A DNA stretch of 37,353 bases. Origin: a virus. Taxonomy: Duplodnaviria; Caudoviricetes. Location: IMG/VR virus record IMGVR_UViG_3300036778_000047, positions 1 through 37,353 of that record. One strand, given 5' to 3'. This document shows, piece after piece, positions 1 through 37,353 of this stretch. Within the stretch, counting starts at the first letter, position 1. Every line of letters starts with the position of its first letter. A program made the translations under genes and the position numbers. The notes beneath the pieces were generated by a model that worked only from the letters and a program-made list of their open reading frames with translations, ran no database searches and had not been told where the DNA came from.

Positions 1-152
1 ATGCGGGCTTGTGAGTGCACCGCCCGGTCGAGCCATTCGCCGACTGTCAGCCCGGCCCGCGTGGCGCAAGTCCTCACGAGATGGCGGCTCGCCACCGGAA
101 AGCCCCTGACCAGGAACTGCGCTTTATCGCCTGTTTCGGCGTCGTCCGACAT
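1..152 (-). CDS. Partial small DNA-binding-like protein (ribbon-helix-helix-like), runs off the left edge
   Basis: Manual translation from ATG 152 gives MSDDAETGDKAQFLVRGFPVASRHLVRTCATRAGLTVGEWLDRAVHSQAR, a strand-helix-helix pattern with GLTVGEWL; GAGGG RBS-like sequence upstream. Not in the ORF track. Confidence 0.55.
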   Translation of the reverse strand, partial: MSDDAETGDKAQFLVRGFPVASRHLVRTCATRAGLTVGEWLDRAVHSQAR

Positions 153-177
153 GATCCGCACCCTCTGTTTGCCCGCG

Positions 178-229
178 TGTTATACGCTTTTCGGGGCAAT
201 GTTATACAAGAGGGGGAAATTGTATAACA
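178..229. promoter_or_regulatory. Operator-like inverted repeat TGTTATACAA-N10-TTGTATAACA plus a third half-site
   Basis: Perfect 10-bp inverted repeat at 200-209 and 220-229, and TGTTATAC at 178-185, in the AT-rich gap upstream of the ORF starting at 152. Confidence 0.65.
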
Positions 230-237
230 GGCGGAAG

Positions 238-444
238 TCACGAGATGATTTTCATGAACGCGGCCCCGGCTGCGAACAGCGCGGCGCCTGCGGTCATGCC
301 GGATACCAGCAGCGCCAACGGGGCGAGGGAGATTTCCTGTCGCTTGCGTTCAGTGTCGGCGCGCTTCTGATCGATGTCGGCGATGATCTGCCGGATTTTG
401 AGCGCGTCGAGATCCGGCGTGTCGTCACTCATAGGGGTCACCAC
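238..444 (-). CDS. Small coiled-coil protein with C-terminal membrane anchor (start may be ATG 432)
   Basis: IRQIIADIDQKRADTE followed by hydrophobic LALLVSGMTAGAALFAAGAAFM; similar to 2055-2264. Confidence 0.7.
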   Translation of the reverse strand: MVTPMSDDTPDLDALKIRQIIADIDQKRADTERKRQEISLAPLALLVSGMTAGAALFAAGAAFMKIIS

Positions 445-545
445 ACTCCGCTAAGCTGGCGGCGCAGCTCACGCGCCTGCAGCCGGTCGCGGTGCCACGA
501 TCGCAGGCGCTGTGGGAGGCGATGGACAAGGCGGAAGATCGGCAT
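438..545 (-). CDS. 35-aa Arg-rich peptide, loosely DUF1127-like
   Basis: Manual translation MPIFRLVHRLPQRLRSWHRDRLQARELRRQLSGVW; preceded by the ACACCAGACGGAGAA leader also found before the ORF at 1290. Confidence 0.4.
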   Translation of the reverse strand: MPIFRLVHRLPQRLRSWHRDRLQARELRRQLSGVW

Positions 546-569
546 GGGGGGTAATTCTCCGTCTGGTGT

Positions 570-923
570 TCAGTCTTGCTGACCGGCCGATTTGCCAGCC
601 GTCTTGAGGATAGACGGCCACAGCGCGAGGAAGATTTGCGCCTCATCGTCGCCGGCCTCGGCGTCGGCTGTCAGCCGCGAGATTTCAGCGTCATTGCGCA
701 GCCGGCGGATGGCCGGAACAACCTCGATCGCCTGGAAGCGGTCTGCCGTCGATTCTGAGGCGGCGGCGTCAGCCGCTTCGCGGCTATCGAAGTAGGCAAA
801 GCTGGTGGCGTTGAACTTGTTCAGCCATGCAACCGCCCAGCTAGCATTCCAGAGGCGCGAGGAAGCCGGAAGGCTGTCGGCTTTGCCGAAGGCGCTGGCT
901 TCGATCATGTGTGTTGCGACCAT
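570..923 (-). CDS. Hypothetical protein
   Basis: 117-aa ORF with GGAG upstream of the ATG; lies in the leftward accessory operon. Confidence 0.6.
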   Translation of the reverse strand: MVATHMIEASAFGKADSLPASSRLWNASWAVAWLNKFNATSFAYFDSREAADAAASESTADRFQAIEVVPAIRRLRNDAEISRLTADAEAGDDEAQIFLALWPSILKTAGKSAGQQD

Positions 924-1001
924 CTTACCCGCTCCGTCCGTTTGGTGTTCTCAAAACTGTTGCCCGATACTTTACTTAGCCTCGGTGCCGGGCTCTCCCC
1001 T

Positions 1002-1019
1002 CGGTCAGCGAACTGACCG
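1002..1019 (-). terminator. Hairpin CGGTCAG-TTCG-CTGACCG (terminator or processing stem)
   Basis: 7-bp perfect stem with a UUCG loop on the minus strand, just after the stop at 1027; no clear U-tract. Confidence 0.35.
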
Positions 1020-1026
1020 GGAACCA

Positions 1027-1290
1027 TCAGGCCGCTTGCGCGGCCTTCCTGGCGTTGTGCTCTACCTGGGCACGAGCTGGCCCCCAAATGCGCTCCAGGT
1101 TGTTCAGAAAATTTAGCTCCAACCTGGTGTAGGAGAGATGATCCTTCAAAGCATTCCGGAATTTATCGTTGGCAATCGCGCATTGGCGGCAAACTGCGGC
1201 CCAGGCTTGCACGGGCGTCTGATTGCTTCCCGAAATCGCCAAACCCTGTAACCGGCGGGCTTCGTTGTAATGGGTGAATGCTTCGTTCAT
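1027..1290 (-). CDS. Hypothetical protein (MNEAFTHYNEARR...)
   Basis: ATG 1290 with GGAG RBS; first gene after the leftward promoter. Confidence 0.6.
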   Translation of the reverse strand: MNEAFTHYNEARRLQGLAISGSNQTPVQAWAAVCRQCAIANDKFRNALKDHLSYTRLELNFLNNLERIWGPARAQVEHNARKAAQAA

Positions 1291-1320
1291 CTCAGTTCTC
1301 CGTCTGGTGTGTGTCTGTCC

Positions 1321-1364
1321 GTTGATTGACAACGTAAGCCAACGCCCTTATGGTGTCAATTAAC
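1321..1364. promoter_or_regulatory. Overlapping divergent sigma70-type promoters inside an 11-bp imperfect inverted repeat
   Basis: Plus strand: TTGACA (1326-1331)-17 nt-TATGGT (1349-1354). Minus strand: TTGACA (1359-1354)-17 nt-TACGTT (1336-1331). Arms GTTGATTGACA / TGTCAATTAAC. Confidence 0.75.
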
Positions 1365-1371
1365 AAAACAC

Positions 1372-2058
1372 ATGGGCACCAAGTTGGCTAAGTTTTATCT
1401 CTCCAACATCCGACCGGCGTGGCCGTTTGAGCGGCAAGAGGCGCTGCTCGACGCCAAGGCGCCGGGCTGGCGCTCGGGGGCGGTTTATCGTGACGCCCTC
1501 TCGGCGCGGAAACGTCAGGGGCACGGGGCGGCTGACCTGAAGCAGCGCGAGACGATGCTGCGGCCTACGCGTCGACCGGCTGGCGAGGACGTCATCGTCC
1601 CGGCGCTGCCGGTGCTGGACTGGTCGGTTAGGGGGCTGCTGGCTGTTCTGACCGCGCTATCCGAGCGCGGATCGACGCTTAAATCCCTCGATTGCGGGAC
1701 CATCGTGCCGCCCAACGACGTCGGGGCTGCCGCGGCGGCTGTGGCAGAATTCGAGCGCGCCTGTCGTCGGATCGGCGACCCCCGGCAGTCGGGCGGGATC
1801 GTATCGGGCGAGCGGCGAGCTGCCCGGGCCAAAGCGGCTTGCGAAGCGCTGAGCCCCTATTGGCGCCTCCCGAGCGCCGACTACCCGACCGCGTCGCTGC
1901 TGAAGAAATACGGCGTGTCCCGGCCCACCGCCATTGCTTACCTTGGGCCGCGCGGCGAGGCGCAGCGGGCGTACCAGCACGCCATATCAACGGCTGAACG
2001 CAACCAGGCCAGGAAGCAGAGGCGTGAGGCCCCGCAGGCAGAGAAGGAACCGGCATGA
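1372..2058 (+). CDS. Serine resolvase/invertase-like protein with degenerate active site and C-terminal HTH
   Basis: Resolvase-like order FY...ERQ..LL...VYRD.LS...R..ML...R...EDVIV..L..L..S...LL.....L..RG..L.SL; YxRVS replaced by YLSNI and DRLxR by PVLDW; HTH-like LLKKYGVSRPTAIAYL. Confidence 0.7.
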   Translation: MGTKLAKFYLSNIRPAWPFERQEALLDAKAPGWRSGAVYRDALSARKRQGHGAADLKQRETMLRPTRRPAGEDVIVPALPVLDWSVRGLLAVLTALSERGSTLKSLDCGTIVPPNDVGAAAAAVAEFERACRRIGDPRQSGGIVSGERRAARAKAACEALSPYWRLPSADYPTASLLKKYGVSRPTAIAYLGPRGEAQRAYQHAISTAERNQARKQRREAPQAEKEPA

Positions 2059-2264
2059 GCGACCTGCCAGCCGATTGGCGCGATCAGATTAACATTCGCG
2101 AGCAGATCGCCCGGATCGACCGCAACCAGGCGGAGATTCAGAAGCTCTTCGCCGAAGCGCGGAAGTTCAACCGTGATCCGTGGTTCCTGATCGCAGGCGC
2201 GATCATCGCGGCCATTGCCACGCGGTTGCCGGAAATCCTCCACGCGTTCGGAGTCGGGCCATGA
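2055..2264 (+). CDS. Small coiled-coil protein with C-terminal membrane anchor
   Basis: IREQIARIDRNQAEIQKL then hydrophobic WFLIAGAIIAAIA; ATGA overlap with the previous gene. Confidence 0.75.
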   Translation: MSDLPADWRDQINIREQIARIDRNQAEIQKLFAEARKFNRDPWFLIAGAIIAAIATRLPEILHAFGVGP

Positions 2265-2482
2265 GCGACGAACCACAAGCCGACCTATCGCTAATTGCCC
2301 GGCAGCAGCTGCAAATCCTGACCGAGATGCGCTCTATGAGCGATGACATGGCGGTTCTGACAGCCATCGTACAGCGCCTGGACGGCACCGTCTCCGGGCT
2401 GGTGAACGAGATCCGCGCGACCCATGCGCAGCAAAGTCGGCTCGACCGGCGCGTGCGCGAGCTTGAGGGAAAGCAGCAGTGA
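2261..2482 (+). CDS. Small coiled-coil protein
   Basis: Starts MSDEPQADLSLI; heptad pattern ending RLDRRVRELE; ATGA overlap. Confidence 0.75.
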   Translation: MSDEPQADLSLIARQQLQILTEMRSMSDDMAVLTAIVQRLDGTVSGLVNEIRATHAQQSRLDRRVRELEGKQQ

Positions 2483-2646
2483 GCGACAAGCAAACGATGC
2501 CGAAGCCCGTCACCTATCAACTGGCCGATGCCATTATGGAGTTAGCCGGCGCGTTGATTGATTTGCAACCACCAGAAACTCAACACGACCTCGCTGACAT
2601 CCAAGTTCGAATGCTCAAACTGAAAGAGGCAATCGACAATGGCTGA
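2479..2646 (+). CDS. Hypothetical 55-aa helical protein
   Basis: Manual translation from GTG (GTGA overlap): MSDKQTMPKPVTYQLADAIMELAGALIDLQPPETQHDLADIQVRMLKLKEAIDNG; fills the operon gap exactly. Confidence 0.65.
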   Translation: MSDKQTMPKPVTYQLADAIMELAGALIDLQPPETQHDLADIQVRMLKLKEAIDNG

Positions 2647-2896
2647 CTCACAAACGACCTGGACGTGCAATTGTCGTCAGCCTGGACTAGGGGGCGATTG
2701 CGACGGCTCATGCACGCATCCGCCCCAACAACCCTGTGAGCGTTGCGGCGGGGATGGTGGGTTTGACGAGGTAGTCGGACACGATCCGCATGGGCCTGTC
2801 AGCCAATGGTTCCGATGCCGCGCATGCGGTGGAACGGGATATTCCGACATCGAATGCGAGCGGCCCAGCATGGAGGAAATCAGCGCCAATGGATAA
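2639..2896 (+). CDS. Cys-rich protein with DnaJ-type zinc-finger motifs
   Basis: CERCGGDG and CRACGGTG (CxxCxGxG) plus extra N-terminal cysteines. Confidence 0.7.
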   Translation: MADSQTTWTCNCRQPGLGGDCDGSCTHPPQQPCERCGGDGGFDEVVGHDPHGPVSQWFRCRACGGTGYSDIECERPSMEEISANG

Positions 2897-3050
2897 CCAA
2901 ACGACCACGGACGACGAACTTCGCGACATCATTGCAGACGCCATCTGCGACGGCGCGCGCGAATGGGACGCGTGGGCAGCACCAGCTACCGCCGGCGAGC
3001 ATGTCGAAAGAGCCTTGGCGCGCATAAAGGAAATCTTCAATGCCAGATAA
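2889..3050 (+). CDS. Hypothetical protein (MDNQTTTDDELRD...)
   Basis: ATG 2889 with GGAGG RBS; overlaps the previous stop. Confidence 0.6.
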   Translation: MDNQTTTDDELRDIIADAICDGAREWDAWAAPATAGEHVERALARIKEIFNAR

Positions 3051-3061
3051 CCAAACGACCA
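2892..3061 (+). repeat. 16-bp direct repeat GATAACCAAACGACCA at consecutive gene starts
   Basis: Exact copies at 2892-2907 and 3046-3061, each preceded by AGGAAATC (2874-2881, 3028-3035). Confidence 0.85.
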
Positions 3062-3357
3062 ATCCCGATATTGCGCTTTTCGGGAAGCGCTGGGCGGCGT
3101 GGGCTGATCAGCCGTCTGGCTCTGTGATCGGCATCGTCCGATTGCTCGACCGCGTAACGCCGCTGTTCGCCGGCCATCCGCCAGCGGTTCAGGGTGCCGT
3201 GCTCGCCGAACTGCTGGCGCTCTGGCTCGCCGGGCACGCTGCGGAAGGCGATCAGGCACAGACCGATCAGCTGCGGCAAGATCTGCTTGCGGCGCACCTC
3301 GCGAGCGTGCGGGAGCTGATCCCGCTGCACGATGCCCGCATCCATGGTGGCGGATGA
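3040..3357 (+). CDS. Hypothetical protein
   Basis: 105-aa ORF with AAGGA RBS; last gene of the rightward accessory operon; converges on the methyltransferase. Confidence 0.65.
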   Translation: MPDNQTTNPDIALFGKRWAAWADQPSGSVIGIVRLLDRVTPLFAGHPPAVQGAVLAELLALWLAGHAAEGDQAQTDQLRQDLLAAHLASVRELIPLHDARIHGGG

Positions 3358-4280
3358 GCGACCAGGGCGCGGCCGATCAGCTCGGCGATCTGCGGGACAA
3401 GCGCGTTTCCGAGGCCCCGCAGTCGGTCCACCCGAGCGGGAACCCCAAAAGCCATTCGACCCACGTCGGGTTCAGGGGGCCAGGAACATGCTCGGATAGC
3501 GGCCGCGAGTTGCCCTGCGATCCCATCGAACACGACTTCCAATCCCGCGCCGTGGGCGTCGGCCACGTCCGCAATACTCGCGTCGGAAGATCGTCGTCGG
3601 ACGGCGGTCGTCGGCGCAGCGGATTCGGCCCCTTGTGATCCGTCGCACATGGCGTCGGCCACATCCTGGCCGATACCGCCTCGATCAGCGTGCCGCCCTC
3701 GCGTCCCTTCTGGGGCGTCACCCGCCCTCCTTTGTCGCCGAGGCTGGCCGTTGGCGTGGGCCACGATCCAGATCCGGTCGCGTCTGTGAGGGGCACCAAC
3801 GGCGGCAGCCGGTATGCAATGCCATTCCGCATCGTACCCGAGCGCGGCCAAGTCTCCGAGAACGTCGCCAAGCCCCCGTCCAAGCAGAGCTGCGACGTTT
3901 TCCACGATGACGAAGCGCGGTCGTAACTCGCCAACAAGACGGGCGTACTCGCGCCATAGTCCGGACCGATCGCCGGCGAGGCCAGCACCAGCCCCGGCGA
4001 GGCTGAGATCCTGGCACGGGAAGCCGCCGCAGATGACGTCAACGGCAATTCCATCTGCTGCGAGGTGCTGGGCTGATAACTGTCTGACATCAGGATAGCA
4101 TTTCACTCCCGGCCAATGCTTCGCGAGCACGCGCTGACAGTAGGGATCGATTTCGCAGAACGCGGCCGGCTGCATCCCGGCCCGTTCGAGGCCGAGGGAA
4201 AAGCCGCCGATGCCAGCGAACAGGTCGAGCACCCGCCACGGCCTCACGCCGTTAACCACCGAGTAACCAATCCCGGCCAT
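3267..4280 (-). CDS. DNA (cytosine-5)-methyltransferase, main polypeptide
   Basis: Motif I DLFAGIGG, motif IV GGFPCQD, motif VI ENV, motif VIII HRRDR, motif X LGNALVPQ. Start codon uncertain. Confidence 0.93.
   Translation of the reverse strand: MAGIGYSVVNGVRPWRVLDLFAGIGGFSLGLERAGMQPAAFCEIDPYCQRVLAKHWPGVKCYPDVRQLSAQHLAADGIAVDVICGGFPCQDLSLAGAGAGLAGDRSGLWREYARLVGELRPRFVIVENVAALLGRGLGDVLGDLAALGYDAEWHCIPAAAVGAPHRRDRIWIVAHANGQPRRQRRAGDAPEGTRGRHADRGGIGQDVADAMCDGSQGAESAAPTTAVRRRSSDASIADVADAHGAGLEVVFDGIAGQLAAAIRACSWPPEPDVGRMAFGVPARVDRLRGLGNALVPQIAELIGRALVAHPPPWMRASCSGISSRTLARCAASRSCRS
3377..4090 (-). CDS. Nested alternative-frame protein, probable second methyltransferase subunit (target recognition and motif IX)
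   Basis: 237-aa ORF fully inside the methyltransferase in another frame; three WPTP units and LNPTWVEWLLGFPLGWTD, which resembles motif IX. Confidence 0.75.
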   Translation of the reverse strand: MSDSYQPSTSQQMELPLTSSAAASRARISASPGLVLASPAIGPDYGASTPVLLASYDRASSSWKTSQLCLDGGLATFSETWPRSGTMRNGIAYRLPPLVPLTDATGSGSWPTPTASLGDKGGRVTPQKGREGGTLIEAVSARMWPTPCATDHKGPNPLRRRPPSDDDLPTRVLRTWPTPTARDWKSCSMGSQGNSRPLSEHVPGPLNPTWVEWLLGFPLGWTDCGASETRLSRRSPS

Positions 4281-4326
4281 GATGCGGGCGTCGGCCTTGT
4301 TGCTGTGCCCGGTCCAATTCGCCGAC

Positions 4327-4363
4327 CAGGAAGCCCCCGTGGGCACGCGCGGGGGCTTTCCTG
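4327..4363. other. GC-rich hairpin between the annealase and methyltransferase genes
   Basis: CAGGAAGCCCCCG ... CGGGGGCTTTCCTG inverted repeat directly after the annealase stop. Confidence 0.45.
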
Positions 4364-4365
4364 CG

Positions 4366-5250
4366 TCACAGCGCCTCGGTTTCCGCTGTATCCTCCACCG
4401 GCGTCGCGGTGCGATCGAGGGCTGCCTTGATCATGGCGTTGAGATCATCTTTTGCCCCGTTCTGCAGCCGGTCGAGCGCGCGCTGGACGTCGTCGCGGGC
4501 GATGATGGCGTCGACCGCCTCGGCGTCGGCGGCTGCGGCCAAATCCGCGCGCAGCTGGTCGAGCCATTCGCGGGCGGTGGGCTTGCGTGGCCCCGGCGCG
4601 GGCTGGTCCATGACGCGGTCGGGGATGGCGTCGTCGATCGCCTGGCCGGCAGACGTCGGCTCAGCGCGGGCGTCGAGCGTCGTGCCGCGGAACGTATCGG
4701 CCGGGATGTCCTGAGCCTCTTCTGCGGTGATCAGGCCGCGCAGCACGTCCGGGAAGGCGTCGCGCAAGGCAAAGCCCCGGGCGCGCATCTGCAGCATGCG
4801 GCGGCTGTATTGCTGCCACGGGCCGGCTTTGCCCCACAGCCCGGCACGCTTGGCGTCGGACACCGAAAACGTCTGCGTCACGGGCGAGGCGCCCCGGCGC
4901 GTGACTTTGCAGTGTGCGGCCAGGTCGTCGCCCTCGCCGGTGGTCCATTCCTCGATGTCCTGGCACAACGCCGACTGGCGGCAGAGGCCGGGCAGGGCGT
5001 CGCCCCACACTGAGGGGCGGCCGTTGACGACGCTGATATTCTGCAACGCTTGCATCGGCGCGAGGCCCAGCTCGCTGCCCATTTGCACGGCGATCACGAT
5101 CGCCTCGGGCTTGTTGGCGTAGTCGCGCGGCACCATGCCCGAGCGGGCGGCGATGTTCGCGAACTGCACCAGCTCGCCGAAGGTCTGCGGGCGGAGCACC
5201 ATGCCCATAGGGGAGGGGCGAGACGCGGCGGGTTTCGTCAGTTCGTTCAT
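4366..5250 (-). CDS. RecT-like single-strand annealing protein
   Basis: GSELGLAPMQALQNISVVNGRP, DAKRAGLWGK.GPW.QY.RRMLQMRAR.FALRDAFPDVLRGL...EE, typical of phage RecT-family annealases. Confidence 0.8.
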   Translation of the reverse strand: MNELTKPAASRPSPMGMVLRPQTFGELVQFANIAARSGMVPRDYANKPEAIVIAVQMGSELGLAPMQALQNISVVNGRPSVWGDALPGLCRQSALCQDIEEWTTGEGDDLAAHCKVTRRGASPVTQTFSVSDAKRAGLWGKAGPWQQYSRRMLQMRARGFALRDAFPDVLRGLITAEEAQDIPADTFRGTTLDARAEPTSAGQAIDDAIPDRVMDQPAPGPRKPTAREWLDQLRADLAAAADAEAVDAIIARDDVQRALDRLQNGAKDDLNAMIKAALDRTATPVEDTAETEAL

Positions 5251-5251
5251 G

Positions 5252-5779
5252 TCAGCGGGACCTCAATTGCAGCGATGGGAATGTGTTTGTCAGTTCGGCG
5301 CCCTCGATCACCTCGCCGTCTTTCAGGGCGGCCAGGATGGCGCTGCGGTCTGGCTCGCGCTTGGTCCGGATGAACCGCTCGGGCAGGGCTGCCTCATCGG
5401 TGACGATGGCGGCGGCGACGCCGGCGCGCATGACGGCGGTCACGTGGGGGAATTCTTCCTTACGCGAGCCGATCGCATCCATGATGGCGTAGGCGGTTTG
5501 CCGCAGGGTTTCGTTGCGGCGCTTGTAGCGGTCGCGCCTTGCGGTCATGTCGCTGATCATGTTGGCGGCGGCGTCGGCCATGCTGGCGGCGTGCTGGGCG
5601 GCAGTGAGCACCCGGCAGAGGATATCGCGGACGTCGCCGTCGACGGGGCCGAGCAGGGCGGCGAGGGCGTGCTCATCGTGGGCTAGATCGGCATCGTCGA
5701 CCAGCAGCCGCGCCCGGGCGGACTGCCAGGCGCTCATCGCCCGCTGGATGTGATAGCCGGAAGGGGGATCGTGGGTCAT
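5252..5779 (-). CDS. Siphovirus Gp157-like protein
   Basis: Coiled coil then VTDEAALPERFIR...PDRSAILAALKDGEVIEGAEL; next to the annealase; ATG 5779 overlaps the previous stop. Confidence 0.8.
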   Translation of the reverse strand: MTHDPPSGYHIQRAMSAWQSARARLLVDDADLAHDEHALAALLGPVDGDVRDILCRVLTAAQHAASMADAAANMISDMTARRDRYKRRNETLRQTAYAIMDAIGSRKEEFPHVTAVMRAGVAAAIVTDEAALPERFIRTKREPDRSAILAALKDGEVIEGAELTNTFPSLQLRSR

Positions 5780-5985
5780 GACATCACCAAAACTCGGTCG
5801 TCGGTTGCGAGCAGGCGGGAGCCGTCGCGGAAGGTCCAGCGGACGGCGCCAAATGCGATGATGGCCGTTTCGCTGGCGGCCTCGGCGAGCATGGCGCGGC
5901 AAACCTGATTGGTTGCCAGCTTGCAAACCGGGATCGGCTGCAGCGTCTGGGCGCAGAAGGCGAGCCAGAAATCGGCCTCGCTCAT
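5776..5985 (-). CDS. Hypothetical protein
   Basis: 69-aa ORF with ATGA overlaps at both ends. Confidence 0.6.
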   Translation of the reverse strand: MSEADFWLAFCAQTLQPIPVCKLATNQVCRAMLAEAASETAIIAFGAVRWTFRDGSRLLATDDRVLVMS

Positions 5986-6158
5986 GGCACCCGCTCGGGC
6001 GCCTCGACCTCGACGTCGCGCAAGGCGATGCGCAGCAGGGCGTCACGGACTGCCCGCAGCTTCCCCTGGCCGGGGCCAGTAGCAGGTAGTTCGGCGATGC
6101 CATCGGACAGCGCCTCGATGATCCAGGCCATCTGATTGGGGCCAATCCAGCCGCTCAT
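5982..6158 (-). CDS. Hypothetical 58-aa protein
   Basis: Manual translation MSGWIGPNQMAWIIEALSDGIAELPATGPGQGKLRAVRDALLRIALRDVEVEAPERVP; ATGA overlaps at both ends and AAGGAG RBS. Confidence 0.65.
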   Translation of the reverse strand: MSGWIGPNQMAWIIEALSDGIAELPATGPGQGKLRAVRDALLRIALRDVEVEAPERVP

Positions 6159-6481
6159 GCGTAGTACTCCTTCACTTCGTCGGCGATGGCGGCGACTGCT
6201 TGCGACTGGTTCTCATTGAACCATTGCTTGAGCGTTTCTAGTTCGGCAGAAGTGAGCGGATCGACCGGGACCAGGGCGTCGATTTCTGCACCCTCGAAGG
6301 TCACGCGGAAGTCATCGTCATCCCGGTCGTAATCGGACACCGAGAACGAGACGACAATTTCACATATATCAATCTCGCCATCCGGCGAGGCGCGCTCGAT
6401 CGTGGTGTAGATCCAGGGCGCGTGGAAAAAATTTCTGTCGTGTGTGCTCTTATTGGTCACCTGTACAGGAGCGACGCGCAT
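6155..6481 (-). CDS. Hypothetical acidic protein, first gene of the leftward early arm (start uncertain)
   Basis: The frame is open to 6721, but the upstream part overlaps operators and the promoter; the C-terminal ~108 aa look globular. Confidence 0.55.
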   Translation of the reverse strand: MRVAPVQVTNKSTHDRNFFHAPWIYTTIERASPDGEIDICEIVVSFSVSDYDRDDDDFRVTFEGAEIDALVPVDPLTSAELETLKQWFNENQSQAVAAIADEVKEYYA

Positions 6482-6693
6482 CACCTTGATATAGCCGGAT
6501 GAACGTGTAACCGGGTCGTCTGTTGTATCGACTGTAACAGTCCCGGCGGTGACTTCCTGGCAATGAGTCTCGCCCGACCCTATTGCAATCGAGTTGCGGG
6601 TCGGGACAGGCTTACAGCTTGGGAGCGCAAAGCCGATGAGGCACGGATCGAGATCGGATGTCACGGACGGAACCTCGCATGTCGCCTGCCTAA

Positions 6694-6818
6694 TGTCGGC
6701 TGTTCCGACGTCAGGAGTCAACCGCGGAATGAATAGCGTCGCAAGTTTCTTGTCGGGATGCCCGACACAAAATCGTGATGTAGAATCGAATCAGGCTGAA
6801 GTGTTGGGAGCGCCGACA
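6694..6818. promoter_or_regulatory. OL/PL-like region: three 17-bp operators and a leftward -35
   Basis: TGTCGG-N5-CCGACR-type sites at 6694-6710, 6751-6767 (perfect) and 6802-6818; TTGACT on the minus strand at 6721-6716. Confidence 0.8.
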
Positions 6819-6833
6819 GAAAACGTCGTGCGG

Positions 6834-7205
6834 TTACGCCGCCTGGTCGTCATCCCCAAGGTGACGCCCCAGCGTTGTCAGGATGTCGAGTGCGAGGCTG
6901 CGCCGGCCGTCCGACATCCGGCGCCAGAGCCGGTTCCAGGCAAGTTCGTCCGGATCATCGATGAAGTAACCCGGCTTTGGGGCGACCTCCCCATCGCATA
7001 GGTAGTCGCTGGAAACGCCGTAAAAGGCTGCGATCTTAAACAGGTTCTCCCGGCCGGGCATATCGCGGCCGCCCTCGATCATCGACAGCGTCGACCGACC
7101 GATGCCCACTGCGCGCGCAACCTCATCGACCGTCAGGTTCCGATTGAGACGGAGCGCCCGGACGCGTGCGCCAAGGTTCAACAGGTCTCTCCCGCTCATG
7201 TCCAT
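6834..7205 (-). CDS. XRE-family phage repressor (CI-like; start may be ATG 7199)
   Basis: HTH_3 pattern LTVDEVARAVGIGRSTLSMIEGGRDMP; divergent from a Cro-like gene and flanked by operators. Confidence 0.9.
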   Translation of the reverse strand: MDMSGRDLLNLGARVRALRLNRNLTVDEVARAVGIGRSTLSMIEGGRDMPGRENLFKIAAFYGVSSDYLCDGEVAPKPGYFIDDPDELAWNRLWRRMSDGRRSLALDILTTLGRHLGDDDQAA

Positions 7206-7321
7206 TTATAATCCCGATTCGCTAACCCCTGGCGGAAAATCCGACAAGGCCTAAAAAAGGCAACGTCCGGTGGTAAAAATCCGGTGTTGACAACCCGGTC
7301 GGCTAGCCCGACGCTGCAGAC
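7206..7321. promoter_or_regulatory. OR/PR/PRM-like region
   Basis: Operators TGGCGG-AAAAT-CCGACA (7230-7246) and GGTCGG-CTAGC-CCGACG (7297-7313); TTGACA at 7287-7292 before cro; minus-strand TATAAA next to the repressor start. Confidence 0.8.
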
Positions 7322-7543
7322 ATGGATGTGCATGAACTCATCCGCCGGGGAGGCGGCCCGACCAAGGTCGGCGTGCGGCTTGGCGTCGCGCATAACACAG
7401 TGTCGGACTGGTTGCGCACCGGATACATACCCGGCGCGCGCCTGGTGCAAATCTCACGCGAACTGGGCGTTCCGATCGAGGTGCTGGCGCCGCTAGTGCG
7501 GCCGGTCGTCAAGCCGGCCCGCACGCCAGCCCGGGCGGCTTAA
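7322..7543 (+). CDS. Cro-like HTH regulator
   Basis: GGPTKVGVRLGVAHNTVSDW...IP; small, basic, divergent from the repressor. Confidence 0.85.
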   Translation: MDVHELIRRGGGPTKVGVRLGVAHNTVSDWLRTGYIPGARLVQISRELGVPIEVLAPLVRPVVKPARTPARAA

Positions 7544-7544
7544 A

Positions 7545-8018
7545 GTGTCGGGCGGCGCGCGGCATGAAAAGCGCTATCCGTGGCCGGACTCTGCCCTGCA
7601 GCTGCTGCGCGATTGGTGGAGCCAGGGTGTCCCGACCGGCGAGATAGGCGCGCGGCTGGAATTGACCAAGAATGCGGTGGTGGGCAAGGCGCATCGTCTC
7701 GGCCTCGATCCGCGGCCCTCGCCCATCCGGCCGCGCGACCCGACCCGGCCGCCGCAAATACGGGTGCACCGCGAGCGGGTAATTTCGACGCTGGCGGTGC
7801 CCAGTTCCGTGCAATCTGCAGTCGCCGAGGTCATTACTCCGCCGGCACCACCGCCGCGGCCCCGAACCGTCTACACCTGCTGTTGGCCGATCGGGCATCC
7901 GGGGCATCCGGGTTTCCGCTTTTGCGAGGCAGCGGTCGAGGGGCGCGTCGCGTACTGTGAGAAGCACCACCGCCGCGCCTATGCCAAGCGCAGCGTCGAT
8001 GCCGAGGTGGTCGAATGA
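7545..8018 (+). CDS. gcrA: GcrA-family cell-cycle regulator homolog
   Basis: W.....L...W..G....EIGARL..TKNAVVGKAHRLGL N-domain and C.WPIG.P....F.FC........YCEKH...AY C-domain. Confidence 0.9.
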   Translation: MSGGARHEKRYPWPDSALQLLRDWWSQGVPTGEIGARLELTKNAVVGKAHRLGLDPRPSPIRPRDPTRPPQIRVHRERVISTLAVPSSVQSAVAEVITPPAPPPRPRTVYTCCWPIGHPGHPGFRFCEAAVEGRVAYCEKHHRRAYAKRSVDAEVVE

Positions 8019-8209
8019 CCTTTTTGCTGACCTATCGCGTGTCGCCCGGGTATCGCGTCGCCGTTCCGCTTCGCCGGTTCGCCACGTTGGCGGCGGGCGA
8101 GCTGATCATCGACCACGCCGTCAATGAGGCGCGCGCAGCAGGCGGCGAGGATCTGGCGCTGCGGCTGGAAGCCCCGGACGGCGGCGTCACGCTGTATCGG
8201 TGGTTCTGA
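8015..8209 (+). CDS. Hypothetical protein
   Basis: 64-aa ORF coupled by ATGA and TGATG overlaps; GAGG RBS. Confidence 0.6.
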   Translation: MTFLLTYRVSPGYRVAVPLRRFATLAAGELIIDHAVNEARAAGGEDLALRLEAPDGGVTLYRWF

Positions 8210-8637
8210 TGGGCGTGGCTGCCAAGCGCGCGCGACCGTTTCGCTTGGCGCCGCCGGTCGTGCCAGAGCACCCGCTGCAGAAGCAGATCGCCGACGTGCT
8301 GCGGATCGAGCTGGCCCCGGCCGGCAAGGTCTCGCCCGATGGCGTCGTGTGGTGGAGCGTCGACCACGCGAACTACGCCGGCGAGGTGCCTGGCATCCGC
8401 GTCAACCGGGGCATCATCGCCGGCATCCCGGACCTGTTTCTGCTGTGGCTGGGGGCGGCGTTCATGATCGAGATCAAGACGGGTGTGGGCGAGTTGTCGC
8501 AGCCGCAGCGGGCGGTCTGTGCCGCGGTGCTGGCGGCTGGCGGGCATGTGGCTGTCGCGCGCGATGCGGATGAAGCGCTGGCCTGCCTCGATCGGTGGGG
8601 CGTGCCGCGGGCCGGGCGCATCAGGAGGGGAAAATGA
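8209..8637 (+). CDS. VRR-NUC / PD-(D/E)xK nuclease (Holliday junction resolvase-like)
   Basis: EH.LQ, GIPDL, IEIKT..G.LS..Q motifs. Confidence 0.85.
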   Translation: MGVAAKRARPFRLAPPVVPEHPLQKQIADVLRIELAPAGKVSPDGVVWWSVDHANYAGEVPGIRVNRGIIAGIPDLFLLWLGAAFMIEIKTGVGELSQPQRAVCAAVLAAGGHVAVARDADEALACLDRWGVPRAGRIRRGK

Positions 8638-9062
8638 GAAGCGAACCGAAACTGGCAACCTGGTGGACGCCGCTTGGATGGATGAGAGCGCCCGAGCCCG
8701 AGGCGTTTCGCGGCTACGATGCCTCACCGGATGATGGCGAGTACGGGTTTCTGCGCGAACGCGGCTACACGGGCACGGCGTTCGGTGATGCCTATCCCGG
8801 GAACGATTATTGGGAACTGCAGATATTCACGCATCCCGAGCATCTGCTGGTGCGCTTCTGGGACCTTCGCGCGCTGCCGCAGTGTCGCTTTTTCGTCGCT
8901 GTGGCCGATCAGGACGCTTTCATGGTCGACAAGCTGCTGGTGCTGCTGCGCGACCTCGGTCTCGATCCGAGCGCCAGCGGGCGGCAGACGCGTCTGGTGA
9001 AGGCGCTGACCGAATCAATGCGGCCGGATGACGACCGCAGCGGCTCGGAAACGCTGCAATGA
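8634..9062 (+). CDS. Hypothetical protein, paralog A
   Basis: ATG 8634 with AGGAGG RBS; WWTPLGWMRAPEPE...PEHLLV.FW...CRFFV...FMVDKL..LLRDL.LD shared with 9283-9681. Confidence 0.75.
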   Translation: MRSEPKLATWWTPLGWMRAPEPEAFRGYDASPDDGEYGFLRERGYTGTAFGDAYPGNDYWELQIFTHPEHLLVRFWDLRALPQCRFFVAVADQDAFMVDKLLVLLRDLGLDPSASGRQTRLVKALTESMRPDDDRSGSETLQ

Positions 9063-9282
9063 CCCGTGTTTACACAGCTACGATTCGAGGCCCAAATAAG
9101 CAAGGCCGCCGGTGCGGAAAACACCGACGGCCCATGCGCTTAACCAAGTCGGTTAAGAGAGCGTGCGAAACAACTCAACCATGCCACGTTGGGTTTTCGC
9201 ACGCCCTCTCGGCCGAGGCAAGAGAGGTGTGTTTGATGACCCATTGCATATTTGCGTCGCCGCGTGCCCGTGAGGTGCGGTC

Positions 9283-9681
9283 ATGACGCAGGACCAGGCT
9301 GGCTGGCGGAAATCCGTGTCGTGGTGGACGCCCACGGGCTGGATTTGGGCGCCGGAACCGGAAGAATGGCGGGGAGGCTATTTCGGCGCTCAGGGGAGCG
9401 TCGACGATTGGTTCCGCGAGCACGGCTACCGCCGTCGTACTGAGCACGGCCGCCCTGAGACAAACCGCTGGGTCATCAACATATGGTCCCGTCCGGAGCA
9501 TTTGTTTGTTTGGCTGTGGAACAGCGACGGTGAAGAGATCTGTCGCTTCTTTGTGGTCGAAGCCAACAGGGCGCCGTTTATGGTCGATAAACTGCCGCGC
9601 CTATTGCGGGAGTTGCGGCTTGATGATGACCAGGACCACGCGGCCGAATGGGCGCGGCGCCGCCGGGAGGCCAAGCCATGA
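9283..9681 (+). CDS. Hypothetical protein, paralog B
   Basis: WWTPTGWIWAPEPE...PEHLFVWLW...CRFFV...FMVDKL..LLREL.LD; GAGG RBS. Confidence 0.75.
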   Translation: MTQDQAGWRKSVSWWTPTGWIWAPEPEEWRGGYFGAQGSVDDWFREHGYRRRTEHGRPETNRWVINIWSRPEHLFVWLWNSDGEEICRFFVVEANRAPFMVDKLPRLLRELRLDDDQDHAAEWARRRREAKP

Positions 9682-10634
9682 GCGGCACCTCGCACCGGTG
9701 GTCTAAATTCTGGTGGTCGGATTGGCAGGGCGACAAGTCGCTGCGGGTCGTCAGCCTGACCGCGCGGGGTCTCTGGATGGAGATGCTGTGCATCGCCCAC
9801 GACGCCGAACCGTATGGGCACGTCCTCATCAACGGTCGTCAGCCAACACTCAAACAGCTCTCGGCGATCATCGGATGTGCAACCGAGAGGGTCATCCGAG
9901 CGTGCTTGGTTGAACTGGAAGAGGCCGGAATTTACAGCCGCACAGAGGACGGAACCATCTATTGCCGGCGCATGGTCCGGGACAAGGCAGCGGCAGAATA
10001 CGGCCGTGAGTGCGGACTTCAGGGCGGTAATCCGGCATTGAAGAGAAAGGAATGCCCCCCGGCAAAACCCAATGGGGGGATAAAGGGGGGGTTAACCCCC
10101 CCCCATAACCAAACCCTTAAACTAGAAGCAGAAGCAGACTCAGAAGCAGAAGAGAGAGAAGAACTACCGGCAGAGTCTCAAAATATAAACCGGGGGGTTT
10201 CGGCCGGGCGCAGCCCGGCCCCCCCTGCGCGCACATACGCGCACGCGCGCGAGAGACCGCCGCCGCTTCGACATTCCGAGCTGCGCTCGGACGCGCTCAG
10301 CGCGTCGCGCCGAACCCTTTGGCGACATGGGCCACAAGTAATCCGATGTCTTACCGGAATGCCCGAGCGCAACGCCCGAGCGTTCCTCGGCCGGCTGCTG
10401 AGCCACGCCCGAGACGACTGCGCCGGGCTGCTCGTCGCCCTCAACGACGCTGAGCGAGATCCGCCCATCGATCCCGTCGCATGGCTCACACGGGCCGCCC
10501 GAGCACGCGCCTCACCGGCCTACCGCAACGGGTTTTTGCAGATCATCGAGGACGAGGGGATGCCCAGCTGCGAGGCCCCCGAGCTTGACAACCCCGTAAC
10601 GACATTCCTCGCGAGGTATGCCGATGCCAGCTAA
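9678..10634 (+). CDS. Phage replication initiator (winged-helix N-domain)
   Basis: KFWWSDW.GD..L...S..ARGLWMEMLC...RRMVRD...G..GGNP followed by a low-complexity linker; position typical of lambdoid O-like genes. Confidence 0.75.
   Translation: MSGTSHRWSKFWWSDWQGDKSLRVVSLTARGLWMEMLCIAHDAEPYGHVLINGRQPTLKQLSAIIGCATERVIRACLVELEEAGIYSRTEDGTIYCRRMVRDKAAAEYGRECGLQGGNPALKRKECPPAKPNGGIKGGLTPPHNQTLKLEAEADSEAEEREELPAESQNINRGVSAGRSPAPPARTYAHARERPPPLRHSELRSDALSASRRTLWRHGPQVIRCLTGMPERNARAFLGRLLSHARDDCAGLLVALNDAERDPPIDPVAWLTRAARARASPAYRNGFLQIIEDEGMPSCEAPELDNPVTTFLARYADAS
10055..10202. other. Candidate replication origin inside the initiator gene
   Basis: Palindrome GGGGGGG-TTAA-CCCCCCC (10085-10102), several AACCC units, purine-rich AGAAGC repeats and an AT-rich stretch. 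Confidence 0.5.
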
Positions 10635-11193
10635 CCACGCTGCCGTCCGGGACTGGCTGAAAGCGCTCGGGTCGCTCACCGCCGGGTCACTGCCGGCAGC
10701 CGAGGCCGATCGCAAACTCGGCGCCTATGCGCCGCTGCTGGCCGCGGACTATCCCGCCACGGCGTTCTGCCCCGGCTCGCTCGCCGCCGTCGCCCGACAA
10801 TGCCGGTTTTTCCCAGCCTACGCCGAACTGTGCGAGCACCTCGATGCGTGGTCCCGCGACAACCGACCGCCGCAGATCGAGGCACCGCCCACAACCGACC
10901 CATGGGCCGAACGCGTCGACCGAGAACGCGCCGAAGCCGCCGCCGACTGGGCCGATCCCGCCAAGGTCAGGGCCTCAATCCGCAGCCTGATCGACCATCC
11001 GATGCGCGCAACCCTCGGTCCCATGCTCGCCGCTCTGGTAGGCCGCCACGCCCCGGCCAATGTCGCCCTGCTGCCGCAGGAGTGGCAGACCGCCGGGCCA
11101 GATACGCCCCGCGACCACGACGCAAGGCCCGCAGTCCGCGCATCACCGCTCACGCCCGAGCAACTGCAGGCGCTGAAAGATCACGCCGCATGA
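10624..11193 (+). CDS. Replication-associated protein (possible helicase loader)
   Basis: Follows the initiator; Y...LA.DYP...AVARQCRFFPAYAEL pattern resembles loader-like phage proteins. Confidence 0.5.
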   Translation: MPANHAAVRDWLKALGSLTAGSLPAAEADRKLGAYAPLLAADYPATAFCPGSLAAVARQCRFFPAYAELCEHLDAWSRDNRPPQIEAPPTTDPWAERVDRERAEAAADWADPAKVRASIRSLIDHPMRATLGPMLAALVGRHAPANVALLPQEWQTAGPDTPRDHDARPAVRASPLTPEQLQALKDHAA

Positions 11194-11435
11194 TCGACGT
11201 CGATGACCCGGTGCGGTGGAGCAAACGCCAAGCCGCGCTGCTGCTGCGCCTCGCTCAAGGCAGGCCGTCCAAAGCAATCCCCGACTGGACGAACATCATC
11301 GCCGCTGTCGCCGACGTCGCGGCCCAAGTCAGGGCAAGGGACGCTCGCATCGAGCGGGCCGCTTTGGACGTGATCGAGCAGCGGCTGCGCTTCGTTATGG
11401 CTCAGCGCGCGGCGATACCGGACGATCCGCAATGA
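11190..11435 (+). CDS. Short DUF29-like protein (N-terminal part only)
   Basis: D.V.WS..QAALL.RLA.G......DW.NII..V.DV resembles the DUF29 N-terminus; only 81 aa. Confidence 0.55.
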   Translation: MIDVDDPVRWSKRQAALLLRLAQGRPSKAIPDWTNIIAAVADVAAQVRARDARIERAALDVIEQRLRFVMAQRAAIPDDPQ

Positions 11436-11665
11436 CCGACGTCGCCCCTAAGCCGTCATGGGACCCGCTGCACCTGCGATGCAGCCACTGCGGATACGAC
11501 TGGCAGGACTGGGCGCCGTATCACGTCCCGGTCGATACCTGGATTGCCCATGTGCGCGCCCTCACCTGCCTGCATTGCGGCGCTGACTCAGACCAGCTGC
11601 TGATCCGGCGGCGACCCGCCCCCGAGGTGCACCCTGCAGCCGCCCACGTCGGGCAGCGCGGATGA
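11432..11665 (+). CDS. Zinc-ribbon protein
   Basis: CSHC ... CLHC; ATGA overlaps at both ends. Confidence 0.65.
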   Translation: MTDVAPKPSWDPLHLRCSHCGYDWQDWAPYHVPVDTWIAHVRALTCLHCGADSDQLLIRRRPAPEVHPAAAHVGQRG

Positions 11666-12165
11666 GCGCTCAGGCCGCTCCCGAGGCTTGGGCGTGTCCG
11701 ACGTGCGGGGCGAGCGCCGACGCCGTCTGCGCGCCTCTCACAGCGCTCTGCGTCGATGCGTCGCTGGTGATCCAACGCCTGGAAGCCGCCGGGGCAACAC
11801 TGCTCGCCATGCGCGACCGCTCGCCCTGGCCCGCCGGCTTCCGATCCGGCATGCCCGAGGTGCTGCACGACGCCCGCGAAGCCTACGGCTGGTCGACCGA
11901 ACCATGCCGCGCCGCATTGCCCGACGCAGTCGCCATCGACGCCATGGACGACGCTTATCGCTGGCTTGCCCTGATCCCGCAGCATCGCCACGTGCTGCGC
12001 CGCATCGTCGCCGCCCGCAGCCTGGTGCACCCGCTTACCGGCCGGCACATCGTCCACTGGCGACGCTTGGGCGAGGTCATCCGGGCGGACTACCGCGCCG
12101 CGCAACGGTGGCACGCTCAGGGGATCGGCGAGATTGTCCGGGCACTCTCTGCAACGCATGGTTGA
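11662..12165 (+). CDS. Probable late-gene regulator (DUF6362-like)
   Basis: V..RLE.AG.TL..M, P....I.AMD.A..WL..I, C-terminal HTH-like WRRLGE...ADYRAAQRW; last gene before the terminase. Confidence 0.6.
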   Translation: MSAQAAPEAWACPTCGASADAVCAPLTALCVDASLVIQRLEAAGATLLAMRDRSPWPAGFRSGMPEVLHDAREAYGWSTEPCRAALPDAVAIDAMDDAYRWLALIPQHRHVLRRIVAARSLVHPLTGRHIVHWRRLGEVIRADYRAAQRWHAQGIGEIVRALSATHG

Positions 12166-12256
12166 CGATAGCGGCTGATTTCTGCCATTTTCGGCCATAA
12201 TGGGGCGATGTGTTGCATTTCCGCCCCGTCCTCTCGCCCTAACGTGATCCCACAAC

Positions 12257-12664
12257 ATGCGATCTAGCGCCCGCGACGCCCTCGATGAGTTTGGCGTCGA
12301 AGCCCTGTGCGCGGCCATTCTCGACGGCACCACCATGACCCAAATCGCCCGCGACATCCCGGTGTCGATCGGGTCGCTCATTGCTTGGGTGGCCGCAACG
12401 GCTGAGCGTTCCGCGCGGGTTAAAGAGGCTCGCGCGCAATCCGCACTGGTTTGGGATGAGCGCGCGCTGCGCGTCGTGGAAGAAGCAACCGACCCGTTCG
12501 AACTCGCCAAGGCCCGCGAGATCGGCCACCACCTGCGCTGGCGAGCGTCGAAGATCGCCCCGCGGGAATACGGCGACAAGGTTCAGCACACCGGCGACGG
12601 CGGCGGCCCGCTAGCAGCCACGTTCCAAATCGTCACCGGCGTCGAGCGCGGCACGAACGATTGA
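12257..12664 (+). CDS. terS: Terminase small subunit
   Basis: N-terminal HTH and LRWRASKIAPREYGDKVQHTG.GGGPL, typical of Sf6-like TerS; position. Confidence 0.85.
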   Translation: MRSSARDALDEFGVEALCAAILDGTTMTQIARDIPVSIGSLIAWVAATAERSARVKEARAQSALVWDERALRVVEEATDPFELAKAREIGHHLRWRASKIAPREYGDKVQHTGDGGGPLAATFQIVTGVERGTND

Positions 12665-12699
12665 TGGTATAACGGACTGATAACGTGCAATAATATTGC

Positions 12700-13335
12700 A
12701 TGGACGAAACGCGTCAAGAGCACAGGTTACGGCAAAAGCGCGAGGCGTCGGCCCGTTGGGCGGCGAAGAACCGGGAACATGAGCGTGTCAAGGCGGCAGC
12801 TTGGCGCGTGGCCAATCCCGACCGAGCCAAGGCCAATATGCTGGTTTCGCATACTCGGCGGAAAGCTGCTTGGGATGAGTTTCTTGCCGGCGAGCGCAAG
12901 CGATATCACGCAAACCCACGCCCCAAGCTCGATCGGCAGAAGGCGGCGAAATCCGCCAATCCTGACAAGCTCCTTGCTTACGGCCGGCTGCACTATGCCG
13001 CAAACAAGCCAGCCTATCAGGCCAGGGTTTCGCTGCGACGAGCCATTCGACTGCGGGCGACGCCCATCTGGTGCGACAAGGCAGCGATTGTCCGGATTTA
13101 TGAAGAGGCGCGGCGGCTGACACTGGAAACCGGCATTCCGCACGAAGTCGATCACATCATACCGTTACGAGGGAAGCTGGTTTGTGGCCTGCACATCGCG
13201 CTGAACATGCAGATCATCACCCGCACCGCGAACAGACGGAAGCATAACAGGCTCGTTCATGTCGGCGACCGTCCAGAAAGTCACCAGGATCGATCTGGGT
13301 TATCAAGCGAGGCCGCAATTCAGGCCATTCCATAG
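12700..13335 (+). CDS. HNH endonuclease (homing-type)
   Basis: ATP.W...HEVDHIIPLRGKLVCGLH...NMQII...NRRKHN; basic helical N-terminus. Confidence 0.9.
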   Translation: MDETRQEHRLRQKREASARWAAKNREHERVKAAAWRVANPDRAKANMLVSHTRRKAAWDEFLAGERKRYHANPRPKLDRQKAAKSANPDKLLAYGRLHYAANKPAYQARVSLRRAIRLRATPIWCDKAAIVRIYEEARRLTLETGIPHEVDHIIPLRGKLVCGLHIALNMQIITRTANRRKHNRLVHVGDRPESHQDRSGLSSEAAIQAIP

Positions 13336-14566
13336 ACGCAAGCAGCGGTGGGCGTGCATTGTGGCGCACCGGCGCGCCGGCAAGAGCGTGGCATGCGTCA
13401 TGGATCTGGTTGATCACGCCTTGCGCTGCACCGAAACCGCTGGCCGGTTCTCCTACATTTCGCCGACCTATGCGCAATCTAAAGACATCGCCTGGAGTTA
13501 TTTAAAGCGGTTTACGGCGAAAATACCGGACATCGAGCAGCGTGAGAGTGATCTAATGGTCAACTTTCCCAACGGTGCGCGGGTGAGGCTGTTCGGGGCT
13601 GACAACTTTGAACGGCTGCGCGGCGGCTACAATGATGGCCTGATCATGGACGAGTTCGGTGATATCGACCCGAGGGCATGGCTGGAAGTGTTGCGACCAT
13701 CCTTGGCTGATCGGAAAGGGTGGGCGGTCTTTATCGGCACACCCAAGGGGCGAAACCAATTTTACCAGATGCACCAGACCGCGATCACCGAGGACGACTG
13801 GTTCTCGCTCGTTCTGAAGGCGTCGGAAACCAAGATACTGCCGCAGTCCGAGCTGGACGATATGCGCCAGGTCATGTCCGAGGACCAATATAGCCAGGAG
13901 TTGGAATGTTCATTCGACGCGGCCATCCGCGGCGCGATCTATCGCAATGAGCTTGCGGCGCTCGACGCTGCGGGGCGTATATGCGCCGTGCCATACGATC
14001 CGTCCGTGCCTGTCTGGACGGCGTGGGATCTCGGCATTGGCGATGCGACTGCGCTGTGGTGTGTGCAGCTGGTCGGGCGCGAGGTGCATGTGATCGACTA
14101 CTACGAGTCCAGCGGCGAGGCGCTGCCGCACTACGTCGCATGGCTCGAGAGCCGGCCGTATCGCTACGGCGAGGATCTGCTGCCGCACGACGCCGGCGCG
14201 CGCGAGCTGGGCACCGGACGGACGCGCGAGGAACTGCTGCGGTCGAACGGCCGGCGGGTGCGGGTGCTGCCGCGGCAAGATGTCGACGACGGGATCAACG
14301 CCGCGAAAATGCTGCTCGGGCGCACGTGGTTCGACCGGGACCGGACAGGCCGCGGGCGGGAATGCCTCGCCCACTACCGGCGCGACTTCAACGACCGCAT
14401 GGGCATTTTCCGCGAATCGCCTGTTCACGATTGGTCCAGCCATGGTGCGGATGCGTTCCGGACGCTTGCCATGGGGCTGCGCGAGGCGACGACGCCGCGG
14501 ACGGTCTCGATCGTGCCCACCCGCTCGGGCGCTTCCCGCGGCGGCAGCTCATGGATGGGGGCTTGA
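13259..14566 (+). CDS. terL: Terminase large subunit
   Basis: Walker A HRRAGKS, Walker B LIMDE, GTPKG, nuclease WDLG..D and HDWSSHGADAFR. Confidence 0.95.
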   Translation: MSATVQKVTRIDLGYQARPQFRPFHRRKQRWACIVAHRRAGKSVACVMDLVDHALRCTETAGRFSYISPTYAQSKDIAWSYLKRFTAKIPDIEQRESDLMVNFPNGARVRLFGADNFERLRGGYNDGLIMDEFGDIDPRAWLEVLRPSLADRKGWAVFIGTPKGRNQFYQMHQTAITEDDWFSLVLKASETKILPQSELDDMRQVMSEDQYSQELECSFDAAIRGAIYRNELAALDAAGRICAVPYDPSVPVWTAWDLGIGDATALWCVQLVGREVHVIDYYESSGEALPHYVAWLESRPYRYGEDLLPHDAGARELGTGRTREELLRSNGRRVRVLPRQDVDDGINAAKMLLGRTWFDRDRTGRGRECLAHYRRDFNDRMGIFRESPVHDWSSHGADAFRTLAMGLREATTPRTVSIVPTRSGASRGGSSWMGA

Positions 14567-14754
14567 TGATCGAGATCCTGCTGGTTGTCGTCTTCGCCCT
14601 GCTGATCATCGGCGTGGCGTGGTGGGCAACGACGCAGTTGCCGCTGCCGGCGCCGTTCCCGGCGATCATTCAGGTCGTGCTGGTGCTGATCCTCGTAATC
14701 GTGCTGCTCGACGTGCTGCTGGGCTTTACGCGCCCGGGGCTGCTGCTGCGGTGA
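14566..14754 (+). CDS. Small two-TM membrane protein
   Basis: Two hydrophobic segments separated by LPLPAPFP; TGATG coupling to terL. Confidence 0.75.
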   Translation: MIEILLVVVFALLIIGVAWWATTQLPLPAPFPAIIQVVLVLILVIVLLDVLLGFTRPGLLLR

Positions 14755-14909
14755 TGCGCTGGGCACGGAATTCCGGGGACCACAAAGCCCCCGGCTTTCG
14801 CTGGCACGTGGAATGGAGCCGAGACCGCAAGGCGCTGTGCTTCTGGCTGCCGAACACGTGGCGCCATCCGTCGCGCCCGCTGATCTATTTGTGGAGACCA
14901 GGGAGGTAA
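14754..14909 (+). CDS. Hypothetical Trp-rich 51-aa protein
   Basis: TGATG coupling; fills the gap before the next gene. Confidence 0.45.
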   Translation: MRWARNSGDHKAPGFRWHVEWSRDRKALCFWLPNTWRHPSRPLIYLWRPGR

Positions 14910-14911
14910 TC

Positions 14912-15226
14912 ATGTCGGATACGAACAATCCACAGCCGCAGACTGACGACCCGACCAAGGCCCGGCCGGCGTTTCCCGAATCGCCGCAGCCCGAGGCTCA
15001 CGAGAGCGACGAGACCGCGACCGAGGTGGATGAAACCGCCACGCCGCCGGTGTCCGAAACCACGGCGCACCCGTCCGGCGTGCCCGGCGCGCAAGCATTC
15101 GCCTCGAGGATCGACCAGGCCAAATTCGCCATGCGCGAGCAGGGGCACGATGAGGTCGTGCGGCTGATCGACGACCTGTACGAAGGCGTGCTGCGGCTTG
15201 AGGACAAGCTGGGATCGAGCGGCTGA
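14912..15226 (+). CDS. Hypothetical acidic protein
   Basis: GGAGGT RBS; disordered N-terminal half and helical C-terminus. Confidence 0.7.
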   Translation: MSDTNNPQPQTDDPTKARPAFPESPQPEAHESDETATEVDETATPPVSETTAHPSGVPGAQAFASRIDQAKFAMREQGHDEVVRLIDDLYEGVLRLEDKLGSSG

Positions 15227-15227
15227 C

Positions 15228-15545
15228 GTGGTCGACGTCCCCGATTTCAGCGACATCGGCAAACGTCTGCCCGGTTACGTGGAGGCGCTAGAGTGGATGA
15301 GGCGGGCGGTCGTCGTGATTTACGATATCAACATCGATGCGACGCGTCCGGTGACGCAGGAAGATATCGACACGATGGTCCGGACAAACGCAGCATTCGG
15401 GCTGCTGCTGCGCTACCTGAGAGGCACAGAGGACGCACGCAACGTCAACGCGGCCGAAGTGGCGCTGCGCGTCGCTCAGGGCGATAGCGACACGACCGAA
15501 GGCGCTCGGGATCTGCAGCGCCTGCTGGACGAAGCGGCCGGCTGA
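15228..15545 (+). CDS. Hypothetical protein
   Basis: GTG start right after the previous stop; TGATG coupling to the portal gene. Confidence 0.6.
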   Translation: MVDVPDFSDIGKRLPGYVEALEWMRRAVVVIYDINIDATRPVTQEDIDTMVRTNAAFGLLLRYLRGTEDARNVNAAEVALRVAQGDSDTTEGARDLQRLLDEAAG

Positions 15546-17734
15546 TGGCCCGGGCGTCGGAAACCGACGCGGACATCCTGACCGAAGCACGGACACGCTT
15601 TGCCCGCTGCGAACATCACGAAAGCCTCGCCCGGTCTAACGCGCTCAAAGACGCCCGCTTCGCCAACGGCGACGCCTACAACCTCGGGCAATGGGATGCA
15701 GCGGTGCTCGCCGCCCGCGGCGATCGGCCGTGTCTGACACAGAACAAGGTCAGGCAGCACAACCTGCACATCATCAACGACGCGCGCCAGCACAAGGCGG
15801 CAATCAAGGTGACGCCCACCGGCGGCGAAGCGACATACGAAGCGGCCGAGGTGTTTTCCGCCATCATCCGCCGGATCGAATACCAATCCAAAGCCCTCGA
15901 TGCCTACTCGACGGCGATTTACCATCAGGTGGAAAGCGGCATCGGCTACGTCCGCGTCGTCACCGATTACGCCGATGATGACAGCCTCGATCAGGAGATT
16001 TTCATCCGCCGCGTGCCCGATCCGCGCGTGATCTACATCGACCCGGACGCGAAAGACTACGACAAAGCCGACATGCGGTTTGCGTTCTGGTTCAACGACA
16101 CACCGAGGAAAGAATTCGAGGCAAAATATCCCGATATCGACACGGACGCGGGCGCGCCGCTCGATTATTCCGACGATTGGGACAACAAAGAGCACGTTCG
16201 GGAGGCGGAATATTGGCGCCGGGGCGTGAAAGACGACCAATTGCACCAGCTTGAGGACGGCAGCGTCGTCCGCGACAGCCAATTGCCGCCGGGGGCGAAG
16301 AAATTCCTGCGGATTGTGCGCTCGCGGGACATCGCAGAGCCTGAAATCGAGTGGTTCCGCCTCGCCGGCAGCAAAATCGTCGAGCGTAAAGTGTGGCCGG
16401 GCCGCTATATCCCGCTGGTGCCGTTTATCGGCGAGGAAACCATCATCGACGGCCAGATGGACCGCAAGGGCCACACGCGGGCGCTGATTGATTCGCAGAA
16501 AATCTACAACTATTGGAATTCCGCCGCGGTCGAACAGGTCGCTCTGCAGGGCAAGGCGCCGTATATCGCAACGGTTGAGGCGGTTGAGGGGCAAAAGCAC
16601 TGGGCGGATGCGAACGTCGTCAATTACTCGGTGCTGACCTATAACGGACGCGACGAAACCGGGCAGCCGAACCCCAAGCCCGAGCGGCAGATGCCCCCGG
16701 AAATGGCGCAAGCCTATCTGCAGGGAATGAACATCGCCCGCGAAGACATGATGATGGTCACCGGCCAGTATCAAGCCGAGATGGGCGCCCCGGGCAACGA
16801 ACGGTCGGGCGTCGCCATCCAGCAGCGCCAGCGCGAGGGCGATACCGCGACGTACCACTACATCGACAACCAGGCCAAAGGGATCAGGCAAATCGGCCGG
16901 ATCTGCCTCGATCTGATCCCGAAAATCTATGACGTGCCGCGCATCGTCAAAATCATGGCCGAGGACGGCACTCAGTCGGACGTGCAACTCGATCCGCAGG
17001 CGGCTGCGGCGCATCAGCACGTCATGCCAGGACCGCCGGGGCAGCCGCCGATGCCGGTTTCGCCCGAGCAGGCGCAGCAGGCGCAAGACGACCCGCAAAT
17101 GCCCGACCCGACCGTCATCTTCAACCCCACGGTGGGGCGATACGACGTTGAGGCGGATGTCGGGCCGCCGTTCTCGACGCAGCGCGAGGAAGCCTACAAC
17201 GCCATCAGTCAGATCATCCAAGCCTCGCCCGAGCTGGTGAATGTGGCTGGGGATCTGCTGTTCAAGTCGGCCGATTTCCCGCTCGCCGATGAGCTGGCCG
17301 AACGGCTGCGCCGGGGCGTGCCACCGCAATACACCGGCGGGCCAACGCCGCAGGTGATGCAACTGCAGCAGCAACTGCAGCAGACGACGCAGCACGGCCA
17401 GGCCATCGCGCAGCAGGCGGACGCCGAGGTCGCGCGGCTCAAGGCCGAGGTGGTGCGGCTGCAGGAACAGCTCAAGGACAAGGGCGATCGGACCACGACC
17501 GAGGATTACGACGCCGAAACGCGGCGCCTGGCAGCGGTCACGGCGGCCGATCCCACGGCGGCCAAGGTGCTTGTCCGCTCGATGCTGACCAGCCTACTGG
17601 GGATGCCCGCGCTGCCGGTGATGCACGCTCACGACGCGATGGACGCGGCGCACCAGCAGGCCATCGCCCCGCCCGATCCGGACCAGATGAACGGCGCTGC
17701 GGCGCCCCCGATGCAATCCCAGCAGCTGCAATAG
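15545..17734 (+). CDS. Portal protein, P22-like
   Basis: 729 aa; G.QWD...RPCLT.NK, YIPLVP, SGVAI..RQ.EG, G.YDV..DVGP.FSTQR and a C-terminal coiled coil. Confidence 0.93.
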   Translation: MARASETDADILTEARTRFARCEHHESLARSNALKDARFANGDAYNLGQWDAAVLAARGDRPCLTQNKVRQHNLHIINDARQHKAAIKVTPTGGEATYEAAEVFSAIIRRIEYQSKALDAYSTAIYHQVESGIGYVRVVTDYADDDSLDQEIFIRRVPDPRVIYIDPDAKDYDKADMRFAFWFNDTPRKEFEAKYPDIDTDAGAPLDYSDDWDNKEHVREAEYWRRGVKDDQLHQLEDGSVVRDSQLPPGAKKFLRIVRSRDIAEPEIEWFRLAGSKIVERKVWPGRYIPLVPFIGEETIIDGQMDRKGHTRALIDSQKIYNYWNSAAVEQVALQGKAPYIATVEAVEGQKHWADANVVNYSVLTYNGRDETGQPNPKPERQMPPEMAQAYLQGMNIAREDMMMVTGQYQAEMGAPGNERSGVAIQQRQREGDTATYHYIDNQAKGIRQIGRICLDLIPKIYDVPRIVKIMAEDGTQSDVQLDPQAAAAHQHVMPGPPGQPPMPVSPEQAQQAQDDPQMPDPTVIFNPTVGRYDVEADVGPPFSTQREEAYNAISQIIQASPELVNVAGDLLFKSADFPLADELAERLRRGVPPQYTGGPTPQVMQLQQQLQQTTQHGQAIAQQADAEVARLKAEVVRLQEQLKDKGDRTTTEDYDAETRRLAAVTAADPTAAKVLVRSMLTSLLGMPALPVMHAHDAMDAAHQQAIAPPDPDQMNGAAAPPMQSQQLQ

Positions 17735-17743
17735 GAGCACCGC

Positions 17744-18154
17744 ATGGCCGTCCCGAACACCCTCGGCATTGGCGTCGGCCTGCCCGATAAGGGGGCGATC
17801 GACGCGAATTTCACCACGCTGGTAAACGGCGGCGGCTACTCGACGCTGAACGGCGTCACGGCGCACGCCGGCGGCGGCCAAACGAACGGCGTGCTCATGT
17901 CGGCAGCGATCAATCGCGTCACCACCGTTGGGAGCGCCGGCGATAGCGTGATCCTGCCCTCTGCAGTCGGCGGCCAGTCGATTACCGTGATCAACGGCAG
18001 CGGCACGTCGATGAATGTGTTTTCCAACACCGCGAGCACGTCGGACACCATCAACGGCACGGCTGGCACGACCGCCTATGCCATCGCCGGCGGCAAAACC
18101 GCCGAGTTTGTCAGCCCGGCGTCTGGCGTCTGGCACGCGCTGCTGAGCGCGTAA
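17744..18154 (+). CDS. Small beta-rich virion protein (possible decoration protein), paralog 1
   Basis: AGGGQT...N.V.TV..A.DSV.LP...GKTA.F...G.W..LLSA shared with 21372-21722; AGGAG RBS. Confidence 0.7.
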   Translation: MAVPNTLGIGVGLPDKGAIDANFTTLVNGGGYSTLNGVTAHAGGGQTNGVLMSAAINRVTTVGSAGDSVILPSAVGGQSITVINGSGTSMNVFSNTASTSDTINGTAGTTAYAIAGGKTAEFVSPASGVWHALLSA

Positions 18155-18171
18155 GCCGCTGGCCGTAGGCT

Positions 18172-19245
18172 GTGGCGAAAGGGAACCAGTTGGGCGCGCC
18201 GAACCAGCTATTCCCGGACCAGGGCAATCCGTTTGCCGCACAGGCGCCGACGCTGGCGGACGCTTGGCAGTCAAACGCTCAGGCGTACGGGCAATGGCTC
18301 GATGCGCAGCGACAAGAGGGCATTGCGAGGGGCCTGATCGATCCGCAGACGGGCTGGCCGACTGGCAACGCGCTGGTCGACGCGGCGCGGCAATATGGCA
18401 GCGCGCTGATCGGCAGCACGTCTGCGCCGGGATTGCGGGCGTTTCATGGCTCGCCGTATTCGTTCGATCGGTTCGATCTGGGCAAGATCGGCACCGGCGA
18501 AGGCGCGCAGGCTTACGGGCACGGGATGTATTTCGCCGAGAATGAGGGCGTGGCGCGGAGTTATCGCGATGACCTCTCAGTGAAAAAGCCGCCGCCGGAA
18601 TTAGTCGCGGCCCAGAACGCCTATAATGCCGCTTATGACGCTGCTGGAAAGGCAATGAGCGGGACGGATCAGGAGTTCAACGCGGCGATTGCGGCGCGTG
18701 ATATTGCTTACCAGCAGATGCAGAAGATCAAGGCCGCTTGGGAGGCTGAACCAAAGCCACAGGGCCACATGTATGAAGTCGGGATCAACGCCGATCCGGC
18801 GCAGATGCTCGATTGGGACAAGCCGCTGAGCGAGCAGCATCCGAATGTGCAAAAGGCGTTGCTGCCCTACGTTCAGGCTGCAATCGATAAGGAATATGTC
18901 ACCGGAAACGACCCGATGAAGTTTACCGGCGGGGAGGCGTATTCAGCCGCTTCATCGGTAATGCCTGGATTTGAAGCCGGTGGCAGCGGTGCCCCCGATG
19001 TCAGCAGCACGCTTCACCAGGCCGGCATCCCCGGCATTCGCTACCTTGACGCCGGCTCGCGCGGCCAGGGCGACGGCACCAGCAATTACGTCGTGTTCAA
19101 CCCCGATACGATCGCCATCCTGCGCAAATATGGCATCGCCGGCCTGATGGCAGGGGGCGCCGCTGCCGGCGCCGCCAGCCAGACAGACCCGACGCAGACA
19201 GACCCGACGCAGACAGACCCGACGCAGACAGACCCGACGCAATAA
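18172..19245 (+). CDS. ADP-ribosyltransferase-fold protein (ART-PolyVal-like)
   Basis: AFHGSP..FDRFD..KIGTGEGAQAYG.GMYFAEN..VA..Y and GIPGIRYLD...NYVVF; hydrophobic Gly/Ala tail. Confidence 0.7.
   Translation: MAKGNQLGAPNQLFPDQGNPFAAQAPTLADAWQSNAQAYGQWLDAQRQEGIARGLIDPQTGWPTGNALVDAARQYGSALIGSTSAPGLRAFHGSPYSFDRFDLGKIGTGEGAQAYGHGMYFAENEGVARSYRDDLSVKKPPPELVAAQNAYNAAYDAAGKAMSGTDQEFNAAIAARDIAYQQMQKIKAAWEAEPKPQGHMYEVGINADPAQMLDWDKPLSEQHPNVQKALLPYVQAAIDKEYVTGNDPMKFTGGEAYSAASSVMPGFEAGGSGAPDVSSTLHQAGIPGIRYLDAGSRGQGDGTSNYVVFNPDTIAILRKYGIAGLMAGGAAAGAASQTDPTQTDPTQTDPTQTDPTQ
19180..19239 (+). repeat. Perfect tandem repeat (CAGACAGACCCGACG)x4 encoding QTDPT
   Basis: Four exact 15-bp units just before the stop codon. 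Confidence 0.95.
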
Positions 19246-19325
19246 CCCTTTCGCCCGGTAGCAGCCGCTGCCGGGAGGGACCGCACCGGCCGGTAGCCGG
19301 CTATCATCCGTGGAAAACTTAGTCC

Positions 19326-20063
19326 ATGAGCGCCACCATCGAGGACGCCCAACAGGCGGCGGCGACGGAACCATCCGTCACAGAGCCTGCTACGACTACA
19401 CCCGAGACCGATACCACAACCGCCCCTCCGCCGGGTGAGGAGCAAACGCCGCAAGCTGGCGACACCGACGACAAAAAGCTCGATCAGCGCGATCGGGCCA
19501 TTCGTCGGCTGGCGCAAGAGCAGCGGGATACCGTGCGGCAGCTCAGGGCCGCTCAAGAGCGACTGGAACGCCTGCAACCCCGCGACCCGAATGCGCCGCC
19601 CTCCCCGGCGGATATCGATCGCCAGATTGAACAGCGCGCCCAGCAACTCATCGAGGCACGGGAACACCAAAGCCGGACCGAGGCAGCGATCGCCGAGGGC
19701 AACGCCGCGTTTCCCGACTTTACCGAGCGATGCAATCAGGTGGCAGCAATGGGGGCGACCGATAATCAAGCCTTCATGGCAACGATTTGGAAGGTTCCGG
19801 GTGCCCATAAAGTGGTCGCGGAACTGGCCGAAAACCCTGCTGATACCGCCCGCATCCTGAGCTTGCCGCCGGTTGATCTGGCGTTGGAGCTGTCGCGCAT
19901 GTCCCACCGGATTGCGACCGCCCCGGCGCCACCGCCGAAACCCGTCACGCAGGCGCCACCGCCGATCAGACCGCTGGAAACGACCGCGCGCGCAGAGGTC
20001 GATCCCAACAGAATGACGTCGGAACAATACCAGGCGTGGTGGAACAAGCGGAAACGCGGCTAG
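19326..20063 (+). CDS. Capsid scaffolding protein
   Basis: Acidic N-terminus, coiled coil, FPDF, TQAPPPI.P, C-terminal MTSEQYQAW; directly before the coat gene. Confidence 0.85.
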   Translation: MSATIEDAQQAAATEPSVTEPATTTPETDTTTAPPPGEEQTPQAGDTDDKKLDQRDRAIRRLAQEQRDTVRQLRAAQERLERLQPRDPNAPPSPADIDRQIEQRAQQLIEAREHQSRTEAAIAEGNAAFPDFTERCNQVAAMGATDNQAFMATIWKVPGAHKVVAELAENPADTARILSLPPVDLALELSRMSHRIATAPAPPPKPVTQAPPPIRPLETTARAEVDPNRMTSEQYQAWWNKRKRG

Positions 20064-20158
20064 AGGCGCCCAGCCTCGTTCCCACACCGTAGGCACGCCA
20101 TGGGCAAACGTGCCGACAGCGCCGTGAGGCGCCGTATCCCTCTCGATGGAGCCTCCCC

Positions 20159-21334
20159 ATGGCTAATACACTCCTTAATTCCAGTATCATCACGAACACC
20201 GCCCTCGCCATCCTGCACCAGAAGCTGAACTTCATCGGTTCGATCAATCGGGCCTATGACGACAGTTTCGCGGTCGACGGCGGCAAAATCGGCTCTGCGT
20301 TGCGCATCCGGTTGCCTAACCAGTACGTCATCCGGTCGGGTCCGACGCTGTCAATCCAGCCCACGGTCGAAAATCAGGTCACGCTGAACGTCACCAACCA
20401 AAAGGGCGTCGACGTCGCGTTTTCCTCGGTCGAACTGGCGCTGAATATCGACAAATTCGCGCAGATCATCCTGGAACCGGCAATGGCGGTGCTGGCGGCC
20501 AACATCGAGGCCGACGCGCTCAACATGGCCCTGAACGTCTACAACCAGATCAACGGCCAGGGATCGGCGCAGACCTTCAAGAATGTCCTCGCTGCCCGGA
20601 AGATCCTGGTCGATAACCTGGCCCCGGCGGGCGAAAAGATGGTCCGCTTCAATACGCAGGACAACGTCGACATGGTCGACAGCCTGAAGGGTCTCTTCCA
20701 ATCTACCACCGAGATTTCCGAGCAGTACCGCGACGGCGTCATGGGCCACACGGCGGGGTTTGAATTCGCGGAAAACACGTTCCTCAACCAATACACCCGC
20801 GGCGCCGAGGCAGGCTATCTGGTCAACGGCGCCAATCAGACCGGCTCATCGCTGGTCGTCAAGACGGGCACCGGCGCCGGCAACCAGGGCGACATCTTTA
20901 CGATCGCCAACGTGTTCCGGGTGCATCCCGAGACCAAGCAATCGACCGCGGTCCTGCAGCAGTTTGTCCTCACAGCACCCTACGCAGGCGGCGCCGGCAC
21001 GATGTCGATCAGCCCGGCGATCGTGACCACCGGCGGCACGCAAAACGTCAGCGTCACGCCAGCCGACAGCGCGGCGCTCACCTTTGCCGGCACCGCGTCG
21101 ACCGCCTCGGGCCTCTCGCTCGCCTATGCCAAGGACGCGTTTACTTTCGCCACCGCCGACTTGCTGCTGCCCGGCGGCGTCGACATGGCAAATCGCAAGG
21201 TGATGGACGGCGTGAGCATGCGGCTTGTGCGCATGTATGACATCAATAACGACCTATTCCCATGCCGCTTTGATATACTTTACGGCTACCAGTGCATCCG
21301 GCCACAGCTTGCGGTAAGACTTGCCGCTAACTGA
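20159..21334 (+). CDS. Major capsid protein, P22 coat (gp5) family
   Basis: MANTLL...I, NR.YD..F....KIG..LRIRLP, C-terminal CRFDILYG...IRP..AVR. Confidence 0.93.
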   Translation: MANTLLNSSIITNTALAILHQKLNFIGSINRAYDDSFAVDGGKIGSALRIRLPNQYVIRSGPTLSIQPTVENQVTLNVTNQKGVDVAFSSVELALNIDKFAQIILEPAMAVLAANIEADALNMALNVYNQINGQGSAQTFKNVLAARKILVDNLAPAGEKMVRFNTQDNVDMVDSLKGLFQSTTEISEQYRDGVMGHTAGFEFAENTFLNQYTRGAEAGYLVNGANQTGSSLVVKTGTGAGNQGDIFTIANVFRVHPETKQSTAVLQQFVLTAPYAGGAGTMSISPAIVTTGGTQNVSVTPADSAALTFAGTASTASGLSLAYAKDAFTFATADLLLPGGVDMANRKVMDGVSMRLVRMYDINNDLFPCRFDILYGYQCIRPQLAVRLAAN

Positions 21335-21371
21335 GCCGTATACTGTAACCGTAACGATAGGAGCCTGATCA

Positions 21372-21722
21372 ATGGCACTCACGACCTTTGCGCCGCAGTT
21401 TCCGGCGATTTCCACCGTCACCGAAAGCATCGTGGCGCTTGCCGGCGGCGGCCAGACCGGGGCGACGCAGCTCGTCTCACGCTACAACTCGGTTGCGACC
21501 GTCGCCACCGCCGCCGACAGCGTCATGCTGCCGCCCTATCAGGGCGATCATCCGATCTACGTCTCGAACGACGCATCCAACGCGTGCGCCGTGTTCCCGT
21601 ACACGGGCCAGCAGATCGGCAGCGCCGCCGTCAATGCCTCGGTCTCGCTCACAGCGGGCAAAACCGCCCTGTTTGTAGGGACCGGGACCGTGGGGAAATG
21701 GCGCATGGTCATGAGCGCCTGA
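21372..21722 (+). CDS. Small beta-rich virion protein (possible decoration protein), paralog 2
   Basis: Colinear similarity to 17744-18154; AGGAG RBS; directly after the coat gene. Confidence 0.7.
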   Translation: MALTTFAPQFPAISTVTESIVALAGGGQTGATQLVSRYNSVATVATAADSVMLPPYQGDHPIYVSNDASNACAVFPYTGQQIGSAAVNASVSLTAGKTALFVGTGTVGKWRMVMSA

Positions 21723-21732
21723 ACGCCGCGCT

Positions 21733-22491
21733 ATGATCGAGACCGCCGGCGACCTGATCACCTTCGCGCTGCGCACCGCGGGCATCAACGGCATTGGACA
21801 GACGCCCACGGCCGAGGACAGCAACACCGGGCTGCAACTGCTGTCCAACATCATGGCCGAGTGGCAGCGCAAGCGCTGGCTGGTGTGGGATCTGGTCGAA
21901 ACGGTGCTGGTGTCCACCGGCGCGCAAACCTACACGCTCGGGCCGAGCGGCGACTTTCCGATGGCTCGCCCCGATCGGATCGACGCCGCTTTCGTCCGGC
22001 TGCTCAACCCGGCCGGCGGCAACCAAACCGACTATCCGCTGACCGTCATCGAGGCGCGCGAGGATTATAACCGCATCGCGCTCAAAACGATGAATAGCTG
22101 GCCGGATGCGGTCTTCTACGAGTCAGCCTGGCCGGTGGGCGTCGCGCATTTCTGGCCGGTGCCGTTCGCCGGTCAGTATGAGATGCACATCTTCACCAAG
22201 GCGCCGCTGCCGGTCTACACGGGTCTGGCAACGCCGCTGAACCTGCCTCCCGAGTATATGTCGGCGATCACCTATAACCTCGCCGCCGAACTCTCGATGA
22301 ACTACGGCGAAGACCCGCGCCCGGCGGTGATCGGCAAGCTGCGCGCGGCGCTGAACACCATCAGGCAGGCCAACAGCCAGGTGCCGCGCCTGCAGATGCC
22401 CCCGGGCCTCGGCGGGCCGCGCAACATCAGCAGCATGGTCGGTAACGGTATCGGCCGCGCCTTTATCCTCGATCAGGGCACGGTGCTCTGA
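21733..22491 (+). CDS. Head-to-tail adaptor (P22 gp4-like)
   Basis: TAGDLITFALR..GI...GQTP.AED....L..L..IMAEW and LPPEY..AI.YNLA.EL...YG. Confidence 0.8.
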   Translation: MIETAGDLITFALRTAGINGIGQTPTAEDSNTGLQLLSNIMAEWQRKRWLVWDLVETVLVSTGAQTYTLGPSGDFPMARPDRIDAAFVRLLNPAGGNQTDYPLTVIEAREDYNRIALKTMNSWPDAVFYESAWPVGVAHFWPVPFAGQYEMHIFTKAPLPVYTGLATPLNLPPEYMSAITYNLAAELSMNYGEDPRPAVIGKLRAALNTIRQANSQVPRLQMPPGLGGPRNISSMVGNGIGRAFILDQGTVL

Positions 22492-22889
22492 TGCCCTACC
22501 CGTGGAACCACGGGGACCAGCTGAACGCCGCGGACCTCAACAGCGCCATCGCCAATGCGGGGCGGATACCGATCCAGTCGACCGAGATCGCCACCACGGC
22601 AAATACGACCATCTCGCCAACGGGCCTCGGATCGGTGGTCGTGACGCTGTCGAGCAATACCACGCTCAACATCAACCCCGGCTTTTCAGGCGAATTGCTG
22701 CGGGTCGAGATCAAGCAGGATGCCACCGGCGGGCGCGTGGTGACGCTCGGGACCACGATCGCTGTCGGGCTGGATATTCCGAGCTACACCGCGACGACCA
22801 CGCCCAACGCGCGGGATCTGCTGCAATTCATCTGCGCCGGCACGACAAGATGGATGCTCGTGGCCGTCAACCACGGTTTCAGCGTCTGA
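22491..22889 (+). CDS. Small fibre-like structural protein
   Basis: N-terminal W..GD.LNAADLN anchor-like motif and IKQDATGGR.VT...T.NA.D domain seen in phage fibres. Confidence 0.6.
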   Translation: MPYPWNHGDQLNAADLNSAIANAGRIPIQSTEIATTANTTISPTGLGSVVVTLSSNTTLNINPGFSGELLRVEIKQDATGGRVVTLGTTIAVGLDIPSYTATTTPNARDLLQFICAGTTRWMLVAVNHGFSV

Positions 22890-22910
22890 CCTCAACCAAG
22901 GAGTCTGTTG

Positions 22911-23378
22911 ATGGCTGTCTATTCGTCCTCAAATTCGCTGGCCGGCACTCAGCAAGCGACCACGTCGACCTATAAGACGCAGCTCGCGCTGACCGCCGCG
23001 ACCGCAACGCTGACCCGTGGGCTTATCCAGGAAATCGACGTCGGCACGCCGGGCACGCCGGCGGACAATTACCTTGAGTACGACATCTCGCGGCAGACCG
23101 CGGCGGGCACGTCGACCGCTGTCACGCCCGTTCCGCTCGATACCACCTCGCGGGCCGCCGGCACGGTCGGATCGGCCAATTTCACCGCCGAGGGCACCAT
23201 CACGGCCACCTCATCGGTGTTCTATCTCGCGCTCAACCAGCGCGCTTCGTATCGATGGGTCGCAGCGCCCGGGTCGGAACTGGTGATCCCGGCCGTCAAC
23301 CTCGCCGGTCTCGCCATTCGCGCCCGCTCTGCCGCCTATACGGGCACAGTCGGCGCAATGGCGCTGCATATCGAGTGA
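22911..23378 (+). CDS. Hypothetical beta-rich (Thr/Ala) structural protein
   Basis: AAGGAG RBS; alternating beta-strand pattern. Confidence 0.7.
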   Translation: MAVYSSSNSLAGTQQATTSTYKTQLALTAATATLTRGLIQEIDVGTPGTPADNYLEYDISRQTAAGTSTAVTPVPLDTTSRAAGTVGSANFTAEGTITATSSVFYLALNQRASYRWVAAPGSELVIPAVNLAGLAIRARSAAYTGTVGAMALHIE

Positions 23379-23381
23379 TCG

Positions 23382-23636
23382 ATGCGCAATCCAGGCGGCC
23401 AATTGCTGATTTGCGACGACGGGCAAGAGCGGGCGTACGACACTTTCGGCTGCAATCACTGCCAAAAGGTGACTTTCGTACGCCCCAAGCAGCGGCCCGA
23501 GGACTTGGGCGGCCTCTGTCGCGTCTGCATGGGCCTGATCTGCTCGGATTGCGTCGGCGCGCCCTGCCGCACGGTCGAGCAGCAGCTGGCCGAGGCCGAG
23601 GCATCCTATCACGCCCGGCGTAGCTACGGATTTTGA
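23382..23636 (+). CDS. Cys-rich zinc-binding protein
   Basis: CNHC, CRVC, CSDC and PC. Confidence 0.7.
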   Translation: MRNPGGQLLICDDGQERAYDTFGCNHCQKVTFVRPKQRPEDLGGLCRVCMGLICSDCVGAPCRTVEQQLAEAEASYHARRSYGF

Positions 23637-23648
23637 GGGGACGAACCA

Positions 23649-24023
23649 ATGCCAACGCAGGAAACGCAGGTCGCGGCGCTCGCCAACACGATCATCAACC
23701 TCGCATCGTCGCTGTACGGCATTCAGCAGCAGATCACGGCGGTTTCGGCCGCGTGGACCAATCTTTCGGCGGCAAACAAGCTCAACGCCTTTCCCACGGC
23801 GGCACTGACCACCACCGGCGGCATCGGCACGGCGGACGGAACGCCGGTTACGACAAACCCGATCAATACCGGCACGCTGCCAGGCAGTGAAATCAGCCGA
23901 GCGATCAGTTCTGCCAACATCGCCGGGCTGCTGACCTATCTGCAGGGCGTCTCAAGCGCCATCGGCGGCACCGCGGTATCGGCGAACGGCGCAGCAACGC
24001 AGCTTGTGGCGTTGACGCTGTAA
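23649..24023 (+). CDS. Hypothetical protein
   Basis: GAGGGG RBS; helix-loop-helix-like, Ala/Thr/Gly-rich. Confidence 0.7.
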   Translation: MPTQETQVAALANTIINLASSLYGIQQQITAVSAAWTNLSAANKLNAFPTAALTTTGGIGTADGTPVTTNPINTGTLPGSEISRAISSANIAGLLTYLQGVSSAIGGTAVSANGAATQLVALTL

Positions 24024-24029
24024 GCAGCC

Positions 24030-24479
24030 ATGACCGAGTTTTCCAATCTCGCGCCGATATCAGCGTCGCTGACGATCGCGAGCCTCAACAGCATTTCGTC
24101 TGGCGCCTACAGCGCGCCGTCATCCCTTGTGGACAACACGGCAACCACAAAGAGCTACCTGTCCGGCTGGGTCAGATTGGCTTTCGGCGGGGCGCTGACC
24201 GCCGGATCGGGCGCGCCGTTCATTACCTTGTTTGTGCATGAGGCTCGGGACGGAACCAACGTGCCAAGCCCGCCCGGGGCAAGCGCGGCCGCGCCGTCGC
24301 CCAATGCGAGGCAGGCAACCGTTCAGCTTGTGCCTAGCGGGTCGTTTCAGGTCATCGACTTTCCGATGTTTGATCTGGGACCGTTTCAATATGCGTTTCA
24401 GGTCTACAACAACGCGGGTGTGGCATTCAGCGGCACAGCGACCGCGACCCTGTACCGGGCCAATGTCCAAGGGGTCTGA
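24030..24479 (+). CDS. Hypothetical beta-sandwich-like protein
   Basis: 149 aa with a beta-strand pattern; tightly packed in the operon. Confidence 0.7.
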   Translation: MTEFSNLAPISASLTIASLNSISSGAYSAPSSLVDNTATTKSYLSGWVRLAFGGALTAGSGAPFITLFVHEARDGTNVPSPPGASAAAPSPNARQATVQLVPSGSFQVIDFPMFDLGPFQYAFQVYNNAGVAFSGTATATLYRANVQGV

Positions 24480-24482
24480 TCA

Positions 24483-25331
24483 ATGATCCTGCTGGTCCAT
24501 CGGTCCCGACCCGATCCGCGCATTGTCCCTACGGTCGCGCTCGAATTGGACCTCTCGCACCCGCTGGCCGCCGGACTGCTTTACTGTTTGCTGCCGGGCG
24601 GCGCATCGGCGCTTACCGATCTGACCAGCCGCTGGACCACGCTGCAGAATGGCAGCGGATTGGCGAACGTCGCAACGTCCATGGGGCCGTGCCTCTCGTT
24701 TACGGTGGGCAACTCCTATCTGTCCGTCAACAAGGGCTTTGCGCACGATTACCCGCAGCCGCTCACCTATTCGTTTTGGGTCAACATCCCAAGTTTGCCG
24801 GTTGCTGAAATCCTCTTCGATGACAGCGGATGGTCTGGCACTGCGGAAATAGGCGGCCTCGGCGTCGGCATCGGAAACGGTGACGCGTCGACCTCCGGGT
24901 CCGACCTGTTAATCCCGTTCTGGGGGGTTTCCTGGCAAGACACGGGCGTCACGCTGAGCACCGGCTGGAATCACATCGTGGTGGTTCTGCAGTCCTCGCA
25001 CTCGACGGCATATCTAAACGGCGCGCTGGCGTTCACGGGCTCATCGACTATGGCGACGCCCCAAGCATGGGGGCTGCTCATAGGGGCAGACGCCGATCCC
25101 GGCAGCTTGCGATACAGCAAAAGCACTTTCGCCAATTTCTACGTGCACAGCCGCGCCCTGTCCGCGGGCGAGATCGCCCGTCTCTACCTCGAACCGTTTG
25201 CGATGCTGCGGCCGCTCGATCGCCGCACCTTCTACGCCCCGATTGTCGCTAGCGAGACGATCACGGTCGACAAATGGTTTCAGCCGGCCGCGCAGCCTCG
25301 CCTCGCCCGGGCTGAGATGGTGCCATACTGA
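24483..25331 (+). CDS. LamG/concanavalin A-like domain protein
   Basis: TYSFWVN, GWNHIVVV, AYLNG, IGA, RALSAGEI..LY..PF; ends in an ETITVDKWFQPAAQP unit. Confidence 0.8.
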   Translation: MILLVHRSRPDPRIVPTVALELDLSHPLAAGLLYCLLPGGASALTDLTSRWTTLQNGSGLANVATSMGPCLSFTVGNSYLSVNKGFAHDYPQPLTYSFWVNIPSLPVAEILFDDSGWSGTAEIGGLGVGIGNGDASTSGSDLLIPFWGVSWQDTGVTLSTGWNHIVVVLQSSHSTAYLNGALAFTGSSTMATPQAWGLLIGADADPGSLRYSKSTFANFYVHSRALSAGEIARLYLEPFAMLRPLDRRTFYAPIVASETITVDKWFQPAAQPRLARAEMVPY

Positions 25332-26155
25332 TGGCACGCATTCTCTATCCGCGGCTGTTCGCGCCGCTGTCGCAGGCGCCCGAGGCAACCAGCGTCGATC
25401 GGTGGTTTCAACCCGCAGCGCAGCCGCTGCTGGTCCGCCGGCAGTCCGCCGCCGTCCTATCCGCATCCGGCGCCTCGCTCTGCCCGTTTCCGCTCGGGGC
25501 CGCGCCCGAAACCGTCACCATCGACAAGTGGTTTCAGCCGGCTTCCCAGCCGCTCATCGTCCGGACACTCCCGGCAGCCGCTCGTTCCGCCTCGGGTGCC
25601 TCGCCCAGCCCGGCGCCCGGCGCGCCCGAGGCGGTCACCGCGGACCGCTGGGCGCAGCCTGCCTCACAGCCGCGCGTCATCCCGACGCTGCCAACGGCCA
25701 CACGCGCTGCGTCCGGCGCGTCACCAAGCCCCTATCCGCTCGGGACCGCACCCGAGGTGGTGCTGGAAGACAAATGGCACCAGCCGCCCTCGCAGCCCGT
25801 TCTACGCGGCGGGCAGACGGCCGCCCTGCGGGCCGCCTCCGGCGCCTCGCCCAGCCCCGCCCCGGGCGCACCCGAGACCGTTACGGCCGATCGCTGGGCA
25901 CAGCCGCCGACACAGCCCGTCCTGCGGCGCGGCACGCTCGCGGCCCTGCAGTCGACGATCGGCGCCAGTCCGATCCTGGTCCCGCCGCCCGAGGTGATCC
26001 GCGCCGACAAATGGGCACAGCCGCCGACACAGCCGCTGATCATCCGCACCCTGCCCGCCGCCGTACGCGCGGCATCCGGCCAGGCGCCGATCGGCTTCAA
26101 GATCATCCCCTATGTGCCCGGCCCCTCGGCCGGCAATTTCTTCCTGGGCGGCTGA
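25331..26155 (+). CDS. Pro/Ala-rich protein made of six ~40-aa repeats
   Basis: Six copies of PE-x4-D(K/R)W-x-QP-x2-QP...GAS(P); TGATG coupling. Confidence 0.8.
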   Translation: MARILYPRLFAPLSQAPEATSVDRWFQPAAQPLLVRRQSAAVLSASGASLCPFPLGAAPETVTIDKWFQPASQPLIVRTLPAAARSASGASPSPAPGAPEAVTADRWAQPASQPRVIPTLPTATRAASGASPSPYPLGTAPEVVLEDKWHQPPSQPVLRGGQTAALRAASGASPSPAPGAPETVTADRWAQPPTQPVLRRGTLAALQSTIGASPILVPPPEVIRADKWAQPPTQPLIIRTLPAAVRAASGQAPIGFKIIPYVPGPSAGNFFLGG

Positions 26156-26156
26156 A

Positions 26157-27689
26157 ATGCGTGTCGCACTGACCGGCGGCGCCTATACGGCGCGGTCCGT
26201 CATCGCGGCCGCACAGCGGCAAGTTAACCTGTTCACTGAGCCAATGGCCGAGCAGGAGGGAGAGGGATCGCCGGCCTCGCTCTATCCGACGCCCGGGCTG
26301 CGGTTGCTCGCCACGCTGCCGCAAGGGCCGATCCGCGGCATAAAGACGACCACCACCGGGTCCGTCTACGTCGTCGCCGGCTCAGGCGTCTACGCCGTCG
26401 CATCGGACTGGTCATACACGCTGCTCGGCTCGATCACGCTGGGCCTGACGACGCCCGTCTCGATGGCCGACAACGGCCTGCAGCTGGTCATCGTCGACGG
26501 CACGCCGAACGGCTGGCAAGTGACGCTCGCAACCAACACTTTCGCGCCGATCATCGACTCAACCGGCAGCTTTCGCGGCGCCGATCGGGCCGACTATCTC
26601 GATACGTTCCTGCTGTTCAACGTGCCCGGCTCACCGCAATTCCAGGTTTCCGACAGCCTCGCGGTGACCTTCAACCCGCTCTACTTCGCCAACAAAGAGA
26701 GCTTTTCGGACCAATTGGTGTCGCTGGTCGTCGCGAAGCGGGAAATCTGGCTGCTGGGGTCGCTGACGACCGAGGTTTGGTATAACACCGGCGCAAGCGA
26801 CTTCCCGTTCGCCTCGATGCAGGGCGTTTTCATCGATCGCGGCTGCTACGCCAAATATTCGCCCGCCGAGGCCGACAACGCCGTCTATTGGCTCAGCCAG
26901 GACCGCTATGGAAAGGGCATCGTGCTGTCCGGCGCGGGCTATGCCGCGACGCGCATCTCGACCTATGCCATGGAAGACGAGATGGCGCGATACGCGGCCA
27001 TTTCGGACGCGGTCGGATACACCTATCAACTCGCCGGGCACCTCTATTACGTGCTGAGCTTCCCGAGCGCCGACAAAACCTGGTGTTACGACATCACGAC
27101 CAAGCTCTGGCACGAGCTGGTCTGGCTCGACAGCAACGGCGTCGAGCACCGCCATCGGGGCAATTGCGCTTGCAACGCCTATGGCAACGTCGTCTGCGGC
27201 GATTGGCAGAACGGCAACCTTTACGTGCTCGATCGCAGCTATTTCACCGATAACGGCAGCCCGATTAAGCGCGTGCGGGCGTTTCCGCACCTGCTGGCGG
27301 ATGGCAAGCGGGTGTTTTACCGGCAGTTTCTCGCCAATCTTGAGGCGGGCAATCCCGGCGGTGATGTCACCCTGCTGGCGCCCCCTGCCCCTTTTGCCAG
27401 TGAGGACGGGTTTTTCATCCTGCGGGAAGATGGTTCCAGGCTGATGCGGGAGCCAGGCGTTAGAGGCTTTGGCGGCGGTCTCGTCAGCCTCCGCTGGTCG
27501 GACGATCGGGGCCGCAGCTTTGGCAATCCGGTGACGCAGTCGATCGGCACGAGCGGGCAATACGTCACCTCGTTGCAGTGGCAACGACTAGGCATGGCGC
27601 GTGACCGGGTTTTTGAGCTGAGCTGGTCGCTGCCGATCGCAACCGCGCTGCAAGGGGCATGGATCGACGCCAGGCCCGGCCAATCATAG
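26157..27689 (+). CDS. Tail hub / packaged-DNA stabilization protein (P22 gp10-like)
   Basis: LYPTPGL, VSMADNG, TTEVWYN, RISTYAME, TW.YD..T..WHE, LRWSDDRG, W.RLG..RDRVFE. Confidence 0.9.
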   Translation: MRVALTGGAYTARSVIAAAQRQVNLFTEPMAEQEGEGSPASLYPTPGLRLLATLPQGPIRGIKTTTTGSVYVVAGSGVYAVASDWSYTLLGSITLGLTTPVSMADNGLQLVIVDGTPNGWQVTLATNTFAPIIDSTGSFRGADRADYLDTFLLFNVPGSPQFQVSDSLAVTFNPLYFANKESFSDQLVSLVVAKREIWLLGSLTTEVWYNTGASDFPFASMQGVFIDRGCYAKYSPAEADNAVYWLSQDRYGKGIVLSGAGYAATRISTYAMEDEMARYAAISDAVGYTYQLAGHLYYVLSFPSADKTWCYDITTKLWHELVWLDSNGVEHRHRGNCACNAYGNVVCGDWQNGNLYVLDRSYFTDNGSPIKRVRAFPHLLADGKRVFYRQFLANLEAGNPGGDVTLLAPPAPFASEDGFFILREDGSRLMREPGVRGFGGGLVSLRWSDDRGRSFGNPVTQSIGTSGQYVTSLQWQRLGMARDRVFELSWSLPIATALQGAWIDARPGQS

Positions 27690-27698
27690 GACGAACCG

Positions 27699-29093
27699 AT
27701 GGCAAGCAATACGATTTCCGGTGATACGACTGTCCCATACAAAAGCAGTCTGCTCATTCCGGCCGTGGACCTGTCACTGCCGGCCGGCTCGCAAAACGTC
27801 AATACTCTGGCATCTTCTCTTGCGGGCGGCCAGCCGCTTTCGGTCAAATGGTTCGGCGCCAAGGGCGACGGCGTCACCGATGACGCCGCAGCTATTCGGG
27901 CGGCGATGGCCGCCGCAGGCTACGGGGGCCGCATAGACTTCCCGCCTAGCAGCGGCGCCTATATCATCAACAGCGTGATCAATGTCGCGCCGACGAACGG
28001 CACTCAGTCGGGGCTGCAATTCACCGGCTCGCGCAAGGGCACAGTGATCAGCCCCGGCGCTTCGATGACCCAGCTGTTCAATATCACCGGCAACGAAGTG
28101 TCATTTACGGGCATCAGCTTTACCAACGTCAGCAACCACGCGGCCAACGGCGTGGCGCTGACACAGGCGTCGGAGCCGTCCGACTATTCCGTGCTGTTCG
28201 ATAACTGTTGCTTTATCGGCTTCAACGCCGCCACGGGCAACGCTGGCATTGTCGCGAACAAAATCTCGCAGATGTCCATCACCCGGTGCGAGTTTATCAA
28301 CAACGATGTGCACCTGCTGATGACTGACGTCCAGAACACCACCATAGACGGCAACTACATGCTGGGCGGGCGTATCGGGATGCACTGGCTGCTGGGGAGC
28401 GGGGAAAGCCAGGCGCTGGAGCCGCAAGGCGTCCAGATAACCAACAACTGCATCCTGCTGAACGTTGCCAACGGCGCCGGTATCCAAATCGACTGCGCCA
28501 TCGAATTCTACATCGGGAGCAACGTCGTCGATTGCTATGCCACGGGCTCGACGGCGGTGCTGATGAACACATCAGGATCGGATGCGGTCGCGGCGATCAA
28601 ACTCATTGGCAACTGGCTGGCCGGCGGGGCGGGGGCGTATTCAGTCTTCTGCGCTGGCAACACCAGCGGGATCGACCTGATTTCCAACACCATCCTTCCG
28701 AACAACAGCAACACCTATCTCGCCGGCATCTCGCTGAGCAGCACAAACGGCTACACGATCATCGCCAACAACTTCCTGGCGATGCCGGGCCTGCCTCCGG
28801 AGATTTCCACATCCGGCACCGTCAACGGCAACGTGTTCGGCAACAAGTCTTCGAACAGCGGCGGCAATTCCACGACCAACATAGTGACCAACATAGCAAC
28901 GACGGGCGTCGCCGGCGTATCGGCTGGAAAGTTCACCCTCTCATCGACGGCCACAATCACCAGCGGCGCGGGCGCCCCCGGAACTGTGGTGCAGCCGGCT
29001 GGCTCCCTCTACCTGAACACGTCCGGCGGCGCAGGCGCGCATCTCTACGTTTCGCAGGGCGGCGGCAGCTGGACGGCAGTCGCCAGTGTCTGA
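27699..29093 (+). CDS. Tailspike-like right-handed beta-helix protein (depolymerase candidate)
   Basis: SVKWFGAKGDGVTDDAAAI.AA pectate-lyase-type start, Asn-rich beta-helix, C-terminal GAP....PAGSLYL...G...LYV...W. Confidence 0.85.
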   Translation: MASNTISGDTTVPYKSSLLIPAVDLSLPAGSQNVNTLASSLAGGQPLSVKWFGAKGDGVTDDAAAIRAAMAAAGYGGRIDFPPSSGAYIINSVINVAPTNGTQSGLQFTGSRKGTVISPGASMTQLFNITGNEVSFTGISFTNVSNHAANGVALTQASEPSDYSVLFDNCCFIGFNAATGNAGIVANKISQMSITRCEFINNDVHLLMTDVQNTTIDGNYMLGGRIGMHWLLGSGESQALEPQGVQITNNCILLNVANGAGIQIDCAIEFYIGSNVVDCYATGSTAVLMNTSGSDAVAAIKLIGNWLAGGAGAYSVFCAGNTSGIDLISNTILPNNSNTYLAGISLSSTNGYTIIANNFLAMPGLPPEISTSGTVNGNVFGNKSSNSGGNSTTNIVTNIATTGVAGVSAGKFTLSSTATITSGAGAPGTVVQPAGSLYLNTSGGAGAHLYVSQGGGSWTAVASV

Positions 29094-29110
29094 TTTGGAG
29101 CGCTCATAAC

Positions 29111-29884
29111 ATGGTGGCCCTGCTACCTCCCGCAGAACTGCAATTCTGCGACGCGAACGGCGTTCCCTTGGCCGGGGGCCAGCTGTTTACTTACGTCCCG
29201 GGCACGACCACGCCAAAAGCGACCTGGTCCGAAGCAACCGGAACCGCGCTCAACACAAATCCGATCGTACTGGACGCCGGCGGTCGCTGCATCATGTATG
29301 GCGACGGGGTCTACCGCACCATTCTGATGGACGCGGCGGGCAATCTGATATTCGATCAGCTGACCAGCTCGCTTGTGTCCTCGGCCATGGCGCCGGTGAT
29401 TTCGGCGCCGGATCTGGCAACGGCGCGCAGCCTGCTGGGCGTGATCGACCCGACCGCCTCACTTGCCGCGCTGTCCGCCGCGCTCGCCACGGAAACCGCC
29501 GCCCGCGTCTCTGGTGACAGCACCGAAAGCGCCGCTCGCATCGCCGCGGATAACACCGAAAGCGCCGCTCGCATCGCCGCCGACAACGCCATCAACGCCC
29601 TGATCGCCACGCTACCCACAGCAACCGGCTTTCCCGCGGGCATCCGCCTGCAATACGGCAACGGCATCACCGACAGCTCGGGCAACCTCACGGTGACTTT
29701 CCCGATCGCGTTTTCAGCGGCGCCCACCGTGTTCGTGACCGAGCAAAGCGGACCGTCGTTTTCCGGTCTCGCCAGCTATGCGATCACGTCGACCTCGTTT
29801 CAGGTGTTCTCGACCAAATCGTTTACGACCGGCGCCGGCCTTGGCCCCGCCGGCTTCGCCTGGCTCGCACTCGGCGCGCAGTAA
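29111..29884 (+). CDS. Tail fibre/spike protein with coiled coil and gp53-like tip domain
   Basis: QF.DANG.PLAGG.L.TY..GTTTPK.T...NTNPI.LD..GR N-domain, 11-residue repeats, C-terminal LQYG...VTFPIAF...WLALG. Confidence 0.75.
   Translation: MVALLPPAELQFCDANGVPLAGGQLFTYVPGTTTPKATWSEATGTALNTNPIVLDAGGRCIMYGDGVYRTILMDAAGNLIFDQLTSSLVSSAMAPVISAPDLATARSLLGVIDPTASLAALSAALATETAARVSGDSTESAARIAADNTESAARIAADNAINALIATLPTATGFPAGIRLQYGNGITDSSGNLTVTFPIAFSAAPTVFVTEQSGPSFSGLASYAITSTSFQVFSTKSFTTGAGLGPAGFAWLALGAQ
29521..29586 (+). repeat. 33-bp tandem duplication encoding TESAARIAADN
   Basis: Two near-identical copies of CACCGAAAGCGCCGCTCGCATCGCCGC(G/C)GA(T/C)AA. Confidence 0.85.
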
Positions 29885-30243
29885 TGGCCGCGTCGCTCAA
29901 AACCGGCTTTCCGAATGCACCCTTCATCGACCCGGTCACGGGCGATCTTGCGCCGGTCTGGCGGTCCTTTATCCTCTCGCTCTATCAGCGCACCGGCAGC
30001 GCAGAGGGCATCTCTAACACCGACACAGCAGCCTCGATCGCCGCCGAGGCGGTGACCCGGGCTGCCGGCGACGCGCAACTCGCGGCCTCAGTCACCAATG
30101 AGGCGACGCTGCGCACCGCCGCGATAACCGCCGAGGCCAACGCCCGCATCACGGCCATTGCCAATCTCACGGCGCAAGTCGCTGGGCTGTCGACCGGACA
30201 GCAAAGCCCGCAGACCTTGGCCGCTATCTGGTTCGGCCGATGA
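29884..30243 (+). CDS. Tail needle-like coiled-coil protein (gp26-like)
   Basis: P..P..DP.TG....W..F...L..RTG N-terminus followed by EA..R..A repeats. Confidence 0.6.
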   Translation: MAASLKTGFPNAPFIDPVTGDLAPVWRSFILSLYQRTGSAEGISNTDTAASIAAEAVTRAAGDAQLAASVTNEATLRTAAITAEANARITAIANLTAQVAGLSTGQQSPQTLAAIWFGR

Positions 30244-31622
30244 TACTCGACACTGCCACACGCACGCTGGAAATCGTCCTCGGCGAGGCGATGACGACCA
30301 GCAACTGCGACATCACCGCGTCCTACGCGATGACCAGCCAGACGTCCTTTGTGACCGCGGCTGCGTCGCTTGTTTCCAACGGCACGACAGCGGTCACGGT
30401 GGTCCCGGCGCCCGACGTCAGCACCCAGATCCAGGTCAACGAGGTGCGGCTGCACAATAACGACACGGTCACACACGTCGTAACGCTGCGGCTCAACGAT
30501 AACGGCACCCGGCGAGTCGTCTTGACGCAAATCCTCGCCGCCGGGCGCGACTTTCTGTACACCCCCGCCTCGGGCGGCGCTGTCTCGATAACCTCGTCAG
30601 ACGTGATCGCCGCGCTAAGTTATACGCCGTATAACGCGACAAACCCGAGCGGCTACCAGACCGCGGCCAACGTCAACGCGACGCTTGCCTCGCCGCCGGC
30701 GATCGGGGGCACCGCGGCGAATGCTGCGACCTTTACAAGCGTCAATACGGGGCCGCTGGCGGGGTTTAGGAACGCGGTCACGAATGGGGGGATGGACGTC
30801 TGGCAACGGGGCACCTCGATTGCGGCGACGAATGGGGCTTATCTCGCCGATCGCTGGAAAACGCTGCTCGATGGCTCAGGCTCGACTGCCACGGTGTCAC
30901 GGGTGGCTTGGGCGCTCGATACCGGGACATCGTGGTCGCTGAGCTACGCCGTCACAGTAGCCGGGTCCGGCGGCACCTATCGCCAGCTGCTGCACCCTAT
31001 CGAAGACGTCCGCACGTATAGCGGCAAGCAGGTGACTGTTAGCTTTTGGGCGACGACCGCAAGCGGCACGGCGACGGTCGGGATCTGGCTGCAGCAGTAT
31101 TTCGGCACCGGCGGCAGCCCGAGCGCGTCTGTCAATCAGACCGTGCAGAACATCACCGCGACGACCACGCCGACCCGCTACTCGGCGACGTTCACGCTGC
31201 CAACCATCGTCGGAAAGACGCTCGGGAGCAACAACGACCATTATCTCGGCGTGGTGTTCAATCTGCCCGTCAATACGGTCGTCACGGTGGCGGTCACGGA
31301 CGTTCAGGTCGAGCCCGGTCCGGTATCTACGCCTTTCGAGATCCGGCCGCAGCAGATCGAGTTTGCGCTCTGCCAGCGGCATTTTCAGACCGGATCGACG
31401 ACGCTCCAAGGCTATGGCGTCACCGGCACGGGCATCAGCATCACGCATCCGCTGCCGGTCGTGATGCGCGTGGCGCCGACGCTGACGCCCACGGCCTCCA
31501 ACACGAACCTAACCAGCCCGGTTCTGGGCGCGGCGGCTGATCATCTGGGGGCTGTCGGCACGGTCACGGCAACCGGCAATTTCTCACTGAGCTACACCTG
31601 GACAGCATCGGCGGAACTCTGA
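30240..31622 (+). CDS. Modular tail fibre with carbohydrate-binding-like domain
   Basis: ALSYTPYNATNPSGY linker, RN.V.NG.MDVWQRG...ADRW...VQVE.G...TPFE.RP...E...CQR domain, terminal ASAEL. Confidence 0.75.
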   Translation: MILDTATRTLEIVLGEAMTTSNCDITASYAMTSQTSFVTAAASLVSNGTTAVTVVPAPDVSTQIQVNEVRLHNNDTVTHVVTLRLNDNGTRRVVLTQILAAGRDFLYTPASGGAVSITSSDVIAALSYTPYNATNPSGYQTAANVNATLASPPAIGGTAANAATFTSVNTGPLAGFRNAVTNGGMDVWQRGTSIAATNGAYLADRWKTLLDGSGSTATVSRVAWALDTGTSWSLSYAVTVAGSGGTYRQLLHPIEDVRTYSGKQVTVSFWATTASGTATVGIWLQQYFGTGGSPSASVNQTVQNITATTTPTRYSATFTLPTIVGKTLGSNNDHYLGVVFNLPVNTVVTVAVTDVQVEPGPVSTPFEIRPQQIEFALCQRHFQTGSTTLQGYGVTGTGISITHPLPVVMRVAPTLTPTASNTNLTSPVLGAAADHLGAVGTVTATGNFSLSYTWTASAEL

Positions 31623-31624
31623 TC

Positions 31625-32215
31625 ATGCGATACTTTCAACAGATTGCGGCCAATGTCGACGTGTTGCCACTGTTGCACGCGGTCCAGCGCCAGCCCGAGA
31701 TGTGGAACGCCAATCGGGTGCGAACGGCGCACCCGCAATCGGCACACCGCGTCGTCGATGATATCGTGCTGCGCTATACGCCGTATAACGAGGGCGAGGA
31801 CTTTCTCGACAAGGTCTGCAGCTCGATTGCCTGCGTCAACACGCCGGCTTTCGCGCAGCTGCCGCAGGCGCAACCGATCGTGCTGGGGCTGATGGCAAAG
31901 GTATCCGGCGAACACCTCGGGCGCGTCTTCATCAGTCGCATGGCACCGGGCGTCTCGATCCCGTGGCACAATGACCGCATTCCGCCGGACGAGGACGCGT
32001 TTCCCGACCGGGTGCCCCCGGCGGTCTACTACGAGCGCTATCAGGTCGCGCTGCAGGCGCAGCCGGGGGTCGTCTTCCAGGCTGGGGATGAGAAAGTCTT
32101 CATGGCGCCGGGCGATGTGTGGTGGTTCGATAACTGCGCCGAGCACACCGTCCTGAACAACTCGGCCGATGACCGGATCAGCCTGGTGATCGATATTCGG
32201 CCATTCCGCACCTAG
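31625..32215 (+). CDS. Aspartyl/asparaginyl beta-hydroxylase-like 2OG-Fe(II) oxygenase
   Basis: SRMAPG.SI.WHND (HxD), M.PGDVWWFDN..EH.V.N....RI.LVID. Confidence 0.85.
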   Translation: MRYFQQIAANVDVLPLLHAVQRQPEMWNANRVRTAHPQSAHRVVDDIVLRYTPYNEGEDFLDKVCSSIACVNTPAFAQLPQAQPIVLGLMAKVSGEHLGRVFISRMAPGVSIPWHNDRIPPDEDAFPDRVPPAVYYERYQVALQAQPGVVFQAGDEKVFMAPGDVWWFDNCAEHTVLNNSADDRISLVIDIRPFRT

Positions 32216-32223
32216 GCACGGCG

Positions 32224-32679
32224 ATGATCACTTACGCGGTCGAGCCATGGGCGCAGTACCTGGCCGACTGCGGCGAGCTGTGGCGGGAGCACTATGACGA
32301 GATCGCCGGCGACAAGGCGCGGATGCCGATGCGGCCGGACGCGGCGCGGTTTGAGACGCTGGAAGCGGCCGGGCAACTGCAGATCGTGGTGGCGCGCGAG
32401 GCGGGCCGGATGGTCGGTTACATGCTGTTTGTGGTCACGCCGCACCCGCACTACGCCGACGTGCTCTGTGGTTTCGAGGACGCCTATTTCCTCTCGATGC
32501 CCTACCGCAAGGGCTGGACGGGCGTTCGGCTGATCCGCGAATCGCTGCGCTGCCTGCAGGCGCGCGGCGTGCAACGCTGGTTCATTCACACCAAGAAAGC
32601 CAAGGATATGGGCCGCATTCTGCAATTCCTCGGCGGTGCCCACGCTGACGAGATATACTCGGGCTGGATCGGAGACTGA
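32224..32679 (+). CDS. GNAT-fold acetyltransferase-like protein
   Basis: VVAR..GRMVGY, YFLS..YRKGWTGVRLI acetyl-CoA-loop-like segment; sits just before the ejection genes. Confidence 0.75.
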   Translation: MITYAVEPWAQYLADCGELWREHYDEIAGDKARMPMRPDAARFETLEAAGQLQIVVAREAGRMVGYMLFVVTPHPHYADVLCGFEDAYFLSMPYRKGWTGVRLIRESLRCLQARGVQRWFIHTKKAKDMGRILQFLGGAHADEIYSGWIGD

Positions 32680-32680
32680 C

Positions 32681-33460
32681 ATGGGAATAGGCGCGGCAGT
32701 CGCGGGCGCGGGCTCTCTCATTTCGGCCGGCAGCTCGCTTATCGGCGGCTCTCAAGCGTCTGGCGCAGCGTCAAACGCTGCCAGTCTGCAGCAGCAGCAG
32801 GCGGCGCAAACCCGGGCGGATCTGCTGCCCTACAATCAGACCGGCCAGGCGGTGCTGCCGAACCTGCAGTCACTGGTGACCGGCGGCCCGACCGGGGGCG
32901 GTCCGGATTACGTCTCACAGGCGGCGGGGCTGCAACCCGGCCAGATGACGCAGGCCGAGCTTGAGGCAACGCCCGGCTATCAGTTCAACTTGAGCCAAGG
33001 GCTGCAAGCGACGCAGAACGCCGCCGCGGCGCGCGGCCTCGGGGTCAGCGGCGCGGCGCTGAAAGGCGCGGCGACGTTCGCAACCGGGCTGGCGGACAGC
33101 ACGTATCAGAATCAATTCAACAACGCCCAGACACGATTCCAGAACGCGCTCAACCTCAACACGGCGCAGCAGGGCAACCTGACGAACCAGTATAGTCGGC
33201 TGCTGGGCACCGCGAGCCTCGGCGAGAACGCCGCAGCGCAAACCGGCTCGACGAACCAGCTGGGCACCAATGCAGCCGGAAACTACCTGAACCAATCCGG
33301 CCAATTGGGGGCCGCAGGCACGGCCGGCGTGGGAAGCGCCATCACCGGCGCGGCGAATAACTACCTGACGGCCAATCTGCTGCAGCAGGCAATCGGCAGC
33401 GGCAAGACTGGCGGCTATCCCGCCCCCGTTAACCCCGGCGGCAACAATCCATTGGGCTAG
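32681..33460 (+). CDS. DNA ejection/transfer protein (gp7-like)
   Basis: Gly/Ala hydrophobic N-terminus, PY...G, TPGYQF...QG.....N.AAARG...SGA.LK; GGAG RBS. Confidence 0.8.
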   Translation: MGIGAAVAGAGSLISAGSSLIGGSQASGAASNAASLQQQQAAQTRADLLPYNQTGQAVLPNLQSLVTGGPTGGGPDYVSQAAGLQPGQMTQAELEATPGYQFNLSQGLQATQNAAAARGLGVSGAALKGAATFATGLADSTYQNQFNNAQTRFQNALNLNTAQQGNLTNQYSRLLGTASLGENAAAQTGSTNQLGTNAAGNYLNQSGQLGAAGTAGVGSAITGAANNYLTANLLQQAIGSGKTGGYPAPVNPGGNNPLG

Positions 33461-33472
33461 GAGTGACCGCAG

Positions 33473-35032
33473 ATGTCCGATACCACCGGCGGCCTGATCA
33501 ATGCCCTGGCCCGGCCGCCGCAAGTCAACCTCATGGACGACTACACCAAGGCTGCAGCGGCGGCGAATTCGATCTGGGCGAACCGCCTCGCGCAGTCGCG
33601 GCAAGCAGCCGGCCAGGCGTTCCAGCAGTCGATCGGGCCGGACGGCACGCCGGACCAGGCGCAGCTGCTGCAGAACCTGGCAGGGAACCCAAATGCAGCG
33701 ATGTCGGCGCTCGATACCGCCCGCGGCGGCCAAGCGCTGGATAATGCAACATACGACACGACCCTAAAGCGGTACGCCGCCCTGTCAGCGAACATGGCGC
33801 AACTGGTCGCGGCATACCCGAATGGCGTGCCCCCCGACCAGGCCAGCGCCGAAGTCGACAAAAACCTCGCCACCGGCCTGATCACGCCGCAAATGGCCGC
33901 CACGTTCAAGTCGCAGATCAGCGCCGATCCGATGGCGAATACGCGCCTGATTATCGGCGGTAACGCGCGGGTGCTGTCGGCGCACGATGCGCTGCTGGCG
34001 TCGCGGCCGAGTGTCAGCACGCTTAATACCGGAAAGACCGTGACCGGCGTGCAGACGCCCCCGCTGCTCAGCGGCAGCCCGACGCCCGGTGCGATCACGA
34101 CGGTAGGCACACCCGTACCGCTGACCATGTCGCCCGGGGAAGCAAGCACCCCGACGCAGATCGGCGTCACGCCCCAAGGTGCCCCTATCTCTGGCACGAG
34201 GGAGCAGTTCGAGAACGCCGCTAAAGGGTCGCAACCCTCGCCGCTCGGAACCGGACGGCCGCCCGCCGGGTCACCGCTGCTCAACCCGAATGCCCCGCAG
34301 CCGGGAGGGACAGCCGCCCCGGCTGCGACGCCACCAGCGCCCGCGCCTACAGCCGCAGCACCGCCCGCAGGCGGCGGTGTGGTGACCGGCATCGGCCCGT
34401 CGCAGGAAGCCGCACAGCGCTCCCAAGGCGAGCACAGCAGCGCAGCATTCCAAAGCTACGCCGACGACGGAAATCGCGCGGTGCAGCAGAACGCCGTCCT
34501 CGGCAACATGCTGGCCGACAGCAAGCAATTCACCACCGGGCCGCTCAACAGCCGGATCAAAGCGTTTCAGTCATTCGCGACCACCTATGCGCCGCAGATC
34601 GCAGCGCATTACGGTCTCGACCCGAAAACCGTTGCTGCCAACGAGTCATTCGATAAGCTGGCGGCGCAGCTCGCCAATGCACAGGGCGCCGGGTCGGATG
34701 CGCGCCTGTCGGTCAACCAGGCGGCCAATCCGCACGGCGAGATGGCGCCGGAAAGCGTCGACCTCGTGCTGCGCCAGCTGCAGGGGAATGCGGATTACAC
34801 TCAGGCCAAAGCGAAACTGGCGGCGGCCTACCCGGACAAGTCGAACCGCGAAGGATTTGACGCCGCAATCAGGGAAAACCTCGATCCGCGTGCTTTTCAG
34901 TTCGCCCGCATGACCGTCCCGCAGCGGCAGACCTACGCGGCGGCGCTGTCGAAAACAGACCGCGACAAGGTGCGTGATGCCTACAACTGGGCTGCCATAC
35001 ACGGCCTAATCGGCGCCAATGCCTCTCAGTGA
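33473..35032 (+). CDS. Ejection (internal virion) protein, gp20-like position
   Basis: 519 aa, Ala/Gln-rich and helical with a Pro-rich linker; lies between two other ejection genes. Confidence 0.65.
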   Translation: MSDTTGGLINALARPPQVNLMDDYTKAAAAANSIWANRLAQSRQAAGQAFQQSIGPDGTPDQAQLLQNLAGNPNAAMSALDTARGGQALDNATYDTTLKRYAALSANMAQLVAAYPNGVPPDQASAEVDKNLATGLITPQMAATFKSQISADPMANTRLIIGGNARVLSAHDALLASRPSVSTLNTGKTVTGVQTPPLLSGSPTPGAITTVGTPVPLTMSPGEASTPTQIGVTPQGAPISGTREQFENAAKGSQPSPLGTGRPPAGSPLLNPNAPQPGGTAAPAATPPAPAPTAAAPPAGGGVVTGIGPSQEAAQRSQGEHSSAAFQSYADDGNRAVQQNAVLGNMLADSKQFTTGPLNSRIKAFQSFATTYAPQIAAHYGLDPKTVAANESFDKLAAQLANAQGAGSDARLSVNQAANPHGEMAPESVDLVLRQLQGNADYTQAKAKLAAAYPDKSNREGFDAAIRENLDPRAFQFARMTVPQRQTYAAALSKTDRDKVRDAYNWAAIHGLIGANASQ

Positions 35033-37055
35033 TTACGACACAGTCTTTCAGGACGCGGGCCGCGAATGGAACGTCGACCCGCTGCTGCTGAAAGCCGTTG
35101 CCGCACAGGAAAGCAACGGTGATCCGAAAATAGTCTCGCCTGCTGGCGCTCAAGGGCTGATGCAGATCATGCCAAAGACGCAGCAGGATCTAGGCGTCAC
35201 CAATCCATTCGACCCGGTCCAGTCGATCTTTGGGGGCGCCAAATACCTGAGCACGGGCCTCGACGCGGAAGGCTCGCCCGAGGGGGCGTTGCTGTACTAC
35301 CACGGCGGCCCGGGCTGGCGCACGAGCTATGGCCCAGAAAGCCAGGCTTATGTGCCTGCGGTCACCGCGCAATACAAACGACTGGCAAAGAGCGCCCCGG
35401 CGCAACCCGCAGCCCCCGCAGCAGAGGCACCCGCGCCCATGCCGGCACCCGCGCAGACGACGGTCGCACCCGCAGATGATCCATTTTCCGCAGCCCTCGC
35501 CGGGACAGGATCAGAAGAGGCCGGCGACGCCGATCCATTCACCAAGGCACTCGGCGCGCCAGCGGACACGACCACACCGCAGACCGCCCCGACCGCCGCA
35601 GGGGATGCCCCGCTGCCGCCTAACAGCGGCCTTGGCGCCTCGATTATGCGTGGTGTCCATCAGGCAACCGACATCCCGGCGGTGACCCTCGCCACGGCGG
35701 CCGACTATGTCGCCGGCAAGCTCGGCTATAACACATCGTTCGCGAAGGACGCGGCGGGCGCAGCAGCCCCGTTCAATCAGTCCTACGACGCTGACCCGAA
35801 TAACCAGGGCTGGGAACCGGCCGCAGCCCGGCTCATGGGCAATGCGCTGGTCACGATCCCAGCCTCGATTACCGCCGGGGGCCTCGCATCAGGCGCCGTC
35901 AAGGGCGTGGCTGCGCCTTTGGCAGCGAGGCTTGCGGCCCCCGTCGTGTCTGGTGCGGCGCAAGGCGCCACAACCGCCGCCATGACCGGCGATGATGTCG
36001 GACGCAGCGCAGAGATCGGCGGCGGCCTCGGCGCTGTTGGCGGCATTCTCGGCGCGGGCGTCAACAAGCTGCTGACGACCAGCAACCCCGCCGTCGAAGC
36101 CGCTATCAACAAATACAACATCCCGCTTCGCTCCGGCCAAGTCTCAGACAGTAAGTTTGTCCGCTACCTTGACAGCCAGCTCGGGAACCTGCCCGGCTCA
36201 GGTCAGGAAGCATCTAACGCAGCCCAACGTGTCGCATTCAACAAGGCGGTTGCGAACACCTTTGGCGAAGACGCAGAGAAGATCACGCCAGCCGTCATGC
36301 AGCAGGCAAAGGACCGCATCGGCGGCGTCATGAACGATATCGCGAGCCGGACGAACATCCAGGCCGATCCGGCGCTGCTCAACGACCTCGGTCGGATCGA
36401 AGCAAACGCACAGAAGATGCCCAGCATCTATAATGACGTTCGCCCCCACATCACCGATATCCTAGAGACCGCCGCGAACAATAACGGCACGATCCCAGGC
36501 AACGCATATCAGGCCCTGACCGGCCAGGGCAGCGCGCTCAGCGTCGCGCAGCAGTCGAGCGAAAGCTCTGTCCGAAACTACGCGAACTCGATCCGTGAGG
36601 CGCTTGACGACGCCTTCCAACGATCCGCCGCAGCGGGCGATGTCGAGAAACTGGCCGCGGCGCGCCTGCAGTACAAGAACATGATGACGGTCGCGCCCCT
36701 GGTGAATAAGGGCATCCCGGGCGACATCAGCCCGCTGTTGCTGCAAGGCGCTGCCAATCGCTCTTTCAAGAGCAACGCCTTCCGCGGCGCCGGCGACCTC
36801 GGCGAACTCGGCGACATCGGTCAAGCGTTCCTGCGACCGCCGCCGGACAGCGGCACGGCAACCCGCACAATGATCAACGGCACGCTTTACGGCGATACCA
36901 AAGCGGCGGTGCGAACGGGTCTCGGAATTACCGCCGGCCGCGCCGTAGGGTCACTTATGCGAGCTAATCCACTGGCTGGCCCAACGGGTATCGGCGGGGG
37001 CATTCCTAGCCTGCTTCTTCTGGACGACTACCTGACGGGTCAGAAGCGCGATTAA
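35019..37055 (+). CDS. Ejection protein with N-terminal lytic transglycosylase (SLT) domain
   Basis: AVAAQES.G.P..VSPAGAQGLMQIMP.T...DP..SI.GGAKYL...AL..YHGGPG, then Gly/Ala hydrophobic and helical regions. Confidence 0.88.
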   Translation: MPLSDYDTVFQDAGREWNVDPLLLKAVAAQESNGDPKIVSPAGAQGLMQIMPKTQQDLGVTNPFDPVQSIFGGAKYLSTGLDAEGSPEGALLYYHGGPGWRTSYGPESQAYVPAVTAQYKRLAKSAPAQPAAPAAEAPAPMPAPAQTTVAPADDPFSAALAGTGSEEAGDADPFTKALGAPADTTTPQTAPTAAGDAPLPPNSGLGASIMRGVHQATDIPAVTLATAADYVAGKLGYNTSFAKDAAGAAAPFNQSYDADPNNQGWEPAAARLMGNALVTIPASITAGGLASGAVKGVAAPLAARLAAPVVSGAAQGATTAAMTGDDVGRSAEIGGGLGAVGGILGAGVNKLLTTSNPAVEAAINKYNIPLRSGQVSDSKFVRYLDSQLGNLPGSGQEASNAAQRVAFNKAVANTFGEDAEKITPAVMQQAKDRIGGVMNDIASRTNIQADPALLNDLGRIEANAQKMPSIYNDVRPHITDILETAANNNGTIPGNAYQALTGQGSALSVAQQSSESSVRNYANSIREALDDAFQRSAAAGDVEKLAAARLQYKNMMTVAPLVNKGIPGDISPLLLQGAANRSFKSNAFRGAGDLGELGDIGQAFLRPPPDSGTATRTMINGTLYGDTKAAVRTGLGITAGRAVGSLMRANPLAGPTGIGGGIPSLLLLDDYLTGQKRD

Positions 37056-37286
37056 GATTGCCGGCAGCGACGCGATTATCCATGCCACGATCGCGCAGCC
37101 TATGATCCAAAGCGTTGCCGGCAGAGGGCCGCTATGCGGATCGACAAGGCGGCCGAATTCATCGTCGCCCATGATGATCACCGCAACCGAGATGAAGGGC
37201 CACACGATGACGCGCCCGACGATGTTGCCGTTGATCCAGAGCACGAACACGACCAAGCCGGCGCCCGCGCCGATGAGACCTACCAT
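36951..37286 (-). CDS. Small multi-TM membrane protein (moron-like)
   Basis: About three hydrophobic segments; convergent with the SLT gene and overlapping it by ~105 bp. Confidence 0.6.
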   Translation of the reverse strand: MVGLIGAGAGLVVFVLWINGNIVGRVIVWPFISVAVIIMGDDEFGRLVDPHSGPLPATLWIIGCAIVAWIIASLPAILIALLTRQVVVQKKQARNAPADTRWASQWISSHK

Positions 37287-37351
37287 TACGGCGCCTCCAC
37301 CAGATCCAGCCGCCGCTCGATGCGATCGAGGCGCGTTTCCTGCCGATCGAG
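37286..37351 (-). CDS. Partial small coiled-coil protein (3' end only)
   Basis: Manual translation ...LDRQETRLDRIERRLDLVEAP-stop; TAATG coupling to the next gene. Confidence 0.6.
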   Translation of the reverse strand, partial: LDRQETRLDRIERRLDLVEAP

Positions 37352-37353
37352 GC

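Follow-up and report, generated by a model that had tools for sequence, protein, structure and literature searches.

Integrons consist of a recombinase gene and a promoter ahead of a variable array of promoterless cassettes; their recombinase is a tyrosine integrase, and folded attC sites separate the genes. In the P22-like phage record IMGVR_UViG_3300036778_000047 (37,353 nt, the whole stretch analysed, referred to as the window) a recombinase-type gene and a promoter likewise head a variable gene array. Unlike the integron integrase, the head gene has a serine-recombinase fold. The array genes overlap, and no attC-like hairpins (long inverted repeats) were found at their junctions; an Rfam search of window positions 1-9000 gave no match.

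In the hyperplastic regions of T4-type phages, PeSL cassettes are described as intergenic promoter-terminator units (in parts of PMC2839356). As in those regions, variable small genes of a phage accessory region appear to be shuffled at a conserved junction. The joint in our phage differs from the PeSLs described in those parts by lying approximately 10-30 bases inside the first codons, and the array has one common promoter pair and a recombinase-fold head gene. A promoter and terminator stem-loop per junction was found at none of the right-arm junctions, and 4.5 kb of scanned sequence held one promoter-like and two terminator-like matches. The Din-family invertases (Hin/Gin/Cin/Pin/Min) are small serine recombinases, as are the head proteins of the arrays L213 and L220 in two other phages, and the leader may fit the geometry of the inner left half-site, AAAC-C/G followed by AC (sites as given in parts of PMC3241671 and PMC3985619). 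In contrast to the sites in those parts, our module has no 26-bp palindromic site or inverted pair bounding a segment; its joints are direct repeats, and the window protein lacks the catalytic motifs.

How phages acquire and first express tiny accessory genes is an open question. We tentatively favor, at a little less than an even chance, an array of cassettes joined at recombination points that lie within the first codons. At its head would stand a double promoter with a resolvase-fold gene, followed by a row of unrelated small genes with a common in-frame leader, this leader being the likely recombination joint for gene addition, loss, and swapping. If true, this would be an undescribed route for phages to collect accessory genes; no description of such an array was found in the literature searched.

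Layout of the module and its head protein

238..432, minus strand: last gene of the left arm, 64 aa, coiled coil with hydrophobic tail, no motif; homolog near the same module in G206
438..545, minus strand: doubtful 35-aa ORF of the left arm; short, long RBS spacing, without credible family match
555..569, minus strand: left leader copy 1, exact 15-bp repeat including GGAG
570..923, minus strand: left arm cargo, 117 aa, no family found
937..949, minus strand: left leader variant; near-identical leaders in L003, L004, and L005
1027..1290, minus strand: first cargo of the left arm, 87 aa, no family found
1296..1310, minus strand: left leader copy 2, exact 15-bp repeat
1326..1359, no strand: 34-bp imperfect inverted repeat with two overlapping divergent sigma70-like promoters
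1372..2058, plus strand: head gene encoding a resolvase-fold protein with a C-terminal HTH and replaced catalytic motifs
2055..2264, plus strand: right arm gene 1, 69 aa, untagged
2261..2482, plus strand: right arm gene 2, 73 aa, untagged
2479..2646, plus strand: right arm gene 3, 55 aa, degenerate leader KQTM, GTG start
2639..2896, plus strand: right arm gene 4, 85 aa, leader DSQTT, Cys-rich cargo
2889..3050, plus strand: right arm gene 5, 53 aa, leader DNQTT, 16-bp repeat at 2892-2907
3040..3357, plus strand: right arm gene 6, 105 aa, leader DNQTT, 16-bp repeat at 3046-3061
4366..5250, minus strand: RecT-like annealase outside the module, putative helper

To the right of the inverted repeat lie the resolvase-fold gene and six overlapping small genes; the genes starting at 2055, 2261, and 432 have no motif. 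Contigs of run X1, possibly the source sample, span the stretch and differ from it little. In the contigs of two sequencing runs, which drop rare variants, no joint was found within the module.

A preliminary description of the locus had both arms facing away from one promoter pair beside a resolvase-like gene. Taken by itself, the rightward promoter match does not exceed chance (1 found, 1.0 expected); what supports it is its conservation in relatives. AC occupies the exact center of the repeat (1342-1343), and AC or GT does so in 9/11 loci, a post hoc count over related loci. We infer that the repeat is likely the operator of the head protein. A promoter-pattern scan returned 119 loci, none of them with the head-protein family.

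The resolvase fold of the head protein was borne out: the model (pLDDT 94) has this fold with a C-terminal HTH, all nine PDB matches with E≤0.001 are serine recombinases, and the profile match was 98.5%. The catalytic motifs, however, are absent here and intact in two other phages. YxRxS is the catalytic motif of small serine recombinases and holds the nucleophile Ser; it was present in the 9 ordinary resolvases compared. In the window protein YxRVS is replaced by YLSNI and the nucleophile-Ser motif is absent. The nucleophile column of 129 family members reads I53 L19 G13, and one member carries YIRAST. The catalytic arginines of DRLxR are also replaced (PVLDW in the window protein, AVLAW in the family consensus). 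Helix E and the HTH are retained despite these losses. Since the catalytic motifs are missing, the window protein is probably a repressor; we predict that it has no catalytic activity and that it represses both promoters.

The head protein defines an as yet unnamed resolvase family (134 clusters at E≤1e-30), predicted to be catalytically dead. Four new genomes with this family were found among 401 from the family of the Acetobacteraceae bin, and no further new ones among 401 at class level or in 301 relatives. Subfamily alignment A6 gave no locus and A5 only contigs already known. A single-protein scan of viral contigs found no relative, and the head protein had no match in the isolated-phage collection. 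In L213 and L220, which only the leader led to, the corresponding position at the head of the array is taken by an intact resolvase with both catalytic motifs (YARVS and DRLAR) and a match to PF00239 over the cut-off (E 2e-46 and 4e-46). The dead family and these intact array-head resolvases did not group together (long branches). The intact type has 15 homologs. With the query used, it was not found in 401 + 401 genomes, and in the isolated-phage collection an intact-type query matched distant resolvases only.

Two related motifs at the gene starts

The exact 15-bp repeat at 555-569 and 1296-1310 (minus strand), its variant at 937-949, the exact 16-bp repeat at 2892-2907 and 3046-3061, CAAACG at 2491 and 2651, and the protein starts and ends quoted in the preliminary description were all confirmed. 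Of the seven gene starts reported with an ACCARACG-like motif, five fit ACCARACG, and 2491 and 2651 fit only CARACG. ACCARACG occurs six times in the window, five of these being sense-strand copies within the module, against 2.03±1.29 in shuffled sequence (at least six in 0/100 shuffles), a significance overstated because the pattern was picked from the data.

Comparison of 14 loci replaced the single motif proposed for both arms by two related ones. Left copies are non-coding leaders whose 3' end is a GGA(G) ribosome-binding site; right copies sit within codons 3-7. Strand-aware enrichment of the right motif was seen on right arms (53 sense, 4 antisense, 8.1 expected) but not on left arms (5 vs. 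6.9 expected), and the left motif, a looser A/C-rich leader plus RBS, gave 34 sense and 10 antisense copies with 8.9 expected, all of these being counts of post hoc patterns in the 14 loci. The left motif resembles SAS of Cluster K mycobacteriophages, a conserved 13-mer in 11-19 copies, in being asymmetric, sense-oriented, built on an RBS core, and upstream of non-structural genes; it is looser, has 3 copies in the window, and its consensus varies among phages, and SAS has no coding counterpart in the parts of PMC3203893 that describe it.

This likeness to start-associated sequences (as described in parts of PMC3203893) suits an explanation that we hold improbable, namely that both motifs are A/C-rich unstructured translation elements spread by junction copying, the left one aiding initiation and the right one re-initiation at overlapping stop/start junctions. 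Neighboring array genes overlap by 4, 8, 11, 14, or 17 bases in 55/61 pairs, and tagged starts fold less (-6.1 kcal/mol) than untagged starts (-9.8) and core genes (-11.9), which speaks in its favor. Low structure, however, requires neither a single frame nor a Thr-Thr that is sharply bounded on its 3' side, Thr-Thr is present in 0-9% of the other genes in these phages and hosts, and the link to resolvase-fold genes of two lineages is left unexplained.

The retained helix E and HTH, and the AAC(G) in the promoter spacer and in the left and right leaders of the closest loci, would also suit sense-oriented, stoperator-like binding sites of the head protein that silence both arms and are not crossover points. 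We give this little credence. Sites that serve for binding need not keep to one reading frame, those seen here are short, degenerate, and different in the two arms, and the same right motif accompanies very different HTH domains (dead family and L213 type).

Related arrays keep the core and change the cargo

The same layout with different cargo was present in 10 relatives with downstream sequence, so that the core persists while cargo changes. Because the cargo is entirely different while the junction motif is kept, the cassette-like array suggested earlier is supported for the right arm. Only one weak pair of shared cargo was found among 11 arrays. The leader belongs to the array position and not to the cargo family: cargo homologs outside arrays have no leader, 19/20 homologs of right arm gene 6 (3040..3357) lack Thr-Thr at the start, and an RNase family has the leader where it sits in a right arm but not where it sits in a left arm.

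L213 and L220 have only one block in common, the promoter and resolvase (682 bp, 81%); tagged genes were 7/7 and 7/11 in these arrays, in that order. In the pairs L161/L213 and L004/L213 the same cargo follows different upstream leaders, and the joint after Thr-Thr is identical. In L161 a resolvase HTH fragment is fused immediately 3' of a leader. Leader scans gave 3/6 and 3/22 matches in tagged arrays, the remainder being unrelated genes. Among the arrays found by the leader, 3/6 had no resolvase-fold gene directly upstream (L156, L158, and L206, records 67, 17, and 24% complete). Comparison of close strain pairs revealed no single cassette gain or loss, and an exchange event was not directly observed. 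RNR-beta was considered as proof of simple leader addition, and this argument is weak, since two other phage RNR-beta proteins also carry 5-9 variable leading residues.

The dead family, to which L004 belongs, is old and diverse, and L004 nevertheless has near-identical fresh leaders, which its own enzyme with canonical chemistry cannot explain. Exchange in the window phage would need a helper recombinase or annealase-driven microhomology; the annealase of one relative is Sak4 in place of the RecT-like protein. The array carriers are several soil-type phages.

Readings of the Thr-Thr leader

Thr-Thr lies within residues 3-14 in 46/72 curated array genes and in 40/80 blind-tiled array ORFs. The six control sets, which include 14 loci (GC≥55%) from the promoter-pattern scan, gave 5/65, 0/65, 4/45, 1/51, 0/25, and 9/221 (0-9%). 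This difference refutes, for the right arm, chance combined with generic N-terminal codon bias, and five further arrays repeat the pattern. In favor of a chance origin, CARACG is frequent (53 in the whole window) and the motifs were defined post hoc; we still regard that origin as very improbable. The leader is frame-locked (46/4/4 by reading frame), conservation ends directly after the second Thr codon, and the flavors are phage-specific (QNSTT, NPETT, KTT). A long junction consensus was found in 0/169 loci.

Frame lock and flavors also favor the main rival, a protein-level N-terminal tag (polar residues with Thr-Thr after them) that a protease, chaperone, or modifier of host or phage would read and that would give the proteins a common fate, e.g. 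timed degradation or processing. We consider it unlikely; if true, it would be a new N-terminal signal common to unrelated phage proteins. In otherwise ordinary proteins the leader stands in for the initiator region. Where leaders depart from the DNA consensus, the mismatches lie mostly at third codon positions (20.5/24 and 40.5/62, with 3/8 expected), as peptide selection predicts, and this mostly synonymous variation prevails within single phages too. A pure peptide signal does not, however, predict the biased codons at Thr-Thr and the preceding position: both Thr codons deviate from gene-body usage (p = 4e-4 and 3e-6), and the codon before them ends in A/T in 53 cases vs. 24.6. Codon -3 is similarly enriched (46 vs. 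23.8), in part via overlapping stop codons. Also against a tag are micro-ORFs of 9-22 aa that hold the leader only and precede coupled untagged cargo (L001 6876, L004 5724 and 7854, L161 6527 and 7130), one off-frame copy (L161 6795), and cargo that includes metabolic enzymes and fragments without a common role.

T-even internal proteins with a capsid targeting sequence are likewise diverse small proteins with only a short N-terminal peptide in common (parts of PMC3012670). The phages that carry our module have at least four types of head (P22-like, other podoviral, myoviral, and HK97-like). Metabolic enzymes are among its cargo, which has no link to a head protease of the kind described there. 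Capsid loading was rejected as unlikely given this diversity of heads.

Under the cassette reading, a cassette would extend from joint to joint and so bring along RBS, start codon, and leader for whichever gene comes next, and the fixed frame would keep cassettes interchangeable. The joint is likely derived from a small serine recombinase half-site (AAAC-C/G) with an AC crossover dinucleotide, both of which the intact resolvases of L213 and L220 would use. Strict AAAC[CG] was found in 32/68 leaders, and in 40/68 when A>T is allowed, with four of the bases fixed by Thr-Thr selection. The outer TTC of the invertase site was found in 0/68 leaders and its right half in 2/68; no module contained the full palindromic site. 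The variable third positions of the leader coincide with variable positions of the invertase sites published in PMC3241671 (Table 3) and PMC3985619 (Table 1), as far as these tables go.

A more specific proposal, possible but doubtful in our view, is integron-like gene capture by phages, in which a small serine recombinase would fuse a ready RBS, start codon, and leader to captured DNA, even gene fragments, by crossover at the AC core within the first codons, the dead lineage having moved into such arrays as their repressor. The joint has a sharp edge, lies in frame, and is linked with a recombinase-fold gene in each of two separate lineages, so that a 200-aa enzyme and 30-bp substrates would allow a direct test of the mechanism.

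A recurrent array of small genes behind a resolvase-like head gene

The module is constant in its core and variable in its cargo. It consists of two divergent arms of small genes around a resolvase-like head gene, and many right-arm genes start with a short leader that ends in Thr-Thr (genes carrying it are called tagged).

Window 238-3357: the module (left arm on the minus strand, right arm on the plus strand)
Window 1372-2058 (+): the head gene

Thirteen related loci were fetched, and the main count used ten of these plus the window; L005 and L028, whose contigs stop at the gene or shortly behind it, were left out, as was L027. In all ten relatives and the window, overlapping small ORFs stand in a row behind the head gene. 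A motif-blind tiling, counted by hand, with spurious ORFs among the total and with the truncated family member L027 retained (0/2 downstream ORFs tagged), placed Thr-Thr within residues 3-14 of 40/80 ORFs. Curation raised this to 46/72, nine starts having been picked by eye and not blind to the motif, and one being an internal start of a fused ORF. The tagged share ranged from 14/18 at the top locus down to 1/5 (with Thr-Ala variants) and 0/1. Control counts were, for other parts of four of the array phages, 5/65 and 0/65; for other viral loci, 4/45 and 1/51; and for host DNA, 0/25 and 9/221. The DNA word ACNAC occurs in frame 0 at 46 starts, against 4 for each of the other frames, and base conservation stops past the second Thr codon. 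Cargo proteins are unrelated across loci, one weak pair excepted, and include RNR-beta, an RNase, a radical SAM protein and a methylase.

The repeats and protein ends quoted in the preliminary description were all recovered from the window. It had also placed an ACCARACG-like motif at seven gene starts; five of these fit ACCARACG itself and two do not. This post hoc pattern has six copies in the window (expected 2.03), five of them on the module sense strand. Right-arm copies are codons; those of the left arm are non-coding leaders with the ribosome-binding site at their end. On the left arm an A/C-rich run precedes GGA(G); the four closest loci have CCAAACGGA-like leaders, other loci AACCCC-like ones. 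AAAC is common to these leaders and the right motif but is followed on the left by GA or CC; the two may represent a single type of site that differs in its core. The left leaders resemble the start-associated sequences of PMC3203893.

The module is real, recurrent, cassette-like and apparently undescribed: full-text literature searches, with most subscription papers outside their coverage, gave no account of the module, of a dead resolvase family in phages or of a Thr-Thr leader.

Two lineages of head gene

The 228-aa head protein has 15 further close homologs, and its family comprises 134 clusters at E<=1e-30. At 0.001 there are 570, the additional ones probably including ordinary resolvases. 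A resolvase fold plus HTH is indicated alike by Pfam, by structure and by profile comparison. The catalytic motifs YxRVS and DRLxR, observed in nine ordinary resolvases, are replaced by YLSNI in the window protein and by AVLAW in the family consensus, and only 1/127 family members keep Ser in the nucleophile-motif column. The window protein is predicted to bind DNA without recombinase activity; non-canonical catalysis via its conserved Ser11 may occur. In Tn3, resolvase represses divergent promoters that overlap its site. A subgroup (L013, L028 and the P0016 clade) keeps the Arg with Gly at the nucleophile position (YxRxG), possibly an intermediate in the loss of catalysis. A frame break or internal deletions interrupt the head gene of related locus L163 (3211-3702), whose array keeps 4/5 leaders.

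Leader-only searches gave 6 and 22 matches, three in each case lying in tagged arrays; one of these is L001, from which the leader pattern was partly derived. L213 and L220 have the double-promoter layout of the window headed by an intact resolvase, and 7/7 and 7/11 of their downstream ORFs are tagged, counts that include the seed match and one likely chance case. The two loci have in common one 682-bp block of promoter and resolvase (81%) and nothing else in ~10 kb. L156, L158 and L206 contain tagged arrays that have no resolvase-type head gene directly upstream. A 48-protein tree with long branches placed the dead family apart from the intact type and the latter among ordinary resolvases, genomic context being known for just 2/9 intact-type rows.

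The leader as a property of array position

By sequence comparison, the leader belongs to the array position. Thr-Thr occurs near the start in 1/20 homologs of the window 3040 cargo, and one RNase family is tagged in the L163 right arm and untagged in the L213 left arm. In two cargo families shared by different phages, the residues before Thr-Thr differ and the sequence after it is the same. At L161 a leader is joined straight to the HTH part of a resolvase gene; this point may be a mere breakage hot spot, since two further database proteins have the same HTH fused near it without a leader. P0204 and P0205 are fusions in which unrelated N-terminal domains, PF10544 in one case, precede the intact-resolvase HTH.

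Unlike the pattern of core, cargo and leader, crossover at the leader is something we infer; it would move genes in and out of the array, and we give it a little less than an even chance. A peptide tag acting at the protein level would explain why the leader is locked in frame with mismatches on third codon positions. In favour of a role at the DNA level, both Thr codons and the preceding codon depart from gene-body usage (codons -2, +2 and +3 show no such bias), leader-only micro-ORFs exist, and one copy is off-frame. Among the rivals to crossover the peptide tag is the strongest, though less probable than crossover. That the leader is a translation element is more doubtful still, and that it is an operator improbable.

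For crossover, the comparison is with invertase sites, which read AAA-CC or AAA-CG and then a core of two bases; a single A-to-T change is tolerated within the A run, and the base next to the core varies between C and G (PMC3241671, Table 3; PMC3985619). Aligned in this way the leader is A(A/T/G)A-C(G/C) with core AC, so that its variable third codon positions coincide with variable site positions. Because outer and right-half matches are missing and no complete invertase-type site was found, the agreement is a fit, short of proof. An imperfect inverted repeat lies at the divergent promoters (window 1326-1359). Across the loci examined, AC or GT marks its exact centre in 5/6 even-length cases and falls within the central triplet in 4/5 odd-length cases; the search at L161 gave no such repeat. 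According to PMC2327257, annealases can join sequences that are short or diverged, which could offer an exchange route where the head gene is dead.

Phage and host setting

The window spans the whole record and is, by ORF annotation, a P22-like phage. Its genes include portal, capsid, ejection, RecT-like and methylase genes; none of the 54 window ORFs scanned is an integrase. Genomes that carry the module are podoviral, myoviral and HK97-like and encode RecT or Sak4. The host is probably in or near Acetobacteraceae, to judge from one named bin and from head-gene family matches in 4/401 Acetobacteraceae genomes, whereas the class-level search gave no new match. Further features of the window are:

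Window 3-152 (-): small ORF with an open end, beyond the left arm, ribbon-helix-helix regulator-like by eye, without a significant family match
Window 238-432, 2055-2264 and 2261-2482: three untagged small coiled-coil proteins, all starting MSD, two with hydrophobic tails
Window 410-434 and 2334-2358: inverted repeat, 80%
Window 3267-4271 and 3377-4090 (-): two DNA methyltransferase-like ORFs that overlap in different frames and converge on the right-arm end
Window 5252-6145: Mu Gam-like gene adjoining the RecT-like gene

In related locus L035 (8650-9950) the array stops just short of an integrase gene, that is, near a prophage end; a prophage is also present in G206, a genome with the module.
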